A stretch of 64,000 nt of DNA, taken from IMG/VR virus record IMGVR_UViG_3300036982_000556, positions 3,498 through 67,497 of that record. One strand, 5' to 3'. The position numbers and the translations under genes were made by a program. Position 1 is the first letter of the stretch, and each line of letters starts with the position of its first letter. The notes under the pieces are model-generated. The model searched no databases. It was given only the letters and a program-made list of their open reading frames with translations, and had not been told where the DNA came from. Below are positions 1 through 64,000 of the stretch, piece after piece. This DNA is from a virus. Lineage: Duplodnaviria > Caudoviricetes.

Positions 1-803
1 CCCTTGGATCTTGAGTTGACGCTTGGATCGTTTCGGGAGTGACCCGGACGAACTCCGCTTATCTCATCAAGATCCAATCCTTGTATCACTTGCGTGATAG
101 CGATGTGTGCGGGTTTCCCACCCGCTTAGTCCAACTCAACGCTGACTACGCACACGGTATTTCTCACCCCGTGGGGAAATCTATGGGTTCTAATTCCGAC
201 TGTGTTGATGTCGGCCCTTTAGGACTAGAAGAAGCCTAAGCAGTCTGCCCGCCGCTATGGGGGTCGGCTTTTCACCGGCTCGCCGCTAACTTCGCGGTGG
301 TTATGTGGAGTTGATTCCAGCCTTGCCGGACTCCGGGGCATTGAATGCCTTATAGGTTGTTCACGCTCCGGGTAATTAGTCCGTTTGATTAGCGTAGGGC
401 GGTATGGCTCGGTGTCAGCTAAAGGCTCCAGCGTTTACCACCTTTGAGGTTTTGACCCGCAGCGTGAAGGATACGATCCTCCAGCCCCGGAACCCGACTC
501 GGGTCGAATACATGGTGTTGCGATTGCTGTTCAGATACCTAACTCAGGTTCCTACTGCCAACCTCCGCTGCCGACAGTTTCCGACTTGCGGACATCTGCT
601 GAACTTTGGTTGGTGCTGCTAACTGCGTGAGCAACCTACAAGGCGCTCATTGCTTTCTTGAGGGCTAAGAGTCTGTTGAAGGTTTGTCACGTTGTTGCCG
701 GTTTGGAATGTCCCGTTCTTTGCGTGGGGGCCTTGCTGATCTCTTAGCCGCTCAAGCTTGTCTCTGTTTTCAAGTTGCTGTTGTGAGGTTGTTGCCCCCC
801 CAC
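1..803 (-). ncRNA. Candidate large structured ncRNA A (runs off the window edge)
   Basis: Downstream of the promoter at 803-872, no convincing ORF. Hairpins include tatcac-GCAA-gtgata (84-99), gcgggt/acccgc (109-125) and ggatcttga/tcaagatcc (6-14/64-72). Confidence 0.55.
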
Positions 804-872
804 ACACAAGATAGTAGTCGATGCGACTACAGTCCGCAAGTCGAAACAGAAGATTGTTTGATATTTCTTTTG
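803..872 (-). promoter_or_regulatory. Repeated phage promoter element
   Basis: AAAAGAAATATC...GACTTGCGG-17-TACTAT with spacer palindrome GTAGTCGCATCGACTAC. Confidence 0.7.
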
Positions 873-1423
873 GTTGGTCAGTGGAACCGATGTTCTGAAT
901 AAGAGCTGCAAGTTTCTATCCCTGTGACGCAACATCGGGCTGCCTTGCTCCCCGACCGAATACGCTTCGGTGATTACGCTCTTGACGACGCTTTCACTTG
1001 ACTCTGTGTGCCTGTCTGTCTCCAGACGATTCCACTGACCAACCACTCAAGTTGCTGCGGAGGTGCCGTACTAGGGATGTGTTGGGAGAGCAAGGCTTAC
1101 GTCTTTCGACTACTTGGTCACCTCAATCGTCTTGGGTCCGATACCGCAAGTTTCAACTTGAGTCATTCTAGTTACTGTTGAGGAAGCCGTACTGAGGATG
1201 TCTTAGGAGAGGAAGGCTTACACCCGGAGGCTACTTCATGCACTTCAATCGTCTTCTGGTATCAAACAGAATCTAACTAGCACTCGCTCTTTCTGTTGCT
1301 GAGTGTGCAACCGTCACATTTCCTTTTAGGTGGTGTGTCACCCGGAACCCGCTACACGCTTTGTGCGTCTTGCTGCGATTCGCCCCCGGTTGTGTCTCCG
1401 GTTCGTACTGCTCACTTCCTGAT
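872..1423 (-). ncRNA. Candidate structured ncRNA B with tandem ~120-nt domains
   Basis: Follows the promoter at 1425-1481. Has a 15-bp inverted repeat (872-886/1030-1044) and two homologous domains with GAAA and UCCG tetraloops at the same position. Confidence 0.65.
1046..1280 (-). repeat. Tandem imperfect direct repeat, period ~120 nt
   Basis: AAGACGATTGA.GTG...AAGTA[stem-loop]GTAAGCCTT.CTCTCC.AA.ACATCC..AGTACGGC occurs twice. Confidence 0.9.
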
Positions 1424-1424
1424 A

Positions 1425-1481
1425 TAAAGACCGTATCACGATCTACTACAGAAGCACAACCCCAAATAGGATATTTCTTTG
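1425..1481 (-). promoter_or_regulatory. Repeated phage promoter element
   Basis: AAAGAAATATC...GTAGTAGATCGTGA-TACGGT. Confidence 0.6.
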
Positions 1482-1545
1482 TGACACTTGTCACACGGCA
1501 AATCAGAACATGTGTTCGGTCGGCCCAGTGTGGCGGCGCTGCCCG

Positions 1546-3156
1546 TCACTTCTTCTTCCCCCGTTCCTCTTTCGCCTTCGCCAAACGGTACTCAGCAATC
1601 TCCGAAACCCAACGCTCGTTCCGGTCGATCCCCACAAACCCCATGCCCTCCTCAACAGCCGCAACACCCGTCGTCCCCGAACCACAGAACGGATCAAGCA
1701 CAACACCGCCCGGAGGAGTCACCAACCTGACAAGCCACTTCATCAACTCAACAGGGCGGACACGAGGATGATCGTTCTTCACGCCGAGAGGCAAACCAAC
1801 ATTGCGTTCAGCTTGCCTCGCAGGAGGAGTCACAAAGAACCGTGCGACATCACCAATCTCCTCCGCCGCTTCCTCATCAACAACAACCGTTGCGGGCCAC
1901 CGACCCAAGGTCGTTTTGCCAGTCACGACACGAGTCTTAGAAACCTCAGCACCATGACCACCCGCAATAGAATCCGAGGTGTTCCGATAAGAAGCCATCG
2001 CATCACGCTCACCTGACTCCACACGGCAAGCGTCAATGTTCATCGCACCTGTACCCCACTTCATCACAGACTCCGCAGCACTGCCCTTGTGAGGCTTCAC
2101 ACGGAACAACAGGATCGGTTTCCACGCAGGCTTCAACGCAGTAGACCACCCGTACCACGGGTTGTCCTCACCATGATTCTCAAGCCACGACTCGCGTTGC
2201 TCATCAGTCATACCGCTGATCTGCTTGAAGTACGGGTCGCCATCACCGCCAGACCTACGGTCCACCTGCATCCCAATATCTATCCCCGTTGGCATACCCG
2301 TCCCGAATAGCCACATCAACGTGTCACGCAACTCCAAGCCACCGTCCTCAGCGGCCACAGCAACCTTGTGCCAAGTCGTAGTCCCCGCTAACACAGCAAC
2401 ATAGCCGCCGGGTTTTACAACACGTTTGATCTCAGACCAGAAGTCAGGACCGGGAACCCACCTCCACCAATTATCACCAAGGTCAGCTTCGACCATCCGC
2501 TCACCCGCAGGTTTGATCCCGCCAAGAGGATCAGTCACACAAGAATCGAACGTGTTATCGGCATACTCAGCCAACAGTTCTAAACAGTTCCCGACAAACA
2601 ACTCAGACGTTGCACCCGGAGTAACACCTTCAACCTTCGAGACTGTCATCTCCTGCTCAGGAACTTCGACTTCTTTCACCTCAACAGGTTTCTTTGTCTC
2701 TGCCGATTCTTCTAACAACGCTCCCGCTGAAGCTGAAGCAAGTTGGAGTAACGCAGTGATCTCATCACCGGCGAACCCCGCATCAAGAAGCAACGAGTTA
2801 TCTGTTTCAGATACCTCAGCTAGAAGGGAAGCCAACTCAGCGTTGTCGTACTTCCCGTTATCGTGAGTCCGGTTGTCGGCAAGTGAACGGGCCACCGCAG
2901 TTTCCCGGTCGTCGTCCGTATACAGCACAGCGATCTCAGTCCACCCGAGTTGGATCGCAGCCTTATGGGTGTGGTTGCCAATCAGGATCTCCCCCGTGGC
3001 CTGCTGAACGACTATCGGCCTGTGCTGACCGAACCGTTCCAACGACTTCGCAACAGAGTCAACATCACCCCTGCGAGGGTTGCCCTTCATCTGCTGAACG
3101 TCCCCTATGGGGACAACCAGTGGCCTTAGACCGTCAAGGATATTAGAAGTCATCAC
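1546..3156 (-). CDS. ParB-like nuclease domain fused to an N4/N6 DNA methyltransferase
   Basis: N-terminal GNPRRGD...IVV...GNHT...LADNRT; VTDP catalytic-like motif; VLDPFCGSGTT SAM-binding motif. Confidence 0.85.
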   Translation of the reverse strand: MMTSNILDGLRPLVVPIGDVQQMKGNPRRGDVDSVAKSLERFGQHRPIVVQQATGEILIGNHTHKAAIQLGWTEIAVLYTDDDRETAVARSLADNRTHDNGKYDNAELASLLAEVSETDNSLLLDAGFAGDEITALLQLASASAGALLEESAETKKPVEVKEVEVPEQEMTVSKVEGVTPGATSELFVGNCLELLAEYADNTFDSCVTDPLGGIKPAGERMVEADLGDNWWRWVPGPDFWSEIKRVVKPGGYVAVLAGTTTWHKVAVAAEDGGLELRDTLMWLFGTGMPTGIDIGMQVDRRSGGDGDPYFKQISGMTDEQRESWLENHGEDNPWYGWSTALKPAWKPILLFRVKPHKGSAAESVMKWGTGAMNIDACRVESGERDAMASYRNTSDSIAGGHGAEVSKTRVVTGKTTLGRWPATVVVDEEAAEEIGDVARFFVTPPARQAERNVGLPLGVKNDHPRVRPVELMKWLVRLVTPPGGVVLDPFCGSGTTGVAAVEEGMGFVGIDRNERWVSEIAEYRLAKAKEERGKKK

Positions 3157-3174
3157 ACGCCTTTCAAGGGTGTT

Positions 3175-3208
3175 GGTTGCGGGGGCAGACTACCCGCCCC
3201 CGCAACCG
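3175..3208. terminator. GC-rich hairpin after the DUF932-like gene
   Basis: ggttgcgggggc/gcccccgcaacc 12-bp stem. Confidence 0.55.
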
Positions 3209-3211
3209 GGA

Positions 3212-4189
3212 TCAGCGGTCAACCTCAGCGAACACCGCAGCGGTTACCTTCTGGTCATCAAGGTCAATCGACCCCGACAGGAAGTCACTCATCGTGCGAC
3301 CAAGGCGTGACGTTGCACCGGCAGTGCCGTTCGCACGGAACGGGCGCTCATGCTGACGGTAGGTATTGAACGCCTGCACAACTCCCCATCCGGTTCCACG
3401 GAAGTCACCGACACGCTCATCGTTGCGGTAGATGTTCGACACCGACTCAACACGGTTCTCCCAACGAGTACGAGCAGCCTCGGTTGCGGACTCAGCAGGC
3501 ATAGGAGCCAAGCGGTTCACGATCCGGTAGAACTCGGTATCGCTCACTGACGTTTCGATCAGGGTCTTGACCTCAGCGTTGAAAGTCTCAGTCTGCTTCC
3601 ACATCATGCCAAGCGTGTTGCGGGCAGTCGTGAAGTTCATCGACGAGTTGATGGTGTGACGCAGCTTGAACACGTTTTTGTCATTCCTGCGTAGAGCGCC
3701 AATCTGGTTTGAGCAGATGAAGCGATACAAGCCCATCCGGTAGGAAGTGGCGAGTGAACCATCGTGCGAAGATGCAAGCGTGAGCGTTGGTGCAACGTCG
3801 CCGCTACCTGCTTCCAAGCAAGGTGCCTGAACCTGAATCCATCCGACCGCACCGTTCTTCAACAGCCCTGCACCCGAAACCTGAAGGTCAGTGTCAGACG
3901 CATCCAGCAGCTTGAACAAGTTGTCTACGAGAACCTCGTTGAACTGATGCAAGCCGTGAGACTTCGACACCGTGTTCAGGATTAGCCCGGTGTCAGTACG
4001 ACGAATCGCCTGACGGTTCGGAAGCTTCTGCGAGTCACCGAAAGCGTCATGGGTATACAGCGGGGTGTACTCCACCTTGAAGTCGAACAGGTTGCGCACA
4101 CGGTCGAATGGAACCGGGCCTTCCATGTTCTCTGTTGCGTGGACGCTTCCACCAAACCCAAGAATTGTGGTGTCTGTGTTGTTTGCCAT
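3212..4189 (-). CDS. DUF932/DUF945-family phage/plasmid protein
   Basis: GLLKNGAVGWI, ASSHDGSLA, RFICSNQ, KLRHT and GTGWGVVQAFNTY motifs. Confidence 0.8.
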   Translation of the reverse strand: MANNTDTTILGFGGSVHATENMEGPVPFDRVRNLFDFKVEYTPLYTHDAFGDSQKLPNRQAIRRTDTGLILNTVSKSHGLHQFNEVLVDNLFKLLDASDTDLQVSGAGLLKNGAVGWIQVQAPCLEAGSGDVAPTLTLASSHDGSLATSYRMGLYRFICSNQIGALRRNDKNVFKLRHTINSSMNFTTARNTLGMMWKQTETFNAEVKTLIETSVSDTEFYRIVNRLAPMPAESATEAARTRWENRVESVSNIYRNDERVGDFRGTGWGVVQAFNTYRQHERPFRANGTAGATSRLGRTMSDFLSGSIDLDDQKVTAAVFAEVDR

Positions 4190-4224
4190 GATGTATCTGC
4201 TCCCTAGTTGGTTGTTGTACGACT

Positions 4225-4286
4225 CACTATACAGACGGCCACGGACGCTAAATGACTTTCCGCTAAACTTTTATTCAGATTCTTTT
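4225..4286 (-). promoter_or_regulatory. Degenerate copy of the repeated promoter, upstream of the DUF932-like gene
   Basis: AAAAGAATCTGA box followed by TATAGT. Confidence 0.45.
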
Positions 4287-4595
4287 ACAACCCTCAACCT
4301 CAACAAGACATTGACCCCAACCCGCCCCCGGTTGGGCAACCCTCAACCTCAAGTAGAGGTTTACAGTTAGACAAGTCCCCCCGGCGGGCGCACTCTAGGC
4401 CCAGTGTGGCGGGCGTTTTTGCGTCCACACTGATCTATAGACTGTTGAACATATGACTACTGAAGAAGCAGCGAGTGATGCCGAGCATCCAGAAGAAGAA
4501 GCACCCGAGACAGAAGTAGATCGGTTGATGCGTATTAGCCGCAAGCTGACTGCGTGGAAGAACTTGCAGCCAATGCCTAAACAGGAGGAGAAGTA

Positions 4596-4853
4596 ATGAG
4601 TGATGTACTGAGCAGCAACTACACGCCTGCACAGCAGTGGCTTGAAGCGTTGGACCTGATGGTCAAGGCGACTGAGGAACTTGCTACCAATCATGCGGAG
4701 TATCCGTTGGCGGCGATTGAGTGTGGGCCGGAGATGGTTCGTGAGATTGAGCGGGTGATTCGGATTGCTCAACGGTTGACTGATGGTTGTGATGTTCGGT
4801 CAGGTGACTTCTGGAAAGCGGAGCGCCTGAAAAGAAATATCAAACAATCTTGA
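4596..4853 (+). CDS. Hypothetical protein
   Basis: AGGAGG RBS upstream; start overlaps the stop of a small upstream ORF (4452-4598). Confidence 0.6.
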   Translation: MSDVLSSNYTPAQQWLEALDLMVKATEELATNHAEYPLAAIECGPEMVREIERVIRIAQRLTDGCDVRSGDFWKAERLKRNIKQS

Positions 4854-4907
4854 TTAGTGACTTGATAATGTCCCATAGGTGCTGTAGGGTTATCTACATG
4901 ACATCGA
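4830..4907 (+). promoter_or_regulatory. Repeated promoter with leaderless start
   Basis: TTGATA-17-TAGGGT-7-ATG(4898). Confidence 0.75.
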
Positions 4908-5194
4908 GCGAGAACCTCATCCAAACAATCAACGACAACTACGTCAACAACTTCAACATCGCAGCGGATGCGGAAGCGAACAACACTGACGAGTCGTTCG
5001 CCATCCGAGCGATTGCAACCCGTCGTGAAAACGCTCAAGCAACAGTGTTCGCACTGTTCGTCGCAATGAGCGGCGGAACCTGCACCCAAGCGATTCAAGA
5101 TGTTCGCATCGACCGCCGGATCGCAGCTTGCGCAGGATTCACCGCAGCGGACATTGAGTTCGCTCGTCGGGCGAACGCCGAGTGCGTCAACTAA
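4898..5194 (+). CDS. Hypothetical leaderless protein (MTSSE...)
   Basis: ATG 7 nt after the -10 box. Confidence 0.7.
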   Translation: MTSSENLIQTINDNYVNNFNIAADAEANNTDESFAIRAIATRRENAQATVFALFVAMSGGTCTQAIQDVRIDRRIAACAGFTAADIEFARRANAECVN

Positions 5195-5278
5195 ATCCTC
5201 AAGGGGGGGTGGCACGACAAAGTGTCACACCCCCCAAGTACGATTATCAAACAAGTCACAACACAAGGAGCAAAGCAA

Positions 5279-5527
5279 ATGAAGATCCACGCAGCACACC
5301 TAGCCAACCGACTCGCACTTGCAAGCAAGCTTGCAGACGAGGCAATCCGATGGATTGCACAAGGCAAAGCAACCCCGAACGCAGCAGACCTAGAGTGCTT
5401 GCAAGATGCGGCAAGTGACGTTCAGTTCTGGCGCTACATCTACGAGGGTGTCGGTTCCAGCAGTGAGCCTTCCGAGGCAACCGTGTCCGCAACACTCGCA
5501 CTTGTCTATGAGCGGGTGGCAGCATGA
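5279..5527 (+). CDS. Hypothetical protein, paralog of 16003-16227
   Basis: AAGGAG RBS; MKIHAAHLANRLALA vs MKIHPEHLKNRIALA. Confidence 0.75.
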   Translation: MKIHAAHLANRLALASKLADEAIRWIAQGKATPNAADLECLQDAASDVQFWRYIYEGVGSSSEPSEATVSATLALVYERVAA

Positions 5528-5829
5528 ACGAAATCTCTCACAACGTCATCAAAGCGATTCGGGAAACCGAGGTTGCTCAGGCATTGAACCGGGCGTGTCA
5601 AGACTATGACCGCAACGGCGGCGAGGAACGCAAAGCCGAGATGTTCCGGGCCGATGAGATTCTCAGAATCCAACTCAAGGAGGCAGGCATCAAAGTCTTT
5701 GATCGCTTTCAAGAAGATACCGACAAAGGTCAAATGACCGTATGGATGTTCCGTGAAAACGGGATGCAACTTTGCGAACCGTGGCGTGTCAGCTTGGCAG
5801 GCTTCGACGTAAGAAGGATGGAACCATGA
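5524..5829 (+). CDS. Hypothetical protein, paralog of the next gene
   Basis: ATGA overlap; aligns with 5826-6209. Confidence 0.75.
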   Translation: MNEISHNVIKAIRETEVAQALNRACQDYDRNGGEERKAEMFRADEILRIQLKEAGIKVFDRFQEDTDKGQMTVWMFRENGMQLCEPWRVSLAGFDVRRMEP

Positions 5830-6209
5830 ACGAACTTGAGAAGACCATTGTGAACGCTATCCGTCACAGCGAATGGGCAAACGCTCTCACAGAACGATGC
5901 TTCGACTACGAGGAACACAAAGACAACCGTTCCGCCGCACGCATGATCGAAGCTGACGAGAAGTTACGCGCTGAACTAAAAGGCGCAGGGATAAAAATCT
6001 ACGAACGGTCCCCACAAGAAACAGCACGAGGCGAATGGACTGTCTGGTTGTACCGACCAAACTGGAATTGTGATGATGCGGACGACCCATGCCGGGTCGC
6101 GTTGGCAGGCACAACGATCAGGCAGAACCCTCACCAAGTATCTATCGCCCGGCCCGCTGACGGCACCCCCGGCCCCGAGCGCCTAGCCAACATGTTCAAG
6201 TTGGGTTAG
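5826..6209 (+). CDS. Hypothetical protein, tandem paralog of 5524-5829
   Basis: Shared MNE...AIR.E.A.AL...C.DY...ADE.LR..LK.AGIK...TVW pattern. Confidence 0.75.
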   Translation: MNELEKTIVNAIRHSEWANALTERCFDYEEHKDNRSAARMIEADEKLRAELKGAGIKIYERSPQETARGEWTVWLYRPNWNCDDADDPCRVALAGTTIRQNPHQVSIARPADGTPGPERLANMFKLG

Positions 6210-6258
6210 CCCGGCAACACCCCGTCAAGGACACCGCCGGGCCGAGCGCCGCCCAGTG

Positions 6259-6690
6259 TTAGCAGCCGGTGCCGTTCCACGCAGACCGCCAACCGCTGTT
6301 CACGGTGTAGATCGCAACTGCGTCCTGAACCCACGGCGGCGCATAACGTGCCGAACCCCAACCAGAGTGACCTGCCCGAGCGCTCATCGTTCTCCAAGTC
6401 GAATCCAAAAACTGATAAGCGCCTGAAGCGGTCGAACGAGGATTCTTCGCTTGGTAATTCCCGCCGCTCTCATGCCTACGGACGCACGCAAGGAAACCGC
6501 CGGGGGGCGTGTGGGCATGAACAACAGGTTGAGCCTGCGCTTGCAGATGCGCTTTCACAGCAGCCTGTTCCGCCGGGTTCATCGTTGCGTAGGCAGCTAT
6601 TTCTTCCGGGGTACAGCCAATACTTGACACCGCAGATAAGATCACGATTGCGGCAATAGATACAGACCTGAGATTCAGCCTCATGGTCAC
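6259..6690 (-). CDS. Secreted/lipoprotein transglycosylase (Rpf/SLT-like)
   Basis: Signal peptide ending SSIGC; CVRRHESGGNY...ASGAYQFLDSTW...QD lysozyme-like motif. Confidence 0.8.
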   Translation of the reverse strand: MTMRLNLRSVSIAAIVILSAVSSIGCTPEEIAAYATMNPAEQAAVKAHLQAQAQPVVHAHTPPGGFLACVRRHESGGNYQAKNPRSTASGAYQFLDSTWRTMSARAGHSGWGSARYAPPWVQDAVAIYTVNSGWRSAWNGTGC

Positions 6691-6717
6691 CTCTTTCAGT
6701 TGTCGGTTAGATACGCG

Positions 6718-6751
6718 ACAGCCACCCGTTTTGGATGAGCGGGTGGCTGTT
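6718..6751. terminator. Hairpin upstream of the transglycosylase gene
   Basis: acagccacccg/cgggtggctgt 11-bp stem. Confidence 0.5.
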
Positions 6752-6789
6752 GGGTTTCAAGGCTACGCGCACATGTAGACGGAATGCAA

Positions 6790-7005
6790 TCATTCCGTAA
6801 CATTTGCGAGAACGTCGATCAACGGAACCGGGCCGGGCGGAGGCCCAGTAGTGGCGGCATCTTCAGCCGCAGCAACCCACGGACAATCAGGCAAACATTC
6901 ATCCTCTGGCCCGACACCGCATTCATCACAACCACGCATATCACCCGAGTACACTTCCGCTTCCATATCACTCACAGGACTCTCCCTTGGTTCAAGTTCG
7001 TACAC
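6790..7005 (-). CDS. Small acidic Cys-containing hypothetical protein
   Basis: GGGAG upstream; CDECG...ECLPDC. Confidence 0.5.
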   Translation of the reverse strand: MYELEPRESPVSDMEAEVYSGDMRGCDECGVGPEDECLPDCPWVAAAEDAATTGPPPGPVPLIDVLANVTE

Positions 7006-7226
7006 GTTCTAACAGATTACCTAGACACGAAATCACCTCACCAAGTGTCGGCAAAGAATCGTTCAAGCTGACATGCCCACGATGCGGTTGGCCTTGCCGC
7101 CATATCAACCCGGTGTACTGGCCTTCCGAATGGAATCAGTACGGGGGGATCTGCGGGCAATGCGCTCAGGAAGCAGCATCACGTTTCGATGCGACCGAAT
7201 GGCCTGAACCTGAGTAACCTGTTCAC

Positions 7227-7406
7227 ATGACTACAGCGCTGAGGAAGAAAGGGTGGACCGTGAGATGCGACAGATGCAAACGCAACGCTCCTGTCGCCGC
7301 TCCTGCCGCATCTGAAGCCCTCAAAGAAGCCGCCGCCCAATACGGCTGGGAGCGCCAGCGGCCCGGCGTTGACGACATCTGCCCTGACTGCTTCCTAAAG
7401 CTCTAG
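7227..7406 (+). CDS. Small CxxC...CxxC zinc-ribbon-like protein
   Basis: MTTALRKKGWTVRCDRC...ICPDCF, translated by hand. Confidence 0.5.
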   Translation: MTTALRKKGWTVRCDRCKRNAPVAAPAASEALKEAAAQYGWERQRPGVDDICPDCFLKL

Positions 7407-7625
7407 GGCGTTCTGAGCCGCAGCGTCAGCTAATGCCTCAGCGTGTTCGGCAGCAGCTTGTGCTTCTTGCCAAGCTTGTTCCGTGACCGCTCCTGCGGGG
7501 CAGCACGGTGTTTGCGTGACTGCGACTTTTGCGATGCCGGTGCAATCGTGAGGTGTGGGTGTGACGCATTCCCATACCGAGCCGGTTGCCGTGTTTTCGC
7601 CTACGAGTTCTTGAGTCAGGATCAT
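7395..7625 (-). CDS. Hypothetical leaderless protein
   Basis: Preceded by TGTCACACCCC...TAGTAT-7-ATG. Confidence 0.65.
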   Translation of the reverse strand: MILTQELVGENTATGSVWECVTPTPHDCTGIAKVAVTQTPCCPAGAVTEQAWQEAQAAAEHAEALADAAAQNALEL

Positions 7626-7705
7626 GTAACAGATACTACAGGTGGGGTGTGACAGTAAAAGGGGGGGCGGGCCGTTACTACTGGGCGGTGTGGCGTGGGG
7701 GGTCG

Positions 7706-7775
7706 AAAAAGAAATCTAAAGAATCTTGATTATTGACTTGACATGTGTAGTCGCATCGACTATCTTTATGGGGGT
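7706..7775 (+). promoter_or_regulatory. Repeated promoter, ncRNA-associated subtype
   Basis: TTGACA-17-TATCTT, spacer palindrome GTAGTCGCATCGACTA, then ATGGGGGTAAGG. Confidence 0.8.
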
Positions 7776-8268
7776 AAGGCAATACAACCTAAAGAACCGG
7801 ACAAAGCAACAGCTCGGGGAACACGGCGGTTAGGGTCCGCACACCAAAGACTCTCAAGTACAAGAATCAAGTTCTTAGATGATGAACTTGGAACCGTAGA
7901 AGTACCGGGCTGATCGCCAAGTGAAGCGCCCTACGGCACACAGCGATGTGCTTATGAAGGTGGTGGATGGATGTTGACATAGCGCGAGTGAATGCGGAGA
8001 ACGGCAAAAGCAATTAGTTCTGAGGTGAAGCGGTGCGTGCGCACAATCCGTGGAGTAGTAAGAACGAAAGCAAGTAGCCGGTCCAAGGGCATCTTCTAAA
8101 AACTTGATTCACACAACAGGCTAAAAGCAGCACAGGGAATATCGCCTGAAACAAAGTCCCGCCGCTGAACGAATCTTCCGGTGTTCCAAGGGTTGTAGAC
8201 CTCGGGTGACAGAAGATAGGAACAAAGGAACCCTCTGTGCAGTCAACCGACGGCAGAGGGTTTCTTTG
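7772..8268 (+). ncRNA. Candidate structured ncRNA C (~500 nt)
   Basis: No ORF of 60 aa or more. 5'/3' pairings tacaacct/gggttgta and ggaacacgg/ccggtgttcc; bounded by promoter and terminator. Confidence 0.65.
8225..8268 (+). terminator. Bidirectional intrinsic terminator between ncRNA C and terL
   Basis: gaaccctctg/cagagggtttc stem flanked by A- and T-rich tracts. Confidence 0.75.
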
Positions 8269-8273
8269 CGTTA

Positions 8274-9845
8274 TCAGTTGTAACTGAACTGACCGACCGT
8301 CTGCCCCGACGCAGACCCAACACGAGAACGCCCACGGTTCGACTTCCCCGCCAGATCAGCCCACGCCCAGTACGCAGCGTCAACCAGATCGTAAGGCTTC
8401 GCTTTCGGGAAGCGCATCAACCCAAGCTCAAGCTGTTGGTGTGTCCCAACCAGATGCCTGATCTTGTTCCGCTCATAATCAACCAGCATCCTCTGAGCGC
8501 GCATCATCTTCGACCCGTGACCCGCACCCGCTTTCGCAGCAGCAAACCTCGGAGCCGACCCAGCCAGTTCGCCCCCGGCCCGCAGATCCTCACACGCTTG
8601 GTGATACACAGCCTTCCAAGTATCGCCACCTTGGTCCGACTCAATGCCTAATGTCGTTGCGTCCCACTGAATCGCCGCACGGATACCCCGCTTCACAGCA
8701 TCCAATGGTGTTGTCCGACCTTCCCACGACCACAACCTGTAGATCAAACCATCAACGCCTAGCCCGTCGCACTGAATGCCCTGACAATCTGACTGATCCG
8801 TAGAAGTCACAGCCGGGTCCAACCAGACCACTACCCGGCGCATCACAGGAAGCTCCGCCTCAGTGACATGTAGGTGCGGCCAGTTGATATGGTCGAACAT
8901 CCCACCCGTCATCGTGACCGTCGCATGTTGACACTCGGCAAGGAACGCTGTCAGCCCAATGTCGTTCATCAACGCCTGCGACGAATCAACGGGTTGACCT
9001 TCCCACGACTCCTGCCCATCAACTATCTTGAACAACCCATCCTGCTCAATCCAACCAAGGTTCCACACAGCGGGTATCGGACCTGACACAATCCGATCTC
9101 GAAGAAAGTCCGCCCGACCGTCAGCAAGCTGGGCGAAGATCGAATCGTCGTGGACCTTGTTCTGAATTGCGATCACAGCGCAAGTGTTCGACCCCGCAGG
9201 GAGAAGCTTCCGGGTAATCGTCCTGATCTTCTTGTCTGTTGCGAGTTGGGAATCGGCTTCGCTGTCGATGTCATCGAAGACCATCAGATCGGGGCGCATA
9301 CTTTCCAACTTGATTCCTCGTGCAGCGGAGTCAAGTCCTACAGCGTCAATCGTGAAGCCTGTCCCAGTGCGGACTCGGTTTCGCCGCCAGCCTTTCGCTG
9401 ATCCGAACTTACCCATCAACCTTGAACCAAGTTCAGGGTATGCGAACCCGACTTCTTCATCCTCTAGCAGCGCAGCGATGTTGGCAACGTGGTCGTCTGC
9501 CTGATCTTGTGTCTCGGAAACGTACAAGCAGTAGTTGCGTTTCTGTCGTGCGGCTAACGCGACGACGCACATCTCAGCGCTTGTACTCTTTGCCCCACCT
9601 CGCGGCCAGATCGCAACGAATGGTCTTGGCCGTTCTTTCGGTTTGATGTCCCATGCCCATTCCCAAAACTTGATGTGATGATCTCCGAATGGTGCCGATG
9701 CGTAACCGGGTGCCATCGACATGAGCCACGGTTCCCAGTCGTCGGCGGCTACGGCCCGGTCGATTAGGTATAGGCGGTATTGCTCGCGCTCGTGGTCGGT
9801 TGCTAGTGCGAGGAGTTCGGGTGGTATGACGACTAGCGGGTCCAC
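8274..9845 (-). CDS. terL: Terminase large subunit
   Basis: Walker A-like PRGGAKST, Walker B MVFDDID, RuvC-like VVVWLDPAV and C-terminal DLVDA. Confidence 0.92.
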   Translation of the reverse strand: MDPLVVIPPELLALATDHEREQYRLYLIDRAVAADDWEPWLMSMAPGYASAPFGDHHIKFWEWAWDIKPKERPRPFVAIWPRGGAKSTSAEMCVVALAARQKRNYCLYVSETQDQADDHVANIAALLEDEEVGFAYPELGSRLMGKFGSAKGWRRNRVRTGTGFTIDAVGLDSAARGIKLESMRPDLMVFDDIDSEADSQLATDKKIRTITRKLLPAGSNTCAVIAIQNKVHDDSIFAQLADGRADFLRDRIVSGPIPAVWNLGWIEQDGLFKIVDGQESWEGQPVDSSQALMNDIGLTAFLAECQHATVTMTGGMFDHINWPHLHVTEAELPVMRRVVVWLDPAVTSTDQSDCQGIQCDGLGVDGLIYRLWSWEGRTTPLDAVKRGIRAAIQWDATTLGIESDQGGDTWKAVYHQACEDLRAGGELAGSAPRFAAAKAGAGHGSKMMRAQRMLVDYERNKIRHLVGTHQQLELGLMRFPKAKPYDLVDAAYWAWADLAGKSNRGRSRVGSASGQTVGQFSYN

Positions 9846-9847
9846 GG

Positions 9848-9979
9848 TGTAATGCTACTCCTTGTTTGTCGGGCGTGGCTCACAACACGACAAGGAGAGT
9901 CGCCCTCGGCTTGGTCAGACATCGACTAAGAGGAGATTCAAGCTTCAACGGGACCACGCCCGACAGGTCAAGTATTACA
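9848..9979 (-). promoter_or_regulatory. Structured 5' leader of terL
   Basis: 12-bp helix 9867-9878/9954-9965; an internal anti-SD segment complements the AAGGAG RBS. Confidence 0.55.
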
Positions 9980-10009
9980 TGTCGGGTGGACGGGGTTGGT
10001 TTGGGGGTG

Positions 10010-10095
10010 AAAAGAAATCTGAAGAAATCTTCCATATCGGTACTTATTGACTTGATTATGTAGTTCATCGTGCTATAGTAAAGAGATGAACGAGA
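10010..10095 (+). promoter_or_regulatory. Repeated promoter with leaderless start
   Basis: AAAGAAATCT...ATTGACTTGATT...TATAGT-6-ATG. Confidence 0.75.
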
Positions 10096-10319
10096 CACAG
10101 TACATCAACTCAATTAGCCCGGTAGTTCTTCCAGAACTAGACGGAAGCACCAACTGGCACCCACAGCAAATGTGTCCATACCTGCTCAACATGTTCTGCA
10201 TGATGAGCAACGTGCCTCGGCCAGTGTTCGATATGCACTTTGTTCCATGCACGCACACAAGCGGCAGAACAGATCCAACTCGTAGCCGGGTTTCCGATGG
10301 TCACGGTTGCGTGGTCTGA
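10086..10319 (+). CDS. Hypothetical leaderless protein
   Basis: ATG just after the -10 box; Cys/His-rich. Confidence 0.65.
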   Translation: MNETQYINSISPVVLPELDGSTNWHPQQMCPYLLNMFCMMSNVPRPVFDMHFVPCTHTSGRTDPTRSRVSDGHGCVV

Positions 10320-10391
10320 ACCGAAAGGGTGTGACACGAATAGTGTCACACCCCCTATCTACACTGAAGTCACAACACCAAGGAGATTGAA

Positions 10392-10559
10392 ATGAAGAAG
10401 AACAAGAGCAAGATTTCAGAAGCAGTCATGGCGACCCGTCGGGCCGGTCGTGAAGATCGCCTTAGAGCAATGGCTGACCGTCGCATTCAGACGAGCCACA
10501 CTTTTGCTGACAAGAGGAAGGAAGATGACCGTAATGCTTGCCGGGGTTGGCGCGGCTAA
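10392..10559 (+). CDS. Small basic hypothetical protein
   Basis: AAGGAG RBS; MKKNKSK...FADKRKEDDRNACRG, translated by hand. Confidence 0.65.
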   Translation: MKKNKSKISEAVMATRRAGREDRLRAMADRRIQTSHTFADKRKEDDRNACRGWRG

Positions 10560-10619
10560 CGCTTCCCGTCTAACCCAACACCTACACTTATCAAATACAC
10601 AACGCAATAGGAGAACCAG

Positions 10620-10940
10620 ATGAACGCACTACAAACCCTGCTCACATTCCTCAGAGGACTACCCGAGGTTGCTTTGCTTGAAGAAGCAGTCAAAGCACTC
10701 GCCGCCGCAGGATGGAACGAGGATGAGTCAGAAAGACTCAACTACGAAACGAACATGCGGGCTATGGACCTGCAAGACAAGCTTGACTCACTTGGTATCA
10801 ACTACCAATCCAAGTGGGGTCTAGACAACTCCTTTTCCGTCAGGCTCGGCACGAACGAGCGCACCCTAAACGGTCACCCGCTACCCGGCCCGGTCATTGC
10901 AGACTGCCGCACCACTGTGGAAAGCTACTTCTCAGAATGA
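10620..10940 (+). CDS. Hypothetical protein
   Basis: AGGAG RBS. Confidence 0.7.
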   Translation: MNALQTLLTFLRGLPEVALLEEAVKALAAAGWNEDESERLNYETNMRAMDLQDKLDSLGINYQSKWGLDNSFSVRLGTNERTLNGHPLPGPVIADCRTTVESYFSE

Positions 10941-11131
10941 CTCAACTGAGATTCACTCCTACTGACATTGACCGGCTCAAAGCCACAGCAATCCTCATGG
11001 TCGGTTTCGACTGGCCCGAGGAAACAATCTGTAGGGCAATGGCTCACAGTGTCGGCTTAGGTTGGGAAGACTTCACGATGCCTGAGCGTGACTACGCTCT
11101 CATGCTGATCCGTGGAACACTGATGGTCTAA
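10937..11131 (+). CDS. Hypothetical protein
   Basis: ATGA overlap with the previous gene. Confidence 0.6.
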   Translation: MTQLRFTPTDIDRLKATAILMVGFDWPEETICRAMAHSVGLGWEDFTMPERDYALMLIRGTLMV

Positions 11132-11325
11132 CCCTCAGTGTCGTGGTTCTCGTACTCAACGCGAGCATCAGGAAACGCATTGCGCGCTTTACGGACCGCA
11201 TACCACCGGAACCTGAACGCCTGATCGGAAGCACCGATCACCCGGTTGTTCCCGGCCACGGCACGCCAGCGCCACAACCCTGACTCGCTTCCTTTGTAGA
11301 TGACGACCTTGTTCCCCTTAGCCAT
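11128..11325 (-). CDS. YegP/DUF1508-like small protein
   Basis: IYKG..GLWRWRAVAGNNRVIG.S motif. Confidence 0.65.
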   Translation of the reverse strand: MAKGNKVVIYKGSESGLWRWRAVAGNNRVIGASDQAFRFRWYAVRKARNAFPDARVEYENHDTEG

Positions 11326-12089
11326 TACGAACGCAACCGCTGAGAAATCATGTCCGCTGTTGCTGTTGCGTTTTGTGCCGACGTTGGTGCAGCAGCCCCA
11401 CCGCTAACAACAATCGGATTCACCGTCTTATTCGCTGTCAGCTTTGTGAACACATCAAGGTTTACATCCTGAACCTTCGCACCAAAGAAGATCAGCAACG
11501 GAAGTTCCTCAGCAGAAATCCAACGACGGTTGAAGTCGTCGATCACTTCGACACGACCGTGGTTCGGATCTCCGGGCTGATTCAATCTTAGGTAACTGCT
11601 TGCCATTTCATCCTCCGGTGTTGGGATCGGTTGTGACCCTGTTGCTATTCCTGTTGCTATCTCAGCAGGCGAAGCAACTATCTCGTAGTGCATCGCATCT
11701 TTGTTGCCAGAGTAGTCGCCGCCCCAGCGGAACACGCCGACCCCGTTGTTTGTTCTGATCGCTTTGATCTCATCGACCATCCCACGAGGCATGTCCGTAA
11801 TGAGGACAGGACCGTAAGGGTTCTTCTGCCAGTTGATGTCAGCGGCTATCCCGTAAGCGTGGAGCGAGTACTGCGTCCCACCTGTGATGGCCCGACAGTT
11901 GTACGCACCGCAGTCGGGGGGTGTGGCCTTGTAGTCCCATTTGATGAGTACAGCGTTGAGTGCTTGCCAAGCTTCAACGGTTGAGGCACGAACACTGATC
12001 GAAGCACCGCCGAACAGGGGAACGGAAGCGAACGGCCCAGTGCAGGCGGGCGACCAGAGGACTCGGAGTTGTGCGGTCGTCCGGCTCAT
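11325..12089 (-). CDS. Endolysin, M15-family peptidase
   Basis: YNCR...SLHAYGIAADIN...FRWGGDY...DAMHYEI. Confidence 0.88.
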   Translation of the reverse strand: MSRTTAQLRVLWSPACTGPFASVPLFGGASISVRASTVEAWQALNAVLIKWDYKATPPDCGAYNCRAITGGTQYSLHAYGIAADINWQKNPYGPVLITDMPRGMVDEIKAIRTNNGVGVFRWGGDYSGNKDAMHYEIVASPAEIATGIATGSQPIPTPEDEMASSYLRLNQPGDPNHGRVEVIDDFNRRWISAEELPLLIFFGAKVQDVNLDVFTKLTANKTVNPIVVSGGAAAPTSAQNATATADMISQRLRS

Positions 12090-12238
12090 ACCATTTCCTC
12101 CTCGTCGTTCATGCCGTGCGGAGCGTTGTCGTCGGGGAACACTCCGGCGTGGATGACGATTCCTTGGCGGGCGTACATCTCGTGGTCTACGAGTTCGACG
12201 TAGCGGTCTAGGTCTTCAGCCGAAAGGTTTGAGTCCAT
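12086..12238 (-). CDS. Small acidic hypothetical protein
   Basis: Stop overlaps the endolysin ATG; translated by hand. Confidence 0.5.
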   Translation of the reverse strand: MDSNLSAEDLDRYVELVDHEMYARQGIVIHAGVFPDDNAPHGMNDEEEMV

Positions 12239-12299
12239 GTGGTTGATCGTAGTCGTGTGGTTGTGGGTTGGCAGGGTGGTCTTGGCGATGTGACAAGAG

Positions 12300-12365
12300 T
12301 CACAAACAAATAGTAGTTATTGACTTGATTAGTGTAGAACCATCAACTACATTCATAGGGGTAGG
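12300..12365 (+). promoter_or_regulatory. Repeated promoter, ncRNA-associated subtype
   Basis: TTGATT-17-TACATT then CATAGGGGTAGG. Confidence 0.75.
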
Positions 12366-13250
12366 AGCAACCAACAGCAAGGAGACAAACAAACGCAACA
12401 TCAAAACCAAACAGAGAACGACCGCCACCCGAGCCAGACCCAAGGCTCCATCAAGACAGTTCGCTTGAGTCTTGAAAGGGTGAGGCGGCAGTAGCGCACC
12501 ACTACAAATCACGGTGACGGTTCCAGCCGAGGAACAGAAAGTAACGGCAAAGCCTGAGAGACAACAGGCAAACAACTTCAAGGCTTCAAGCCTTGAGCAG
12601 AATGTGGCGGGGTGCAACTCCCCGGCGGGGAAAGACGCAAGAACAGTCGATCAAAGCGTTGGTGGAGGCATCAACGTGAGCAAGGTACATCGGTGCTACG
12701 CAGTGGGAGCCTACACATTCTGGTCAAGCCTTGAAACCTTGAAGTCAGCTAGTCAAGCTGAAAGCGAAGCGTGCGCAATCCTTGGCACTTGAGGTGAAGA
12801 ATCAAACGGCCACCGAGTAACCCATACACCCACGGCTCTTGGAATAGAGTCACGGAACTCATCGCACTCCTCTCCCTCGCAACATATCTAAGGGTTGCGC
12901 ACACTTCGCTTCCAGTCCGACTAGCACAACAAGAACCGCAGAGACATCAGGGCAACCCCTTGCAGGGTTGTAAACCTGTGACAGGTCACGGACCCGGCAA
13001 GAGTCCACTCAAGGCATTGAGGACCACACAGGCGACTGCGCCTGATGTACTGACTGCGGGGAGGCAGATGAAGGGGAGAACGTAACTCTCGGATGTTGTA
13101 CCTGAAGTACCCGATGACTTGCCGTCAGATCAGGGGCCAGCCAACTACAAAACCGGGGCGACAGACCGATACAGAAATGTGATCGGCGCAACCTGTGAAG
13201 GCCGAACAAAGAAACCCTCTCGCTCTAGGGCGGGGGGGCTATTTGTTTTT
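12359..13250 (+). ncRNA. Candidate large structured ncRNA D (~890 nt) inside the lysis cassette
   Basis: An AAGGAG with no following start; many hairpins including ctcaa-GGCA-ttgag and aca-GAAA-tgt; 3' end resembles that of ncRNA C. Confidence 0.6.
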
Positions 13251-13677
13251 AGTCAGCCATCGGCTCAGGAGCATAAGCCACTGGGAGAAGCGCCGCTGTC
13301 TCAGGGTCACCAACCCGCCGAGCGCCTTCAGCTTTCAACGCCGACACAGCGCCAACCGCCCCAGCCCCAAGCGCCGCTTTCCAGAAATCGCCTGACTGAA
13401 CGTCAAGCACGGGTGCCATCACCATGAACGCAAGGAACGCAGACGCACCGGAACGTAACACACGCAATGTGAGATCCGTGTAGAACGGCATCCCCACAGG
13501 GATCACAGCGGAGTTGACCGAGTTGAGCGCAAGCGTGATAACCGCCGACACCCCAGCCAACACTGCGCACTGGATCGCCGTCCAACCGAATGCCATCCCG
13601 CCGAACAGGGCCACGACGAACGCTTGAACGAATTGAGATAACACCTTCTCAACGATGGGAACAATAAGTTGTTTCAT
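13249..13677 (-). CDS. Holin-like membrane protein with duplicated unit
   Basis: Four hydrophobic helices; EKVLSQFVQAF and RVLRSGASAF repeats; next to the endolysin. Confidence 0.7.
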   Translation of the reverse strand: MKQLIVPIVEKVLSQFVQAFVVALFGGMAFGWTAIQCAVLAGVSAVITLALNSVNSAVIPVGMPFYTDLTLRVLRSGASAFLAFMVMAPVLDVQSGDFWKAALGAGAVGAVSALKAEGARRVGDPETAALLPVAYAPEPMAD

Positions 13678-14051
13678 TCTTCTTCTCCCGTGTCAGTCTT
13701 TCGGGTCCGGGCGGTCCGGGTAGGTTGAATCAAACTGTCAGGCATCGGCACGTTTACCTGTTTGAGATGTTCGACAAGTGCCGCGAACTTGCGTTCAAGT
13801 TCGTTGCAACGAAAAGCCTCAGACGATGCTCGTGCTTCAAGCCGGTCGTAACGCTTTCTGCTCTTAGCAAGATCCGCTTCCAACACCTCTAGCCGCTTAC
13901 CAAGCATCTCCGCAGCGGGAACCGTTGCGTTCAACAGTCTCTCAGCGTAATCAGCTTGTGAAGGTCTGCGGCCTGAAATGTAAGTGAGTACCGTCGTCAG
14001 CGCGCCTATACCAATCGCCACTATCGTTGTTACTCCGAATTGTTCAGCCAC
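13674..14051 (-). CDS. Membrane-anchored coiled-coil protein (lysis region)
   Basis: N-terminal TM segment followed by a coiled coil. Confidence 0.65.
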   Translation of the reverse strand: MAEQFGVTTIVAIGIGALTTVLTYISGRRPSQADYAERLLNATVPAAEMLGKRLEVLEADLAKSRKRYDRLEARASSEAFRCNELERKFAALVEHLKQVNVPMPDSLIQPTRTARTRKTDTGEEE

Positions 14052-14380
14052 TTATCGCCCCGTTCTATGCGTTCCATTAGCTCACACTGTTTGCGCATGA
14101 GCGCTGTTTCAATCATTGAAGACAGTGCGACGCAGATGATGCCGATAGCGATACACGCCCCGTACACAACTCGCAGTTGACCTCGGTGGTCTTCATCAAC
14201 AAACCCTGCTGCGAAGACTATCGCTGAAGCAGCAATTCCGAATGATGTCAAAGCGATCATCGTGAAACCGAAACGTGCGAGATGCGTCAAGTACGCCTGA
14301 AGGATCACTGCCGAAACGGTAAACCCGACAGCGCCCCAAGTGAAAAACACCGCCGCCGCTAGAAGCCACGCCCCCGTCAT
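14030..14380 (-). CDS. Membrane protein (lysis region)
   Basis: Three hydrophobic helices. Confidence 0.65.
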   Translation of the reverse strand: MTGAWLLAAAVFFTWGAVGFTVSAVILQAYLTHLARFGFTMIALTSFGIAASAIVFAAGFVDEDHRGQLRVVYGACIAIGIICVALSSMIETALMRKQCELMERIERGDKWLNNSE

Positions 14381-15303
14381 ACGTCCTCAGCCTCCAGCAA
14401 GTCAGTCATCGTAAGAGTGAACTTCCCTACGTTCGACCCAACCCAAGTGTTACCTGTCTGCACTTGGATATGTGGTTGCAACGGTTTCGCAGGATCATTG
14501 TTTGTAAAGCCTGAGCGGTCGATGATCCTCAACCCGTACAACGCAGCAGCCTCAGCAAGCGAACGACACTCACCGCCAAGAGCAACCATCCGCTGATAAG
14601 AACCAGACCCACGATCCAACACCAACTTCCCCCCGGCGCGTGGCCCAGTGGTGAGCGTCCCGTCGCAACCGACGTAATCCGGTAGGACAATCGCTAGGTC
14701 ATGCGGATCAGTCTGCGACCAAGGGGTCCAAACGTGCATGTGATGGGCGTAACCCGTAGCAGTGCAGGGTTTGCCCTCAACGCACACACCGTCCAACCAG
14801 CGGCCCCACATGAGCGCCTGATTAGGGATAGGCGGTAACGCAGGCGCAGCGAGCGGGTCGAACTGAATTAGCTCATGGACCGTCCCGTCAGGCGAGGTAA
14901 TAATCTCATGCCTGTCCCAGCTTGGGGTCGGCCAGCCTCGTGTGTAGTACTCGCCGGAAGCAGGCAGAGGGATCAACGTCCGTGCTTGTTCCCACTTACC
15001 GTAACCCCCACCGTAGGTCAGCGTCCGAGTCTTGTCCGTTCCTTGTTGCATGAACGTCCCCGTTGAGATCCCTGATGGTCCGACAATATCCGGTGAGAAC
15101 GGGCGGGTTGTCAAACCGATGTACCAGTCAGGCCACTGAACAGGGCCGGTTGGGATAGCTACTGTGCGGGCTTTAGGAAGTTCAAGCCTGCTACAAGAAG
15201 GAAGCGTAAAGTACTTCCACTGGGTAGCCCGGTGTGCGAGGCGTGACCAATCGTTGACGAAACGCCCCCATACCAACCGCTCAATCGCGTTAGGTGTAGC
15301 CAT
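14377..15303 (-). CDS. Hypothetical protein
   Basis: 308-aa ORF coupled to the downstream gene. Confidence 0.75.
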   Translation of the reverse strand: MATPNAIERLVWGRFVNDWSRLAHRATQWKYFTLPSCSRLELPKARTVAIPTGPVQWPDWYIGLTTRPFSPDIVGPSGISTGTFMQQGTDKTRTLTYGGGYGKWEQARTLIPLPASGEYYTRGWPTPSWDRHEIITSPDGTVHELIQFDPLAAPALPPIPNQALMWGRWLDGVCVEGKPCTATGYAHHMHVWTPWSQTDPHDLAIVLPDYVGCDGTLTTGPRAGGKLVLDRGSGSYQRMVALGGECRSLAEAAALYGLRIIDRSGFTNNDPAKPLQPHIQVQTGNTWVGSNVGKFTLTMTDLLEAEDV

Positions 15304-15343
15304 GCCCTAATTGTAAACCAGACTCTAAGAAATGCCGGGAGGG

Positions 15344-15625
15344 TTACGGGCAAACTTCCTCGAAGAAAGCTTCTGCCACATCGGGGTCCACGCCGTTTTC
15401 GATAGCGGTTGTTCGTGCGATTGAAGGGTCGATGTCGATAGCCATGCAGATGTTTGCTTGGCTTTCGATGTCTTCCTCATCCCATGAGTCTTGCAACCCG
15501 GCGTACTCGCTCAAGTCAGAATCGGTTATGCCGCTGTCGAAGCCGCTTCCGTCGTAGCCGTTGTCGTATTCAGAGCCGCACCCTGCGGCAGCGAGCAGGG
15601 CGACGATTAGTAGTAGTTTCCTCAT
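15344..15625 (-). CDS. Acidic lipoprotein
   Basis: MRKLLLIVALLAAAGC lipobox. Confidence 0.75.
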   Translation of the reverse strand: MRKLLLIVALLAAAGCGSEYDNGYDGSGFDSGITDSDLSEYAGLQDSWDEEDIESQANICMAIDIDPSIARTTAIENGVDPDVAEAFFEEVCP

Positions 15626-15667
15626 AGGGCCACCATACCCTGTCCGGTAGACAGAAAGCTTTGCCGT

Positions 15668-16006
15668 TCAGTAGGCATCTAGGTTGACCCAACGGGCGAC
15701 AACTTCTAACAGGTTCTCGTAGTCACTGCTTGTCGCATCGTTGATGAAATCGGTTGTCTGTTCCTTGGTTGCACCCGCTGAACGCAACGCTTGATTCACA
15801 GCACCGAGGATGTAGTGAGCGTTTCCTTCTGGTCCGTCTAAGTCGATTTCGATTTCAACTTCAGGGAACATCGGAACCGTGTATCTCGCAACGAACTGTT
15901 CCGCTTCTTGTTCAGTGGCGAAAGTGCCGACGAGTGTGTCGTCTTCTGTTCGCACCATAAAGGGAAGCGGTGCAGATGATTCAAGTTTGCTGATCGTGAG
16001 TGTCAT
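15668..16006 (-). CDS. Hypothetical phage protein
   Basis: C-terminal DLDGPEGNAHYILG...SSDYENLL pattern recalled from phage proteins. Confidence 0.7.
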   Translation of the reverse strand: MTLTISKLESSAPLPFMVRTEDDTLVGTFATEQEAEQFVARYTVPMFPEVEIEIDLDGPEGNAHYILGAVNQALRSAGATKEQTTDFINDATSSDYENLLEVVARWVNLDAY

Positions 16007-16227
16007 GCCGCCACCTGCCGGGCGGCGACGATGGCGACAGCGGCGGCGATGGTATCGACCGAGGGCCGACGAGTGATTCCCGCTCCTTCGCAGATGCGGG
16101 TCCAGATCATCCCGTCCAACGGGAAGTCGAACAGGTAGCGGTTGGGGATTTCCCAAGCGGCGGCGGAGTCCGCAATGCGGATTGCCAACGCGATTCTGTT
16201 CTTCAGGTGTTCAGGGTGAATCTTCAT
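16003..16227 (-). CDS. Hypothetical protein, paralog of 5279-5527
   Basis: AAGGAG RBS; shared N-terminus. Confidence 0.75.
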   Translation of the reverse strand: MKIHPEHLKNRIALAIRIADSAAAWEIPNRYLFDFPLDGMIWTRICEGAGITRRPSVDTIAAAVAIVAARQVAA

Positions 16228-16291
16228 TCTTCTTTGCTCCTTGGTTGTGATTACTTATTAGGATTGTATCAAACGGGTAGGACGCTTTGTC

Positions 16292-16534
16292 TCACTCCGG
16301 TAGAGGGTTGGCGTTGTACTCGTTCATCCGTTCGATCTGCTGTTCGATGATGTCTGCATTCCGACGCAGACTTGCGATCATGTCAAGGGTCATCTCTGTC
16401 ATCCACGCCTCGCCTTCAATGACTCGGCGGGCAAGTCCTTCAACCATGATTGCGTCATGCTCCAACGCTCCGGCTGAAACAACTTGCTCGTATGAAACAA
16501 CTTGCTCGTATGTGGTGTGTTCGGTCGATGTCAT
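16292..16534 (-). CDS. Hypothetical leaderless protein (MTSTE...)
   Basis: TTGATA-17-TATCGT-7-ATG. Confidence 0.7.
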   Translation of the reverse strand: MTSTEHTTYEQVVSYEQVVSAGALEHDAIMVEGLARRVIEGEAWMTEMTLDMIASLRRNADIIEQQIERMNEYNANPLPE

Positions 16535-16602
16535 GTAGATAACGATACAGCATGGGTGTGACATTATCAAGTCACTAACCAAGATTGTTTGATATTTCTT
16601 TT
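16525..16602 (-). promoter_or_regulatory. Repeated promoter with leaderless start
   Basis: Near-identical to 4830-4907. Confidence 0.8.
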
Positions 16603-16718
16603 CCCACCCCCAACCCGCCGCTCAACCCAGTGGTAGCGGGCGCGCCCCGTCGTTTGCGTCCACCCCTTCCCCTACAATGAAGCTCGTACATAGAAGGACT
16701 AGAGCGAGGTTGAAACGC

Positions 16719-17384
16719 ATGGCAGCAATAAGCGAGTTTTACGCATCCCCCGGTTTGAGGTTGGGTCTTCTACTAGAAGATCATCCTGAAGCCACCTACG
16801 ACTTCCAGCTTGTAGCCGGTTCTGATGTGGGAGTGCCGGACAAGTTCGGTGGAGACAAACAGTTTTGTCTTGCAACGATCCGGTTCCCTGCGGGCCGATC
16901 AGATGTAACCGCTTGGAAACCTGTGCCTGCGTCTGGTTCACCTGACGAGTGGAACATCCTTTGCACCAAGACACTTGGCCGGGCATTGAAGCGTGCCGGT
17001 TACCCTGACGATCTGAAGGATCTGAAGGCGCTTGTGTTGTGGCGGCAACGTGATGCTGAGATCGCAGCGATCCGTGGTGGTGCTGAACTTACTGTGCAGT
17101 CAGCGAACACGATTGCAGCTTTGCCGTCAGCCGACCCGATGCAACTTGCGTTGGATCAAGCAGGCGTTACCTCGGATGAAGCGATAGGCGGCGATGAGGA
17201 ACCTGACGCTTTCGCTGATGTCGTTGACGATGAAACACTTGACCAGATCACTGAGTTGATGGACGGGTTGAACCCTACCGAGGAGAAAGTGTTTTTGGCT
17301 TTCTTGAAGAAGCTCGGTGTGACGAACTTGATCTACGCGACAGCCACGGATGCTGAAGCGATCCTCGGGTGGTTCGACGCATGA
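16719..17384 (+). CDS. Putative single-strand annealing protein-like
   Basis: CTKTLGRALKRAGY resembles the Sak/Rad52-type motif; first gene of an operon with HIRAN and SSB. Confidence 0.45.
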   Translation: MAAISEFYASPGLRLGLLLEDHPEATYDFQLVAGSDVGVPDKFGGDKQFCLATIRFPAGRSDVTAWKPVPASGSPDEWNILCTKTLGRALKRAGYPDDLKDLKALVLWRQRDAEIAAIRGGAELTVQSANTIAALPSADPMQLALDQAGVTSDEAIGGDEEPDAFADVVDDETLDQITELMDGLNPTEEKVFLAFLKKLGVTNLIYATATDAEAILGWFDA

Positions 17385-35382: not shown

Positions 35383-37299
35383 TCAGCCGCCCGATGCGAG
35401 GAACTTGCCTGCCGCACCAATCGTCACCCACGCACTATCAGACACCCGTGCGTCAACCGAGATGATGAAACAGAGACTCGCGCACTGCGGCAGATCAAAC
35501 CACTGAAACCCTGCAAACCCTGCCGAGCCAACAATGCCTTGACCCGAGATGTATCCACCGCCTGCGAGTTGCAGCGAAACGATACGCGTGCGCGAGTCAA
35601 TCGTGAGCGTCGAACCGGATGGGAGTTGCGAAACGGTTAGTTCCTGACAAGGCTCAATACATTGCCAAATCGGGTCATCCGCAATGATTCCGCATGGGCA
35701 AGGCACACCAAGTTCAGCGCGAGGGTTTTCGTAAGCCGAGATTTTCAGATTACGCAGATCGGTAGCACCTGCAAAAATCTGGATGAAAGAAGTCGCAGTA
35801 TTCCAGTCAGCAATGTTTGTGTAGGACGCGCATATCTGTTTCGTTACCCACGGTTCGCAGAAGCAATCGTCATCAGGGATAAACGGAAGCGGCGGCGCGA
35901 TACGCACTGGGCCGCAGTCGGGAATGAAGCCGGATGGTATGACCTCCGGGCAGTCAGTGCAATCCATAAAGCACTTCTCGTACTCTGTCGCGCCGAACGG
36001 TTCCTCAAACACAGGGAACGTCAGATCGGAGAAGATGAACGGCAACTCGGATGCAATCGTGAACTGAACCTTCAACGTCGTATAACCGCACTGATCGCAG
36101 CAAGTGCCAAACTTGTCCACGACCTTGGGACCGTCAACCAGCCCGGTACGGTGCAGCAGACGACCGTAGTCAATCGGGTCTGCGTCTTCTGGCGGGCAGC
36201 ACTTCAACATGAAGAAGTCGCCTATCGCGCAGTCGTCGCATCCGGTTGAACCGATGAGCGCCTCGTTCAACCAGTGCAGTCCGTATTCTGAACCGCAACA
36301 GGTCTTTGCAAACAAGTAACCCGTGACGGTTAGTGTTCGTGGCCCCAACTTCAGTGGCCCCAAACTTCCGCCATAGATCGAAGCGGGGGTTACGTCGCGT
36401 TGCACAACCGAGTCGAAACCTGTGATGTCTTCGACGAACAGACCGTAGAAATCTGCGGAGTCAGGAACGTCGGGATCGAACCACGGTGGGTTATCTCCAT
36501 CAACCGCTAAGTCAAGTTCGTATATTCCTGACGGCCCGGTCACTTCCCATATCCAAGTCCACCCCGTTGCCGAGATGCTCACCGGGGCGATAACGCTAAC
36601 GCCCGCTTGAAGACATGTGAAACTGACAGCGGGGGTCGTTGCACCGACGATAGGTGTGTCCCAACGAAACTCAACATCAACCGCGCCCGCAGGTTGAGAC
36701 AAAACTACCGACGCTGTTCCCGCCGGAAAGAAGTTCCACTCTGCGGCACCCGCTCCCGTAAGTGATGTCGTACCCGGCAGCGGATTAGTCAGATCGTCAA
36801 TCGACCACAAGTACATTCCCGAATCCGCAGGAGTCCACCCGTTACTCGCGTCAACGGTGATGCAACTGATTCTGCAACCAACAAGAACCGCCCCCGGCAC
36901 AGGTGGAACTACCGGCATCGGAACACCCGCACCCATGAACCCTGTTGCAGGAGGAGCAGCAAACGTATCGAATAGCAAATTGAGTGAAGCAGGATTCAAG
37001 CTCGAACCCGGCAGCAACGGAATACCACCAAAAGTTGACGCGTCAACAAGATCATCCGTCTGCTCAACTTCAATCTCAGTCGTCCCAACCCCATTAGGCT
37101 GATCGCAAAACATCGCTGAAGCAGGAGAACACGGAACCTTATTCACCGCATACGGACCAAGATTCCCCGCTACCCCAGTGGCGAAGCCGCCGAGAACTGT
37201 CGCAGCGTCAACCCCATACGGATTACCACGCAGGTAATCCAAAGTCCGCTGGTTGTTCCATAACTCAACTTGATTGCCGTAACAGTAGGCTTGATACAT
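35383..37299 (-). CDS. Distal/minor tail protein, Cys-rich
   Basis: Immediately after the tape measure; FYGLFVEDITGFDS, GPRTLTVTG, LTIDSRTR. Confidence 0.7.
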   Translation of the reverse strand: MYQAYCYGNQVELWNNQRTLDYLRGNPYGVDAATVLGGFATGVAGNLGPYAVNKVPCSPASAMFCDQPNGVGTTEIEVEQTDDLVDASTFGGIPLLPGSSLNPASLNLLFDTFAAPPATGFMGAGVPMPVVPPVPGAVLVGCRISCITVDASNGWTPADSGMYLWSIDDLTNPLPGTTSLTGAGAAEWNFFPAGTASVVLSQPAGAVDVEFRWDTPIVGATTPAVSFTCLQAGVSVIAPVSISATGWTWIWEVTGPSGIYELDLAVDGDNPPWFDPDVPDSADFYGLFVEDITGFDSVVQRDVTPASIYGGSLGPLKLGPRTLTVTGYLFAKTCCGSEYGLHWLNEALIGSTGCDDCAIGDFFMLKCCPPEDADPIDYGRLLHRTGLVDGPKVVDKFGTCCDQCGYTTLKVQFTIASELPFIFSDLTFPVFEEPFGATEYEKCFMDCTDCPEVIPSGFIPDCGPVRIAPPLPFIPDDDCFCEPWVTKQICASYTNIADWNTATSFIQIFAGATDLRNLKISAYENPRAELGVPCPCGIIADDPIWQCIEPCQELTVSQLPSGSTLTIDSRTRIVSLQLAGGGYISGQGIVGSAGFAGFQWFDLPQCASLCFIISVDARVSDSAWVTIGAAGKFLASGG

Positions 37300-40200
37300 C
37301 AGCGCCTCGTGAAGTTCACACGGGTCGAAGCCTGCTCACGAGCCTCAATCTCAGCAATCACCTGTGCCATACTGATCCCGTAGATGTTGTAAGTGTTGCC
37401 CTGACCGGGGAACAAACCTTGAATCTCAACACTACCCGCCGCAGCGCCGCCCAGCGGGACGCTCTCTGAGGCGCTCTGTGTGGCCGCACGTTGACCGGCG
37501 GCTTGAGATAGTACGCCTAGCAGCCCTGATTGTTCGGCAAGCTGTAACGCACGCATAGGGCGTGTGAGAGGGATTACAACCTCTGGTCCTGATTCGCCTA
37601 TCAGTGCAGTCATTCGGTTCCGCACATACGCGCCGTTAGCTAGACCAGCGTGAACATGATCGTGGTGATCCGCACGCGTGATCGGGTTACGAACAAACCC
37701 GCCGCCCGGACCCGAATAAATCAACTCTTGCAGAATGCCACGCACCGGCTCAAACGCCCGATAAATCCTCAACAACTCAGGGGAATCCCGACTAGGCCGC
37801 AAACCTGCGAAGTCAACCGCACGACCAGAAGCATGAAGTGATGCACGAGCGCCGCCAGAACCACGAGTTCTAGCACCCGGACGCACCGTCGAAACAGCAC
37901 GGAACGGAACACCCGTAGCGTTCATGTAGTCGATCAACGCACGATAGTTACCGGGGCGACCAGCAACCTGACGCAACCTCTCAACCGCAGCAGGCAACCC
38001 GATAGGGACACCACCGGGGAACGCAGTACCAACACCGCCCATCGCTTCAGCAGCCGCTTTGTTCGCTTCTTCTACCTTCTGACCAACAAACCCAAGACCA
38101 CCCATCGCAGCAGAAGAAGCAAGACCACCCAAGTACTTAGGCGCATAAAATGCTTGTTCACTCAAGTTCTTTGCTTCAGCGAACGTCACCTTGAGAGCGT
38201 CTTTCAACCCTTCAAGAACTGAGGAAGGCAACGTAGCAAACGAGTCGCCGCCCAGTGGTGGCATCGGCGCAGCAGGCGCACCCATCTGCGGCAAGAACCG
38301 TGAAGTCATAGCCATATCAGCGCGAGGGTCACGCTCCCCTAAATCACCTCGGCGGATAGTCTCAAACTCCGCAGGAGTCATCGCCTTCATAACGCTCGCA
38401 GGGATAACACCCTCACCACGTTGCATCTTCACGAGCATCTCGGAAGACTCAAACGGCCCGCCCGTTTCAGGCAACCGGCCACCAATCACACCACCGGAAT
38501 GTGCCGTCGGGAAAGTCAAAGACGGAATGTTGATATTCGCCGTGGCCGGTATCTGATCCAACGCCCCGGTCAAAGTCGTCGCAAACGGATTCCAAGTAGA
38601 CGATGCGAAAGTTCGGAACGGTGCCGCAACAGCGCCCGTGATCTGACCAGCTACCCCGCCCATGAACGCAGGCAACGCACCAAAGCTTGTTTCTAGGCCC
38701 GTTTTCCAAGTCGTGACATACACGCTCAGATCGGCAAACACCGCCTTGAAAGACGCAGCAAACGTCCCCATGCCGCCTGCCATACTCAACCAGATCAACC
38801 CGCCCGTGTTCGCCAGCAACGCGCTAATCGTCACCGGCCACAACGCAATGTACGCAGTCAAACTTTCAAGCAGCGTAAGTATCTGCGTGACCAGAAACAG
38901 GAACGTGACCTGCACCCCAGCCCACACGGTTTCTCCGAATGTTTTTAGTGATTCAATCGCAAACGTCGATAGTGTTGCAAACCAATCTTTGATCGGTTGC
39001 AGCGCCGCTACCGCAGAGTCAACAACAGACGACAGCGCCGTCGTGACCGTAGAACTAATCCCGCCCGTGTCAGGAGTGGACGGTGCAGCGGACATCGCGA
39101 TGCCCGGCGAACCGCTAGAGATAATGTCCATCAAACCAGACTGAACGAGAAGCTCTTTCGCCCGCTCAGGTTTTGACAACGGGATGACAACTTCAGGGCC
39201 GTCTTCACCGACAATCGCGTTGGTTGCCTTAGTGATGATCCCGCCTTCAGCTAACGCAATCTCAGGAATCGTAGGGATACCCTCAAAAGGTTTAGCGCCA
39301 AACACCGAGATGTTACGCAGCTTGTTTATCAGTTTGTCGTTTATGAAACCACGCAGCGAATTGAAAATCTTAGAAGCGAAGTTCATCGCACCGCCCGCCG
39401 CATTACCAAGAGCGTCGATCAGTTTGCCGGGAATACTCGTAAAGAAACCCACCAACCCTGCAAGAAGCTCAGGCCCCTTTTCCTTGACCAGATCAAACCC
39501 GGCTTTAGCCCAACTGAATAACTTGTCACCGATAGCACCAAGACCAGCAATCAAAGTCGCCGGGATACCCGTCACCCAACCAACGACAGTAGCGAGAACC
39601 TCCGGGCCTCTCGTCACGATGACCCCGAACGCGATCTTCACCCCGTCGAACAACAGCCCGCCAAGAGCTATCAAACCATTCACGATCATTGTCGGAATTG
39701 TTAGAACCCAACCAAGCAGCGTCGCCAGAATACCCGGCCCGTTCTCTACCAACCAGTTGAACGCACCCGTCAACCAGCCCAGCAGCATCCCACCGAGATT
39801 GCCGAGCAACCCGAGGAGCATTCCGGGGATACCAGAAATCCAACCCCACAGAGTCGCAAGGATACCGGGACCGTTTTCTACTAACCAGTTGAACGCTGTT
39901 GTGAGCCAACCTAAGAGCATCCCGCCAAGGTCACCGAGTAACCCTATGAGCGTGCTACCAATACCCGAAATCCATCCCCATAAGGTTGCAAGAATCACCG
40001 GCCCGTTCTCAACAAGGAAATTGAACGCAAGTTTCAGACCATCAAACAGCAACCCGCCAAGCGAAAGAAGCAAACCCGGCAACTTCTTCAACCCATCCAT
40101 GATGAACCCGAGAAGCATCGGAATACCCTCGTTCATCAACCACGACCCGACCGAGGCAAGAGCAGGCATCAGCGCGCCGATCAGCGTCCCAGCCAAATCG

Positions 40201-43121
40201 CCTATCTTGCCGAATGTCTCACCGAGATTGCTAAAAAGATTCTTGACCCCTTCTAGCGCACCCTTGAAATCGCCTGTGAACAACTTTTTCAACGTGTTGA
40301 AAGCGTCGATCAACGGTTGCAAGTACAAGCCTTTGATAATGTCAAAGAACTTCTGAAAGATAGGCCAGACCGCATCGACGGCAGTCATCAAAGCGCCGCC
40401 AATGATGTCCGCAACTTTCGTAATAGCGGGCAATAGAGTCTCTTGGAAGAAGTCGCCTATCTTGTCAACGATGTCTCGGAACGGCTTGAAGTTCTTATAG
40501 GCAAGGACTACACCCGCGACCAGAGCAGCAATCGCAACAACGATTAGACCAATCGGGTTAGCGTTGAGAGCGGCGTTCAGCAACCATTGCGCACCCGTCC
40601 ACACAGCCGTCGCTACCTTCGCCGCTTTCATCAGCCCGCTATAGACAGTGATCGCTATGTTCTGTGCAGCGAACAAAGCGGCAGCAGCACCGTTAGCAAT
40701 GTTCCCCAAAAGTTGCGCGCCGTAGTAGGCGGCAAGCGCCGCAACGATCAGATACAGGAGCGGCTCAAACTCCAACAGTTTCGCAACCAATCCCACAATC
40801 GGTGGCAGCAACAGAATCGCTTGAGCAGCCATACTAGCTAACTGCGGAATGATAGGAATGATCGCTGTTAGCAAAGTGACCATGACGTTCACGAGCGGCA
40901 TCAACGACGGCAGCAGACCTACAACCGCTAGAGCAACCTGAAGAATTGCATCAGCGAGAATAGGTATGAATGGAGTGATCGCAAGGAACACATCACCGAC
41001 CGCAGCAATCAACGGTTTGATGCCTTCCATAACAGGAGCCAACCCTGTAGCAAAAGCTGTTACAAGTTCAATGATGACAGGCAGGACGGCAAGGATTGCT
41101 TCCAAAAATATGCCGCCGACGTTCGCAACAAGATCAACGATCATCGGCAATAACGGAAGCACCGCTGTTAGCAAAGTCCCGAACGCTTCAGCCATCGCCA
41201 TCAACAACGGAACTAGCACCGGCAACAACCCGGTAATCATCTCAGCAAAAGTTGAAATGATCGTTTGTAGAAACGGGGCAATCACAGTCAGCGCCGTAGC
41301 AAGCGCCCCGCCTATAACCTCAGCGATAGTCAGTAGCGGCCCTGACAACGCAAGAACAACTTGTAAGAACACATCACCGAGTTGAGTAACCAAGGTCGCA
41401 ATCAGGGGTCCAAGAACATTCAGTACAGGTGCAATAACACTTTCTAAAACGTAACCAAACGTGTAGAACGCTTGAGCAAGAATCGGCAAAATCGCTTCTG
41501 CGAGGTTTCCTAATATCCCAATTATCGGAGCGAAGATCGGCAGCAACGTCCCGATTACTGAACCGATACTCCCAAAGGTTTCAGCTATGATCGGGCCAAG
41601 CGTTGAGAAGGTTTCAGCGAACGCACCTGCCAATATTTCTAAGCCCGGTGTGATGCCTTCTAACAGCCCTGCGAAAGAACTTCCAAGCGTTGTAAGAATC
41701 GGACCAACAGCCTCCATAAGCGGGCCGAGCGCCCCGCCCAGTGCGGCCCCAACTTCTTGCAATATAGGCCCGAGTGTTTCAGCGAGTTTAGAAAACACAT
41801 CAGCAAACACCGTCACGATGGGCAGCAGCCCCGCACCAAACGATTCCTTCAAGTTGTCAACAACGGTCTTCAACCGTTCCATCGGGTTAGCCGCAGCCGC
41901 AGCCGCACCACCAACCTGACCTTCGACTTCAGCCAAAATCATTTTCTGAGCGCCAAGCAAATCGCCCGCTTGCACTAGCCCCGCAATCGTGTCCTTCTGT
42001 TCCTTAGTGAACTGAATACCCGCCTTGCCAAGAGCCGCCATACCCTTGAGCGGATCGTTGAGCGCCTTACCAAGCATCACTGACGACCCGGCGAAGTCCT
42101 TACCAAGAACCGTTGAAACGTCAAGAACAGCTTTCTGAGTCCTAGCAAAAATGTCGTTGCCTTCGCCCATCTGGTCTTTGATATTCTTGAACGTCAACAG
42201 GACGTTCGATGAAGCCTTGATTGCCTCATCGTCGATACCAGTCTTGTTAGATAACGACAAAGCAAGATCGTCAATCTGTTTCGCTGAAAGATTCGCCGCC
42301 CCGCCAGTGGCCGCAATCACCGATTCAGTGATCCGCCCGATACGAGCAGACTCGTTAGCCGCCTCAACCGATTCCTTGATTGCACCGCTCAGAACATAAA
42401 AACCGGCAGTCGCAACACCAATACCAATAGCCGCTTTACCAAACCCGCCCATCCCGGTCTTACCGGCTTGATCGACTTGAGCCATTGCCCGCTCAGACTC
42501 GCGCGCCGATTCCTTGAACTCGCCGGTTATCTTTTCGCCCGCAGTTTTCGCAGCCGCCAACAAACCCTGAAACGTAGAACTGTCACCAATGGCGCGCAAC
42601 GCCGCTTGCCCTTGACGGCCCGCTTCCTTGAAAGCCGCCGTCACCTTCTCCCCAGTGGCGGAAGCCGCAGCCGCTAAACCCTGAAACGCACCCGCTTGAG
42701 ACACCGTGTCAAGCGCCGCAGACGACTGTCGTGCAGATTCCTTGAACGAACCCGTGACCTTCTCGCCCGCCCCATAAGCAGCGGTCATCAACTTCTGAAA
42801 ATTGACCGCCTTATCAACACTGTCAAACGCAACAGAAGACTTGCGCGCCGACTCTTGCATAGACGACGAAACCTTGTCGCCCGCCTTACTAGCATCCGCA
42901 GCAACCTCAGTGAACGCCTTACCAGTGGCCGCTAACAGATTATCACTAGCCTTCTTTCCCGCCTCGCCAAATGTCTTAGCAAGCGGTGCAGCAACATCAG
43001 CCTTAGCTAATTGCTGAGACATCTCACGAGTCAAAGTCTGAACCGTTTGAGCCATCTCTTTGCGGAACAAAGAAAAGTCAGGAACGATCTCAATAACAGC
43101 GCGCCCAATCACATCAGCCAT
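37299..43121 (-). CDS. Tape measure protein with C-terminal peptidoglycan-peptidase-like domain
   Basis: 1940 aa of amphipathic repeats; LAEGG...GEDGPEVVIPL motifs; SLHASGRAVDF...HHDHVH. Confidence 0.95.
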   Translation of the reverse strand: MADVIGRAVIEIVPDFSLFRKEMAQTVQTLTREMSQQLAKADVAAPLAKTFGEAGKKASDNLLAATGKAFTEVAADASKAGDKVSSSMQESARKSSVAFDSVDKAVNFQKLMTAAYGAGEKVTGSFKESARQSSAALDTVSQAGAFQGLAAAASATGEKVTAAFKEAGRQGQAALRAIGDSSTFQGLLAAAKTAGEKITGEFKESARESERAMAQVDQAGKTGMGGFGKAAIGIGVATAGFYVLSGAIKESVEAANESARIGRITESVIAATGGAANLSAKQIDDLALSLSNKTGIDDEAIKASSNVLLTFKNIKDQMGEGNDIFARTQKAVLDVSTVLGKDFAGSSVMLGKALNDPLKGMAALGKAGIQFTKEQKDTIAGLVQAGDLLGAQKMILAEVEGQVGGAAAAAANPMERLKTVVDNLKESFGAGLLPIVTVFADVFSKLAETLGPILQEVGAALGGALGPLMEAVGPILTTLGSSFAGLLEGITPGLEILAGAFAETFSTLGPIIAETFGSIGSVIGTLLPIFAPIIGILGNLAEAILPILAQAFYTFGYVLESVIAPVLNVLGPLIATLVTQLGDVFLQVVLALSGPLLTIAEVIGGALATALTVIAPFLQTIISTFAEMITGLLPVLVPLLMAMAEAFGTLLTAVLPLLPMIVDLVANVGGIFLEAILAVLPVIIELVTAFATGLAPVMEGIKPLIAAVGDVFLAITPFIPILADAILQVALAVVGLLPSLMPLVNVMVTLLTAIIPIIPQLASMAAQAILLLPPIVGLVAKLLEFEPLLYLIVAALAAYYGAQLLGNIANGAAAALFAAQNIAITVYSGLMKAAKVATAVWTGAQWLLNAALNANPIGLIVVAIAALVAGVVLAYKNFKPFRDIVDKIGDFFQETLLPAITKVADIIGGALMTAVDAVWPIFQKFFDIIKGLYLQPLIDAFNTLKKLFTGDFKGALEGVKNLFSNLGETFGKIGDLAGTLIGALMPALASVGSWLMNEGIPMLLGFIMDGLKKLPGLLLSLGGLLFDGLKLAFNFLVENGPVILATLWGWISGIGSTLIGLLGDLGGMLLGWLTTAFNWLVENGPGILATLWGWISGIPGMLLGLLGNLGGMLLGWLTGAFNWLVENGPGILATLLGWVLTIPTMIVNGLIALGGLLFDGVKIAFGVIVTRGPEVLATVVGWVTGIPATLIAGLGAIGDKLFSWAKAGFDLVKEKGPELLAGLVGFFTSIPGKLIDALGNAAGGAMNFASKIFNSLRGFINDKLINKLRNISVFGAKPFEGIPTIPEIALAEGGIITKATNAIVGEDGPEVVIPLSKPERAKELLVQSGLMDIISSGSPGIAMSAAPSTPDTGGISSTVTTALSSVVDSAVAALQPIKDWFATLSTFAIESLKTFGETVWAGVQVTFLFLVTQILTLLESLTAYIALWPVTISALLANTGGLIWLSMAGGMGTFAASFKAVFADLSVYVTTWKTGLETSFGALPAFMGGVAGQITGAVAAPFRTFASSTWNPFATTLTGALDQIPATANINIPSLTFPTAHSGGVIGGRLPETGGPFESSEMLVKMQRGEGVIPASVMKAMTPAEFETIRRGDLGERDPRADMAMTSRFLPQMGAPAAPMPPLGGDSFATLPSSVLEGLKDALKVTFAEAKNLSEQAFYAPKYLGGLASSAAMGGLGFVGQKVEEANKAAAEAMGGVGTAFPGGVPIGLPAAVERLRQVAGRPGNYRALIDYMNATGVPFRAVSTVRPGARTRGSGGARASLHASGRAVDFAGLRPSRDSPELLRIYRAFEPVRGILQELIYSGPGGGFVRNPITRADHHDHVHAGLANGAYVRNRMTALIGESGPEVVIPLTRPMRALQLAEQSGLLGVLSQAAGQRAATQSASESVPLGGAAAGSVEIQGLFPGQGNTYNIYGISMAQVIAEIEAREQASTRVNFTRR

Positions 43122-43800
43122 TAGCGCACCCCGTGGAATTGTGTATCAGAATCAGCAAGCGTGTGCTGATCTGCGAAAGCATCATGGTCACTATTCCACC
43201 ATGAAGGAGCCTCTTTGCCCTGCATACTCGCAGGCAACATCGGATCGTCGATGATCTCGCCGCCATGCTCGCCAAGTCGCCCAGCTAGAGCAAGGTTCAC
43301 TTTCTTTCTGCCTTCCTCATCAGCTTCAGCAACAAGATGCGAATAGCAAAAGTTTAGCATCTGGATCAACGACAGATCGGTAAGCCGTAAGCCTCTGCCG
43401 ACCAACACGCCGTCAACTTCTAAAGCGTTAGCAGCACACCAAGAGGAAAGAAGGGTTACGGCTCGGAAGGGCGCGCAGCGATAACCTCAGTGGCCCGTTC
43501 CAGAATCGCATTCAATTCCTCAAAGTCGATGATCGGGTCAGCGTCCTCAAGAAAGTCGTTGAACCTCTCACGGTCATCAGGAATCACAGCGTGTTCCAAG
43601 AAGTTCGCAATCGCTGTCATCTGCCGGGCCGGGGGAGTCCTAGCGTCCCCAGCGGCGGACAGTCGCAGCATCACGATTGCGGGGATCTCCGGTGCTAAAC
43701 CGAACACCTCGTCACGGACTTTCAACTCAAGTTTCGTGCCGTCAGCTTCAGCAGCTAACGAGTCGATCACATCACTTGTAGCAACTACTTCATCAGCCAT
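43121..43800 (-). CDS. Tail assembly chaperones G (43456-43800) and G-T via -1 frameshift
   Basis: C-CCT-TCC at 43465-43471 just before the G stop; the -1 frame is open into ORF 43121-43408. Confidence 0.8.
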
Positions 43801-43836
43801 GTTTGCTCCATGTTTGCTCGTGGTAACACCGCTATC

Positions 43837-44229
43837 CTACCTGATAACAGCGAGCATTGCGTTGAGCATAAAAGGTTGAGGTTTCGTCCCCGGATGATTC
43901 ACCTTGTTTGCAAAAACGATCTCGCCTGCCTTGTTCGGGAAGCGTAACATCTTCGCTTTCTTAGGCATGATGACATGGGGTCGGGTTCCTCTATTGACAT
44001 ATGTTGCGTAGAGAGTGTTAGCCGATACCTCAATCGCTGTTCCGTTTCGACCAGCAGACCGCTCTGTGACAAGGATTGAGGCTTGAAGTTTGCCTGTATC
44101 GACCGGGGCAGTTGAGCGTGCAATCACTGCGACTTGATTTCCTAATCCCCGCAAGTACTCAGTCACCATCCCTGTCGGGGCGACCAGTCCTGCTATCGCT
44201 TGTTCGTTGATTGTGAATTTTGTTGGCAT
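43837..44229 (-). CDS. HK97 gp10-like neck / tail-completion protein
   Basis: APVDTGKLQASI...YATYVNRGTRPH...VNHPGTKPQPFM. Confidence 0.8.
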   Translation of the reverse strand: MPTKFTINEQAIAGLVAPTGMVTEYLRGLGNQVAVIARSTAPVDTGKLQASILVTERSAGRNGTAIEVSANTLYATYVNRGTRPHVIMPKKAKMLRFPNKAGEIVFANKVNHPGTKPQPFMLNAMLAVIR

Positions 44230-44230
44230 G

Positions 44231-44767
44231 TCAGCACCGGCAGTTTGATAGTTCCATCATCCATGTTGCGGTGAACCCGGCGCAACCGCCGCGTGGTTTG
44301 TCAGGACGCAGATCACCAATCATTGACAACAAACAATCTGTTTCGTTTACATTGTAGAAGTTGTTAGAGAATGCCGAGACAAGACGGCACCACACCACAT
44401 TAGAGTCAATCAGAAGCTCCTCAGCCGCAGCCTGCATCTCACCCGCAGACGGAAACGGTGCCTGAGCGTTATCTCTCACCACAGGCCAACAGGGGCGCAC
44501 TAGACGGGCTTTCACACGCATCATGCGCAATACCCCACACTGAAACGGATCGCTGTTATTCACCGCAGGAAACGCCGCTGTCGGCAATAGCTCATCCATC
44601 CACACCGCAAGGAAGTTGCAACAGTCATCAGGTGGAGCAGTCCACGAAATGAAACACGACTCAGGCGCGCCCGGAACAGTGCATTCCTCTAACGCAACAC
44701 ACAGATCATCAACAACAAGTTGCAACACCTCGTTGATATACGCCGGGTCAAGCAGATCACAAGCCAC
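44231..44767 (-). CDS. Putative tail terminator
   Basis: Position between adaptor and neck genes. Confidence 0.55.
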   Translation of the reverse strand: MACDLLDPAYINEVLQLVVDDLCVALEECTVPGAPESCFISWTAPPDDCCNFLAVWMDELLPTAAFPAVNNSDPFQCGVLRMMRVKARLVRPCWPVVRDNAQAPFPSAGEMQAAAEELLIDSNVVWCRLVSAFSNNFYNVNETDCLLSMIGDLRPDKPRGGCAGFTATWMMELSNCRC

Positions 44768-44770
44768 TGA

Positions 44771-45898
44771 TTACGTCCAAGTCGTGTTCGGTTTACGATG
44801 GTCAGCCCGATACACCGCCGCTCGCCGTTGCAGCCCAGCGGGGTTGACCGACTTCAACCACAAGTCAACCTCATAAATTCCGACCTGCCCCTTGTCAAGG
44901 AAGTCTAGCGGGTCGCCAAAGTCCATAGACACACCTTCACGGGTGATCTGCTTCAGCCGTTGCGGAAGGATGCACCCGTCGCCGCCGCACCTGTTCAGAG
45001 CGATCTGGCAAGCGAACATAGCCGCAGCGTATTGCCCGCCCGGAGGAGGCAACGAACCCTGCGTGTAACTAATCGACCAAGTACCCTCGCCAGCGATACA
45101 CCCCGGCTCAACAACAGTCACACCCACCGACGGGTCAGGACCGGCAAGAGACACATCCGCTACAGACACAACAGGCAAACCAGCCACAGCATGAGCAAAC
45201 ACAATCAGGTAAGGGGCCACTGTTCCCGGCCCACCCGACACAATCTCAACCGTCCCAGCGCCGAACGCCAAGTCGATTGCAGCAGCAAGATCGACAGCGG
45301 AAAGCGTTGAATCAAACACGGCAGTCACCGTGCCAATAGTCATAGACCAATCGCCGCCCGTCGCGACGATCTCAACTTCGACGATCTCATCGGTTGTTTC
45401 GCACTGCTCCGCGCCGAGATGATTAGAGCAAGGCCAGTGACCGCCATCAACCCGGCACACACGCTTGTAAGCCTCAACCTTGTACGCCGATGGGTCAAGC
45501 GGCACACCGTCAATAAGAATCTGTGTTACCTCGTCAACAGTTCCCGGTAAATCAACACAATCCAAGTGGCAAATCCCACGACACCCGGCCCACTTGTTGA
45601 CCCAACCCCCGGCAACCATGTACGGCAACGACGGATACCCCGCATAGGCCCAGCCCCAACCGGATGCGGCGAACCATGACCAAGTGTCCCCTTTGCAACC
45701 ACAGTTATCTCCGGCGCACGGATACACCGTCCGGTTGCATTGACCGGGCCACCGCCTACCCGAAAGTCTGAATAGAATCTCGGACGCAAACTGAATCGCC
45801 TCAGTCAGATCGTATGCCGGGTCCAACCCGGTGCAGCATAAACGAACCTGCTCAGGTGTCGTCCACTGAGAACACGGCGGGGGAGGAGGTGCGGCCAC
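44771..45898 (-). CDS. Head-to-tail adaptor with inserted beta domain
   Basis: ASEILFRLSGRRW...LPQRLKQITREGVSM...VDLWLKSVNP. Confidence 0.7.
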   Translation of the reverse strand: MAAPPPPPCSQWTTPEQVRLCCTGLDPAYDLTEAIQFASEILFRLSGRRWPGQCNRTVYPCAGDNCGCKGDTWSWFAASGWGWAYAGYPSLPYMVAGGWVNKWAGCRGICHLDCVDLPGTVDEVTQILIDGVPLDPSAYKVEAYKRVCRVDGGHWPCSNHLGAEQCETTDEIVEVEIVATGGDWSMTIGTVTAVFDSTLSAVDLAAAIDLAFGAGTVEIVSGGPGTVAPYLIVFAHAVAGLPVVSVADVSLAGPDPSVGVTVVEPGCIAGEGTWSISYTQGSLPPPGGQYAAAMFACQIALNRCGGDGCILPQRLKQITREGVSMDFGDPLDFLDKGQVGIYEVDLWLKSVNPAGLQRRAAVYRADHRKPNTTWT

Positions 45899-45922
45899 GG
45901 TCTAAGAGTACCCGCTGGACGC

Positions 45923-46165
45923 TCACGCCTCGGGGTGGTTGCCTTCCATAGCTTCTAACCAGAATTGCAAGGGTTCCATGTTGGCTTGGTTTGCGAAGTC
46001 TCGGATGGCTTGGCCGAGGAAACCCATTGTTGCGACTGTCACGTTTTTAGCTTCAGACTCGGTAAGCGCTTCGACCATCATCACGAATCCGTCCCAATCC
46101 TTTTGGAGTATTGCAGCCATGAGAGCGGACATGTCTTTCTGTGCGTCGATCATCTCGTTTGCCAT
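45923..46165 (-). CDS. Hypothetical protein
   Basis: 80-aa ORF. Confidence 0.6.
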   Translation of the reverse strand: MANEMIDAQKDMSALMAAILQKDWDGFVMMVEALTESEAKNVTVATMGFLGQAIRDFANQANMEPLQFWLEAMEGNHPEA

Positions 46166-46225
46166 GCGATAAGTATTGCATCACGGGTAGACGCAGAGGG
46201 TTTGACCCCCCCTGCGTCGAATCGG

Positions 46226-46483
46226 TTACTCCTCGTCGAATGCGTTGACGATGGTTCGCAACAGGTTGACTATCGGAATCAGAACGTCCATGCGGTCACA
46301 CAGATCGCTGACTTCTGCGAATCGTGCGGCCCGTGTTGGGTCTTCCAACGTGGATCGCATTCCGATTGTCGTCAACACATGGTGGCGAGCTTCGCATTCA
46401 CGCAACTCGGTGAGAGCTACATGAAGTTCGATGCGGACGCTTTCTTCGATTACGTCTTCTTGGGTCATCTCGGTGCTTGTCAT
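46226..46483 (-). CDS. Hypothetical leaderless protein (MTSTE...)
   Basis: Behind the repeated promoter at 46474-46552. Confidence 0.7.
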   Translation of the reverse strand: MTSTEMTQEDVIEESVRIELHVALTELRECEARHHVLTTIGMRSTLEDPTRAARFAEVSDLCDRMDVLIPIVNLLRTIVNAFDEE

Positions 46484-46552
46484 AGACTTATCATAGCACG
46501 ATCTACTACAGGTTGCGCAAGTCAATAGCAAACAATTCTTCAGATTCTTTTT
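46474..46552 (-). promoter_or_regulatory. Repeated promoter with leaderless start
   Basis: AAAAAGAATCTGAAGAA...ATTGACTTGCG...GTAGTAGATCGTGC-TATGAT-ATG. Confidence 0.75.
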
Positions 46553-46920
46553 CGACCCCAACCAGACGGCAACTCACCACGCCCCCGTTGAGCAGCAGTC
46601 TCAACCACATGACACCGATGACACAACACCTCAAGATTCCCCAAGTGATGAAAGCAAGACTCAGTACGCGCACGCCCCGCCAACGGCACAACATGATTCA
46701 CCTCCAACCCAATACCAGAACCACACCGCACACAACGCCCATCCCTGCCCAGCGCGGCGGCGCGCGCGAACTTCCACACATGATTCCGTCTGAACTTCGA
46801 CATGCACAATCCGCTACACCAACGAGTTTGCCGTGGGGTCAACCAGCCGCCACACCAATCACAACCAGACTGAGACACCGCTCTTGGAGCGATCTTGCAC
46901 ACCCCAAGATCAACTCCCAT
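46540..46920 (-). CDS. HNH endonuclease
   Basis: RDGRCVRC...EVNHVVP...HHLGNLEVLCHRCH. Confidence 0.85.
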   Translation of the reverse strand: MGVDLGVCKIAPRAVSQSGCDWCGGWLTPRQTRWCSGLCMSKFRRNHVWKFARAAALGRDGRCVRCGSGIGLEVNHVVPLAGRARTESCFHHLGNLEVLCHRCHVVETAAQRGRGELPSGWGRKRI

Positions 46921-47987
46921 CAGAACAACGACGGCTGTTCAGGTTCAACCATAGGGCTGAGACAATGCGGAGAAGCCCACAAGCGTTCACGATGCTGTTG
47001 CCCCGTACCACTCGCCCCGTACCCACCCATCTCCCCCGTGTGCCACTCATGCTCAGTCCAGCCAAGATCGGCAAGCTCATCATCATGCTCAGACTCATAA
47101 CAAGCAAACACGATCCGGCGCTCAGGGTCAGAACCGTTCTCAACACACCACCGCTTCACATCATGCGCAACCGACAGATCATCAGTCGCGTATAAACCAT
47201 GTTCCCGCTTGGCGGTGTCGGCATATGGCGGATCAAGAAACACTCCAACAGCACCACGACCAGCTCTAACCTCTAGAGTCTTGGAAGCACCATCGGTCAC
47301 GAGGCGCGCCCAGTCGCCGTTCAGGATGCGAACATGGCGGAGTCGCGCTGACAGCCAATCAAACCATCGGAGCAACTCAGGCATCGTCTGAGGGTGAAAC
47401 ACGCCACCGCTAGAAACATCTGCTTCCCAAGTTGAAGGGGCAAGAAGCCCGCGGTCATTAGGCATGTTCACTATGCCTGCACTGACCCCTTGTTGGTCCC
47501 AACCTTCTGTCTTGCGGTCAATCTTCCTGAGCCTGCCGGTGTTGTCTGCGGTCCAAGGGCCTGCACCACCGAACGGGCCGATGCTGATGCAAACGCCCCA
47601 TAGCCACCAGCCTGCCATCTTGGGGTCGCACCATTCAGCAGTGCCACCTAGCTTGGCTGGAAGGCCATCTTCACGCCAGCGCACAAGGGCAATCTGGCGT
47701 GCGTTGCGGTCTGTTTCTGTCACCGGCCACGATGCGTGTTCTGCGGTTGCTTGCGGGTGCCACTGTATTGCCCGCCAAGCGTTCACGATTAGACCATCAA
47801 GGTCATTCACAGTTTCAGCCCGGCCTGTGTTGGCCCGGTGGGGGCGATTCAACAACACTGCTAGAGAACCGGCGAATGGTTCGACGTAATGGGCGACATC
47901 ACCAAGCAGTTCCCAAACCAGCGGTGCAGCTTTCGATTTGCCACCGAACCACGGGAACGGTGCTTTCTGAAGATTCTTGAGTGTCAT
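46920..47987 (-). CDS. DNA adenine methyltransferase (Dam/D12-like), copy 1
   Basis: FPWFGGKS, YVEPFAGS, ETVNDLD, FLDPPY. Confidence 0.9.
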   Translation of the reverse strand: MTLKNLQKAPFPWFGGKSKAAPLVWELLGDVAHYVEPFAGSLAVLLNRPHRANTGRAETVNDLDGLIVNAWRAIQWHPQATAEHASWPVTETDRNARQIALVRWREDGLPAKLGGTAEWCDPKMAGWWLWGVCISIGPFGGAGPWTADNTGRLRKIDRKTEGWDQQGVSAGIVNMPNDRGLLAPSTWEADVSSGGVFHPQTMPELLRWFDWLSARLRHVRILNGDWARLVTDGASKTLEVRAGRGAVGVFLDPPYADTAKREHGLYATDDLSVAHDVKRWCVENGSDPERRIVFACYESEHDDELADLGWTEHEWHTGEMGGYGASGTGQQHRERLWASPHCLSPMVEPEQPSLF

Positions 47988-49093
47988 GCGAACAAGTCCC
48001 CTTGGACGGTGGCGGGTGGTTTGTTATCCGCAGGGTTCAAGCAGTGTGGTGAGGCCCACAACCGTTCCCGATCCTGCTGATGCCCGCTACCGTCTTGGCT
48101 TTGCTGAGAATACCCGCCTTGTAGATAGCCGGTTGTGAACCATTCGTGAGATGTCCACCCGAGGTCGGCTAGTTCGTTGTCATGTTCACCGTCGTAGCCT
48201 GCCAAAACAATCCTACGGTCCGGGTCATCACCGTATTCAGCGCACCACGCTTTGACTTTATGGGCCACCTCAAAATCATCAAACCCGTAGAGTCCTGTAC
48301 TGCGTTCCGCTGTGTCTGCGTAGGGCGGGTCAAGGAAAATACCTGCGTGACCGCCGCCCATGCGGACGTTGAGAGTTTTGGATGCACCGTCAGTCACAAG
48401 CCTCGCCCAATCTCCGTTCAGGATACGAACATGGCGCAACCTAGCGGAGAGCCATTGAAACCAGCGGACCAGTTCGGGCATGGTGTGCGGGTGAAACTCG
48501 TTGCCCGGTTGGTCTGACAGCACGCCGGGTTCACAATTAGACGAACGGTTCACACCTCTGCCATTGCTGAGATGTGGGCGGTCGCGTTTCACACCCGGTT
48601 CACCATACCCTTCAGCTTTGCGGTCGATCTTGACAATCATCCCGTTTTCGTCAGCGGTCCACGGTCCGCCTCTTACGAACGCCCCGATCTGAATGCACAC
48701 GCCCCACAACCACCAACCCGCCATCTTAGGGTCACACCATTCAGCAGAACCACCAAGCTTTGCTACAAGGTTATCTTCACGCCAGCGGGTGAGTGCTAGT
48801 TCTCTAGCCATTTTGTCTAGTTCGCTTACAGGCCACGATGCGTGTTCTGCTGTTTCTTCCGGGTGCCATTGAATCGCTCTCCACGCGTTTACGATCAGGC
48901 CGTCAAGGTCGTTGACAGTTTCAGCCCGACCTGTGTTCACAGGGTGCGGCCTGTTCAACAGCACAGCCAACGAACCGGCGAACGGTTCAACGTAATGTTC
49001 AACATCCCCTAATAGTTCCCACACAAGCGGTGCAGCCTTGGACTTCCCGCCGAACCACGGAAACGGTGCCTTCGACAAATTCTTCAAGGTCAT
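47984..49093 (-). CDS. DNA adenine methyltransferase (Dam/D12-like), copy 2
   Basis: Same motifs; tandem paralog. Confidence 0.9.
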   Translation of the reverse strand: MTLKNLSKAPFPWFGGKSKAAPLVWELLGDVEHYVEPFAGSLAVLLNRPHPVNTGRAETVNDLDGLIVNAWRAIQWHPEETAEHASWPVSELDKMARELALTRWREDNLVAKLGGSAEWCDPKMAGWWLWGVCIQIGAFVRGGPWTADENGMIVKIDRKAEGYGEPGVKRDRPHLSNGRGVNRSSNCEPGVLSDQPGNEFHPHTMPELVRWFQWLSARLRHVRILNGDWARLVTDGASKTLNVRMGGGHAGIFLDPPYADTAERSTGLYGFDDFEVAHKVKAWCAEYGDDPDRRIVLAGYDGEHDNELADLGWTSHEWFTTGYLQGGYSQQSQDGSGHQQDRERLWASPHCLNPADNKPPATVQGDLFA

Positions 49094-49241
49094 CAGTCAA
49101 CAACTTCTGCCTTAGCGCACTGCGGACAATGAGCAGCGCACCACCACTGCTCACCATCTTTAGTGTTGTAAGTATCGTGATCGACACCCGGCAACACACC
49201 CGCACCACACTCAGCACAATGTTCTAACTGGATCGGTTCAT

Positions 49242-49583
49242 TCACGCGTTCATCCGAGATGAAATGAAACCAGCGCCACCGGCGACAGCGAACGCACTGA
49301 TCCAACCGTCAACTCCAAGTTGCCACGGCCACGCACGAAACCAGACACAAACCAGAATCCAAGAAACGTGCATACCGAGACACCACACACAAGTCAACAA
49401 GTCGCCAATGAAGCCGGTCGCCCAGTTGCGGTTGCTTCCGTCGGGGTTGTAACAGAATGTGTCTAGTCGTTGTGACATCTTCGATTCGGATTCCAAGCTG
49501 AAACCGATGAGTGAGTCACGGACAAAGAAACGTGTGATCCGGTACGCGGCGAGGATCAGCCCTGCGTAGACAAGGGCGCTCAT
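49242..49583 (-). CDS. DUF1360-like membrane protein
   Basis: AAYRITRFF..DS...LLTCVWCLG. Confidence 0.75.
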   Translation of the reverse strand: MSALVYAGLILAAYRITRFFVRDSLIGFSLESESKMSQRLDTFCYNPDGSNRNWATGFIGDLLTCVWCLGMHVSWILVCVWFRAWPWQLGVDGWISAFAVAGGAGFISSRMNA

Positions 49584-49918
49584 AGTGCGACCGGGCTGTT
49601 GTCATTCATGTTGACAGGCGTGATGATTCCGGCTTCGACAAGAACAGCAATGTTTTCCGCTTTGATCTTCTTGCCGCCTCGGGGGACTTTGACTTCTGCC
49701 TTGGCTTCGCCTCGGAGACTGTCGGGGAGTCGTCCGGTGGATGCAGCCCAATCGACAATCGTCTGACGGTCCCATGCTCGGATGCCGTTGATCGACGCGT
49801 AGTCAGGGACGGGGAGAAGGCGGCGGTAGTGCCATGCGTGTGGGGTGCGTCCGTCTACTTCTAGCAGCGGGCCGATTTCTTTGAGTCCGACGATGGGTTG
49901 CTCTTGTGGTGTTGACAT
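49580..49918 (-). CDS. AlpA/excisionase-like winged HTH protein
   Basis: IVGLKEIGPLL...LPVPD...RAWDRQTIVDWA. Confidence 0.7.
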   Translation of the reverse strand: MSTPQEQPIVGLKEIGPLLEVDGRTPHAWHYRRLLPVPDYASINGIRAWDRQTIVDWAASTGRLPDSLRGEAKAEVKVPRGGKKIKAENIAVLVEAGIITPVNMNDNSPVAL

Positions 49919-49980
49919 ATTTTCTTCCTGTTGGTGGTAGCGGGTGCTACTCCCGTGGATCATATCACTACATGTGGTCG

Positions 49981-50068
49981 AAAAGAAATCTGAAGAAATC
50001 TTCGATATGAGACATTATTGACTTGATAATGTCCTAGAGGTGCTGTATCCTTATCTACATGACATCGA
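49981..50068 (+). promoter_or_regulatory. Repeated promoter with leaderless start
   Basis: TTGATA-17-TATCCT-7-ATGACATCGA. Confidence 0.8.
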
Positions 50069-50758
50069 CACGGACCACAGAACAACTCCAAGACCTGATG
50101 CAGAGCCAAACAAGCCTGCTCTTGGTACACACCCTTGACTTTCAGGCTTTAGGCCGGTCCTCCGATCTGGATTGGTTGACCTTCCTACTAGATGACATCC
50201 GCAACCTCATGCGAAATGAAGGTGCGGTAGCAACCACCTCACAAGCACGCTACCTGCGTGACGCAAGACGAGCAGTAAGGAACGCAGCATGAACACCACA
50301 CACGGCAGAATCACCCTCACAGAAACACCCTACGATTCGTTCAGGGTAGAGGTAGACGGGCGCACCGTCTGCGAAACGCGAGACCACACCGAGGCACGCC
50401 GGATTGCCAACTTCTGTTTCAAGCAGAAGACCACCCCCGCCGCAGACATCATCGCCTCATACGTTGTGAGCAAAACACGCGACCTTGAAAACGCTTGGGG
50501 AATAGTCAACCAACTGCTCGGCATGTGCGCAGACGGATGTTGCGGCGGACACGAAATGTACGAGCATGACTCACCCGAGTTGGCTGAATGGGCAGCATGG
50601 TCACTAGCCCTCACAACCGCCCTCAAAGCCCAACTCAAAGGAATAGCAGCATGATCGCAGCAGCAAACTCATGGGGAGCGATAGAAGCAATCGGCTTCTG
50701 GTTCTACCTCATCGGAGCAGCAGCAGGCATCGCCTATCTGTTAGGCCCAAAAAGCTAA
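50059..50758 (+). CDS. Three-gene antisense island (50059-50292, 50289-50654, 50651-50758)
   Basis: ATGA-coupled; the last ORF is a single-TM peptide. Confidence 0.7.
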
Positions 50759-50829
50759 AAGGGAGCCGCCACAGTGCGACCCCCAATAGCTTGCAGAACG
50801 GACAACCAGCGCCGCCCAGCGGAACCTCG

Positions 50830-51624
50830 TTACGCTGAAGTCAGCGAAGAAGGAACGTAAGCACAATCGTCGATGCCTTCAGGCAGCGAGTCAACACAAC
50901 GCCATGCCACAGGGCCACCGGCCTGAATCGCAGACTGATCGGCCAACGACCACTCATCAGCAGAAATACCGAACGGCAGAACCGTAGGCGCAGGCCCAGT
51001 GGGATGACCGACAGGATCGCCGGAACCCGGCACCCATGAAGGGAAAGTTGCGCCCGGCATAGATGGGAAGAAGCAAGGGTTGTTCTGAGCGTAACCAGAA
51101 AGGGTCAACTCAAGCGCACCAATCGTGTAATTCAACCCACCGGAAAGTTCCCAATTCTTTGTGAGCGGAAATACCCAGTGAATGTACTGCGAGGAGTTCA
51201 CACCATCAACAGCACACGAGTTGCCTGCGTTCTGCGACCACAGTTCCAGAAGCTTCGACTCGGTACAAGGATCATCAAGCGAGTTACGCATCGCGGCACC
51301 GAGGAAGTTGCCCTCAGCGTCGGAAAGGAGTGTCGCGTTGATAAGCATTTCGATCATCGGGAGCGGGATACCGCAAAGCTTCAACTCAACCTCAAAACCC
51401 TTGAGCCGGTTGCAGTCCTTGTTACGGATACAGATTTCGCCGTTCCCGTTCTTAGTCGTGATGTCCTCGCCGTCCTCAACGTCCGGGGACATGTTCAACT
51501 CCATGAACCCTGACGACAGCACACGGCTGTTCGGGGTTAGGGGGTCAAGCACAACATCGTTTGCGTCCTGTCGGGTGACACGAATCGCACACGCCTTGAT
51601 TGACTTTGGGCAACAAATCGTCAT
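50830..51624 (-). CDS. Major tail (tube) protein, paralog 1
   Basis: IRVTRQD...GFMEL...EDGEDITTKNGNGEIC...LKLCG...YIHWVFP. Confidence 0.75.
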   Translation of the reverse strand: MTICCPKSIKACAIRVTRQDANDVVLDPLTPNSRVLSSGFMELNMSPDVEDGEDITTKNGNGEICIRNKDCNRLKGFEVELKLCGIPLPMIEMLINATLLSDAEGNFLGAAMRNSLDDPCTESKLLELWSQNAGNSCAVDGVNSSQYIHWVFPLTKNWELSGGLNYTIGALELTLSGYAQNNPCFFPSMPGATFPSWVPGSGDPVGHPTGPAPTVLPFGISADEWSLADQSAIQAGGPVAWRCVDSLPEGIDDCAYVPSSLTSA

Positions 51625-51688
51625 TACTGACCCTCCATATGGATCGACTTTGATGGACTCTAACTCAGCCTAAGCGGTTCGTGAAGGA

Positions 51689-52204
51689 TTAGGCGGACAG
51701 TGTTGCTAGTAAACCCTTGCGCGCTTTGCCTTTGCGTTCAGACTTCAACGCCTTAGCCTTACGCACAGAGTCCGTACCAACCCACTCAAGCACCTCAGCA
51801 ACCGTCAGATCAGCAGCGTCGAAAGCCTCAACCTCAACCACAGCTTCAGGTTCAACAACCGGAGTCTCAACCTCAACTTGAGGTTCAGGCTCAACAACCG
51901 GGGCGGGCGGACGCTGGGCGGGCGGCGGCGCTTGTTCCCCGACCACGTTTCTTACGTTCCAAGGCTGACCACCACGAGTTGTCTTCACATCATCTCCAAA
52001 CAGTAATCCGTGTTCCTCAGTTGAAACACTGAACCCATCAACAAAATCTGCGACCACGTTAGCCACGGTGTTACCCGGAACTTTCACAGTTGCTTTCGGA
52101 AGTCTAAACCGAACAAAGTGGCCTGTCATGTTTATCAACTTGCAATACGCCTGACCGTCCAACACGATCACATCAGCGCGCACAGAAGGAAGCTTCGCTG
52201 TCAT
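51689..52204 (-). CDS. Structural-region protein with short C-terminal helical module
   Basis: LTVAEVLEWVG...ALKSERKGKARKGLL C-terminus. Confidence 0.65.
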   Translation of the reverse strand: MTAKLPSVRADVIVLDGQAYCKLINMTGHFVRFRLPKATVKVPGNTVANVVADFVDGFSVSTEEHGLLFGDDVKTTRGGQPWNVRNVVGEQAPPPAQRPPAPVVEPEPQVEVETPVVEPEAVVEVEAFDAADLTVAEVLEWVGTDSVRKAKALKSERKGKARKGLLATLSA

Positions 52205-53112
52205 ACACCAACCCAATAGTTCACAGCATCAACAGGCATCTGAAACCCGACAGGCTCAGACATCATCAACATCGGTTCATCCTGAGGAACAGGCGAACAA
52301 TCGTCTAGGACACCCGGCAACGAATCAACACACTTGTATGCAAGCGCCCCGCCCAGTCTAATCTGCTCCATGTCGGCCACGGTCCACGAATCGGCCACGA
52401 CACCCGACGGCAAAACGCAAGGAGCGGGACCGCCGACAAACGGCTCAAAATCCTGATAAGACGGAAAGACCGGACCGGGCATCGACGGATAAAACATCGG
52501 ATTCTTCTTCGCATAACCAGATAGCGAAAGTTCAGCAGCACCAATATTGAAGTTCAACCCGCCAGACATCGCCCACCGATCTGTGAACGGCAACACCCAA
52601 TGAATGTAACCGCCAAGCGTATTCCCCGCAGCATCACAAGTCGTCGCAGCGTTCTTTGTCCACAGGTCAACCATGAACCCGACACAAGCCCCGCCGTTTT
52701 CCATGTCGTTATTGAACGTATGCCCGACAACAGTTGTATCGCCGCAGAAGTTATCAAGCAAATTGTTTCCGGCAGAAATACCATCTAACAACTTGGTTGC
52801 AATCGTCGGCATCCCACACAGCTTCAGTTCAAGACTAAAACCTTTCATCTGATCGGGTGGCCGATGAATTACACCAATGCTATTAGCGGCAGGGTTCATC
52901 ATCAGCGTTTCGTTACCCGACTCGTAATCCGGTGAAAGTGTCAACTCGGAAAATCCGCTCATCTGCCAACGAGTAAACGGTGTTGTTGGAGCAGGAGGAA
53001 ACGGGATCAACGGGTCGCCCGACAAGTACGACCCGTAAAACAAATCAAGCGGAGTGATGCGAATAGCAAGCGCTTTGATTGACTTAGGACAGCAATCGAA
53101 TAAGACCGCCAC
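52201..53112 (-). CDS. Major tail (tube) protein, paralog 2
   Basis: Aligns end to end with 50830-51624. Confidence 0.7.
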   Translation of the reverse strand: MAVLFDCCPKSIKALAIRITPLDLFYGSYLSGDPLIPFPPAPTTPFTRWQMSGFSELTLSPDYESGNETLMMNPAANSIGVIHRPPDQMKGFSLELKLCGMPTIATKLLDGISAGNNLLDNFCGDTTVVGHTFNNDMENGGACVGFMVDLWTKNAATTCDAAGNTLGGYIHWVLPFTDRWAMSGGLNFNIGAAELSLSGYAKKNPMFYPSMPGPVFPSYQDFEPFVGGPAPCVLPSGVVADSWTVADMEQIRLGGALAYKCVDSLPGVLDDCSPVPQDEPMLMMSEPVGFQMPVDAVNYWVGV

Positions 53113-53114
53113 GA

Positions 53115-54365
53115 TCAGGTCAGCGCTTCCTCGAAGTCAACCAGAACGGCAAACATGCAGCACCCGTCAGGGTTCACCGCAGCAGTACGCTCACCCCGGT
53201 ACGTTATCGTGTTCGTCGCCCGGTCTAGTGCCTCAGCTATTGTCTCAGGGTAAATCATCGGCTCGCCTAAGCGGACATCGACCATGCCTGTTGCGTAGAC
53301 CCATGCTTCCGTAGCAGCCTCAGTAGTGTCAGACGCAGCGAACGGTCCGACGAGCGGATCATAACCAGCGCCCGCAACAACAATGTCGCCGCGTGAACGA
53401 GTCAACAAACGACAATCCTCATCGTTATCGCAACCGGAGTCATCGTCGATCAAGTACCACTGAGCCATCCTCTGAACGACTACAGGAGGAGCATGAATCA
53501 TTCCTCGGCTACCCGTCGCGCAACTCGCAAGCGCCTGCTCAAGCAACGCTAAACCAAGAGCTACGTTGACGGCCACAGGAGCGGCCCAGCCGCCGGGGTT
53601 CACGATGTTCGCAGCAGGAGTCCACCATCGCAGGTTGATATTCGCGACGTTCAGTTCGCCCGTCCAGAACTCTCGTTCAACCGCTTTGCCTGTACCGGCA
53701 GCAAGTTGCCGCAACGCCTTGCCCCGATAATCGTTTGCTTCATAACCCCACGACGAACAGGTGTAAGGCACTTCAACAACAAACGGTTGATACTGCAAAG
53801 GTGACTGATCGCCGTCGTAATCCTTCTTGACATCCGGCGGAGACAACTCGGGGACACCGGGAATCTGAAGCGGAACAATGATGATTCCCGTACCACCCGA
53901 CAAGTCAATGTCTGTCGGTGTTGGACCCAAAAATGGGCTATCAGTATTGTTCAAGTTCAAGGTAATAACGAATGAGAGAGCTAGACCCGACACAGGGTCA
54001 ATCCCGCTCGGCCCGCCAAACACCTCATACTGACTAGGGGGCCAACCGGACTGCTCCAACGCAGCGCCCACCTCATCAGCCGTCGCGTTCCAATTCATCG
54101 GATCAGAAATACTCCCACCGGGGTTGCCGGTGTTATCCCAATCCCAAGTCCCCGCCTCAGCGTTGATCTCCAACGTGATAATGAACACGCTGTCAGCACC
54201 ACACGGAATCCAAACCTCAGACATAATGCAATTCTCAGGCTGGAAAACAAAGCCGCCTTCCCACCTCGAATCAGGCTCAACCACAACTTTCGCAGACTCC
54301 AACAACCCATGCCTTGCCCGCTCAGTAGCAGGTGGCCGGACAACAGCTTCAGGTGAAATACCCAC
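53115..54365 (-). CDS. Capsid-associated / minor head protein with inserted domain
   Basis: HGLL.SA...RWEGG...PFVVE...A...KAVEREFWTG pattern; position downstream of MCP. Confidence 0.55.
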   Translation of the reverse strand: MGISPEAVVRPPATERARHGLLESAKVVVEPDSRWEGGFVFQPENCIMSEVWIPCGADSVFIITLEINAEAGTWDWDNTGNPGGSISDPMNWNATADEVGAALEQSGWPPSQYEVFGGPSGIDPVSGLALSFVITLNLNNTDSPFLGPTPTDIDLSGGTGIIIVPLQIPGVPELSPPDVKKDYDGDQSPLQYQPFVVEVPYTCSSWGYEANDYRGKALRQLAAGTGKAVEREFWTGELNVANINLRWWTPAANIVNPGGWAAPVAVNVALGLALLEQALASCATGSRGMIHAPPVVVQRMAQWYLIDDDSGCDNDEDCRLLTRSRGDIVVAGAGYDPLVGPFAASDTTEAATEAWVYATGMVDVRLGEPMIYPETIAEALDRATNTITYRGERTAAVNPDGCCMFAVLVDFEEALT

Positions 54366-54440
54366 AGGACAAACTCCTACTCAGAGAACAGACCTCAACA
54401 CTAGCCTGTCAAACGACAACAGTATGGGAGAGCAAACCCG

Positions 54441-55028
54441 TTACGCCCCGTGCGAGTTAGCCCAATGATGAGCGCCGAACGTACCCGGATGAACCGTATG
54501 ATCCTCGCCTCGCCGGTGTTTCTCGTTCCACAGATACGGGGAAAAGGAACGCGGCGGCAGCAACAACACATCTGCTTTATCTCTGAACAAGTCGTTCACA
54601 ACTTTTGGACCCGAATGCAAAGCGCCTAACGGCAGACGTTCAATCGCCAGAGCGATAGCTTCACGGACCAGCGGATGACCAGCAACAGAACCCAACACAG
54701 CATCATTCAACGACCACGGTGATTCCCAAGTAGCAAACAGATCGTAAGAACGCAAGCTGTCTAGTGGCCTGAACACCTCAACATCGGAATCCAAATAGAT
54801 TCCACCCCAATGCCACAGTGCTTCCAACCGGATCAGTCCCGCCATCTGAGCGCCAGACTTGCAAGCCGCCCAGTGTGGCGAAGTCAGCGGGAACTTATCT
54901 CGGTCCACCGGGTCACGCCATGTTGTGTAGTCCCAATGCGGATGCAACTCGCACGCCCCCCGCCAAAACCCCTCAGCCTCATCAGAAGCCACCGTCGGAA
55001 TAGTGCGGATTAGCCGTGCAGGAATCAT
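54441..55028 (-). CDS. Glycosyltransferase, GT32/DXD-like
   Basis: IRLEALWHWGGIYLDSDVE...HHWANS. Confidence 0.85.
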   Translation of the reverse strand: MIPARLIRTIPTVASDEAEGFWRGACELHPHWDYTTWRDPVDRDKFPLTSPHWAACKSGAQMAGLIRLEALWHWGGIYLDSDVEVFRPLDSLRSYDLFATWESPWSLNDAVLGSVAGHPLVREAIALAIERLPLGALHSGPKVVNDLFRDKADVLLLPPRSFSPYLWNEKHRRGEDHTVHPGTFGAHHWANSHGA

Positions 55029-55627
55029 CGTTCAGCAATCAACTTTCGCATCGCAGCAGGTTTATCAACCGCCTGCCAATATCTATTCACAAGATCACGA
55101 CTCGGTTGAGCGCACACCCTCGCAGCATCACAATGCCACAAAGAAACAGCCAACCCCGGATGCCTCACCAAACCAGACAAACAAGTTGCAACCGCAACCA
55201 ACTGATCGTCGTCACCGCCCCAGCCCATGAACCGTTCGTCTTGCCCGCCTATCGCATCCCAACCTGTTGGGGTCACAACATGAACTCCGCCGTTAGCAAG
55301 CCCCGGCGGTGAGTCCGTTCCCGCGTAGATGCACTGAGTGAACGGAATATGCAACTTGTGATCGTCAGCGTTAGAGATAGCAGCAGCCAAACCAGTCGGC
55401 GGTGGAAGCGTGTCAGCATCGGAGATGACGACAACATCAGCGCTAAGCCCTTTCGCAATCTCCACCGCAGCGTTACGACACGCCCCGAGGTTGAACACCT
55501 CGTGGCCCGTATCGACCTCAACGATCTTCGCTCCGGGGACATGCACCTCATACCACGCCCGTGTGACAGCGTAAGCGGCCACACGAGCGTCCTTAGCCCG
55601 CCAAGGGAACATCACCGCAACATTCAT
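55025..55627 (-). CDS. Glycosyltransferase, GT2/galactosyltransferase-like
   Basis: FNLGACRN, ISDAD, GGQDERFMGWGGDD. Confidence 0.8.
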   Translation of the reverse strand: MNVAVMFPWRAKDARVAAYAVTRAWYEVHVPGAKIVEVDTGHEVFNLGACRNAAVEIAKGLSADVVVISDADTLPPPTGLAAAISNADDHKLHIPFTQCIYAGTDSPPGLANGGVHVVTPTGWDAIGGQDERFMGWGGDDDQLVAVATCLSGLVRHPGLAVSLWHCDAARVCAQPSRDLVNRYWQAVDKPAAMRKLIAER

Positions 55628-56568
55628 CGTCTAAGCCCCTCAATAGCCTTCACAAAGCGCACAGCGCCCTCATATGGGTCTAACTCAGCAACCCGTGCCA
55701 ATGACCTAGCAGACGCAGCGGCCCACTCTACGGGGTCTAGGAGCCTTCTCAGTTCAGACATCCAACCCTTGAAATTGTTATCCGCAACAAAAATGCCTGC
55801 GTCGCCCAGCGATTCAAGCAAACCCGGAGTCGGAGAAGCCATCACCGGAATACCAGAACACATCGCCTCAACCCCAACCATTCCCCAAGTCTCAGCCTTA
55901 GAAGGAATCAACAACACCCTCGTCCGCGAATACACATCGCCTCGCATATCCTGCGTAGGAGCAAGCCTCTCCACGTTCTGACCAACAATGTCACGCTGTT
56001 TCCCATACCCGCCACGAACAGCAAGAAAGCCAACATCAGGCATAAACCGGACAAGCTTCTGAAACATCTGACCACCCTTCGGATCAGACTGATTCACCTG
56101 AGTAACCAACTCGCCCGGTGTAGTCGCGAAATCCTGCCGATCAAAAATCGGGTTCACAACAATATGCGGACAACGATGACGCGCAGTAGCGGCAGACGAC
56201 TCAGAGTTGAACACCAACAGATCAGGCGGGTAAGCAGCCAACTGCCTCAACGCATCCTGCCCAATCAACCCATGCACCATCCGAACCGACGGCACACCGC
56301 GACCCAGTGCGGCACGGTGCGCGTGGCCGGGATCACCCATATGTGAGATGACCAGATCAGCGCCGCTAATAACTTCATCCATTCGCACAGCACCCGGCAC
56401 GACTCGAACGCTGTCAAGGACGTACTCGTCAACCGCATCGGTCATCATCGGGTTCGCCACGACATCATGCCCGGCAGCAACAAGCACCCTCAAACATTCA
56501 TGCGTTGAAAGCCACGACCCGACACGCGACCCCGGCGGGTAACACGGGGTGACAGCAGCAATCCTCAT
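55624..56568 (-). CDS. Glycosyltransferase, GT4-like
   Basis: LLIPSKAETWGMVGVEAMCSGIPV. Confidence 0.88.
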   Translation of the reverse strand: MRIAAVTPCYPPGSRVGSWLSTHECLRVLVAAGHDVVANPMMTDAVDEYVLDSVRVVPGAVRMDEVISGADLVISHMGDPGHAHRAALGRGVPSVRMVHGLIGQDALRQLAAYPPDLLVFNSESSAATARHRCPHIVVNPIFDRQDFATTPGELVTQVNQSDPKGGQMFQKLVRFMPDVGFLAVRGGYGKQRDIVGQNVERLAPTQDMRGDVYSRTRVLLIPSKAETWGMVGVEAMCSGIPVMASPTPGLLESLGDAGIFVADNNFKGWMSELRRLLDPVEWAAASARSLARVAELDPYEGAVRFVKAIEGLRR

Positions 56569-56659
56569 CTCGTCACCCTAACAAATAAACGTGATCGGAA
56601 AAGCAAGAAGCCCCCTGCACTAATAGCGGGTTGCTATTAGCCGGGGGCCACATCGTATC

Positions 56660-56727
56660 TGCTTATTATAGCACGATGATCTACACAACATGCAAGTCAG
56701 TAACAAACATTTCTAAGATTTCTTTTC
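56660..56727 (-). promoter_or_regulatory. Repeated promoter driving the glycosyltransferase trio
   Basis: AAAAGAAATCT...GACTTGCA...GTAGATCATCGTGC-TATAAT. Confidence 0.75.
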
Positions 56728-56744
56728 CAACCCCGGACGCGAAG

Positions 56745-56772
56745 AAGGGGCCGGTTTCCCGACCCCCTCCCC
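56745..56772 (-). terminator. Hairpin after the major capsid gene
   Basis: gggg-tcgg-GAAA-ccgg-cccc followed by ttctt. Confidence 0.6.
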
Positions 56773-56787
56773 GAACAACAAACCCGA

Positions 56788-58803
56788 TTAGCCTCGTGAG
56801 CAATCGACGTAATCGCTTGTACCGATAGGAGCAACACCCGTTGGGCAAAGCTCCAACTCAAGACGAATCGACTCAAGACCAACCTGACAAACCTGAACCC
56901 ACTGCTCAGAGAAGATTTGCAGATCGTTAGTCCCGTTGAGGATTGAATCCCGCACGATACCAACATCCAAGGTGCCGCCATCAAGACGAACATAGGTGCC
57001 GGGAGCGAACAGGTAAGCAACAACAGTCGCAGGGAACATGTTTTGTGCGTTAGCACCCTGAGCGTCATTGAATGCCTGACCAGCGCCAGTAGCGGAGTCG
57101 TAGTACCACACGACATCAAGGTTGTTAGAAGCCAACCATGCGTTGACCTCAGCCTCGCCAGCCGTAAGGAAGTTCATGCCAAGCGCACCATCGTTCACGA
57201 TGTCAGCCTTGATGAACTCCACATACCAAGATGGGAGCATCAAAGTCAGAACCGAGTTGATCGCCATGTGCTGACGACGACGGTAGTTCGCAGCAAGAGA
57301 CAGAATCGACAGAGTAGAAGTGCGAGTCGCACCGTATGTCTGCCCACCGTAACCAAGAGTCACAGCAGTAGACGTTGCGTCGATTGCGTCAAGGTAGAAG
57401 ATTTCCTTGGTTGAAGTGAAAGCCACCGCAAGGTCTTCCAAGAATGCTGCAACCTGCTCAGGGAACACCCGGTAGTTCAAGTTGCCGAACTCCACACACT
57501 GAGACACAGCGTCAACGCGGCATTCCTCAATCGGCGGGCAGTCAACATGGACACAAGGCTTAGGAGCGGTAAGACCAGAAGCGTCACCGTAACCGGCAGC
57601 GTCCTCAGCCTCAGTCGTGACACGAACACCCGCAAGGGCATCGGTCCAGTCTGGAGGAGTGATGAAGCGGATACCACCACGAGGAGCCTCAACAGTTGGG
57701 AGAGCCTGCTCAACAGGGTTGATCTGCTCAGCCAGACGGAAGAACTCATAGGAAGGAGGCAACGGTGCGCAGTTACCACCGGAAGCAACAAGCGAAGTCC
57801 GCTGTTGCGACTCAAGCGCCCAGCTTGTGCGGACGGTATCGAACACTGAGAAGTTTTCCTCAGCGCCACCGGCCACCTTGTTAGGCAGGTCAGACTGTGC
57901 GGTTGCAAGAACGATACGCTCATACGACCCTGAAGAAGCGTTGTTCATTCCGTGACGCTTCTTAGTGATCGCAGTAGCAAGCTCCATGCGGTCAAGAGCG
58001 GTGCCTTCACTGATACCGGGAACAGCGTTCGACGCGTGCAATGCAGCACCCGTAGAAACCGTTTCACCGATAGGTGCAACACCGTCGGGGACAAGCCGGG
58101 TCAGCGCAGAACTGGCCTCGGCACCTGTAAGGGAACTGCTGTCTTCCATGCCGCTGACCTCCGTGGACAACTCGATTGTGGAATCTTCAACCACCTCAGA
58201 CACGATGTCTGCGGCGGGTACTGCAACCTCGGCTTCAACTGCTAGTTCAGCAATCTCAACCTCGGGTACTGCTTCAACTTCAACTGCCGCTTCAACAGCC
58301 TCAACCTCAACCTCAACGGTTTCGATCACTTCGACTGTCTCAACAACCTCAACAACTTCAGCAACCGCTTCGACTGCTTCGACTGCTTCTTCTTCCGCAA
58401 GTTCAGCAACAACCTCAACCTCAACCTCAACTACAGGTTCAGGGTTAGCCTCAACAACGGTTTCTTCAGCAGCGAACTCGGCCACAACCTCAGTAGCCAT
58501 CACAGGTTCAGTCACAACAACTTCACCCATGTCAGGAACCATGTCAGGGACAGGCTCGGAAAGTTTGCCCAGCGCTGCGGCGACACGATCAGCACGATCC
58601 TGACGTTGCATCTCCCGTGCTTTGATCTCGTTATTCACACGATCAAAGTCGGCCACAAGCATTTCAACTTGCGCAAGAGCCTCGTCAGAATTAGCTGCGT
58701 CGGCACCAACGGCCTCGGCTTCTGCACGAATGGAATCGCTAAGAGCAGTAAGGTCGGCATCGACCACTGCTGTTAGGTCTTCTGGAACAACGATTTCTGC
58801 CAA
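56788..58803 (-). CDS. Major capsid protein with N-terminal scaffold-like coiled coil and E/V/A-rich linker
   Basis: LVASGGNCAP...RGGIRF...C.EFGNL...FPEQV...LDGGTLDVGIVRDS.LN.TND.QIFSE. Confidence 0.88.
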   Translation of the reverse strand: MAEIVVPEDLTAVVDADLTALSDSIRAEAEAVGADAANSDEALAQVEMLVADFDRVNNEIKAREMQRQDRADRVAAALGKLSEPVPDMVPDMGEVVVTEPVMATEVVAEFAAEETVVEANPEPVVEVEVEVVAELAEEEAVEAVEAVAEVVEVVETVEVIETVEVEVEAVEAAVEVEAVPEVEIAELAVEAEVAVPAADIVSEVVEDSTIELSTEVSGMEDSSSLTGAEASSALTRLVPDGVAPIGETVSTGAALHASNAVPGISEGTALDRMELATAITKKRHGMNNASSGSYERIVLATAQSDLPNKVAGGAEENFSVFDTVRTSWALESQQRTSLVASGGNCAPLPPSYEFFRLAEQINPVEQALPTVEAPRGGIRFITPPDWTDALAGVRVTTEAEDAAGYGDASGLTAPKPCVHVDCPPIEECRVDAVSQCVEFGNLNYRVFPEQVAAFLEDLAVAFTSTKEIFYLDAIDATSTAVTLGYGGQTYGATRTSTLSILSLAANYRRRQHMAINSVLTLMLPSWYVEFIKADIVNDGALGMNFLTAGEAEVNAWLASNNLDVVWYYDSATGAGQAFNDAQGANAQNMFPATVVAYLFAPGTYVRLDGGTLDVGIVRDSILNGTNDLQIFSEQWVQVCQVGLESIRLELELCPTGVAPIGTSDYVDCSRG

Positions 58804-59041
58804 TTTAGAACTCCTCCAGCTTGAGCGTTAGGTGTTGTACCGCAGCTACGGACTAACCGTTACCGCTCAACCCCGAATTGTTAGGGCTGTTAGTCGAACA
58901 CCTTAGAACATGAAATACCAACTTGCGTGCATAGCTTATTCGACAGGGCGTTGCGCACCGGGTGGTCTAGGCGGAGGAGGGGTCGATCTACCTTCCGTGA
59001 ACTGAATGAAGTCAGGCGCAAGGATGCCTTCAGAAACCCGC

Positions 59042-59401
59042 TCAGGCTGGGCAGTCCGGGTCGGCGGGGTCGGTGGTTCTTCCGGGTTGTCGTTCTTCCC
59101 ACGGTTCTGCTTGTGCCGTGAGGTTTCTATAGTCAGGACGATTTTCACTTTGTGACCTTACTCTTTTGGATCGGTTCATAATACGTCGCATCTCTTTGCG
59201 TTGCCTGCCGGATGTGCCGCCGTATACGCCGTCGTCCTCGTCAATGTTCGCTGTCAAACATTCCTGTTGGACTTCACATCCTGAACAGAATTGTTTAGCT
59301 TTGACGACCTCGTTGACTTGCCCTTGCTTGGGAAAGAACATGCTAGGGGGTTTGCCCCTACAGCGTGCTTTGAGTTTCCAATCATCGGGGCCGTCTTTGA
59401 T
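59042..59401 (-). CDS. whiB: WhiB-family transcription regulator (start codon uncertain)
   Basis: W...ARC...FFP...AK.FC..C.V...CL...GVYGGTS..QR, with four Cys. Confidence 0.85.
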   Translation of the reverse strand: MKDGPDDWKLKARCRGKPPSMFFPKQGQVNEVVKAKQFCSGCEVQQECLTANIDEDDGVYGGTSGRQRKEMRRIMNRSKRVRSQSENRPDYRNLTAQAEPWEERQPGRTTDPADPDCPA

Positions 59402-59456
59402 CCGGTGATGTTATACGAATGACACGGGTGTAGTTCGGTTGCCGGTTTGTGGGTTG

Positions 59457-59525
59457 AAAAGAAATATCAAGATTGTTTGTTATTGACTTTCAATGTGTAG
59501 TTCACCGTGCTATAGTAAAGAGATG
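59457..59525 (+). promoter_or_regulatory. Repeated promoter with leaderless start
   Basis: AAAAGAAATATC...ATTGACTT...GTAGTTCACCGTGC-TATAGT-6-ATG. Confidence 0.75.
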
Positions 59526-59621
59526 CAGAACGAACCGACAACTCAAGAGGAGTGGGACCAAGAAGACGAGGAATGGGACCAAGAATGGGAAGACGACGAG
59601 CGCGACGACGAGCGGGGCTAA
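59523..59621 (+). CDS. 32-aa hyper-acidic mini-protein
   Basis: Leaderless ATG in the same context as 10086; translated by hand. Confidence 0.55.
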   Translation: MQNEPTTQEEWDQEDEEWDQEWEDDERDDERG

Positions 59622-59650
59622 CCCCTAGTCACCGCACCAAGGAGCAAGAC

Positions 59651-59914
59651 ATGGAAACAATCAAGTTCACCAAAACAGAAGAAGGGTACAAAACCCCCGA
59701 CGGGCGATTCACAATCACCCCGTGGATCAACCGAACCAACTCCACCTCCCGTGGCTCAGGTCGCCGCAACTGGCAAATCACCGATACCACCGGAGCCGAA
59801 CCGTTCGTCTTTGGCTCACGCCGATCACGCCGACCAATCAACACTCGCACCGTTGAAACAGTCGCAGAAGCCCGTAGCGTTATCGCTCGGGTCATCTGGA
59901 TCGAAACCCAATAA
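59651..59914 (+). CDS. Hypothetical basic protein
   Basis: AAGGAG RBS. Confidence 0.7.
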   Translation: METIKFTKTEEGYKTPDGRFTITPWINRTNSTSRGSGRRNWQITDTTGAEPFVFGSRRSRRPINTRTVETVAEARSVIARVIWIETQ

Positions 59915-60004
59915 CGACTTGGCCCGTGTAGTCAGCGCAACACACGGGCCAAGCGGACCAACGTCGCCCGCACCCCGCCCAGCCTGCGACGGCGGCGAGC
60001 CAAC

Positions 60005-60358
60005 CTAGACCTCACGACCCATCTTCCTCCGCACCAAGTGCAAAGCCCCACACCCGTCAATCAAATCCCCATCCCAACACTGCCCCTCACAACGCGCAAC
60101 CCAAGCAAACTTATTCACCCGGCGAACCACAAACTCAGACAACCCACACCCATCACACTGATCGCCCGCAACAACCTGACCCTCATCCGGCTCAGACTCA
60201 GACACAAAAAACCACTCATCAGCAAGCCGATCATTCGGACGAAACGCCCAAACCAGATCACCATGCTGTTTACAAAACGTGTTGTTATCAGAAGAACGAG
60301 TCTCATGCGACAACACAACACCGCACCCACGGTCAGCGCACCTAGACAACCTTCGCAA
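60005..60358 (-). CDS. Cys-rich hypothetical protein
   Basis: Several CxxC-like pairs. Confidence 0.6.
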   Translation of the reverse strand: MRRLSRCADRGCGVVLSHETRSSDNNTFCKQHGDLVWAFRPNDRLADEWFFVSESEPDEGQVVAGDQCDGCGLSEFVVRRVNKFAWVARCEGQCWDGDLIDGCGALHLVRRKMGREV

Positions 60359-60929
60359 CCAGACGCTTCACACGGCTAGAGAACAACACACCCTCATCCG
60401 GCTCATGGTTCCACGGGTTCGACAAACCCAACAGTCGTGCAACCCGGCTATGCACCGACATCACATCCCCACCACGAGTCCCCGGCACCGCCCAGCGTGA
60501 CGGCGGCTCAGTGTTCATCCGAGCCAACCCATACATCAAAGCAAGAGCAGCGCGCAGTTCGTCGATCTCACTCCGACTGTTATCAACCGCATGGATCTTA
60601 CAAACCAGCGAAGTCCAAATCGTTGTCGCAGAACCATGCTTCCCGTTAGCAAGCGTGTTCTTCTTCCGCCCTGAATTACAAATGATCCCCTCGGCAGCAG
60701 CAGAACGGAACCTCGCACCAAGCGCACTGTTCGCCCCCGTCGGATTAGCAGGCAACCCCATCCGCCACACATCCTCAGAAGTAAACTCCAACGACTTCTC
60801 AGCTAACCGAAAAATGTAGTCATCGGCCAGAGACTTCCACTCCTCAAGCGCATTCCCGTCAGCCCGGTCAATACCCGCATCCGCCGCTTTACTCGCAGCA
60901 TCCCAATCCAAACCGATTTGCTCATTCAT
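60342..60929 (-). CDS. Hypothetical phage protein
   Basis: EFTSEDVW...ALGARF..AA..GII pattern recalled from phage proteins. Confidence 0.65.
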   Translation of the reverse strand: MNEQIGLDWDAASKAADAGIDRADGNALEEWKSLADDYIFRLAEKSLEFTSEDVWRMGLPANPTGANSALGARFRSAAAEGIICNSGRKKNTLANGKHGSATTIWTSLVCKIHAVDNSRSEIDELRAALALMYGLARMNTEPPSRWAVPGTRGGDVMSVHSRVARLLGLSNPWNHEPDEGVLFSSRVKRLVAKVV

Positions 60930-60987
60930 ACACACAGGATACACGGGCGGGTAGACACCCCAAGCGTCCACCCGCCCGGCCCAACGG

Positions 60988-63309
60988 CTAGTGGCCTGTG
61001 TCGCAGGAGCAACCCGACCCAACATCACTAGCGGGGGAAAGAGCAGCGAACTTCGCAGCAGCAGCAGCAGCCCGAACCGGACGCAACGCCTCACGGAACT
61101 CAGCAAGCTCAACATGAATATCGTTCAACTCACGGCGCATATCAGACCGCTCAGTATCCGCAGTATGAATCATCCCCGCAGCAACAAGCGCAGTCACCTC
61201 ACCGGCCACAGAATCCCACACCCCACGAGGAGCAGACAACTCAGCGCCAGACGCAACCAAGCCCTCAACAATGAAGCCCGACACGTTCACCGAAAGCAGA
61301 CCAACAACCTCAAGCCTGCCACCCAACTGCCGCCAATCAGGAGAAACATCCGAACCACGGAACCGGCGAACCTGCTCCGCAGACAAACCCGGACGCAAGG
61401 CCCCAGCCGCTACGATGCCGAACTCGTTTTCATAGAGCGCAACATCGGCCACAGCGCAACCCGTGTCAGCATAAAAAGCTTGCGAATCAGAAGCAACCAA
61501 CCGCAGATTCGGGTGAACCGTATCCATGTAAATCGGACCAGAAGCAACAAGCGTCCCCTCAGCAGTCAAAACATTCTTGTTACGGAAGTGCTTGTAAGCG
61601 CAACCAGACTTAGGAACCGGGACACAACGATCAGCGAACCCGATATGGCAAGAACCCCACGCAGCAACAAGTCCGTAGCAGCGCCCATCCGGGTGAACCG
61701 TGAATGGCTCAATGCCCGTCATATCACCCGGCAAGAACCACTCCATCGGCGGGTTAGCAGGAACCTCAACCGACGCAGCAGCAGAAGCAACCAGAGCGGC
61801 CAACCCCTCCTCAGCGTTCTTCTCGCCCGGCAACCAAGCGCCCAGCGGTGACGGAACACGCCACACATCGCCCTCAGCTTTAGACCCGGCAGCAACCAAA
61901 CCTTCCACCTCATCACCTGTCAAGACCGTGACAAAAGCTTCTTGGAAAGCAGGGAACGGGGTAAGAGTCGCGCCCATCAAACGGCCAGCAACCAGCACCT
62001 CAAGCGCATCAACACCACCGAACAACATGTCCTCAGCATCAACAGCACCACCATCAGCAGTCAAGAACTCAACCATCACAGAGTCAATGTCGGCAGACAC
62101 ACCCCGCATCGTTCCCTCCTTCAGCAAACGATGAGCCTCAATGCCTGCGGAACCAGAATCGAAGAAGCCTCGGCCAACAATGTTCTGACCCTGACGCTCA
62201 ATCTCATGGATCGACCCTGCGATCACAGCACCGTCGTGGCCTGAAGCGTTAGCAGTCTGCAACATCAAAGGCAACGGAAGCTCACGCCAAGTCAAAGCGT
62301 TCTCAGCAATCTTGCGGCCATCGCCAGAAGCGATCCCCTCAACGATCAGCACACCTTCCCAATCGTAAAGAGTGACAGGAGTCTGAATCATCTCTGGTTC
62401 CTCAGCGAGCGTTGTGCCATCAGCGGCCATCATTGCCTCGCCGCCATGCTCACCGCCACCACCGTATTCGCCGCCTTCATCTTCTTCTTCAGCCTCGGCT
62501 TCAACAACGATAGAAGAACCAGCAGGGATCGTCACAACAATCTTGTCGTCCTCATCCTCATGTTCCATACCGCCACCGCACATGCAACCCTCGCCATGAT
62601 CTTTGGCGTAGCAGCCCTTCTCCTCAGACTCACCACCAATCTCAATCTCAGCTTCAACCTGTGTCACCTCAAGCTCAACTTCAATGACCGGGTTGCCGAA
62701 CGCTTCAGCATCCTCGGCAGCAGCAACAGCAACCGGCTCCTCAACAGCATCCTCAGGGGAAAGACCAGCAACCGTCGCCTCGGCCCAGCGGCGGGCGAGT
62801 TCGGCCATCAACTCATCATCCGTGATGCCAGTCATGTCGCCATCGTTCACAACGATCTGGCCTTCTTCAAGTTCGACCGGCTCAAGCGCTTGCGTTTCAA
62901 GCATGTCGTCCTCTACTTCACCCTCGTGCATGTCAAACGATTCCGGTTCCACTGTTTCGCTCACTGCTTCAACCTCCATCTCAGCGGTGACCACGGGAGC
63001 GGTAACCGATTCTTGTAACTCTGACATTGCACCGGCAAGCATTGCGGTGAGCATCGCTTCCCGGTTTACAAACCCTGTTGGTGTGGTGCTGTTCGTTGCG
63101 ACTTCCGGTATCTCCGATGGGAGCGCCTCGGCGGTCAAGTCAACGTCGGGGTTGTCCATCTGCCCGATCCATGCTTCTGCTTCAGCAACAGTCAGGTGGC
63201 ACGAATCGTGAATGATTGTGCCGTCGTCGGCAGCGGAGACTACGGCCACTGCGAACCCCCCGGAGGGTATCGGGCAGTACGGGCTATCGGGTACGACTTG
63301 AAAGCTCAT
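60988..63309 (-). CDS. Capsid maturation protease with long acidic N-terminal region
   Basis: SGDGRKI...LPLPL...GHDGAVIAG...RGVSAD...GATL..FPAF; upstream of MCP. Confidence 0.8.
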   Translation of the reverse strand: MSFQVVPDSPYCPIPSGGFAVAVVSAADDGTIIHDSCHLTVAEAEAWIGQMDNPDVDLTAEALPSEIPEVATNSTTPTGFVNREAMLTAMLAGAMSELQESVTAPVVTAEMEVEAVSETVEPESFDMHEGEVEDDMLETQALEPVELEEGQIVVNDGDMTGITDDELMAELARRWAEATVAGLSPEDAVEEPVAVAAAEDAEAFGNPVIEVELEVTQVEAEIEIGGESEEKGCYAKDHGEGCMCGGGMEHEDEDDKIVVTIPAGSSIVVEAEAEEEDEGGEYGGGGEHGGEAMMAADGTTLAEEPEMIQTPVTLYDWEGVLIVEGIASGDGRKIAENALTWRELPLPLMLQTANASGHDGAVIAGSIHEIERQGQNIVGRGFFDSGSAGIEAHRLLKEGTMRGVSADIDSVMVEFLTADGGAVDAEDMLFGGVDALEVLVAGRLMGATLTPFPAFQEAFVTVLTGDEVEGLVAAGSKAEGDVWRVPSPLGAWLPGEKNAEEGLAALVASAAASVEVPANPPMEWFLPGDMTGIEPFTVHPDGRCYGLVAAWGSCHIGFADRCVPVPKSGCAYKHFRNKNVLTAEGTLVASGPIYMDTVHPNLRLVASDSQAFYADTGCAVADVALYENEFGIVAAGALRPGLSAEQVRRFRGSDVSPDWRQLGGRLEVVGLLSVNVSGFIVEGLVASGAELSAPRGVWDSVAGEVTALVAAGMIHTADTERSDMRRELNDIHVELAEFREALRPVRAAAAAAKFAALSPASDVGSGCSCDTGH

Positions 63310-63399
63310 ATGGACTCCGAGAGTAACACGCCACACTGGGCAGTGCGGGGTGGTCTGACCTTACTATGAACTATGTCAAGATCCGAACAGCTTTCTTGA

Positions 63400-63465
63400 T
63401 AGAAAACTTTGTGAGTGACTTGATAATGTCACACCCCTGTAGTAGGGTAATCCACATGAACGAGA
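63400..63465 (+). promoter_or_regulatory. Repeated promoter with leaderless start
   Basis: TTGATA-ATGTCACACCCC...-TAGGGT-7-ATG. Confidence 0.75.
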
Positions 63466-63686
63466 CAACGAACAGATACTTCACCATCCAAGATCAGCTT
63501 GACATGGCACAAGCAACCCGCCTCCGAGCAACACGCGACCTTGCCGTATGGGTCAGAATGGGCAACGAGCCAACTTGCCCCGTCCGCCTCCGAGCAACGG
63601 TACTTGAATGCGTGCGTACCGGCAACCAGCACGCACTTCTACTTGAACAAGGTGCATTCAACCGGCGCTACGGATACAACCGTTGA
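63456..63686 (+). CDS. Hypothetical leaderless protein
   Basis: ATG 7 nt after the -10 box. Confidence 0.65.
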   Translation: MNETTNRYFTIQDQLDMAQATRLRATRDLAVWVRMGNEPTCPVRLRATVLECVRTGNQHALLLEQGAFNRRYGYNR

Positions 63687-63722
63687 AAGCGAGAAGTCCT
63701 CTCTACAAGGAGAGGGGACTTC

Positions 63723-63896
63723 TCAAACTTCGATCAACGGATCATCCCCATCAGACAAACCCAACAACACACTACGCCCCAACATCGCAACACCCGACGT
63801 TCCGAACAACTCATCCAACGCCTCTGTCTGCTCAGAAGGACTCAAGTCAGCAAAGTCAACAACGTCAATCGGCGGCATCGGCGGAATTTCAGGCAT
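63723..63896 (-). CDS. Small acidic hypothetical protein
   Basis: ATG just after the stop of the upstream partial ORF. Confidence 0.5.
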   Translation of the reverse strand: MPEIPPMPPIDVVDFADLSPSEQTEALDELFGTSGVAMLGRSVLLGLSDGDDPLIEV

Positions 63897-63903
63897 AACA
63901 AAA

Positions 63904-64000
63904 CTATGCCACACCCGCTAGACGCAAAGTCTCCCGCATCGCCGTCTGAATCGGAGCAAACGAATCACTAGCCCACGCATACGAAATACCAGAAGCCTGA
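63904..64000 (-). CDS. 3' end of a gene entering from outside the window
   Basis: Open frame ...YAWASDSFAPIQTAMRETLRLAGVA-stop. Confidence 0.45.
   Translation of the reverse strand, partial: QASGISYAWASDSFAPIQTAMRETLRLAGVA

What the first reader, a model, noticed from the sequence alone, without database searches (positions are those of the whole stretch)
1046..1280. Tandem 120-nt RNA domain with compensatory changes and swapped tetraloops (ribozyme/aptamer-like)
Seen on the minus strand: two copies of AAGACGAUUGA.GUG..AAGUA-[hairpin]-GUAAGCCUU.CUCUCC.AA.ACAUCC..AGUACGGC. The hairpin is gtc-GAAA-gac in one copy and gcc-UCCG-ggt in the other, i.e. GNRA versus UNCG stable loops at the same position. 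Each copy is closed by a homologous helix with compensatory substitutions: ctcaagttg/caacttgag (1155-1163/1046-1054) and ctagtta/taactag (1274-1280/1168-1174). Invariant unpaired-looking core residues inside a covarying scaffold are the usual signature of ribozymes and aptamers. I could not match the core by eye to hammerhead, twister, pistol, hatchet or HDV consensus. The CUCUCC tract is also anti-Shine-Dalgarno-like.
Basis: partly seen in the sequence, partly recalled or inferred. Interest (0 to 1): 0.82.

Follow-up and report, generated by a model that had tools for sequence, protein, structure and literature searches.

The report
Duplicated structured RNA domain in phage
Two tandem copies of a new, roughly 115-nt helix-closed RNA domain sit inside a promoter-driven noncoding RNA of an uncultured lake phage; the RNA structure is well supported but its function is unknown.

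Summary
Two units lie on the minus strand, A at 1280-1168 and B at 1162-1046. They align at 81% mean column identity, and the closing helices P1 and P2 differ between the copies by compensatory changes.

Relatives add independent support:
- The apical hairpin swaps between GUC-GAAA-GAC and GCC-UUCG-GGC in unit B, and between UCCG and CUCG loops in unit A.
- All four loops belong to stable tetraloop classes only when read on the minus strand.
- On a model-fitted alignment, 98.7% of cells pair and 8 of 19 pairs show double changes.

No reading frame is conserved, and no Rfam family matches.

The units belong to a noncoding RNA of about 550 nt: promoter, 5' handle, A, B, then a stable 3' module. 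The same domain recurs in diverged, non-tandem form in two other noncoding RNAs of this phage clade. One is window 12747-12925. The other two are in L099, one of them inside a 210-nt stem-closed insertion. The domain therefore behaves as a self-contained plug-in module.

Pattern scans of IMG/VR, JGI metagenomes and GTDB genomes found it only in this clade.

The conserved core (UUGAGGUG, CUCUCC, ACAUCC, AGUACGG) has two mutually exclusive pairing schemes that I could not resolve. Ribozyme or aptamer activity is untested. My best guess is a module that binds a trans-acting factor.

The parts
1418..1480 (-). Promoter of the noncoding RNA that holds the units ('ncRNA B'): the UP-like AAAGAAATATC, a TTGTGC -35-like hexamer, and a TACGGT/TATATC -10-like region
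   Evidence: One of about 12 or more copies of a repeated promoter cassette in the window. In relatives, nucleotide conservation begins just downstream of it, while the upstream DNA is unrelated. The generic sigma-70 scan did not call it.
1281..1415 (-). 5' handle of ncRNA B: a multi-hairpin region, GAACCGG-loop-CCGGGGG ... GGGUUCC
   Evidence: It is 95-97% identical in six relatives, and the substitutions fall in hairpin loops. A similar motif opens two other candidate noncoding RNAs of the window.
1168..1280 (-). Unit A (113 nt). P1 1280-1274/1174-1168. P2 1269-1265/1179-1175. Purine strand AAGACGAUUGAAGUG 1255-1241. P4/P5 hairpin 1237-1212 with UCCG loop 1228-1225. CUCUCC 1211-1206. Tail ...ACAUCCUCAGUACGGCUUCCUC to 1180.
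1163..1167 (-). 5-nt linker AAUGA between the units
   Evidence: invariant in relatives
1046..1162 (-). Unit B (117 nt). P1 1162-1154/1054-1046. P2 1148-1144/1059-1056. Purine strand AAGACGAUUGAGGUG 1133-1119. P4/P5 hairpin with GAAA loop 1107-1104. CUCUCC 1090-1085. CACCUC 1065-1060.
872..1045 (-). 3' module of ncRNA B. It is closed by a stem of about 19 bp (1045-1027 with 889-871) and is replaced by an unrelated stem-closed module in L004/L006.
   Evidence: The fold is -74 kcal/mol with z -7.2. Inverted repeat I2 is 95% complementary. The alternative module appears. A hairpin loop GGGGAGCAAGGC (953-942) complements GCCUUGCUCUCC of unit B (p about 0.017).
803..870 (-). Next promoter cassette, for the downstream noncoding RNA. 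Its spacer palindrome plus U-rich tail (830-814) also scores as terminator-like.
12747..12925 (+). Diverged single copy of the same domain ('D type') inside another noncoding RNA. It has a long P1/P2 stem, UUGAGGUG, a 73-nt variable insert, CUCUCCC and ACAUAUCUA.
   Evidence: It is the positional homologue of L099:10098-10242 and shares its closing stem. Its fold has z -7.0. The core regex hits it. Near-identical copies occur in L277-L279.

Best explanation
The two units are paralogous copies of a previously undescribed structured RNA domain.

They are transcribed on the minus strand as part of a noncoding RNA of about 550 nt in an uncultured phage. That RNA is laid out as promoter, 5' handle, unit A, unit B, then a stem-closed 3' module.

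Each unit folds on its own:
- P1 and P2 clamp the ends.
- A strut (P4/P5) is capped by an interchangeable stable tetraloop.
- A conserved core lies between them. It has a purine strand (A)UUGAGGUG and pyrimidine-rich strands CUCUCC(C/U) ... ACAUCC..AGUACGG plus CACCUC or CUUC.

The same domain occurs singly, closed by its own stem, inside other noncoding RNAs of the clade. It therefore acts as a context-independent plug-in module rather than a cis-regulatory leader.

My inference, which is not shown, is that the module presents its core to a trans-acting partner, either a protein or a ribosomal component. Duplication would simply double the number of sites. The GAGGUG:CACCUC pairing resembles a Shine-Dalgarno/anti-Shine-Dalgarno duplex.

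Shown: repeat, strand, helices P1/P2/P4/P5, noncoding status, modular recurrence, restricted distribution.

Inferred: transcription from the cassette promoter, the core fold, and the function.
For: The repeat and its helices:
-.

Compensatory hairpin and tetraloop swaps in relatives:
- Unit B changes from GUC-GAAA-GAC to GCC-UUCG-GGC, and unit A from UCCG to CUCG.
- These are GNRA, UNCG or YNMG loops only on the minus strand.
- The G-U pairs (GCC/GGU, and U-G in P2 of unit B) would be A-C mismatches on the plus strand.

Pair counts:
- 98.7% of cells pair, against 31-43% when the partners are slid.
- 8 of 19 pairs show changes on both sides.
- 0 of 500 shuffles reach the observed covariation score.

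Noncoding status:
- No ORF of 150 aa or more lies in window 1-1500. ORFs overlapping the units are 57 aa or shorter and the largest on the ncRNA B strand is 100 aa. Reading TGA as Trp or TAG as Gln opens no convincing frame across the units.
- The ORF overlapping the 5' handle spans a promoter whose upstream DNA is unrelated in relatives, and L005 has a 2-nt indel there.

Modularity:
- L099 carries one unit inside a 210-nt insertion closed by a 15-bp stem. The window lacks this insertion.
- L099 carries another unit in place of the interior of the window's D-type unit, within the same closing stem.
- The 3' module is swapped in L004/L006.
- The orientation of the cassette relative to terL differs among relatives.

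The core scheme H1 covaries in three states:
- GAGGUG:CACCUC in unit B.
- GAAGU:GCUUC in unit A.
- CGGUG:CGCCG in L099 unit 2.

There is a precedent for a Shine-Dalgarno/anti-Shine-Dalgarno mimic in a large noncoding RNA that binds ribosomal protein bS21: OLE RNA P6 (PMC12054373).
Against: - There is no expression data, so transcription is inferred from promoter-like cassettes that the generic sigma-70 scan did not call.
- Each unit's MFE is no better than shuffled sequence (z +1.06 and -1.40), and the fold of the whole noncoding RNA has z -1.3.
- Only five sequence types from closely related phages exist. The covariation is therefore thin, and the alignment used was fitted to the model.
- The core fold is unresolved. 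H1 and H2 (CGAUUG:UAGUACG, a perfect 8 bp in L099 unit 2) exclude each other, and the energies favour H2 in A and L099 unit 2 but H1 in B and L099 unit 1.
- In the D type, the H1 3' strand lies on the other side of CUCUCCC.
- No partner protein is evident. The flanking genes differ between relatives, and the record has no bS21, S1-domain or reverse transcriptase gene.
- The high identity of the cassette across relatives may reflect recent horizontal transfer rather than selection.
Confidence: 0.55

Rival explanations
1. Each unit is a self-cleaving ribozyme of a new class. It would process the multi-module transcript into unit-length pieces.
For: The core is conserved and irregular, set inside covarying helices with an interchangeable peripheral hairpin. 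The units are tandem and stem-closed, and they are embedded in longer transcripts that lack intrinsic terminators between modules.
Against: No Rfam ribozyme model matches even at E<=10. No recognisable cleavage-site architecture is present. Core sequences differ substantially in the D type (AAGACGA and AGUACGG are lost), which is unusual for a catalytic core. No experiment was possible.
Confidence: 0.08
2. The units are ligand-binding aptamers, a tandem riboswitch. They would toggle between the two mutually exclusive core pairings H1 and H2 to control downstream RNA folding or read-through.
For: Two exclusive pairing schemes have split thermodynamic preference. Tandem aptamers are known in other systems (glycine riboswitches, from established knowledge). 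The window-type 3' module carries segments complementary to unit B.
Against: No ORF or terminator-type expression platform follows. The domain also works as an internal insert in other noncoding RNAs. The complementarity with the 3' module is not conserved in the alternative L004-type module and is only marginally significant (p 0.017 in one of six tests; duplex energy p 0.17). No Rfam aptamer matches.
Confidence: 0.08
3. The units are scaffolds that display C/U-rich anti-Shine-Dalgarno-like seeds (CUCUCCC, CACCUCC). These would base-pair with ribosome-binding sites of host or phage mRNAs and repress their translation, as a trans-acting regulatory RNA.
For: CUCUCC(C/U) (CACUCCC in L099 unit 2) is present in all five types and is unpaired in most predicted folds. 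Phage genes use AAGGAG-type ribosome-binding sites. Regulatory RNAs with multiple C-rich seeds, including tandem ones, are established in bacteria (general knowledge).
Against: The unit carries its own complementary GAGGUG, so the seed may simply be a helix strand. No extended antisense target exists in the phage record. The conserved ACAUCC..AGUACGG stretch is not explained. The host is unknown.
Confidence: 0.1
4. This is a DNA-level element, such as an origin, a partition or packaging site, or a MITE-like repeat, and not a functional RNA.
For: It lies near one end of the record, next to genes with ParB-N domains. The L099 insertion has 15-bp terminal inverted repeats, like a MITE. The cassette changes place and orientation among relatives.
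Against: The loop variants fall in stable RNA tetraloop classes on one strand only. The G-U pairs are strand-specific. Promoter cassettes point into the element. The conserved core has no dyad or iteron symmetry.
Confidence: 0.05

Closest known systems
Large orphan structured noncoding RNAs associated with phages and prophages (GOLLD, ROOL)
   Same: It is a promoter-driven, multi-domain noncoding RNA several hundred nt long, encoded by a phage. It has many long-range helices and no known function.
   Different: There is no sequence or structure match to the Rfam models. This RNA is built from swappable stem-closed modules and contains an internal tandem duplication. It is known from about ten contigs of one phage clade only.
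OLE RNA P6 region, a Shine-Dalgarno/anti-Shine-Dalgarno duplex mimic bound by ribosomal protein bS21 (PMC12054373)
   Same: Unit B can pair GAGGUG with CACCUC(C). Its pyrimidine strand is identical to the core of the 16S anti-Shine-Dalgarno sequence, so it forms an intramolecular mimic inside a large noncoding RNA.
   Different: There is no homology to OLE. The mimicry is sequence-exact only in unit B: A and L099 unit 2 keep the helix but change its sequence. Protein binding is untested, and the helix itself competes with another pairing.
phi29 prohead RNA (pRNA)
   Same: It is a phage-encoded functional RNA domain of about 120 nt, closed by pairing of its 5' and 3' ends and encoded near a genome end.
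   Different: The Rfam pRNA model does not match. The phage is unrelated to phi29-like phages (terL is 31% identical or less to any cultured phage, and 26% or less over alignments covering 39% or more of the query). No loop-loop complementarity for ring formation was seen.
Tandem riboswitch aptamers (for example glycine)
   Same: Two homologous aptamer-sized domains lie head to tail, each with its own closing helix.
   Different: There is no downstream gene or expression platform. No known aptamer model matches. The domain also occurs singly inside other noncoding RNAs.
Type III toxin-antitoxin antitoxin RNA repeats (ToxI-like)
   Same: It is a tandem direct repeat encoding structured RNA, in a phage context.
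   Different: These units are about 117 nt rather than about 36 nt, and only 81% identical with covarying stems. No toxin ORF follows.

Membership tests
Known self-cleaving ribozymes (hammerhead, twister, twister-sister, pistol, hatchet, HDV-like, glmS) | Match to the family covariance model (conserved core plus helices) | tested here: not met
   cmscan against Rfam 15 gave no hit at gathering score over the whole window. At E<=10 over 1-1700 there was none apart from a chance flpD match outside the units. The diverged copies also gave none.
Known self-cleaving ribozymes | Site-specific self-scission | not testable with these tools
   This needs an in vitro transcription and cleavage assay.
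Known riboswitch aptamer classes | Match to an aptamer covariance model | tested here: not met
Known riboswitch aptamer classes | Location in a 5' leader, followed by an expression platform and a regulated ORF | tested here: not met
   No ORF follows under tables 11 or 4, or with TAG read as Gln. No intrinsic terminator follows unit B. Single copies sit inside other noncoding RNAs.
5S rRNA | RF00001 model match and a three-way junction fold of about 120 nt | tested here: not met
   There is no hit at E<=10. The predicted architecture is a single irregular arm and not a three-way junction.
phi29-type pRNA | Rfam pRNA model match | tested here: not met
GOLLD / ROOL large RNAs | Rfam model match | tested here: not met
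   whole window at gathering score; E<=10
Type III TA antitoxin repeats | Short (about 34-45 nt), near-identical tandem repeats immediately upstream of an endoribonuclease toxin gene | tested here: not met
   The units are 113 and 117 nt and 81% identical. No ORF follows downstream.
SD-ASD duplex mimic that binds bS21 (as in OLE P6) | An intramolecular helix whose pyrimidine strand matches the 16S anti-Shine-Dalgarno sequence | tested here: inconclusive
   Unit B has GAGGUG:CACCUC(C). L099 unit 1 and the D type have CACUCC. A and L099 unit 2 change the sequence. The helix competes with H2. The host 16S sequence is unknown.
SD-ASD duplex mimic that binds bS21 | Binding of bS21 or the 30S subunit | not testable with these tools
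   This needs an EMSA or pull-down. The phage record itself has no bS21 gene.

The most novel reading that the evidence does not exclude
The domain is a mobile, stem-closed RNA plug-in that mimics the Shine-Dalgarno/anti-Shine-Dalgarno duplex. On this reading, several copies expressed from strong phage promoters would titrate a 30S platform factor such as bS21, or the 30S subunit itself. That would shift translation toward the phage's apparently leaderless mRNAs. It would be an RNA-based form of host translation takeover.
Probability: 0.07. Interest if true: 0.85.

Novelty: new member of a known kind. Interest (0 to 1): 0.55.

Why it matters
If transcribed, this is a new family of structured RNA with no counterpart in Rfam. 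Four features make it worth a follow-up:
- It is duplicated in tandem.
- It is reused as a stem-closed insert in other noncoding RNAs of the same phage clade.
- It sits in a genome that appears to devote several kilobases to promoter-driven noncoding RNAs.
- Module swapping between functional RNAs of this kind is rarely documented.

The conserved purine and pyrimidine strands, which resemble Shine-Dalgarno and anti-Shine-Dalgarno sequences, give a concrete hypothesis to test by binding assays.

Its value is limited by the very narrow distribution, about ten contigs, by the absence of expression data, and by the unknown host.

Tried and rejected
**Known RNA families**
- Rfam at gathering score and at E<=10 on the window, on L099 and on the D region: nothing.
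- tRNA and tmRNA scan: none.
- Tandem Repeats Finder: no call.

**Wider searches for homologues**
- Exact and degenerate pattern scans of IMG/VR, JGI metagenomes and GTDB genomes. Only this phage clade is real. The other hits were chance matches or an unrelated coding gene.
- nhmmer and covariance-model searches of 40 terL-related loci, and of the window with filters off: no further copies.
- blastn against cultured phages: no match.

**Coding potential**
- ORFs under alternative genetic codes: none convincing.

**Core fold**
- RNAalifold and constrained folding did not settle the core.
- I considered a triple helix (CUCC as third strand on GAGG:CCUC) and a classical pseudoknot combining H1 and H2. 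I dropped both because the linkers are 0-1 nt and the D type lacks the geometry.
- Loop E/sarcin-ricin, K-turn and tetraloop-receptor readings of the P4/P5 internal loop did not fit their consensus sequences. This comparison was by eye only.

**Targets and long-range pairing**
- Antisense targets of the conserved tracts in the phage record: none (the first attempt timed out).
- Long-range pairing between units and flanking modules: duplex energies are not significant. Only one 12-nt complement reaches p about 0.017.

**Partner genes**
- Reverse transcriptase, bS21 or S1-domain genes in the record: none.

**Literature**
- Searches found no description of this RNA.

Full report
**Context**

The window is bases 3498-67497 of a 67.5-kb linear IMG/VR virus record estimated at 83% complete. 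Its terminase is 31% identical or less to that of any cultured phage, and 26% or less over alignments covering 39% or more of the query. The locus has no DNA match in GenBank phages.

Recognisable genes include several DNA methyltransferases, among them a ParB-N/N6_N4 methylase at 1546-3156(-). Others are DUF932, SSB, a PD-(D/E)XK nuclease, an M15 peptidase and glycosyltransferases. The record has no reverse transcriptase, bS21 or S1-domain gene.

**The observation**

On the minus strand, unit A (1280-1168) and unit B (1162-1046) are head-to-tail copies joined by AAUGA.

- They align at 81% mean column identity.
- Repeat spacing is 121-122 nt.
- I found a second covarying helix, P2: CUGUU/AACAG in A and UGCGG/CCGCA in B.
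- P4 has a covarying pair: GAAG/CUUC in A and CAAG/CUUG in B.
- P4 leads through a UA/UA step with a bulged G and an AGC bulge to the tetraloop hairpin P5.

**Evidence that it is RNA, and which strand**

Six IMG/VR contigs (L002-L007) carry the same pair of units. Within otherwise invariant sequence, two changes stand out:

- L004 and L006 replace GUC-GAAA-GAC of unit B with GCC-UUCG-GGC.
- L002, L004, L006 and L007 change the UCCG loop of unit A to CUCG.

GAAA, UUCG, UCCG and CUCG are GNRA, UNCG or YNMG loops only when read on the minus strand. Several pairs are G-U on that strand: GCC/GGU in P5 of unit A, U-G in P2 of unit B, and a C-to-U change in the closing stem of the 3' module in L002. 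On the plus strand each would be an A-C mismatch.

On an alignment made with model R1, the counts are as follows:

| Measure | Result |
|---|---|
| Cells forming standard pairs | 98.7% |
| Same, with partners slid | 31-43% |
| Pairs changed on both sides | 8 of 19 |
| Shuffles reaching the covariation score | 0 of 500 |

Two caveats apply. The alignment is fitted to the model, and the sequences come from few, closely related lineages.

**Not coding**

- Window 1-1500 holds no ORF of 150 aa or more. The ORFs that overlap the units are 57 aa or shorter, and the longest in the ncRNA B region is 100 aa.
- Reading TGA as Trp or TAG as Gln opens no convincing frame across the units.
- In the seven-way alignment of the whole locus, conservation starts just after a promoter-like cassette.
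- The upstream DNA is unrelated in L002, L005 and L007.
- L005 has a 2-nt indel in the only ORF that overlaps the 5' handle.
- Substitutions sit in loops or are compensatory.

**Architecture of the host RNA**

The units lie in a unit of about 550 nt, laid out as follows:

1. A promoter cassette (about 1480-1418). It is one of at least a dozen copies of an AAAAGAAAT...TTGAC(A/T)-17-TAxxxT element in the window.
2. A 5' handle (1415-1281).
3. Unit A.
4. Unit B.
5. A 3' module (1045-872). It folds at -74 kcal/mol with z -7.2 and is closed by a stem of about 19 bp.

The next promoter cassette follows directly. Its spacer palindrome and U-rich tail also score as terminator-like.

In L004 and L006 the 3' module is replaced by an unrelated module that is again closed by a long stem. 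The cassette sits in opposite orientation relative to terL in different relatives.

**The domain recurs outside the tandem pair**

A profile search of loosely matching loci found two diverged copies in L099, whose terL is 97% identical to the window's.

- One (L099:4891-5010) lies in a 210-nt insertion closed by a perfect 15-bp stem. The window lacks this insertion at about position 7862.
- The other (L099:10098-10242) occupies the same long closing stem as window 12747-12925.
- That window stretch proves to be a more diverged member ('D type'). It keeps AAUCC, UUGAGGUG, CUCUCCC and ACAUAUCUA, and carries a 73-nt insert (fold z -7.0).
- Three near-identical D-type copies exist in L277-L279.

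A loose regex for the shared core hits only these members in 1.18 Mb. The domain is therefore a self-contained, stem-closed module used in at least three different noncoding RNAs, and the tandem arrangement is not essential.

**Distribution**

Exact and gapped pattern scans found nothing outside this clade. They covered IMG/VR, JGI metagenomes and GTDB genomes. Searches of 40 terL-related loci with nhmmer and the covariance model found nothing further. Neither did a search of the window with filters off. No Rfam family matches any copy.

**The core is unresolved**

The purine strand UUGAGGUG can pair in two ways (pairs listed).

- **H1.** It pairs with the 3' pyrimidine strand: GAGGUG:CACCUC in B, GAAGU:GCUUC in A, GAG(G)UG:CACUC in L099 unit 1, and CGGUG:CGCCG in L099 unit 2. 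That gives three compensatory states.
- **H2.** The adjoining CGAUUG pairs with UAGUACG. In L099 unit 2 a U insertion makes this a perfect 8 bp. In L099 unit 1 a C-to-A change weakens it.

H1 and H2 cross with linkers of 0-1 nt, so they exclude each other. Constrained energies favour H2 in A and L099 unit 2, and H1 in B and L099 unit 1. In the D type the H1 partner (CACUC) lies on the other side of CUCUCCC.

The units alone are no more stable than shuffled sequence. That fits a core held by non-canonical contacts or by a partner. It also limits what folding can show.

**Function**

Nothing computed here fixes the function.

- *Against a cis-acting riboswitch:* there is no downstream ORF or terminator, and the domain works as an internal insert.
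- *Against known ribozymes:* no model matches.
- *Against antisense action within the phage:* no target was found.

The window-type 3' module has a hairpin loop complementary to GCCUUGCUCUCC of unit B (12 nt, p about 0.017). It also has an 8+7-bp match to AGACGAUU..UGACCAA. The alternative module does not conserve this, and duplex energies are not significant.

My preferred inference is a module that binds a trans-acting factor.

- The H1 helix of unit B is a sequence-exact mimic of a Shine-Dalgarno/anti-Shine-Dalgarno duplex.
- Such a mimic in OLE RNA binds ribosomal protein bS21 (PMC12054373).
- Several promoter cassettes of this phage appear to start leaderless ORFs (ACATGACATCG).

This is a lead, not a result.

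**Earlier notes of this scan**

Notes on the same window had already listed a suite of candidate noncoding RNAs, a shared 5' motif, the repeated promoter cassette, and alternative pairings in this RNA. They gave me context and the pointer to the D and C regions. I checked the parts I used. The scan had not seen this sequence in any other genome.

**Verdict**

This is a real, well-supported structured RNA domain of a new family. It is duplicated here and modular across related phages. Its function is unknown, and the ribozyme or aptamer reading is unproven.

Noticed in passing
window 12572-12745: A segment of about 175 nt just upstream of the D-type unit is present in the window, L277 and L278 but absent from L279 and L099. 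This is another module-sized indel inside the same noncoding RNA.
   Followed up: partly
L099:4852-5062 (window equivalent about 7862): A 210-nt insertion has perfect 15-bp terminal inverted repeats (GTTCAGCCGATCAAG / CTTGATCGGCTGAAC). It carries one unit and sits inside an otherwise 88-99% identical noncoding region. It is MITE-like at the DNA level and stem-closed at the RNA level.
   Followed up: partly
window 4831, 7708, 10011, 18333, 49982, 59458 (+); 56725, 20847, 16601, 1480, 870 (-): A promoter cassette recurs: AAAAGAAAT(A/C)T..TTGAC(A/T)-17-TAxxxT. One subtype ends in TATCTACATGACATCGA, so an ATG lies at the predicted transcript start, which suggests leaderless mRNAs.
   Followed up: partly
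window 814-830 (-): The spacer palindrome of the promoter downstream of ncRNA B (GTAGTCGCATCGACTAC followed by TATCTTGTGT) also scores as terminator-like. It may serve both as terminator and as promoter.
   Followed up: no
window 942-953 versus 1085-1096; 1015-1042 versus 1114-1141: The 3' module has two segments complementary to unit B. One is GGGGAGCAAGGC in a hairpin loop. The other is UUGGUCA..AAUCGUCU. The 12-nt match has p about 0.017 against shuffles. The alternative L004-type module does not conserve it.
   Followed up: yes
window 1281-1415 (-), 7765-7850 (+), 18395-18480 (+): Three candidate noncoding RNAs share a 5' motif, GAACCGG-loop-CCGGGG(G) ... GGGUUCC. It is clearest in the RNAs at 1415 and 18395.
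   Followed up: partly
L242/L245/L246 versus L237/L240/L241: The ncRNA B cassette lies on opposite strands, and at different distances, relative to terL in related phages. The cassette has therefore moved or inverted.
   Followed up: no
window 26789-28405 (+), 46920-49093 (-), 1546-3156 (-), 25342-26847: DNA-modification genes are unusually dense here. They include an N6_N4 methylase with an inserted PLP-dependent domain, two adjacent Dam-like methylases, a ParB-N/methylase fusion and two further ParB-N proteins.
   Followed up: no

What the first reader, a model, noticed from the sequence alone, without database searches (positions are those of the whole stretch)
12359..13250. ncRNA D: ~890-nt structured region inserted antisense between holin and endolysin
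Seen: the lysis cassette is split by a promoter-to-terminator unit on the opposite strand. Hairpins include ccgccaccc/gggtgaggcgg, tcaagac/gtcttga, caaccc/gggttg, ctcaa-GGCA-ttgag and ccgat-aca-GAAA-tgt-atcgg. An AAGGAG near the 5' end has no following start codon. The size is in the range of GOLLD-type giant phage RNAs (known ~800 nt). Convergent transcription could also tune lysis timing (inference).
Basis: partly seen in the sequence, partly recalled or inferred. Interest (0 to 1): 0.7.

Follow-up and report, generated by a model that had tools for sequence, protein, structure and literature searches.

The report
New large structured phage RNA gene
A 0.65-0.9 kb stretch between the holin and endolysin genes of an uncultivated lake phage is a real gene for a large, intricately folded non-coding RNA that matches no known RNA family; its function is still unknown.

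Summary
Window 12325-13250 (+) is a complete transcription unit. It has a phage promoter cassette (TTGATT-17-TACATT), about 890 nt with no conserved reading frame, and an intrinsic terminator that abuts the holin stop codon.

The unit occurs in 40 fetched loci as 15 distinct sequences, always between holin and endolysin. Its core blocks are 90-100% identical where the flanking genes are 84-93%.

Helices keep pairing through compensatory changes. In the 3' domain, 12 pairs and 34 cells changed on both sides, against 12.0 ± 2.4 cells in shuffles (0 of 500 reached the observed value).

ORF 12514-12792 shows no coding signature (1 synonymous to 12 non-synonymous changes; holin 53 to 9). It is frame-shifted or truncated in relatives.

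No Rfam family matches at E ≤ 1, so it is not GOLLD, ROOL, OLE, HEARO, an intron, tmRNA or RNase P.

The architecture is modular:
- an unpaired CA-rich leader with an invariant AAGGAG;
- a 5' domain closed by helix P1;
- one or two optional 170-180-nt hairpin arms;
- a three-way-junction 3' core;
- a variable 3' domain.

My best reading is a stable, trans-acting folded RNA carried as a moron. A role in lysis timing is possible but untested. The likely host is a member of the Acidimicrobiia. No expression data were available.

The parts
12325..12353 (+). Promoter: -35 TTGATT (12325-30), 17-nt spacer, -10 TACATT (12348-53). The spacer and -10 carry the palindrome TGTAG-N9-CTACA (12333-51).
   Evidence: the only TTG..TANNNT match on either strand in 12200-13300; the cassette recurs at 7730, 18355 and 20764-20826(-); the palindrome has 10 matches in the window against 0.79 expected; relatives with a different promoter subtype also have a repeated cassette upstream of D.
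12359..12421 (+). 5' leader. The start near 12359-61 is inferred from the -10 position. The leader is CA-rich and predicted unpaired. It carries an invariant AAGGAG (12379-84) and a conserved CCAAACCAAACAGAGAA, with no start codon.
   Evidence: AAGGAG is present in every aligned homologue; unpaired probability of the leader is 0.64-0.78, against 0.41 for the whole RNA; no conserved ORF.
12422..12488 (+). P1 helix (12422-30 with 12478-88). It encloses hairpin P1a (GAGCC 12431-35 / GGCTC 12444-48, invariant loop AGACCCAA) and the optional hairpin P1b (12451-57 / 12469-75).
   Evidence: P1 haplotypes are G:C+A:U, A:U+G:C, A:U+A:U and G.U+G:C. P1a shows C:G <-> U:A. The insert inside P1 is 7, 8 or 30 nt.
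12489..12571 (+). Conserved block 1. It holds hairpin P2 (GTAG 12491-94 / CTAC 12502-05), the quasi-palindrome UCACGGUGA (12509-17), GCCG/CGGC (12526-29 / 12545-48) and GCCTG/CAGGC (12552-56 / 12565-69).
   Evidence: nearly invariant in all homologues; 94-99% identity against 84-93% for the flanking genes.
12575..12745 (+). Module 1: a long irregular hairpin arm (32-nt arms 12575-12606 / 12714-12745, 107 nt between them). It is absent in the L009, L025 and L087 types.
   Evidence: inverted repeat I2; consensus fold, 61 pairs, no double changes; presence or absence as a whole hairpin.
12748..12925 (+). Module 2: a second long hairpin arm (36-nt arms 12748-83 / 12890-12925, 106 nt between them). 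It is absent in the L006, L008, L010, L069 and L078 types. The apical motif UCCUCUCCC is kept in the divergent L025/L087 version.
   Evidence: I1; folds, z = -4.6 and -6.2.
12936..13059 (+). 3' core: a 16-pair closing helix (12936-51 / 13041-59) around a multi-branch junction. Sub-helices are 12952-58/12965-71, 12975-80/13027-32, 12984-87/13022-25, 12990-95/13001-06 and 13008-12/13017-21 (invariant GGCA loop at 13013-16).
   Evidence: compensatory changes in helices 1, 3, 4 and 6; 90-100% identity. Model R1.
13060..13203 (+). Variable 3' domain. It includes hairpin TGAC/GTCA (13115-18 / 13124-27) with the invariant loop UUGCC (13119-23), which is complementary to the GGCA loop. It also includes the optional GAAA-capped hairpin (13166-86).
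   Evidence: helices 8-11 each carry double changes (A:U <-> G:C, C:G <-> U:A). Two sequence types exist that keep the same helices.
13204..13250 (+). Intrinsic terminator (stem 13215-38, U-run to 13250). It abuts the holin stop codon (13249-51). An A-rich run upstream gives a weaker terminator-like hairpin on the minus strand.
   Evidence: sites on both strands; the stem is kept with changes in all homologues.
13249..13677 (-). Holin-like gene (context, not part of the RNA).
   Evidence: phrog_443 holin, E = 4e-6. (coding signature, 53 synonymous to 9 non-synonymous).
11325..12238 (-). Endolysin (M15 peptidase, 11325-12089) with an overlapping 50-codon upstream ORF (12086-12238). Context, not part of the RNA.
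   Evidence: (88 synonymous to 21 non-synonymous).

Best explanation
Shown: this is an independent gene for a large (about 650-920 nt, 890 nt here) structured non-coding RNA. It is carried as a moron-like promoter-to-terminator cassette between the holin and endolysin genes of a clade of uncultivated phages. Their host is probably a member of the Acidimicrobiia (Actinomycetota). Comparative data show that the plus-strand sequence is under purifying selection for a modular fold. The fold has a single-stranded leader, a P1-closed 5' domain, one or two exchangeable long hairpin arms, a junction-type 3' core and a variable 3' domain.

Inferred mechanism:
1. Host RNA polymerase transcribes the RNA from a sigma-70/sigma-A-type phage promoter that carries an operator-like palindrome.
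2. The transcript ends at the intrinsic terminator.
3. The product acts in trans as a stable folded RNA (a scaffold, ribonucleoprotein or decoy). It does not act as an mRNA or a simple antisense RNA.
4. The exposed, invariant AAGGAG without a start codon most likely docks a 30S subunit at the 5' end. That would protect the RNA from 5'-end-dependent decay, as the STAB-SD elements of Gram-positive bacteria do.
5. The invariant complementary loops GGCA and UUGCC on covarying stems are candidates for a tertiary or intermolecular kissing contact.

The molecular target is unknown.
For: - Transcription signals: promoter and terminator lie in the right order on the plus strand. The promoter is one of a repeated family that also drives protein genes. 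Relatives with another promoter subtype still have a repeated cassette at that spot.
- Conservation: 15 distinct sequences in 40 loci, always in the same slot. Core identity exceeds that of the flanking coding genes.
- Covariation, 3' domain with 6 sequences: 15 pairs changed on both sides against 6.8 ± 1.8 in shuffles (0 of 500); slid controls gave 0-5.
- Covariation, 3' domain with 10 sequences: 97.7% of cells paired, and 34 cells changed on both sides against 12.0 ± 2.4 (0 of 500). Twelve pairs changed on both sides against 7.6 ± 1.4 (2 of 500). Slid controls gave 0-3 pairs.
- P1 and P1a haplotypes are compensatory.
- Not coding: stops in all frames, no ORF shared by all homologues, no codon-position bias, and 1:12 synonymous to non-synonymous changes against 53:9 and 88:21 in the neighbours.
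- Strand: helix columns that switch between Watson-Crick and G.U number 30; those that switch to A.C number 12. By cells the counts are 56 G.U against 11 A.C.
- Leader: predicted unpaired, with AAGGAG invariant across two promoter subtypes.
- Against a plain antisense role: D overlaps no coding sequence apart from 2 nt of the holin stop codon. No complementarity of 14 nt or more to the rest of the genome was found.
- Precedents: GOLLD and ROOL are large phage RNAs of unknown function (PMC12286853). Cluster A mycobacteriophages make an abundant, stable non-coding RNA from a roughly 500-bp transcribed region (PMC5712189).
Against:
- The transcription start and the RNA ends are inferred from consensus matches only.
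- The family is narrow: one phage clade and 15 sequences, many of them recombinants of a few module types. The number of independent compensatory events is small, and shuffle controls overstate significance for related sequences.
- Modules 1 and 2 show little or no covariation.
- Part of the high identity could reflect recent recombination between mosaic phages rather than selection.
- The reverse strand also folds well.
- The trans-acting role, the 30S docking and the kissing loops are inference. None was tested here.
Confidence: 0.6

Rival explanations
1. Cis-acting lysis-timing device. The act of transcribing D, or the resulting sense-antisense duplex, controls how much read-through from the holin operon reaches the endolysin. 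It would do so by polymerase collision, by the two-way terminator, and by RNase III cleavage of the roughly 0.9 kb duplex. On this reading the fold matters only for RNA stability.
For: - D converges on the holin operon, and its terminator hairpin is terminator-like on both strands.
- No TTG-N3/16-18/TANNNT promoter exists on the minus strand between holin and endolysin, so the endolysin seems to depend on read-through.
- The nearest such minus-strand promoter upstream is at 16570.
- The antisense strand also folds stably.
Against: - D overlaps no coding sequence, so its only antisense target is the spacer that D itself creates.
- Interference needs a promoter and a terminator, not 650-900 nt of sequence more conserved than the neighbouring genes, with compensatory pairs and G.U bias on the plus strand.
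- Distant relatives keep endolysin and holin adjacent without any such unit.
Confidence: 0.2
2. The conserved sequence is not selected for an RNA function. It is a recently spread recombination module, or the decayed remnant of a moron gene, and its identity reflects recent exchange among mosaic phages.
For: - The phages are strongly mosaic.
- D variants look like recombinants of a few module types. For example, L009 has the window-type 5' part with the L010-type 3' end, and L078 combines both 5' inserts.
- The L010-type sequence is identical in 13 loci.
Against: - Even the most divergent pairs (holin and endolysin about 84-85% identical) keep block 1 at 96% and the 3' core at 90%.
- The substitutions that do occur are concentrated in compensatory pairs.
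- Indels remove or add whole hairpins, not random pieces.
Confidence: 0.06
3. It encodes a protein or small peptides. Candidates are ORF 12514-12792, the 187-codon ORF called in relative L078, or short ORFs such as 12960-13085 and 13093-13182.
For: - A gene caller annotated a 187-aa product across D in L078 and L079.
- The 92-codon frame is open in several relatives.
- An AAGGAG is present near the 5' end.
Against: - The L078 ORF starts inside the promoter spacer, upstream of the inferred transcript start.
- The frame is broken by 170-nt and 186-nt indels in other relatives.
- Variable sites fall 9:9:6 by codon position, and changes are 1 synonymous to 12 non-synonymous, against a strong third-position bias in the neighbours.
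- There is no Pfam or PHROG match.
- No start codon follows AAGGAG in any homologue.
Confidence: 0.02
4. It is a DNA-level element whose hairpins act in single-stranded or cruciform DNA, such as a replication origin, a single-strand initiation site or a packaging signal.
For: - Both strands fold far better than shuffles.
- Compensatory changes would also preserve DNA hairpins.
Against: - The unit is framed precisely by a promoter cassette and an intrinsic terminator that co-vary in position with it.
- It has no direct repeats or iterons and no AT-rich segment.
- The excess of G.U over A.C is strand-specific.
Confidence: 0.03
5. It is a divergent member of an already described RNA family: GOLLD, ROOL, OLE, HEARO/omega RNA, a group I or II intron, RNase P, tmRNA, 6S or SRP.
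For: - The size range matches GOLLD and ROOL.
- It is phage-encoded.
- By eye, a few short words resemble RNase P and 4.5S RNA motifs.
Against: - cmscan against 4227 Rfam models gave no relevant match at E <= 1 over 11000-15000, and none at gathering score over the whole window.
- ARAGORN found no tRNA or tmRNA.
- There are no tRNA genes nearby and no IscB, TnpB or reverse-transcriptase neighbours.
Confidence: 0.02

Closest known systems
[quoted passage not shown]
   Same: - Large (over 800 nt), heavily structured, phage- or prophage-encoded, and of unknown function.
- It has a conserved region plus a less conserved region.
- It is known from lake metagenomes, and its expression rises during phage lysis (PMC12286853).
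- D is 650-920 nt and phage-encoded. It has a conserved core with variable modules and sits in the lysis region.
   Different: - No sequence or structure match to the Rfam model.
- No neighbouring tRNA genes; GOLLD is often near tRNA islands.
- Multimer or nanocage formation is untested for D.
- D has its own promoter cassette and an SD-like leader.
ROOL RNA (Rumen-Originating, Ornate, Large)
   Same: A roughly 600-nt ornate RNA of phages and prophages with no known protein partner or function. It contains a poorly conserved linker (PMC12286853).
   Different: - No Rfam match.
- Different host range and no tRNA context.
- D's variable parts are whole hairpin arms, not a disordered linker.
Abundant Pleft non-coding RNA from the right genome end of cluster A mycobacteriophages (L5, D29, StarStuff)
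   Same: - An actinobacteriophage non-coding RNA from a roughly 500-bp transcribed region that has no conserved ORF.
- It is driven by a strong host-type phage promoter.
- It is stable and the most abundant phage transcript; its function is unknown (PMC5712189).
   Different: - No sequence similarity was detected: the phage collection gave no match to D.
- It lies at the genome end, not in the lysis cassette.
- A covariation-supported fold has not, to my knowledge, been reported for it.
STAB-SD 5' stabilisers (Bacillus thuringiensis cryIIIA leader and similar). Cited from my own knowledge, not from a tool.
   Same: A Shine-Dalgarno-like sequence near the 5' end that starts no translation. In hosts with RNase J it is thought to bind the 30S subunit and shield the RNA from 5'-end-dependent decay. 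D has an invariant, exposed AAGGAG about 20 nt from the inferred 5' end, with no start codon.
   Different: - STAB-SD stabilises mRNAs in Firmicutes; here it would stabilise a non-coding RNA in a phage of Actinomycetota.
- 30S binding and stabilisation are untested.
Antisense moron cassettes in the holin-endolysin gap of other phages
   Same: A backwards-facing promoter-to-terminator insertion in the same slot of the lysis cassette.
   Different: Those cassettes encode small proteins with structured leaders. D has no conserved ORF, and the RNA itself is the conserved product.

Membership tests
GOLLD RNA | Match to the family covariance model (conserved 3' region) | tested here: not met
   cmscan of 11000-15000 at E <= 1 and of the whole window at gathering score gave no GOLLD match.
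GOLLD RNA | Frequent association with tRNA genes or islands in phages and prophages (PMC12286853) | tested here: not met
   ARAGORN found no tRNA in the 64-kb window.
GOLLD RNA / ROOL RNA | Homo-oligomeric nanocage assembly | not testable with these tools
   This needs cryo-EM, SEC-MALS or native gels. The only leads are complementary or quasi-palindromic invariant loops.
ROOL RNA | Match to the family covariance model | tested here: not met
   No match.
OLE RNA | Match to the family covariance model; association with oap genes in Firmicutes | tested here: not met
   No match. The neighbours are lysis genes.
HEARO / omega RNA of IS605-type elements | Match to the model and an adjacent IscB or TnpB gene | tested here: not met
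   No match. No such gene lies next to D.
Group I / group II introns | Catalytic core models (Intron_gpI, Intron_gpII, D1-D4); insertion within a host gene | tested here: not met
   No match. D lies between genes and has its own promoter and terminator.
tmRNA / RNase P / 6S / SRP RNA | Match to the covariance models or to ARAGORN | tested here: not met
   The short word resemblances I saw by eye have no model support.
Type III antitoxin RNA / CRISPR-like arrays | Tandem direct repeats | tested here: not met
   TRF found only an 8-nt 2.4-copy trace. No direct-repeat families were found.
Structured non-coding RNA gene (generic criteria) | Own promoter and terminator on one strand | tested here: met
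   These are consensus matches only, not mapped ends.
Structured non-coding RNA gene (generic criteria) | Helices maintained by compensatory substitutions beyond controls | tested here: met
   The sample is small and the sequences are related.
Structured non-coding RNA gene (generic criteria) | Absence of protein-coding signature | tested here: met
   with coding controls.
Structured non-coding RNA gene (generic criteria) | Detected transcript with defined ends | not testable with these tools
Cis-antisense regulator (lambda OOP-type) | Overlap with, or extended complementarity to, a target mRNA's coding or initiation region | tested here: not met
   D overlaps only 2 nt of the holin stop codon. 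No complementarity of 14 nt or more was found elsewhere in the genome. RNAduplex top hits were only GT-rich stretches.

The most novel reading that the evidence does not exclude
D founds a new class of giant 'ornate' phage RNAs that work as RNA machines in their own right. For example, it might form a homo-oligomeric assembly held by the invariant GGCA/UUGCC loops and the UCACGGUGA quasi-palindrome, with exchangeable long arms. It would be one of a suite of at least five large structured RNAs (about 5% of the genome) that this lake phage expresses from one promoter family. A sharper variant of this reading: the exposed start-codon-less AAGGAG lets an abundant D titrate 30S anti-SD ends and so favours the phage's leaderless mRNAs.
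Probability: 0.17. Interest if true: 0.88.

Novelty: new variant of a known kind. Interest (0 to 1): 0.66.

Why it matters
Bacterial and phage RNAs longer than about 500 nt with covariation-supported folds are rare. Each known class (RNase P, group I and II introns, OLE, GOLLD, ROOL) has proved catalytic or structurally remarkable. GOLLD and ROOL were recently shown to build RNA-only nanocages (PMC12286853).

D adds a well-delimited candidate with clear boundaries, a small modular family of natural domain-swap variants (650-920 nt) and a defined genomic slot. These features make it a ready target for in-vitro transcription, chemical probing and cryo-EM. It comes from phages of uncultivated freshwater-type Acidimicrobiia, where almost nothing is known of phage RNA biology. 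It sits in a genome that seems to hold several such RNAs. If the function is tied to lysis or to host takeover, it would open a way to ask what large phage RNAs are for.

Tried and rejected
- **Known RNA families.** Rfam at E <= 1 on the region and at gathering score on the whole window gave nothing relevant; the only hit was a D12-methyl match at E = 0.81 inside the endolysin gene. ARAGORN found nothing.
- **Stop-codon recoding.** Stops of all three kinds occur in every frame, so no single reassignment opens a frame.
- **Cultured-phage homologues.** blastn against 50,697 phage records gave no match. The large terminase is only about 25% identical to any cultured phage.
- **Metagenome pattern scan.** A 20-mer found only a known contig and one chance match inside a bacterial coding gene, L056.
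- **More distant or paralogous copies.** Covariance model R1 of the 3' core found none in the window, in distant relatives' loci, in 10 MAG loci, in 5 MAG genomes or in 151 genomes of the same class.
- **Mobile hairpin (MITE-like) idea for modules 1 and 2.** No other copies exist in the genome. There are no tandem or direct repeats.
- **Antisense target search.** There were no exact complementary or direct matches of 14 nt or more outside D, except terminator similarity with the RNA C/terL terminator. The best RNAduplex partners of the leader are simply GT-rich stretches.
- **Paralogy with the other candidate RNAs A, B, C, E and F.** I found only a weak similarity of about 30 nt between module 2 and C (z = 4.3). 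Motif counts were marginal.
- **RNase P-like and 4.5S-like words seen by eye.** No model supports them; I dropped them.
- **The 187-aa ORF annotated in L078.** It starts in the promoter spacer and is the same non-coding frame as 12514-12792.
Full report
**Setting**

The window is bases 3498-67497 of a 67.5-kb IMG/VR virus record. Around the finding, the minus strand carries an M15-peptidase endolysin (11325-12089, Pfam PF13539) with an overlapping 50-codon ORF (12086-12238). It also carries a holin-like gene (13249-13677, phrog_443), preceded by membrane-protein genes.

The roughly 1 kb between these genes has stop codons of all three kinds in all six frames. It is A-rich and T-poor on the plus strand: A 279, T 151 of 931 bases.

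**Observation check**

A promoter of the form TTGATT-17-TACATT lies at 12325-12353. It is the only TTG-N3/16-18/TANNNT match on either strand between 12200 and 13300. It is part of a cassette of about 60 nt that recurs at 7730(+), 18355(+) and 20764-20826(-). Its spacer and -10 contain the palindrome TGTAG-N9-CTACA, found 10 times in the window against 0.79 expected.

An intrinsic terminator (stem 13215-38, T-run to 13250) ends the unit exactly at the holin stop codon. A weaker terminator-like hairpin exists on the other strand.

The whole RNA folds at -334 kcal/mol, z = -6.1. The reverse strand also folds well, z = -5.2, so energy alone does not pick the strand.

**Relatives**

No cultured phage matches D. 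The large terminase is about 25% identical to anything cultured.

I searched IMG/VR with the holin and endolysin proteins. I then followed their protein clusters into ENA, JGI and Logan assemblies. This gave 40 loci that hold D, as 15 distinct sequences, always between holin and the small ORF plus endolysin. One sequence type is identical in 13 loci from different samples.

Two conserved D motifs occur in IMG/VR only in these contigs. A metagenome scan added only a chance hit inside a bacterial coding gene. More distant holin relatives keep endolysin and holin directly adjacent without D. Other relatives have a rearranged lysis region, or small protein-coding antisense genes in the slot.

The closest endolysin relatives in genomes are all in MAGs of Actinomycetota, mostly Acidimicrobiia, at 49-60% identity over the main aligned segment. 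Together with TANNNT -10 boxes, this points to an acidimicrobial host. That is an inference.

**It is not coding**

- No ORF is shared by all homologues.
It is truncated by the 186-nt deletion of module 2 in others.
- Its variable sites fall 9:9:6 on codon positions. Changes against the window are 1 synonymous to 12 non-synonymous in L010 and in L069.
- The same comparisons give 53:9 for the holin and 88:21 for the endolysin, with heavy third-position bias.
- A 187-codon ORF that a gene caller placed across D in L078 is the same frame extended. It starts inside the promoter spacer, upstream of the inferred start.
- Pfam and PHROGs find nothing in the 92-aa product.

**It is a conserved fold**

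Core parts of D are 90-100% identical to the window where the flanking genes are 84-93%.

The substitutions that do occur are compensatory:
- In the 3' domain with six sequences, 15 pairs changed on both sides, against 6.8 ± 1.8 in shuffles (0 of 500). Slid controls gave 0-5.
- With ten sequences, 97.7% of cells pair. Twelve pairs and 34 cells changed on both sides, against 7.6 ± 1.4 pairs (2 of 500) and 12.0 ± 2.4 cells (0 of 500). Slid controls gave 0-3 pairs.
- Helix P1 shows the haplotypes G:C+A:U, A:U+G:C, A:U+A:U and the intermediate G.U+G:C. P1a shows C:G <-> U:A.
- Helix columns that switch between Watson-Crick and G.U outnumber those that switch to A.C by 30 to 12. This favours the plus strand as the RNA. 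The caveat is that the structure was predicted on that strand.

Two cautions apply. The sequences are related, and several are recombinants of a few module types, so the number of independent events is modest. Modules 1 and 2 themselves show almost no covariation.

**Architecture (window coordinates)**

- Leader, 12359-12421: predicted unpaired (0.64-0.78 against 0.41 overall). It is CA-rich, with AAGGAG (12379-84) in every aligned homologue across two promoter subtypes and no start codon after it.
- P1, 12422-30 / 12478-88: encloses P1a (invariant loop AGACCCAA) and an optional hairpin. Some relatives carry a different extra hairpin just after P1.
- Block 1, 12489-12571: nearly invariant, with P2, the quasi-palindrome UCACGGUGA and two small hairpins.
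- Module 1 (12575-12745) and module 2 (12748-12925): each is a long arm with 32-36-nt stems and about 106 nt between them. Every homologue has at least one arm; the window-type, L005-type and L107-type sequences have both.
- 3' core, 12936-13059: a 16-pair helix closes a multi-branch junction.
- Variable 3' domain, 13060-13203: it exists in two sequence types that keep the same helices.
- Terminator, 13204-13250.

The apical loops GGCA (13013-16) and UUGCC (13119-23) are invariant on stems that covary, and they are complementary to each other. This suggests a kissing contact, but invariance cannot prove it.

**What it is not**

cmscan against 4227 Rfam models finds nothing relevant at E <= 1 in 11000-15000, and nothing at gathering score in the whole window. 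There are no tRNA or tmRNA genes, no tandem or direct repeats, and no IscB, TnpB or reverse-transcriptase neighbour.

A covariance model of the 3' core finds no paralogue in the window. It also finds no copy in distant relatives, in MAG loci or in 151 genomes of the probable host class. Membership in GOLLD, ROOL, OLE, HEARO, introns, RNase P, tmRNA, 6S or SRP is therefore rejected. The resemblance to GOLLD and ROOL is one of kind: large, ornate, phage-borne, function unknown (PMC12286853).

**How it most likely works**

Shown: D is a conserved, structured, non-coding unit with promoter and terminator signals.

Inferred: host RNA polymerase transcribes it from a promoter family that also drives protein genes. 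The product acts in trans as a folded RNA. I prefer this to a purely cis-antisense role for four reasons:
- D overlaps no coding sequence.
- Its only antisense partner would be the spacer it creates.
- I found no complementarity to the rest of the genome beyond chance.
- Selection acts on the plus-strand fold across the whole length.

The exposed start-codon-less AAGGAG is best explained as a 30S docking site that stabilises the 5' end. This is an analogy to STAB-SD elements, from my own knowledge. Actinomycetota have RNase J, also from my own knowledge.

The geometry does allow a secondary effect on lysis. The holin operon seems to start at the 16570 promoter and reaches a partly two-way terminator. 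No sigma-70-type promoter for the endolysin was found. Convergent transcription and a sense-antisense duplex could therefore damp endolysin read-through.

An actinophage precedent for an abundant, stable non-coding RNA of unknown function exists in cluster A mycobacteriophages; it comes from a roughly 500-bp transcribed region (PMC5712189).

**Novelty and verdict**

D is a new RNA family of a known kind, the large structured phage RNAs. It has good but small-sample comparative support and no expression data. The same genome has further ORF-poor, hyper-conserved units behind the same promoter family. For example, 1-1416 is 98% identical in a relative whose flanks are 84-89% identical. This raises the possibility of a multi-RNA programme.

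Interest is 0.66. Confidence is about 0.85 that this is a genuine structured non-coding RNA gene, and about 0.6 for the full statement including trans action. The leader and kissing-loop ideas are well below that.

Noticed in passing
Neighbouring segments are 84-89% identical. This is the same hyper-conservation seen for D.
   Followed up: partly
window 813, 10059, 12333, 18373, 20791, 23913, 41046, 56667, 59496, 63438: The palindrome TGTAG-N9-CTACA (one mismatch allowed) occurs 10 times against 0.79 expected. Where I checked, it lies inside the repeated promoter cassettes. It looks like an operator for a dimeric phage regulator overlapping the -10 box.
   Followed up: partly
window 13013-13016 and 13119-13123: The apical loops GGCA and UUGCC are invariant in all homologues while their stems covary. 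They are complementary to each other, which makes them candidates for a kissing interaction.
   Followed up: no
window 12509-12517: The invariant quasi-palindrome UCACGGUGA in block 1 cannot form a hairpin on its own. It could pair between two RNA copies or with UCACGG at 12987-12992.
   Followed up: no
window 12760-12800 and 8005-8045: Module 2 of D and candidate RNA C share a similar stretch of about 30 nt (CTGA..AAGCG..GCGTGCGC..AATCC) and the 10-mer TGAGGTGAAG. The local alignment z is 4.3 and the motif statistics are marginal.
   Followed up: partly
L033:2380-3760 (minus strand of the locus): In relatives that lack D, the slot upstream of the endolysin holds several small antisense protein-coding genes. 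Each has a Shine-Dalgarno sequence and ATG, and they are separated by repeats of TGTGCTACAAT plus a hairpin (GTCGGG...CCCGAC). This is a different cargo in the same position.
   Followed up: partly
L007, L012, L070-L077: In another branch of the clade the holin is followed directly by a convergent 523-aa terminase-like gene. In L070 the endolysin (M15 plus PG_binding_1) lies upstream of the holin. The lysis region is therefore rearranged among relatives.
   Followed up: partly
L078:641-1204(-), L079:630-1193(-): A public gene call of 187 aa runs across the RNA gene in these records. It starts inside the promoter spacer and has no coding signature, so it is probably an annotation artefact.
   Followed up: yes
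window 26789-28405: One 538-aa ORF matches both a PLP-dependent enzyme domain (PF00291, residues 117-298) and an N6/N4 DNA methylase (PF01555). This agrees with another first-reader note on this genome.
   Followed up: no
L058-L067: The nearest genomic relatives of the endolysin (49-60% identity over the main aligned segment) are all in MAGs of Actinomycetota, mostly Acidimicrobiia (Microthrixaceae, Acidimicrobiaceae, Iamiaceae, Euzebyaceae). This suggests the host lineage.
   Followed up: partly
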